Of a stretch of DNA of 10,583 bases, positions 1-10,583 are shown piece by piece; the stretch's first letter is position 1; each line of letters starts with the position of its first letter. This DNA comes from Coleofasciculus sp. B1-GNL1-01 (lineage in GTDB: Bacteria > Cyanobacteriota > Cyanobacteriia > Cyanobacteriales > Coleofasciculaceae), in NCBI GenBank assembly GCA_040220235.1, contig JAVJTO010000117.1. One strand, written 5' to 3'. Under the pieces are notes generated by a model. It saw only the letters and a list, made by a program, of their open reading frames with translations. It searched no databases and was not told the origin of the DNA. The translations under genes were made by a program, and so were the position numbers.

Positions 1-141
1 CCAAGTCTCCTAAGCTTTACTCTGTAACCTTCTAAATCCGGTATTTCTGAGCTTTTCTTCGAGCTGAGATAGAGGAGTTATTGTTCCTTATTTTATTTGC
101 GTAAGTAATACGCAAAAATACTGATTTTGTCCAAAGTCCAA
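1..141. mobile_element. Probable end of an insertion sequence (or other foreign segment) abutting and truncating the TpsA-like gene
   Basis: The haemagglutinin-like frame (GLESLNFTGNVNT...) loses recognisable similarity at ~142 and hits TGA at 122-124 with no proper start. The junction sequence TTGTCCAAAGTCCAA looks like a cyanobacterial IS terminus (from memory, not searched). There is a hairpin TTTGCGTA-N5-TACGCAAA at 96-116. The other end and any transposase are outside the window. Confidence 0.4.
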
Positions 142-142
142 G

Positions 143-1219
143 GGCTTAGAAAGCCTGAACTTTACAGGGAATGTCAACACCAATGCCCCAAATGGAGCGC
201 CCGGTACGTTACTGTTTGACCCTGCCGACATTACGATTACGGCTGGGGGAACTGTTGGTGGCTTTGATGGGGATGTGCTTTTTGAAGATGCTGGACCAAC
301 AGAGATTTCTGAAGCGCAGATTGAGAGTTTAGCTGGGAATACCAATGTCACGATTCAAGCGACTAATTCGATCACGATTGAGCAGATGTCAGATTCCATC
401 CTGAGCTTTCAACCCGGTTCAGGAACAATTACGTTTGAAGCAAACGGGACATTCGTTTCTGACAGCAGCATTATTACCAATGGGAGAGACATAAACATCA
501 CCTCTGGAAGCATTGCTTTGGACTCTTTAGCACTATACGACCTCAGAACATCTGGCGGTTCAATTAGCTTAACAACTACTAGTGGTGATCTTAGTTTTAG
601 AAACATCACTGCTGGTCTTGTAAACAATCCAGGGGATGTAGAAATTTCAGTAAGTCCTGGTAGTAGTTTGAGTTTCGAGAACATCGGTGCTGAATCTTTA
701 ATCGGTTCATCCATACCTCCTGACCCTCTAGATGGAACAATCACTGTTAATGGTGTTGTTCAGCCTCAAGGAAACCTGTCTTTTTATGAAATTGTGGGTG
801 GCGTTCCTACTGATGGCAGCGAAACTCCTGGGGGCGGGACTCCCGGTGGTGGTGGCACACCCGGTGGTGGTGTAATTTCTGGTGGCGGTGAAACTCCCGG
901 TGGGGGCGAAACTCCCAGCGGTGGAACCACTGTTAATGTCAACGGAGCCATTGTCAATATTGGCTCTACCGGCTCAAGGAACAACGGCTATGCAGGGTCA
1001 AATATTGACACATCTTTCAGCATAGATATCCCAGGTGTGGGTCGATTTAGCGCTAATAATCTTCATATGTGGAATGCATTTGCACGGTCTGAAATTACTT
1101 GGAATAACGCTTTCCAAGAGTTTAGCGCTCGGCAGGCAATAATGTCTGCTAGGGAAACTGAGTCAAGCGGGTTCCATACTCAAATGCACAGTGAGATATT
1201 ACTCGATAGCGGGTATTAG
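143..1219 (+). pseudogene. 5'-truncated filamentous haemagglutinin-like / TpsA exoprotein (C-terminal part; track ORF 275..1219)
   Basis: The frame is open from 125. Upstream of the GTG at 275 it reads GLESLNFTGNVNTNAPNGAPGTLLFDPADITI, the 'G.LL.DP.DITI' motif typical of cyanobacterial FHA-family proteins after the TPS domain. It continues with G/S/T/N/I-rich beta-helix-like sequence (NVTIQATNSITI, TNGRDINITSG, SGGSISLTT). No signal peptide or TPS domain is present in this frame. A tpsB gene lies nearby. Confidence 0.75.
815..927 (+). repeat. Coding low-complexity repeat (GGETPG/GGTPG linker)
   Basis: Repeated (GAA)AC(T/A)CC(C/T)GG units translate to ETPGGGTPGGGGTPGGG...GGETPGGGETPSGG. Confidence 0.85.
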
Positions 1220-1281
1220 ATTCAGACTATGCTAGATCACATTCACTTGTACTGGAATACCTGTAGAGATAAGGAGCGTAA

Positions 1282-1761
1282 ATGTTCTCCAAATCAACCA
1301 TTCTATCAGTTTTTCTGATGTTCTCAGTAGTTGGAACAGCTAATGCATTACCGACTTCAGATGACTTTAACTCTGAGATGAATGCAAGTAGCCATTCTAT
1401 GCTCAATGAACGAATTTATGCTCAGACAGATGGAGAAGTAGAAACTATCATTCTTCAGCTAGGTTTAACAGATGAGCAGATAGCTCAGCTTTACCAAGTT
1501 GATCGGCAGTTTAGTCCTAAACTCGATGAGCTTTACCCGGCGTGGAATCAGGCACAAGAAGAGTTAGAAGTATTAATTAGGAGTGAAGATGCTTCAGAAT
1601 CTGAAGTGAGGAAGAAGTACGAAGAAGTTGAGTCCCTGCGTCGGCAAGTTTCTGAGTTACAGTTTGAGCGACGAATGGCTATCCGGGAAATTTTGAGACC
1701 CGAACAACGATTACCTTACGAGGAATACATTGAACAAAGAATTGCTGAGAGCGATTCTTGA
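1282..1761 (+). CDS. Spy/CpxP-family periplasmic chaperone (LTXXQ motif protein)
   Basis: N-terminal signal peptide (MFSKSTILSVFLMFSVVGTANA). LGLTDEQ and ILRPEQR are LTxxQ-like motifs. Acidic helical body. Shine-Dalgarno AAGGAG shortly upstream of the ATG. Confidence 0.85.
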   Translation: MFSKSTILSVFLMFSVVGTANALPTSDDFNSEMNASSHSMLNERIYAQTDGEVETIILQLGLTDEQIAQLYQVDRQFSPKLDELYPAWNQAQEELEVLIRSEDASESEVRKKYEEVESLRRQVSELQFERRMAIREILRPEQRLPYEEYIEQRIAESDS

Positions 1762-1799
1762 TCACGAATTGTAGAACGAATACCACTGAAATAAGATGG

Positions 1800-1850
1800 G
1801 TTCGTAGTCGGCACTTTAGTGCCTCAAGCGCTTTAGCGCTTACTACAAAC
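1800..1850. repeat. Inverted pair of GTAG-type REP hairpins (REPIN-like)
   Basis: GTAG-TC-GGCACT-TT-AGTGCC on + and GTAG-T-AAGCGCT-AA-AGCGCTT on -. Outer arms are GTTCGTAGT / ACTACAAAC. Confidence 0.75.
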
Positions 1851-1975
1851 GCTTAAATCAGTGACATTCAATTGTCGAACGACTGTTACCTGAAAAAATT
1901 AGCTTTCATCTTAGACGCTCATGAGAGTTAAAGATGAATGGCTAGAGTTTTAGTGTGCAATAATGTGTGGTGTGA

Positions 1976-3787
1976 GTGAATATGGGTGTTAAATACCGTA
2001 AGTTTAGTTACCTGGCTTCTTGGATTATTCTCTTAGGACAATTGAACGCTGGTGAGGCATTAGCAGAAATTTCGTTTAGTGCAGATGACCTCAAAGATAT
2101 CGAAACGATAGCTGGCAACACGGAGGAATTGCCAGAGCAGCTTTTAGATATTGCCCAAGTATCTGACCCCAATCAGGATCGGTTTCCACAACCCTTACCT
2201 GAGCCTGAATTAACAGATCCACAGGAGGAAGAACCTGTCCTACCGCCGTCCGAAACTGAAACCGAGCCGATTCGTCCAGACGTTTCTGAAGCGGAAGTAG
2301 AAGTGACTGCGATTGAAGTCACTGGCAGTACGATTTACACCCCTGAAGATTGGCAGGAGTTCACACAACCTTTAGAAGGGCGAACGGTAACAGTAACGGA
2401 ATTGAGGGCTGCTGCTGATGCAATTACTCGCCTTTATCAAGACGAAGGCTATTTGACCTCACGGGCAATTTTACCCCAGCAAGAAGTTGTCGATGGTGTT
2501 GTCCAGATTCAAGTGATTGAAGGCAGCCTGGAAGAGATTCAAATTGAAGGAAATCAACGAGTTAAGTCTGATTACATTAGTAGTCGAGTGAGGTTGGGTG
2601 TTGATACTCCCCTCAATGCTTTTAAACTTGAAGATCAACTCCGCCTGCTGCGTCAAAATCCTTTATTTGATACCCTCAGTGCGACTCTACAACCGGGGAC
2701 AGATTTGGGACAAAGTATTTTAGCTATTGAAGTGGATGAGGCAAATCCGTTCTATGGATTTGCCAGCTTCGACAACTACTCGCCTCCGAGCCTGGGGTCA
2801 GAGCGGTTCGGAATAGGCGCAGGCTACCGGAACCTGACGGGGTATGGTGATAATCTCTTTGCGTCATACTACGTGAGTACGACGGGAGGTTCTGATTTAA
2901 TTGATGCCTTCTATCAAATCCCTGTTAATCCCATGGAAGGCACGATTCAACTACGCACCCAATTCAACTGGACTGAAATCACGGAAGATCCCTTCGATGA
3001 TCTTGGCATTGAAGGTGATTCACAGTTCTATGAACTTAGCTTCCGACAACCCCTGATTCGTACTCCAACAGAAGAGTTTGCGCTTTCCCTCGCATTTAGC
3101 TTTGAAGATGGTCAGACCTTTACATTCGATGATATTCCTACACCCTTTGGTTTTGGACCCGATGAAGATGGTGTGAGTCGTACTAGCGTGTTCAGATTTG
3201 GGCAGGATTATATTCGCCGTGATGCTAACGGTGCCTGGATACTACGCTCTTTGTTCAATATTGGCACCACTCTATTTGATGCTACGTCTAATCCAGAGCC
3301 AATTCCAGATAGCGCTTTCTTTAGCTGGAATGGTCAGGTGCAAAGAGTGCAGCGTTTAAGTGACAATCATACGCTTGTTACTCAAGCGAGCGTTCAGTTA
3401 ACCCCTGATCCTTTATTACCGTCTGAACAGTTTGTTATTGGTGGATTTTACTCAGTCAGAGGGTATCGAGAAAGCGCCCGTAATGGTGATAACGGCTTGC
3501 GTCTTTCGGTAGAGGATAGAATTACCCTATCTCGCAATGATAGAGGAGAGTCAATTCTTCTGTTAATTCCATTTGCCGACATAGGGTATGTCTGGAACCA
3601 AGGTGACAATCCTAATGATTTACCCGACCAAAAATTTCTAGCCAGTATTGGTTCGGGTATTCTTTACGAACCCGTAAGAAATCTGAACCTCAGATTAGAT
3701 TATGGTTTGCCGTTAGTTGATTTAGACGATCGCGGCGATAATCTTCAAGACGATGGGTTTCATTTTAGCGTTAATTACCAATTCTGA
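1976..3787 (+). CDS. ShlB/FhaC/HecB-family two-partner secretion outer-membrane transporter (TpsB)
   Basis: Signal peptide and Pro/Glu-rich linker. POTRA domains (IEVTGST...ITRLYQDEGYLTSRA...GVVQIQVIEG). DNYSPPSLG barrel start, conserved loop motif IGG..SVRGY, and C-terminal Phe (FSVNYQF). Alternative ATG start at 1982. Confidence 0.95.
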   Translation: MNMGVKYRKFSYLASWIILLGQLNAGEALAEISFSADDLKDIETIAGNTEELPEQLLDIAQVSDPNQDRFPQPLPEPELTDPQEEEPVLPPSETETEPIRPDVSEAEVEVTAIEVTGSTIYTPEDWQEFTQPLEGRTVTVTELRAAADAITRLYQDEGYLTSRAILPQQEVVDGVVQIQVIEGSLEEIQIEGNQRVKSDYISSRVRLGVDTPLNAFKLEDQLRLLRQNPLFDTLSATLQPGTDLGQSILAIEVDEANPFYGFASFDNYSPPSLGSERFGIGAGYRNLTGYGDNLFASYYVSTTGGSDLIDAFYQIPVNPMEGTIQLRTQFNWTEITEDPFDDLGIEGDSQFYELSFRQPLIRTPTEEFALSLAFSFEDGQTFTFDDIPTPFGFGPDEDGVSRTSVFRFGQDYIRRDANGAWILRSLFNIGTTLFDATSNPEPIPDSAFFSWNGQVQRVQRLSDNHTLVTQASVQLTPDPLLPSEQFVIGGFYSVRGYRESARNGDNGLRLSVEDRITLSRNDRGESILLLIPFADIGYVWNQGDNPNDLPDQKFLASIGSGILYEPVRNLNLRLDYGLPLVDLDDRGDNLQDDGFHFSVNYQF

Positions 3788-3825
3788 GACGAAATTAGCT
3801 ATCTGAATGTCACGCTCCTCGTATT

Positions 3826-3862
3826 CTGGTGGGTTCTTGCGAAGTCGAAACCCACCCTACGG
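3826..3862 (-). repeat. GTAG-type REP hairpin, copy 1 (start of the ~85-bp direct repeat)
   Basis: GGTGGGTT...AACCCACC stem followed by CTAC. Near-identical to 6897-6932. Confidence 0.85.
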
Positions 3863-3878
3863 CATATCCAAAGTTTGA

Positions 3879-3886
3879 GCGATCGC
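3879..3886. repeat. HIP1 octamer GCGATCGC (others at 4362-4369, 8139-8146, 9177-9184)
   Basis: Four perfect copies read directly. HIP1 is a hallmark of cyanobacterial genomes. Confidence 0.9.
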
Positions 3887-3942
3887 GCCATGCAAATTTT
3901 CAGTGTCATCCATCCTAATCTAGCTTACTCACCGGATGCAGA

Positions 3943-4024
3943 CCCCAGACGCGATCGTAACTTAGCCTACCAACTATCACTCAAACTGCACTCAAACACA
4001 CCATACTCCATCCACTGCCCCATA
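3943..4024 (-). pseudogene. cas2: Decayed internal fragment of CRISPR-associated cas2
   Basis: The minus strand reads Y(frameshift)GQWMEYGVFECSLSDSW*AKLRSRLG. This matches the cyanobacterial Cas2 core YGQWMQYSVFEC.L...QYAKLRSRL as recalled. There is an in-frame TAG at 3967-3969 where Tyr is expected, and both termini are missing. Confidence 0.75.
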
Positions 4025-4086
4025 CTCACCACTTGACCTGAGAACCAAAGCTTAAAGTAATTGTACTCAACTCATTACCCGAAACC

Positions 4087-4109
4087 GTAGGGGCGCATGG
4101 CGTGCGCCC
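4087..4109 (+). repeat. GTAG-type REP hairpin
   Basis: GTAG-GGGCGCA-TGGCG-TGCGCCC. Confidence 0.8.
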
Positions 4110-4181
4110 ATAAAATCGACAAATCCAATCCATCAGTTTAGTTGTGTCATATCATGTCCGGCAAATCACCCATGATAAACA

Positions 4182-4799
4182 ATGTTTTCCTCTTTCAACC
4201 CAGACAACCACATTTTTCAATCATCCCAGTTTCAACAGGTAATTCAAAACGCTGTAGACTTTCTCCTCTCCACACCTGTTCAACCCTTACCGCCATCAGA
4301 GACATTTACAGGTGCAGGACTTTACCTCCTGTACTACACAGGTAATTTTCCACCCTATAGTGCGATCGCGCAAGCGAACAGCCATAACGTTTCCACACCA
4401 ATTTATGCGGGAAAAGCCGTTCCGAGTGGTTGGCGACAAGCCCGCACCCCATCTAAAAAAATAGCGACTCTTTATCGTCGTTTAAGCGAACATGCAACCA
4501 GTATCCGAGCAGCACAGAACCTCAACTTAACAGATTTCTCATGTCGCTTTGTTATTCTAACTGACGATGAGAGTAGTATGATTCCTGCGGTTGAAGCAGC
4601 ACTAATTCGTCGATATCAACCCCTATGGAATAGTGTTATCGATGGCTTCGGAAATCATGATCCAGGGATTAACCGTTATGGACAACTCCTGGCTGAATGG
4701 GACACCTTGCACCCGGGTCGAAGTTGGGAAAGAAAATGGCAAGGTCAGCGTCCTCATTATGAACAACTAATCGAAAAGATTCAAAACTATTTCGGCTGA
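4182..4799 (+). CDS. Eco29kI-family GIY-YIG type II restriction endonuclease
   Basis: FTGAGLYLLYYTG...PIYAGKAVP GIY-YIG motifs, LYRRLSEH (conserved Arg), VEAALI (catalytic Glu), PLWN..IDGFGNHDPG..R and WDTLHPGR. All are hallmarks of the Eco29kI/Cfr42I/MraI family. 205 aa. Confidence 0.92.
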   Translation: MFSSFNPDNHIFQSSQFQQVIQNAVDFLLSTPVQPLPPSETFTGAGLYLLYYTGNFPPYSAIAQANSHNVSTPIYAGKAVPSGWRQARTPSKKIATLYRRLSEHATSIRAAQNLNLTDFSCRFVILTDDESSMIPAVEAALIRRYQPLWNSVIDGFGNHDPGINRYGQLLAEWDTLHPGRSWERKWQGQRPHYEQLIEKIQNYFG

Positions 4800-6130
4800 C
4801 GCAACTCAACTACCGATTCGTATAATCGACAAACTTTATCCGCCTTGGCAACCCGCACCTTTGATTGAATAATACTATTTCCCACACGAGTATCTCGTGG
4901 CGTGTTTATACTGACCAGATCAAGACCCGATTGTTCAGCAATTTGACCTAAATAGACATCGGTTGTAAACATGACTCCCTGCAAAATACTATTTCCAATC
5001 ACCACAAATGCTGAAGCCCTCGACTTGAGAACGTATCGAAGTCCCTGAACAAAACGATAACAATCATTAAAATAAGATGCAGCATAGTTAGCCCATCCAT
5101 TGCCACCATAGATACCTCGCTGAGTATTGACTGTACGCAGGTAATCAATTTTTTCAATAAGTTCTGCTGGTGGATTGGGAAAAATTAAATTCACCTGATC
5201 TTGAACTCTCACAGTTTGCCAATATTTGCCAAAATTCTGCTGTTCCAAAATCTTAGTATCATCAGGCTTATTGACAAACCCTAGCCAATAGAGATGGGGG
5301 CGGGTATTGCGGATGTAATGGTAATTATTTAGATAAGGAGGTGATGTAACTACCAGATCGACTGAATTCGGTTTAAGATACTGTTGGTAATCAAAAAATG
5401 AGGCATTTAAAATCTTGTTTTTGAATGAATGACGGGGTAAATTCCGCAAAAGCCATTTTAGATCACAAGTCATCTGATTAAGCTTTTCTGTGATGACTTC
5501 AAAAACGGCAAAATCCGCAATATTCCTTTTCCCTGCTGCTTTTCTGGTTCCTAAGCTAGGTTCATAGGAATAATTCGAGTAATGAACCATCGTTGACGCA
5601 AACGCCAATCTAAAAATCTCTTGAATCTTCTCATCCTCCACAGAATTAATAAAATCCTGAACAATCAGGACTTTCTCTAACACAGTTGGACTATAGAATG
5701 CTTGGCGGGTTCGGAATCCCGATGGTGGCTGACTCATCGGCAAATATTCACTCGTCATGCTATGGTCATAAAACCTTTGGAATCGTGTTATCTCTCTTTG
5801 AATATCTTCTGGATTAAGTTGATACGCATTGACTTTAACTCGACAAGCCAAAGCCGCGTAGGGATTAATCTCAAAACCAACACTATCATGTCCGATTAAT
5901 GCTGATTCAACCAGGGTTGTACCCACACCTGCGAAGGGATCAATAACCGTTCCCGGTTGAGGAAGCTTAGTTTCTACCACATCTCGCACAAAAGAACTGG
6001 AAAAGCCAGCAATCCAAGGTATCCACCGATGCACAGGTAAAAGCTTGTTGCTAGCAAAACTCGGATCACTGAACACCGATTTATCTTTGGCTTTCGAGGT
6101 TTGAGTCTCTGAAAAAAGTGACAGTTGCAT
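4787..6130 (-). CDS. Amino-DNA methyltransferase, probably N4-cytosine, alpha-type motif order
   Basis: N-terminal HRW...AGFS, SAM-binding motif I VIDPFAGVGTT, and later catalytic motif IV DLVVTSPPY. Convergent with the endonuclease gene and overlaps it by 13 bp. Confidence 0.9.
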   Translation of the reverse strand: MQLSLFSETQTSKAKDKSVFSDPSFASNKLLPVHRWIPWIAGFSSSFVRDVVETKLPQPGTVIDPFAGVGTTLVESALIGHDSVGFEINPYAALACRVKVNAYQLNPEDIQREITRFQRFYDHSMTSEYLPMSQPPSGFRTRQAFYSPTVLEKVLIVQDFINSVEDEKIQEIFRLAFASTMVHYSNYSYEPSLGTRKAAGKRNIADFAVFEVITEKLNQMTCDLKWLLRNLPRHSFKNKILNASFFDYQQYLKPNSVDLVVTSPPYLNNYHYIRNTRPHLYWLGFVNKPDDTKILEQQNFGKYWQTVRVQDQVNLIFPNPPAELIEKIDYLRTVNTQRGIYGGNGWANYAASYFNDCYRFVQGLRYVLKSRASAFVVIGNSILQGVMFTTDVYLGQIAEQSGLDLVSINTPRDTRVGNSIIQSKVRVAKADKVCRLYESVVELRQPK

Positions 6131-6270
6131 TCGATTGATCAGCTTGGCTAGTTTTGATATCGTGCTGTTAGTGTAAAGCCAATCAATTTACGGTGCAACT
6201 TGCCTGTTTTGAGATGTTACTTTTAAATTATCTGAGTTAACCTCTGGAATTCAGTCATATTCAAGGATTC

Positions 6271-6642
6271 TTACTTGTACAAAACAGCCTCTTTCAATGT
6301 TGAGATGCGCTCAAGTACGCTGTTGATTTCCTCTTTGGTAAGTCCATATTCAGCCAGTGATTCACCCAAATGATTGGCAATTGCTTCAAAGTGTTCGGGT
6401 TGTAAGTTTAATCCAGAGTGAGCTTTTCCCATTGAGCGTCCCGTATATTGATTAGAACCTCCCAAAGCCTGGGAAATAAAAGCAGTTTGATGACGCCGTT
6501 GCTTTTCCATATCAGTGTTAGCAAAAAAGTGACTGACGGTATCATCTGCTAACACACGCTGGTAAAAATCATCCACAATTTGAGCAACAACTGGCTGTCC
6601 GCCTATCTTCTCATATAAGGTTAAGGTTGGTGGTGTATGCAT
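6271..6642 (-). CDS. glbN: Group I truncated (2/2) haemoglobin, cyanoglobin-like
   Basis: TLYEKIGG, VDDFY.RVLAD..V.HFF, Q..F...ALGG...YTGRSM..AH..L, HF.AIA.HL motifs. Confidence 0.93.
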   Translation of the reverse strand: MHTPPTLTLYEKIGGQPVVAQIVDDFYQRVLADDTVSHFFANTDMEKQRRHQTAFISQALGGSNQYTGRSMGKAHSGLNLQPEHFEAIANHLGESLAEYGLTKEEINSVLERISTLKEAVLYK

Positions 6643-6896
6643 ATCCGTTTCTAAAACTTAGCAATTTCTATTAACTATTCTATCTCGGTATTGAAGAGGT
6701 TACGTCTCTCTTGAGTACAGCAATAGCGGAGTAACGTCTCTACCGTAAGTTGGATTCAAAAAACTTGATTATATTGTTTTTATAGAATAAATAAAAAATT
6801 CAAATTAACGACAGATATGACATATAGCGTCTCTAAAATATGGAAAAAAAAGGCTTTTCTTAAGACTGTCTTAGGTAGAATGCCACTGAATTAAAG

Positions 6897-6932
6897 CTGG
6901 TGGGTTGAGCGAAGTCGAAACCCACCCTACGG
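6897..6932 (-). repeat. GTAG-type REP hairpin, copy 2
   Basis: CTGGTGGGTTGAGCGAAGTCGAAACCCACCCTACGG. Matches 3826-3862. Confidence 0.85.
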
Positions 6933-6936
6933 TATA

Positions 6937-7154
6937 CAGCTCTTTGCGCTGTAATAAAGTACAGTAGGTCAAAGTCCCCCTTCAGATCCCCCTCCCGTCC
7001 CCCTATTAGATCCCCCTCCCGTCCCCCTTCAAAAGGGGGAAGCCAGCTGATGCTTCGCTTTTTGTTCCACGGGGGAAGCCAGCGGATGCTTCGCTTTTTT
7101 TGCACGGGGATTTAGGGGGATCGACAATGTACCGCATAGCAGAGCAAACTGCTG
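6937..7154. mobile_element. 218-bp MITE with TA target duplication (IS630-like signature)
   Basis: Imperfect 27-bp TIRs: CAGCTCTTTGCGCTGTAATAAAGTACA versus the reverse complement of the right end CAGCAGTTTGCTCTGCTATGCGGTACA (19/27). TA flanks at 6935-6936 and 7155-7156. The empty site is visible in the paralogous copy at 3863-3870. Internal tandem duplications at 6984-7028 and 7035-7109. Confidence 0.85.
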
Positions 7155-7237
7155 TATCAAAGGTTTCGGCGATTCCCTAATGCAAGTTTTCAGTGCCATT
7201 AGACTTAGGTATGATTTCGCCCAGAAAACCTAAAGTA

Positions 7238-7384
7238 AGCTGTCATGCATTTAAATTGGGAATGGATAGCGAGCAAGATGCAAAGCCTACGGCATGGCTT
7301 CGCTAAAGCCTGCGGCATGGCTTCGCTAAACGCACTACACGGCTTTCGCTATTATTGACATTAAGGTTTAAATGCCGAACAGCT
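7238..7384. mobile_element. 147-bp MITE with TA flanks, carrying a nested REP and a 23-bp tandem repeat
   Basis: TIRs AGCTGTCATGCATTTAAA and TTTAAATGCCGAACAGCT (15/18). TA at 7236-7237 and 7385-7386. Confidence 0.75.
7282..7327 (+). repeat. Tandem 2 x 23-bp hairpin unit
   Basis: AAAGCCT(A/G)CGGCATGGCTTCGCT at 7282-7304 and 7305-7327, each with an AAGCC/GGCTT stem. Confidence 0.9.
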
Positions 7385-7391
7385 TAACACT

Positions 7392-8780
7392 TTATCCATT
7401 GGCTGAGTTTTGATGAGGAAGAACTAACTCGGAGGCAGAATTATCAGATTGAGAATTACCCGTTGTATCTGTTGGTAGAGGAGAATCGCGGAACATTAAA
7501 GTATAGATATCAGTCGGCATCTCAATATCTGCCGCTTGCAGTGCTTCTTTTATATGTTGACAGACTTGAGATGTCATCGTCAAAAACCCTAATCGCCGCG
7601 AATCCACCCAAAACCGCACTTCCAGATTCACCGTACTTGCGGCTAATTCTATCACCAAAATTTCCGGAGGTGGTTCTTTTTCTATTCCAGAAAGTGAGGC
7701 GAGAGCGTTTTGAATCACTTGTTTTGCCTGAGTAATATCAGCATCATAATCAATACCAACCATAACCGAACTCCGGCGGCGCGGCGAAGCGGTATTATTA
7801 ATAATACTGGCAGAGAATACTTCCTGATTCGGAATATAAACTAACCGCCCATCATAGGTTCTCATTGTAGTTGCCCGAAGGTCAATCTGCGTAATCGTCC
7901 CCTCATAATCACTAATTACCACCTGATCATTAATGCCAAAGGGTCGAGCCGCGAGTAAAATCACCCCAGAAATATAATTACTCAAAACATCTTTGAGACT
8001 GAAACCAATCGCCACACTGGTGAGTCCCAACGCCCCCAATAATGCGCCAAAGTTCAGTCCTAAAACCCCTAAAGCAACAACTGAACCCAGTACCCAGACG
8101 CCACCATAACCCAAACGTCCAATCAGAATTTCCGTACTGCGATCGCCTTCTGTCCGTTGCGCCCAACTAAAGCCAATAAATCGCACTCCTTTCGCCACTC
8201 CCCAGGTGATCCCCACCACAATTAACGCCCCTAATAAAGAGGGGAGATTTATCACCGTATCCCGTAAAAGTTGTCGTACTGTTCCATAGAGACGCTGTCC
8301 CACATCAATCGCCAAGGGCGGTTTTTTTATTGCCTGATTCAATTGTTCTGCCCATCTCTCGGCTAAGGCTTCCACTGACAAACCAAAGTCTTGGGCATCT
8401 TGCTGAGTAACCGTCATTAATACTCGGTTATTCAATCGCAACGTTGCCACTTGACGAGGGTTATCTGGGTTCACTGTCACCTGTCCCAAGGTTTCCGATT
8501 GTGCCAAAAGACTGTTAACCCGCCGATTAATAATTTTTGCTCGTTCTCTTGCGCCCAAATCCGCCAGGCTACCCACTTGGAATACAGGTCTACCTCTCAC
8601 TAAAATATCGGCAAAATAGACTTCACTATCGGGATTACTTTTCAGGGATGAATCCGCTGACGTTGGTATAGGAACCATCTCGTCTTGGGCGACACTCCGG
8701 TGAGGACTAGCTAGGAAAAGAAATCCAGTAGCAAAGACGACAAGGCTTAATCGACGTGAACCGTTAAGTAGGATTTTCAT
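7392..8780 (-). CDS. MscS-family small-conductance mechanosensitive channel with N-terminal extension
   Basis: LGALGLTSVAIGFSLKDVLSNYISG..L...RPF.I.DQV, EGTITQIDLRAT...TYDGRLVYIPN and GIDYDAD motifs. Signal-like N-terminus. Confidence 0.93.
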   Translation of the reverse strand: MKILLNGSRRLSLVVFATGFLFLASPHRSVAQDEMVPIPTSADSSLKSNPDSEVYFADILVRGRPVFQVGSLADLGARERAKIINRRVNSLLAQSETLGQVTVNPDNPRQVATLRLNNRVLMTVTQQDAQDFGLSVEALAERWAEQLNQAIKKPPLAIDVGQRLYGTVRQLLRDTVINLPSLLGALIVVGITWGVAKGVRFIGFSWAQRTEGDRSTEILIGRLGYGGVWVLGSVVALGVLGLNFGALLGALGLTSVAIGFSLKDVLSNYISGVILLAARPFGINDQVVISDYEGTITQIDLRATTMRTYDGRLVYIPNQEVFSASIINNTASPRRRSSVMVGIDYDADITQAKQVIQNALASLSGIEKEPPPEILVIELAASTVNLEVRFWVDSRRLGFLTMTSQVCQHIKEALQAADIEMPTDIYTLMFRDSPLPTDTTGNSQSDNSASELVLPHQNSANG

Positions 8781-8906
8781 GAATGGTCAGTTTTCAGCGT
8801 TTTGAACAGATTTAGCCAAAACAGATTACATGACCCATCCCTCGTTTGACTTCTAGCTACAGACAGGTAATATCATGTCCGGGGAACGCTACCCCTCTTA
8901 TAACCC

Positions 8907-8953
8907 AGTCCGCGCAGGCGGACTTTGTTTGTGTAGCAGCGATTTCAATCGCC
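8907..8953 (+). repeat. Composite REP-like repeat overlapping the pth stop codon; possible terminator
   Basis: Hairpin AGTCCGC-GCAG-GCGGACT (8907-8924) followed by GTAG-CA-GCGATT-TC-AATCGC (8933-8952). Confidence 0.7.
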
Positions 8954-9562
8954 TCCTGAACATTCAATTATCCGGTTATTGTAGAGGCTCATTGCCTTTT
9001 CGACTCCTTCCTTTAGCGAGAGTTCTATGGCGTCAACAGCGAGTGGAATGACTTCGGCAATGATCTTAGATTCTTCCGGAGAGAATTTGCCCAAGACATG
9101 ACCGACGGTGTTCTTGTCTGGATCAGATTTGCCAATTCCAATGCGTAGGCGGGGGAAACTTTGGCTTCCCAGATGAGCGATCGCGGATTTCATGCCGTTG
9201 TGTCCTCCCGCAGAACCTGATAGGCGTAGACGTAGCCGTCCAACGGGTAAATCAAGCTCGTCGTAGACAATCAAAACTGACTCTGGGGGCATTTTATACC
9301 AGTCTATTGCAGTGCGAATCGCTTGCCCAGACCGATTCATATAAGTCAGAGGTTTGAGTAAACGGAGTTTGTCACCCGTTAAGCTACGTCCCTCTGCCAA
9401 CAACGCTTGGAAGCGACGATTTTCGTTCCAAGAAATTTGCACCCGACGGGCTAGCTCATCGACGACTTCAAAACCAATATTATGACGGGTTTTGTCATAT
9501 TTGGGTTCAGGATTACCTAAACCTACAATTAGCTGAGGAATCACCAAACTGTCATTTGTCAT
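8945..9562 (-). CDS. pth: Peptidyl-tRNA hydrolase
   Basis: LIVGLGNP..KY..TRHNIGF, KPLTYMNRSG, YDELDLP.G.LRLR..GSAGGHNGMKS, RLRIGIG. Confidence 0.97.
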   Translation of the reverse strand: MTNDSLVIPQLIVGLGNPEPKYDKTRHNIGFEVVDELARRVQISWNENRRFQALLAEGRSLTGDKLRLLKPLTYMNRSGQAIRTAIDWYKMPPESVLIVYDELDLPVGRLRLRLSGSAGGHNGMKSAIAHLGSQSFPRLRIGIGKSDPDKNTVGHVLGKFSPEESKIIAEVIPLAVDAIELSLKEGVEKAMSLYNNRIIECSGGD

Positions 9563-9624
9563 TTGTCATTTTTTAGGGAACAGAAAACAGGGAATAGGGA
9601 ACAGGGAGTAGGGAATAGGGAACA
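9550..9624 (+). repeat. STRR-type heptamer tandem repeats
   Basis: (TGTCATT)x3 at 9550-9570, overlapping the pth start, then about 7 degenerate AGGGAA(C/T) units at 9575-9624. Confidence 0.85.
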
Positions 9625-9664
9625 ACTTATAATCTTATGTCATTGGTGAGTAGGGAAATTCTCC

Positions 9665-9706
9665 CTTGTCCTCCCCAGCTTCCCCAGCTCCCCCTGCTTC
9701 CCCATC
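9665..9706 (+). repeat. Degenerate 9-bp tandem repeat
   Basis: CTCCCCAGC / TTCCCCAGC / TCCCCCTGC / TTCCCCATC. Confidence 0.8.
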
Positions 9707-9760
9707 GCTTTACCTCGTGGGACTCCGACCTCAACGAAGTAGGTCGGAGGGGGATAGAGG
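9706..9760 (-). mobile_element. Probable 3' end with subterminal hairpin of the IS200/IS605-superfamily RRXRR element
   Basis: Perfect 9-bp stem CTCCGACCT-N9-AGGTCGGAG (9723-9749) just after the nuclease stop codon, followed by an abrupt switch to the host 9-mer repeat at ~9706. Confidence 0.6.
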
Positions 9761-10324
9761 TCAAACCGCGCCACTCAACGTGGTAAGGGTTGACAACCCA
9801 ACTGTTGACACCAGTCCGGTGTTTTGTTGTAACAATTGGACTTTGTTGGCGGTAAACCTCCCTATTCGCTTCCAGTTAGCGTCACTGACGGAAACTTGGG
9901 TCTTAGTATCACCAGAAACGTAACCGTAGTGGGTAACTCCAGCTTTAGCTGCTTTGACATAATCACCTTTCCTAAACCCGTGGCGGGTAACTGTGCCGCC
10001 ATAGTCGCGCCGTTTCCCTCCCTTGCTGGGGATCATTAGGTGTAATTGACGGCGACAAATTGGGGGACGGTGAATCACTGCAAACTGGCACGGTGTTACC
10101 GCAATAGACCCCAACCAAGTACCGCTTCTACCCTTAATCTGGCGATACCGCATAAATTGGGAGGCGGCTAGGCAGATCCCATCAACGGCATGGGCGGCGG
10201 GTGAGGACTCAGCTTTATTCTTGGACTTGGGTAAGCCAAGGTATTGCCGCAAGGTTGAAGTGTACCATCCCTCTTGGGTGTGGACGGTGTAACCTGCTTG
10301 TTCTAACTGCTCAATCTGCCAATA
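9761..10324 (-). CDS. 3' exon (187 aa) of an RRXRR-domain IsrB/IscB-like OMEGA nuclease interrupted by a group II intron
   Basis: YWQIEQL...GWYTSTLRQYLGLPKSKNKA..SP.AHAVDG (RuvC-III H..D), RRQLH....SKGG.R..YGG, and GFRKGDYV.A.KAG....GYVSG.T..QVSVSDANWKRIG.FT..KV.LL...TGL. These are typical of cyanobacterial RRXRR proteins. Similarity starts exactly at the intron 3' end. Confidence 0.85.
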   Translation of the reverse strand, partial: YWQIEQLEQAGYTVHTQEGWYTSTLRQYLGLPKSKNKAESSPAAHAVDGICLAASQFMRYRQIKGRSGTWLGSIAVTPCQFAVIHRPPICRRQLHLMIPSKGGKRRDYGGTVTRHGFRKGDYVKAAKAGVTHYGYVSGDTKTQVSVSDANWKRIGRFTANKVQLLQQNTGLVSTVGLSTLTTLSGAV

Positions 10325-10402
10325 GTTTGGGTCGGCGGGAGATATTGCTACCTCCCGTCTCCCTTTCAAAACCGTGCGTGACAGTTTCCCGTCACACGGC
10401 TC
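10325..10402 (-). ncRNA. Group II intron catalytic domain V and branch-site domain VI
   Basis: DV is GAGCCGTGTGACGGGAAACTGTCACGCACGGTTT (AGC triad, GAAA loop). DVI is GGGAGACGGGAGGTA-GCAA-TATCTCCCGCCGACCC. The candidate bulged A lies 8 nt before the terminal AC. Confidence 0.93.
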
Positions 10403-10457
10403 CTCAGTGACTTGACCCTTGTCATGGGCACCTCTTCCCTCGGTTAGGGTTAGGCGG

Positions 10458-10583
10458 TTAGAACGGGTTATCATCCAAATACCTCGCTAACTCTTCATGT
10501 GCCAACTGCCTCTTTTGCCTCAAGGCATCCATAGCAGTTTTTTGGTCGTGGCAATGTCTGTGCAGTAGCTGACGGTTGCTCAA
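10458..10583 (-). CDS. ltrA: C-terminus (HNH endonuclease end) of a group II intron reverse transcriptase/maturase; partial, not in the ORF track
   Basis: Translates LSNRQLLHRHCHDQKTAMDALRQKRQLAHEELARYLDDNPF*. N.QLLHRHCHD.KT is the typical En-domain end of cyanobacterial intron-encoded proteins. Confidence 0.9.
   Translation of the reverse strand: MSNRQLLHRHCHDQKTAMDALRQKRQLAHEELARYLDDNPF

Follow-up and report, generated by a model that had tools for sequence, protein, structure and literature searches.

A relative of Cas9, IsrB is a small DNA nickase guided by RNA. Together with IscB, it belongs to the transposon-borne ancestors of Cas9, which are under development as compact genome editors. 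In Coleofasciculus chthonoplastes PCC 7420, group II introns interrupt the TnpB genes of IS605 and IS605B transposons (Kapitonov, Makarova & Koonin 2016, J Bacteriol, PMC4810608, Supplemental Fig. 9), and these cases from the same genus are the closest precedent for the locus described here. As presented in the parts of that paper that deal with them, the TnpB introns resemble ours in size (~2.5 kb), in encoding an RT-maturase-HNH protein of ~600 aa, and in lying in sense orientation and between codons inside the gene with which an element of the IS200/IS605 superfamily encodes its RNA-guided nuclease. There too, nuclease genes with only ~60% identity have near-identical introns at one and the same position, with empty copies alongside. 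The two cases differ in the host gene, which is TnpB (the Cas12 ancestor) there and IsrB/IscB1 (the Cas9 lineage) here, and in the target, which is GARCAACAR/AACTSTTA there and ATGGTNGGNCAR/NNN here (a slash marks the insertion point or junction). Unlike the TnpB introns, the present one adjoins the position of the HNH linker. The same parts of the paper inferred that the HNH domain of IscB could derive from such an intron, and presented none in an IscB1/IsrB gene.

For the nuclease, the reference is the DtIsrB-omegaRNA complex, an OMEGA nickase of known structure (Hirano et al. 2022, Nature, PMC9581776, PDB 8DMB). Compared with the features of DtIsrB given in the relevant portion of that article, an intron-less paralogue of our gene on contig C29 is similar over its full length (E 1.3e-40, residues 2-352) and shares PLMP, the Arg-rich bridge helix, RuvC-I/II/III, TI and the lack of HNH, with a putative structured RNA gene directly 5'. 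Unlike DtIsrB, the gene analyzed here is split by an intron and known from sequence alone, and the omegaRNA regions of its family score 27-41 bits against a HEARO threshold of 83. Another association between introns and OMEGA nucleases is found in IStrons, where a group I intron is fused to IS605 or IS607 elements with TnpB (Zedaveinyte et al. 2023, preprint, 10.1101/2023.11.20.567912). What the two have in common is a single transcript that contains both the self-splicing intron and the OMEGA nuclease, so that splicing and the production of guide RNA or nuclease can interfere with each other. In IStrons, according to the corresponding part of the preprint, the group I intron encloses the whole transposon and renders insertions harmless to host genes, whereas our ribozyme is a group II retro-intron that sits inside the coding sequence of the nuclease, a parasite in its own right that encodes a mobility protein and is not known to share an RNA segment with the nuclease element; we rejected the identification as an IStron on these grounds. 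IStrons were reportedly also the subject of a study by Tourasse et al. in 2014.

The stretch of DNA that we analyzed (hereafter the window) is the entire 10,583-nt contig C117 of Coleofasciculus sp. B1-GNL1-01, which stops inside the intron. All features lie on the minus strand, and the coordinates of the preliminary description of this DNA hold (Table 1). We confirmed that a group II intron interrupts isrB exactly between two codons; one selfish element is nested inside another. With a probability of about 0.8, we interpret the right end of the window as the 3' portion of a composite mobile element, namely an ISC transposon (omegaRNA and isrB) that carries a retromobile group II intron.

Table 1. 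Features at the right end of the window, with the intron-encoded protein abbreviated as IEP and the complete intron of a congener as G004:C194.
Feature	Position	Strand	Evidence
3' 259 nt of the ~2.5-kb group II intron	10325..10583	-	97% identity to the 3' end of G004:C194
C-terminal 41 codons of the IEP and stop, end of HNH/En	10458..10583	-	38/41 to residues 556-596 of the G004 596-aa protein
Intron domains V and VI, terminus ...GACCCAAAC	10325..10404	-	Rfam RF00029, 58.9 bits, E 8.4e-10, full model
isrB exon 2, 187 codons and stop: RuvC-III (HAVD), WED, TAM-interacting domain	9761..10324	-	open frame
Noncoding 3' end of the ISC/IsrB transposon, hairpin with 9-bp stem at 9723-9749	9707..9760	-	
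Element flank CCCCATC	9700..9706	.	empty-site comparison

The preliminary description had recognized domains V and VI, the HNH tail of an intron protein and a junction ending in TAT TGG CAG, all of which were recovered. The match to Intron_gpII, whose gathering score is 40, runs from 10404 to 10325 over model positions 1-77, and the D5 model (RF04357) matches 10405..10365 with 53 bits. A bulged A 7 nt before the 3' splice site is the putative branch A, and the junction with exon 2 reads ...GACCCAAAC/TATTGGCAG at 10325/10324. The frame of the IEP translates from 10583 to 10461 as ..SNRQLLHRHCHDQKTAMDAL..DDNPF, with the stop at 10460-10458; its agreement with the RT-GIIM-HNH protein of the congener is in effect 39 out of 41 residues, since the first codon was rendered as M by the translation tool. 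Taken alone, the 41-aa tail scores 16.6 bits against Pfam HNH, under the cut-off of 21.4. The intron is bounded by GTGCG after exon 1 (contigs C74 and C14) and by ...AAAC before exon 2, and a second 3' end in this genome (G000:C134:1-259) is one base different from the window copy. The interior of the intron is absent from every contig of this genome, where the assembled IEP consists of the final 41 residues only. An intact RT in the window copy is therefore an assumption, based on a 97-99%-identical copy in a congener and on the lack of differences over 259 nt to contigs of the sequencing runs X3 and X19.

We then characterized the interrupted gene. Exon 2 (10324..9761) has no Pfam matches, and its sole PDB match is IsrB 8DMB (E 1.2e-14), with residues 79-171 aligned to residues 396-491 of the chain, in the TAM-interacting domain. 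It aligns end to end with intron-less paralogues and is 82% identical to residues 182-365 of the one on C29. The preliminary description had called it an RRXRR exon, which is right as to the 187 open codons and the HAVD motif but not as to RRXRR itself, since the motif is encoded by exon 1, which was assembled separately on contig C74. In this contig we found a putative HEARO-like omegaRNA region, an exon 1 of 181 codons (C74:26827-27369; Pfam RRXRR, 1.1e-45) that contains ..GEPLMPAKASRVRRW.. (PLMP) and ..RRGRRGRR.. (bridge helix), and then GTGCG. When joined in silico, the exons read ...ATGGTCGGTCAG/TATTGGCAG in frame, corresponding to MVGQ/YWQIEQ, where the intron-less C29 paralogue has MVGQHWQ. 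The insertion follows the conserved motif GFSPAMVGQ/, between codons 181 and 182. A PLMP/RRXRR 5' exon, the intron 5' end directly behind it and an in-frame joint, all of which the preliminary description had proposed to look for outside the window, were found; the upstream omegaRNA that it had also proposed to look for is a candidate, based on sub-threshold matches of paralogues and on alignment.

Two of the three RuvC motifs are in exon 1 (GIDPG and VVVEV) and one is in exon 2 (HAVDG); they align with those of the paralogues and of 8DMB and are predicted to be catalytic. The RuvC-II E and the HxxD are ~65 residues apart, with no Cys/His motif between them. At this position the IscB proteins of the same genome have a Pfam HNH or HNH_5 domain, which according to the alignment is missing from the isrB gene. 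By these comparisons we rejected IscB and assigned the gene to the HNH-less IsrB, as had been guessed; the similarity of the C29 paralogue to 8DMB supports the same assignment. The Ka/Ks of both exons against the paralogues is 0.07-0.13, which indicates that neither exon has decayed and, with the open frames, agrees with the earlier claim of intact exons.

Full-length HEARO alignments occur directly 5' of the starts of the paralogues on C14 (40.9 bits, E 8e-6), C29 (27.2 bits) and in G004 (30.5 bits), all below the gathering score of 83. The 226 nt upstream of exon 1 on C74 align with these HEARO-like regions and have no HEARO match of their own at E<=1, so that the omegaRNA of C74 is assigned through the alignment with paralogues only. 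At the Rfam gathering score, HEARO was not detected near any of these IsrB copies; the 13 above-threshold matches of the genome are all located elsewhere, and the four that were extracted (C47, C126, C122 and C165) adjoin IscB genes, with Pfam HNH confirmed for C47 only. At the other end of the transposon, homology among IsrB copies ends at ~9698-9702, and the comparison with empty sites places the end of the element at 9707 +/-1 nt. The hairpin close to this end folds as DNA with -12.4 kcal/mol (z -2.2), and 6 out of 200 shuffled sequences gave an equally good fold.

The complete intron of the congener (G004:C194) is 2522 nt long and encodes a protein of 596 aa with the domains RVT_N, RVT_1, GIIM and HNH. 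Residues 12-575 of this protein match the maturase-RT of PDB 6ME0 with E 4.5e-105. We take 6ME0 to be the RNP of a T.el4h-type cyanobacterial group IIB intron, from which the present intron differs in host and target site. The intron is accordingly likely to be of the IIB/chloroplast-like type, a class derived from protein similarity alone. Two elements picked by complementarity are candidates for the pairing with the target: EBS2 ACCATG (nt 314) complements CATGGT at exon positions -13..-8, and EBS1 TTGACC (nt 352/358) complements GGTCAA at -6..-1.

We propose that an ISC-type transposon of the IS200/IS605 superfamily, with a HEARO-like omegaRNA gene and isrB, inserted upstream of pth, and that the ~2.5-kb intron with its RT-maturase-HNH protein later entered isrB between the two codons. 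It would have arrived by retrohoming, in which the intron RNA reverse-splices into DNA that pairs with EBS1 and EBS2, HNH cuts the opposite strand and RT copies the intron in. After transcription, the IEP would aid splicing, giving an mRNA for an IsrB of 368 aa whose junction residue would be Tyr, where the paralogues vary (H, R, N, D, K, G). If so, the insertion would be mostly silent, with the output of IsrB limited by splicing efficiency, and the intron would profit from numerous homing sites and from being carried along by a DNA transposon. The nickase would be produced only if the intron splices out, and splicing may in this sense gate the OMEGA system.

Alternatively, the insertion may have plainly inactivated its host, through poor splicing or because the host element is unexpressed, leaving dead isrB copies with exons that are intact only through recency. 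We consider this unlikely. The intron copies are only 1 in 397 nt apart while the exons are old, which leaves too little time for visible decay, and another intron-split IsrB in this genome (C34) has the noncanonical 5' end CTGCG, showing that some such insertions may be defective. In addition, no spliced product was seen among the contigs of sequencing runs. None of the runs contains half or more of the window's words, and in the four that were compared with the window none of the listed joints or loose ends proves spliced RNA; this includes contigs of the RNA libraries X3 and X4, which span the intron and short stretches at the 3' junction and for which no spliced joint is listed. RNA libraries can also contain DNA. 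In X3, a contig of 2522 nt, the size of the intron, ends at 10325, and in X4 a contig of 498 nt starts at 10325; either could be the excised intron or a contig bounded by the repeat, and they are a weak hint at most. Most of exon 2 is uncovered in X3, X4 and X19, as is the intron beyond DV in run X1, and we base no conclusion on these gaps. A 1045-nt contig of X1 covers 9875-10324 with 9 differences and passes directly at 10324 into the last 30 letters of exon 1 as present on C74, all of them identical. It derives either from an intron-less allele or from the spliced transcript of a near relative. Inactivation is at odds with the canonical ends (GTGCG...AC), the high-scoring DV/DVI, the complete IEP of the congener and the EBS/IBS pairing, as well as with the sense orientation, which is required for splicing, and with the persistence of the same intron in three genomes and several IsrB backgrounds.

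This recurrence also bears on how the intron spread. Junctions at the same site (site A) are present in 3 out of 9 genomes of the genus, with six 5' and six 3' junctions and TAT, AAT or AAA as the first codon of exon 2. In this genome, 12 of the 14 target sites are empty, including that of C29 with a nearly identical target, which suggests that homing is recent or inefficient. The exons of the two occupied genes have a dS of 0.9-1.06 (Ka/Ks 0.07-0.13), and the ends of their introns differ at only one of 397 bases. This discrepancy points to recent, independent entry by site-specific homing. Intron-less alleles and independent insertions at the same site had both been named in the preliminary description as worth searching for; the former are represented by the empty C29-type sites and perhaps by the precise intron-less form in X1, the latter by the several occupied IsrB backgrounds.

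Spread chiefly through homologous recombination or gene conversion between paralogous transposons, rather than through retrohoming, appears quite improbable to us. The exons of G004:C194 are chimeric, as expected if two intron copies recombined: exon 1 is of the C29 type (90% identical), and exon 2 belongs to another subfamily, with 43-44% identity to C29 and to the window exon and with NWAISQMEK as in C6 and C24. Conversion tracts would, however, have homogenized the flanks of the intron, which instead differ at synonymous sites up to the junction, and the exon sequences fit EBS1 and EBS2. The two processes are not mutually exclusive.

The intron lineage is not specific to IsrB, since an intron from a different genus (G042:C436), with 94% identity, has the flanks ..GGAGAGACAA/intron/AACATGG.., which are not from IsrB. 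Among 30 fetched loci of the intron family, only G004:C194 has IsrB flanks. A metagenome scan with the 15-mer at the intron 3' end returned at least 120 loci, and none of 120 had matching intron ends or IsrB, for which reason we regard them as chance matches. The introns in IsrB/IscB occupy two coding sites and, in other species, are also found at or in the omegaRNA region.

The window ends in a repeat and the assembly alone cannot pair 5' and 3' halves, so that a 5'-truncated IsrB remnant with no exon 1 of its own could in principle have come to abut an intron copy as an assembly artifact. We rejected this very improbable reading. The genome has two 5' junctions (C74:27369/27370 and C14:3069/3070), where an exon 1 of 181 codons gives way to GTGCG and 138 bases that are the same in both, and two 3' junctions (the window and C134). 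These numbers match, and the two near-identical intron copies account for the break in the assembly. The flank of the window and that of C74 are adjacent, or separated by short repeats, in 7 out of 7 congener pth loci examined. The empty site ...CCCCATC/TCACTACTT... is found in the loci L020-L026 of seven congeners, where CCCCATC directly joins what on C74 is the sequence 5' of the omegaRNA, and therefore the two flanks belong to one insertion. As deduced from this synteny, the element is composed of C74:26601-27369, the intron and 10324-9707 of the window. Moreover, the X1 contig links an exon 2 of the window type to an exon 1 of the C74 type, and G004:C194 is a fully assembled equivalent. 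Finally, we discarded as highly improbable that the 237-codon ORF at 9761..10474, which starts in the intron and runs through DV/DVI, is a gene of its own for a truncated RuvC-III/TI protein: 50 codons are open 5' of the splice site in this genome and in G004, but fifty stop-free codons arise by chance in ~1 out of 10 cases (estimate), the intronic stretch is a ribozyme conserved as RNA and has no Pfam match, and the product would be a RuvC-III half lacking RuvC-I and RuvC-II, which in RuvC folds cannot build an active site.

Under the composite-element reading, the position of the intron may relate to the origin of the HNH domain. On the alignment with 8DMB, the insertion site corresponds to K181/T182 of DtIsrB, two residues after the "HNH linker" (161-179), the region in which IscB and Cas9 have their HNH, and it lies ~20 residues before the start of HNH in the IscB proteins of this genome. 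Only 133 nt separate the end of the HNH frame of the IEP from the splice site, and the rest of the intron is open in the frame of exon 2; decay, with loss of the ribozyme and RT and a frame change, could thus fuse HNH into the position that it has in IscB. Between the HNH of the IEP and that of IscB, identity amounts to 36% over 45 residues (pairwise E 6e-5), a similarity that two Pfam HNH members would be expected to show and that is no evidence of direct descent. That an RT-HNH intron in an HNH-less IsrB represents a present-day instance of the transition through which IscB and Cas9 have been proposed to arise, with the intron also acting as a recombination hub that shuffles IsrB halves, would be a speculative reading with little chance of being right.

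The 2016 proposal that the HNH of IscB and Cas9 came from a group II intron rested on introns in TnpB. The present intron sits in a gene of the relevant family and adjoins the relevant structural position, so that the idea can be tested through HNH phylogenies and the search for decayed intermediates. In practical terms, gene callers miss or truncate intron-split IsrB genes, and short-read assemblies break there, as happened in this case. For cyanobacteria, our results identify IsrB/IscB genes as targets to which RT-HNH group II introns home repeatedly. In such strains, the production of the nickase would depend on RNA splicing, and both this splicing-dependent control and the conflict between the two selfish elements are now open to test.

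The window holds part of a sense-oriented, canonical-ended group II intron inserted between codons of an intact isrB gene, itself carried by a transposon with defined borders. The minus strand carries all features that a preliminary description had noted between 9761 and 10583, at the coordinates claimed (table below). The domains V and VI proposed there are matched by the Rfam group II intron model over its full length at 10404..10325 (minus strand; 58.9 bits, gathering score 40, E 8.4e-10), and the domain-V model matches 10405..10365 on the same strand. The 41-residue tail, read as the HNH end of the intron protein, shares 38 of 41 residues with the C-terminus of a congener's complete 596-aa intron protein; one extra mismatch in this comparison is the first codon, read as M by the tool. 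Alone, the tail reaches 16.6 bits with Pfam HNH, under the cut-off of 21.4. The adjoining sequence had been called a 187-aa RRXRR nuclease exon. It is unbroken over 187 codons and retains HAVD (RuvC-III), but it has no Pfam match and the RRXRR motif is not in it. This sequence, exon 2, encodes the protein's C-terminal half, which includes HAVD and a domain matching the TAM-interacting region of DtIsrB (structure 8DMB; E 1.2e-14). Elsewhere in the window, two large ORFs of 205 aa (plus strand) and 447 aa (minus strand) overlap tail to tail at 4182-6130.

Features of the split element, junctions at the shared site and introns upstream of other IsrB genes
Feature	Position	Strand	Remarks
HNH/En domain end, intron protein C-terminus	10583..10461	-	reads ..LLHRHCHDQKT.., stop at 10460-10458
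Intron 3' end	...GACCCAAAC at 10325	-	junction with exon 2 at 10324
isrB exon 2	10324 to stop at 9761	-	open frame, 187 codons
3' non-coding end of element	9707-9760	-	hairpin with 9-bp stem
Junctions, G000 (this genome)	5': C74, C14; 3': C117 (window), C134
Junctions, G004 (congener)	5': C194, C5; 3': C194, C198, C175
Junctions, G007 (congener)	5': C1381, C280; 3': C1120
Upstream intron, L091	~3196-3311
Upstream intron, L092 and L095	3337-3414
Upstream intron, L132	859-937

Since the window is a complete contig of a 172-contig genome, it could not be extended beyond its end. We searched for the other half by tblastn with the 373-aa product of an intron-less paralogue (C29:11818-12936). Exactly two exon-1 pieces (residues 1-181) occur in the genome, at C74:26827-27369 and C14:2527-3069, and both are directly followed by GTGCG, in agreement with the expected 5' end GTGYG; from there the two contigs share 138 identical bases and then end. 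Exon-2 pieces are also exactly two, in the window and in C134, and the 259 bases preceding them are common to both with 1 difference. All contigs of this genome lack the intron interior, and its two-copy repeat is evidently the cause of the assembly break. Among the congeners, all seven pth loci that we inspected (L020-L026) have window-homologous DNA, reaching to ~9706, next to C74-like DNA (87-96% identical to C74) up to position 26600, and the empty site reads ...CCCCATC/TCACTACTT... This synteny settles that the window pairs with the exon 1 of C74, and the element therefore comprises C74:26601-27369, the intron and window 10324-9707. It was inserted without target duplication, its boundary being ambiguous by one G. 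The same pairing is independently supported by a contig of sequencing run X1 (DNA or RNA), where an exon 2 of the window type, with 9 differences in 450 nt, is joined directly to 30 letters identical to the C74 exon-1 end. Short repeats rich in C, made up of CCCCAGCT-like units, border the element at window 9657-9716 and recur in many contigs of this genome. They represent most of the window's 72 genome matches, and their unit number varies among the congener empty sites.

When joined in silico, the exons are in frame (...ATG GTC GGT CAG/TAT TGG CAG) and encode 368 residues. The junction codon is TAT (Tyr), compared with CAT (His) in C29, and in other paralogues the residue at this position is R, N, D, K or G. 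The anticipated PLMP/RRXRR 5' exon is that of C74, which contains PLMP, GIDPG (RuvC-I), an Arg-rich helix and VVVEV (RuvC-II) and matches Pfam RRXRR with E 1.1e-45. By sequence comparison the host gene is IsrB, the HNH-less type that had been favoured from the motifs. The C29 protein matches DtIsrB along its full length (residues 2-352, E 1.3e-40), while IscB structures match it in the N-terminal ~115 residues only. The HNH block of four aligned IscB proteins of the same genome, one of which has Pfam HNH/HNH_5 at residues 198-249 (C47), is missing here.

Full-length HEARO alignments lie directly upstream of the paralogous starts, but all score below the gathering threshold of 83 bits (C14, 40.9; C29, 27.2; G004 copy, 30.5). 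For the upstream omegaRNA predicted for the element itself, the C74 region gives no HEARO match at E<=1, but it aligns with the other copies over the whole stretch between the start of the element (TTCAACAACCC...) and the ATG. The 3' non-coding end resembles the ISC1 terminus depicted in the supplement of Kapitonov et al. 2016 (PMC4810608). Thirteen HEARO RNAs of this genome are above the Rfam threshold (C47, C126, C6, C21, C120, C165, C122, C62, C63, C154, C145, C30 and C53). At least in C47, C126, C122 and C165 they precede an intact IscB-type gene encoding 427-444 aa, whose alignment shows an HNH-type block (confirmed by Pfam HNH for C47), and several others have no adjacent IscB ORF. The genome therefore holds both IscB and a large IsrB family.

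A fully assembled equivalent is found in G004 (contig C194), composed of a HEARO-like RNA, exon 1, a 2522-nt intron and exon 2. Its intron ends are 99.3% and 97.3% identical to those of this genome. The encoded 596-aa protein has RVT_N, RVT_1 (with YADD), GIIM and HNH domains. It matches the maturase-RT of PDB 6ME0, a Thermosynechococcus IIB intron, with E 4.5e-105. Two hexamers in the intron, ACCATG at nt 314 and TTGACC at nt 352 or 358, show complementarity to exon positions -13..-8 and -6..-1, respectively, and are candidates for EBS2 and EBS1. One contig of metatranscriptome run X3 has exactly the intron length, 2522 nt; it terminates at the 3' splice site and shows 0 differences in its final 259 nt. 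In run X4, a 498-nt contig begins at this site, again with 0 differences in the same 259 nt (window 10325-10583). The summed depth of these intron contigs (~680) is higher than that of the short exon pieces beside them.

The insertion recurs at one site, and a precise intron-less form exists. The target motif SP(A/V)M(V/T)GQ is detectable in 14 IsrB-family genes or fragments of this genome, 2 occupied and 12 empty, and the C29 site is empty though its target DNA is nearly identical. Junctions at the same codon boundary are present in three of the nine genomes of the genus. Some exon backgrounds are only 52-62% identical to C29, the first codon of exon 2 at occupied sites is TAT, AAT or AAA, and a loose end in RNA run X4 provides a fourth context (CGA CAG ATG.., RQMLKWL). 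Both intron-less forms and independent insertions, for which the preliminary description had called, were recovered. In this genome, the two occupied genes have diverged in their exons (dS 0.9-1.06) with Ka/Ks of 0.07-0.13, which together with the open frame upholds the claim of an intact exon, whereas their intron ends show 1 difference in 397 bases. The intron therefore entered old, selected genes recently, more than once and at one site, which on these comparisons is the signature of retrohoming. Other mobile DNA is said by Dai and Zimmerly to be favoured as a home by bacterial group II introns. In G004:C194 (L031, 2393-6296), exon 1 is 90% identical to the C29 type and exon 2, at 43% identity to that of the window, derives from a different IsrB subfamily, which suggests that intron copies in different IsrB genes also recombine.

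A broader survey covered 80 IsrB loci from one-genome-per-species records. No group II intron occurs in the gene or within ~210 nt upstream in 74 of them, most being uninterrupted full-length genes and a few truncated fragments (L066, L113, L139). One locus (L073), which starts inside the same intron as the window's, agrees in length and coordinates with a contig already tallied under its genome and was not counted twice. In Microseira wollei NIES-4236 (L135, 768-4471), a group II intron with RT interrupts IsrB at residue 65/67, between a HEARO-like RNA (45.8 bits) with exon 1 (residues 1-65) and exon 2 (residues 67-339). The same coding site is used in a second IsrB paralogue of the present genome (C34; L011 5577-9312, minus strand), split after GIDPGK.YS (residue ~68) by a different, fully assembled intron of ~2569 nt encoding a 582-aa RT-GIIM protein. 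This intron starts with CTGCG, not GUGYG, its exons join in frame, and contig C34 also carries an intact IsrB copy 4 kb away. Since the two genera are distant, the second coding site also recurs. In four of the 80 loci (L091, L092, L095, L132), from other cyanobacteria, a group II intron terminates 35-211 nt before the IsrB start codon. OmegaRNA homology on both sides of the intron in L092 and L095 indicates that the guide-RNA gene itself appears intron-split, and in L091 and L132 the intron abuts the omegaRNA 5' edge. Among 30 family loci with relatives of the window's intron, IsrB flanks are found in G004:C194 only; the genome G044, flagged as unpublished, enters into the tallies of such relatives and into no other claim. 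A 94%-identical intron in another genus (L036, G042:C436) is inserted in unrelated DNA and differs from the window's lineage mainly in the first ~94 nt. Another group II intron of this genome (L014, C45, 1188-1625) terminates 219 nt before a cobalamin riboswitch that lies on the same strand.

We mapped the insertion onto DtIsrB through the C29-8DMB alignment, anchored on the two PLMP prolines (offset 150), given as Pro17 and Pro20 by Hirano et al. 2022 (PMC9581776). The intron site falls between K181 and T182, two residues past the 'HNH linker' that this study defines as residues 161-179, between RuvC-II and RuvC-III, in the place of Cas9's HNH domain; deletion of residues 161-174 is reported there to have abolished nicking. 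In the separate alignment with this genome's IscB proteins, the site lies ~20 residues before their HNH CxxC. The coincidence is suggestive and not significant, because the interval from RuvC-II to RuvC-III makes up about one sixth of IsrB and the second coding site is located elsewhere.

Full-text searches recovered no paper in which an IsrB or IscB gene is described as containing a group II intron, and the second supplement of Kapitonov et al. 2016 might hold more. The nearest precedent is this same study (Kapitonov, Makarova & Koonin 2016, PMC4810608), which proposes a group II intron as the source of IscB's HNH and reports a 2511-bp RT-maturase-HNH intron in two TnpB genes of Coleofasciculus chthonoplastes PCC 7420 (Supplemental Fig. 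9). Those genes are ~60% identical and carry the intron at one codon boundary, and a third copy is empty. IStrons, the other intron-OMEGA association, differ in having group I introns and another topology (10.1101/2023.11.20.567912).

In the mechanism that we propose, one transcript starting at or before the omegaRNA would span both exons and the intron between them. The intron protein would be translated and promote splicing, the ligated mRNA would give IsrB, and the excised RNP would pair with other IsrB genes by EBS/IBS contacts and invade them with the help of its HNH cleavage and reverse transcription. We assign a probability of roughly 0.6 to splicing restoring a working isrB gene, and find it far harder to credit that the insertion is an evolved 'gate'. 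The main rival explanation, which we consider unlikely, is that a recent insertion simply inactivates isrB. If this mechanism is true, splicing would limit IsrB output.
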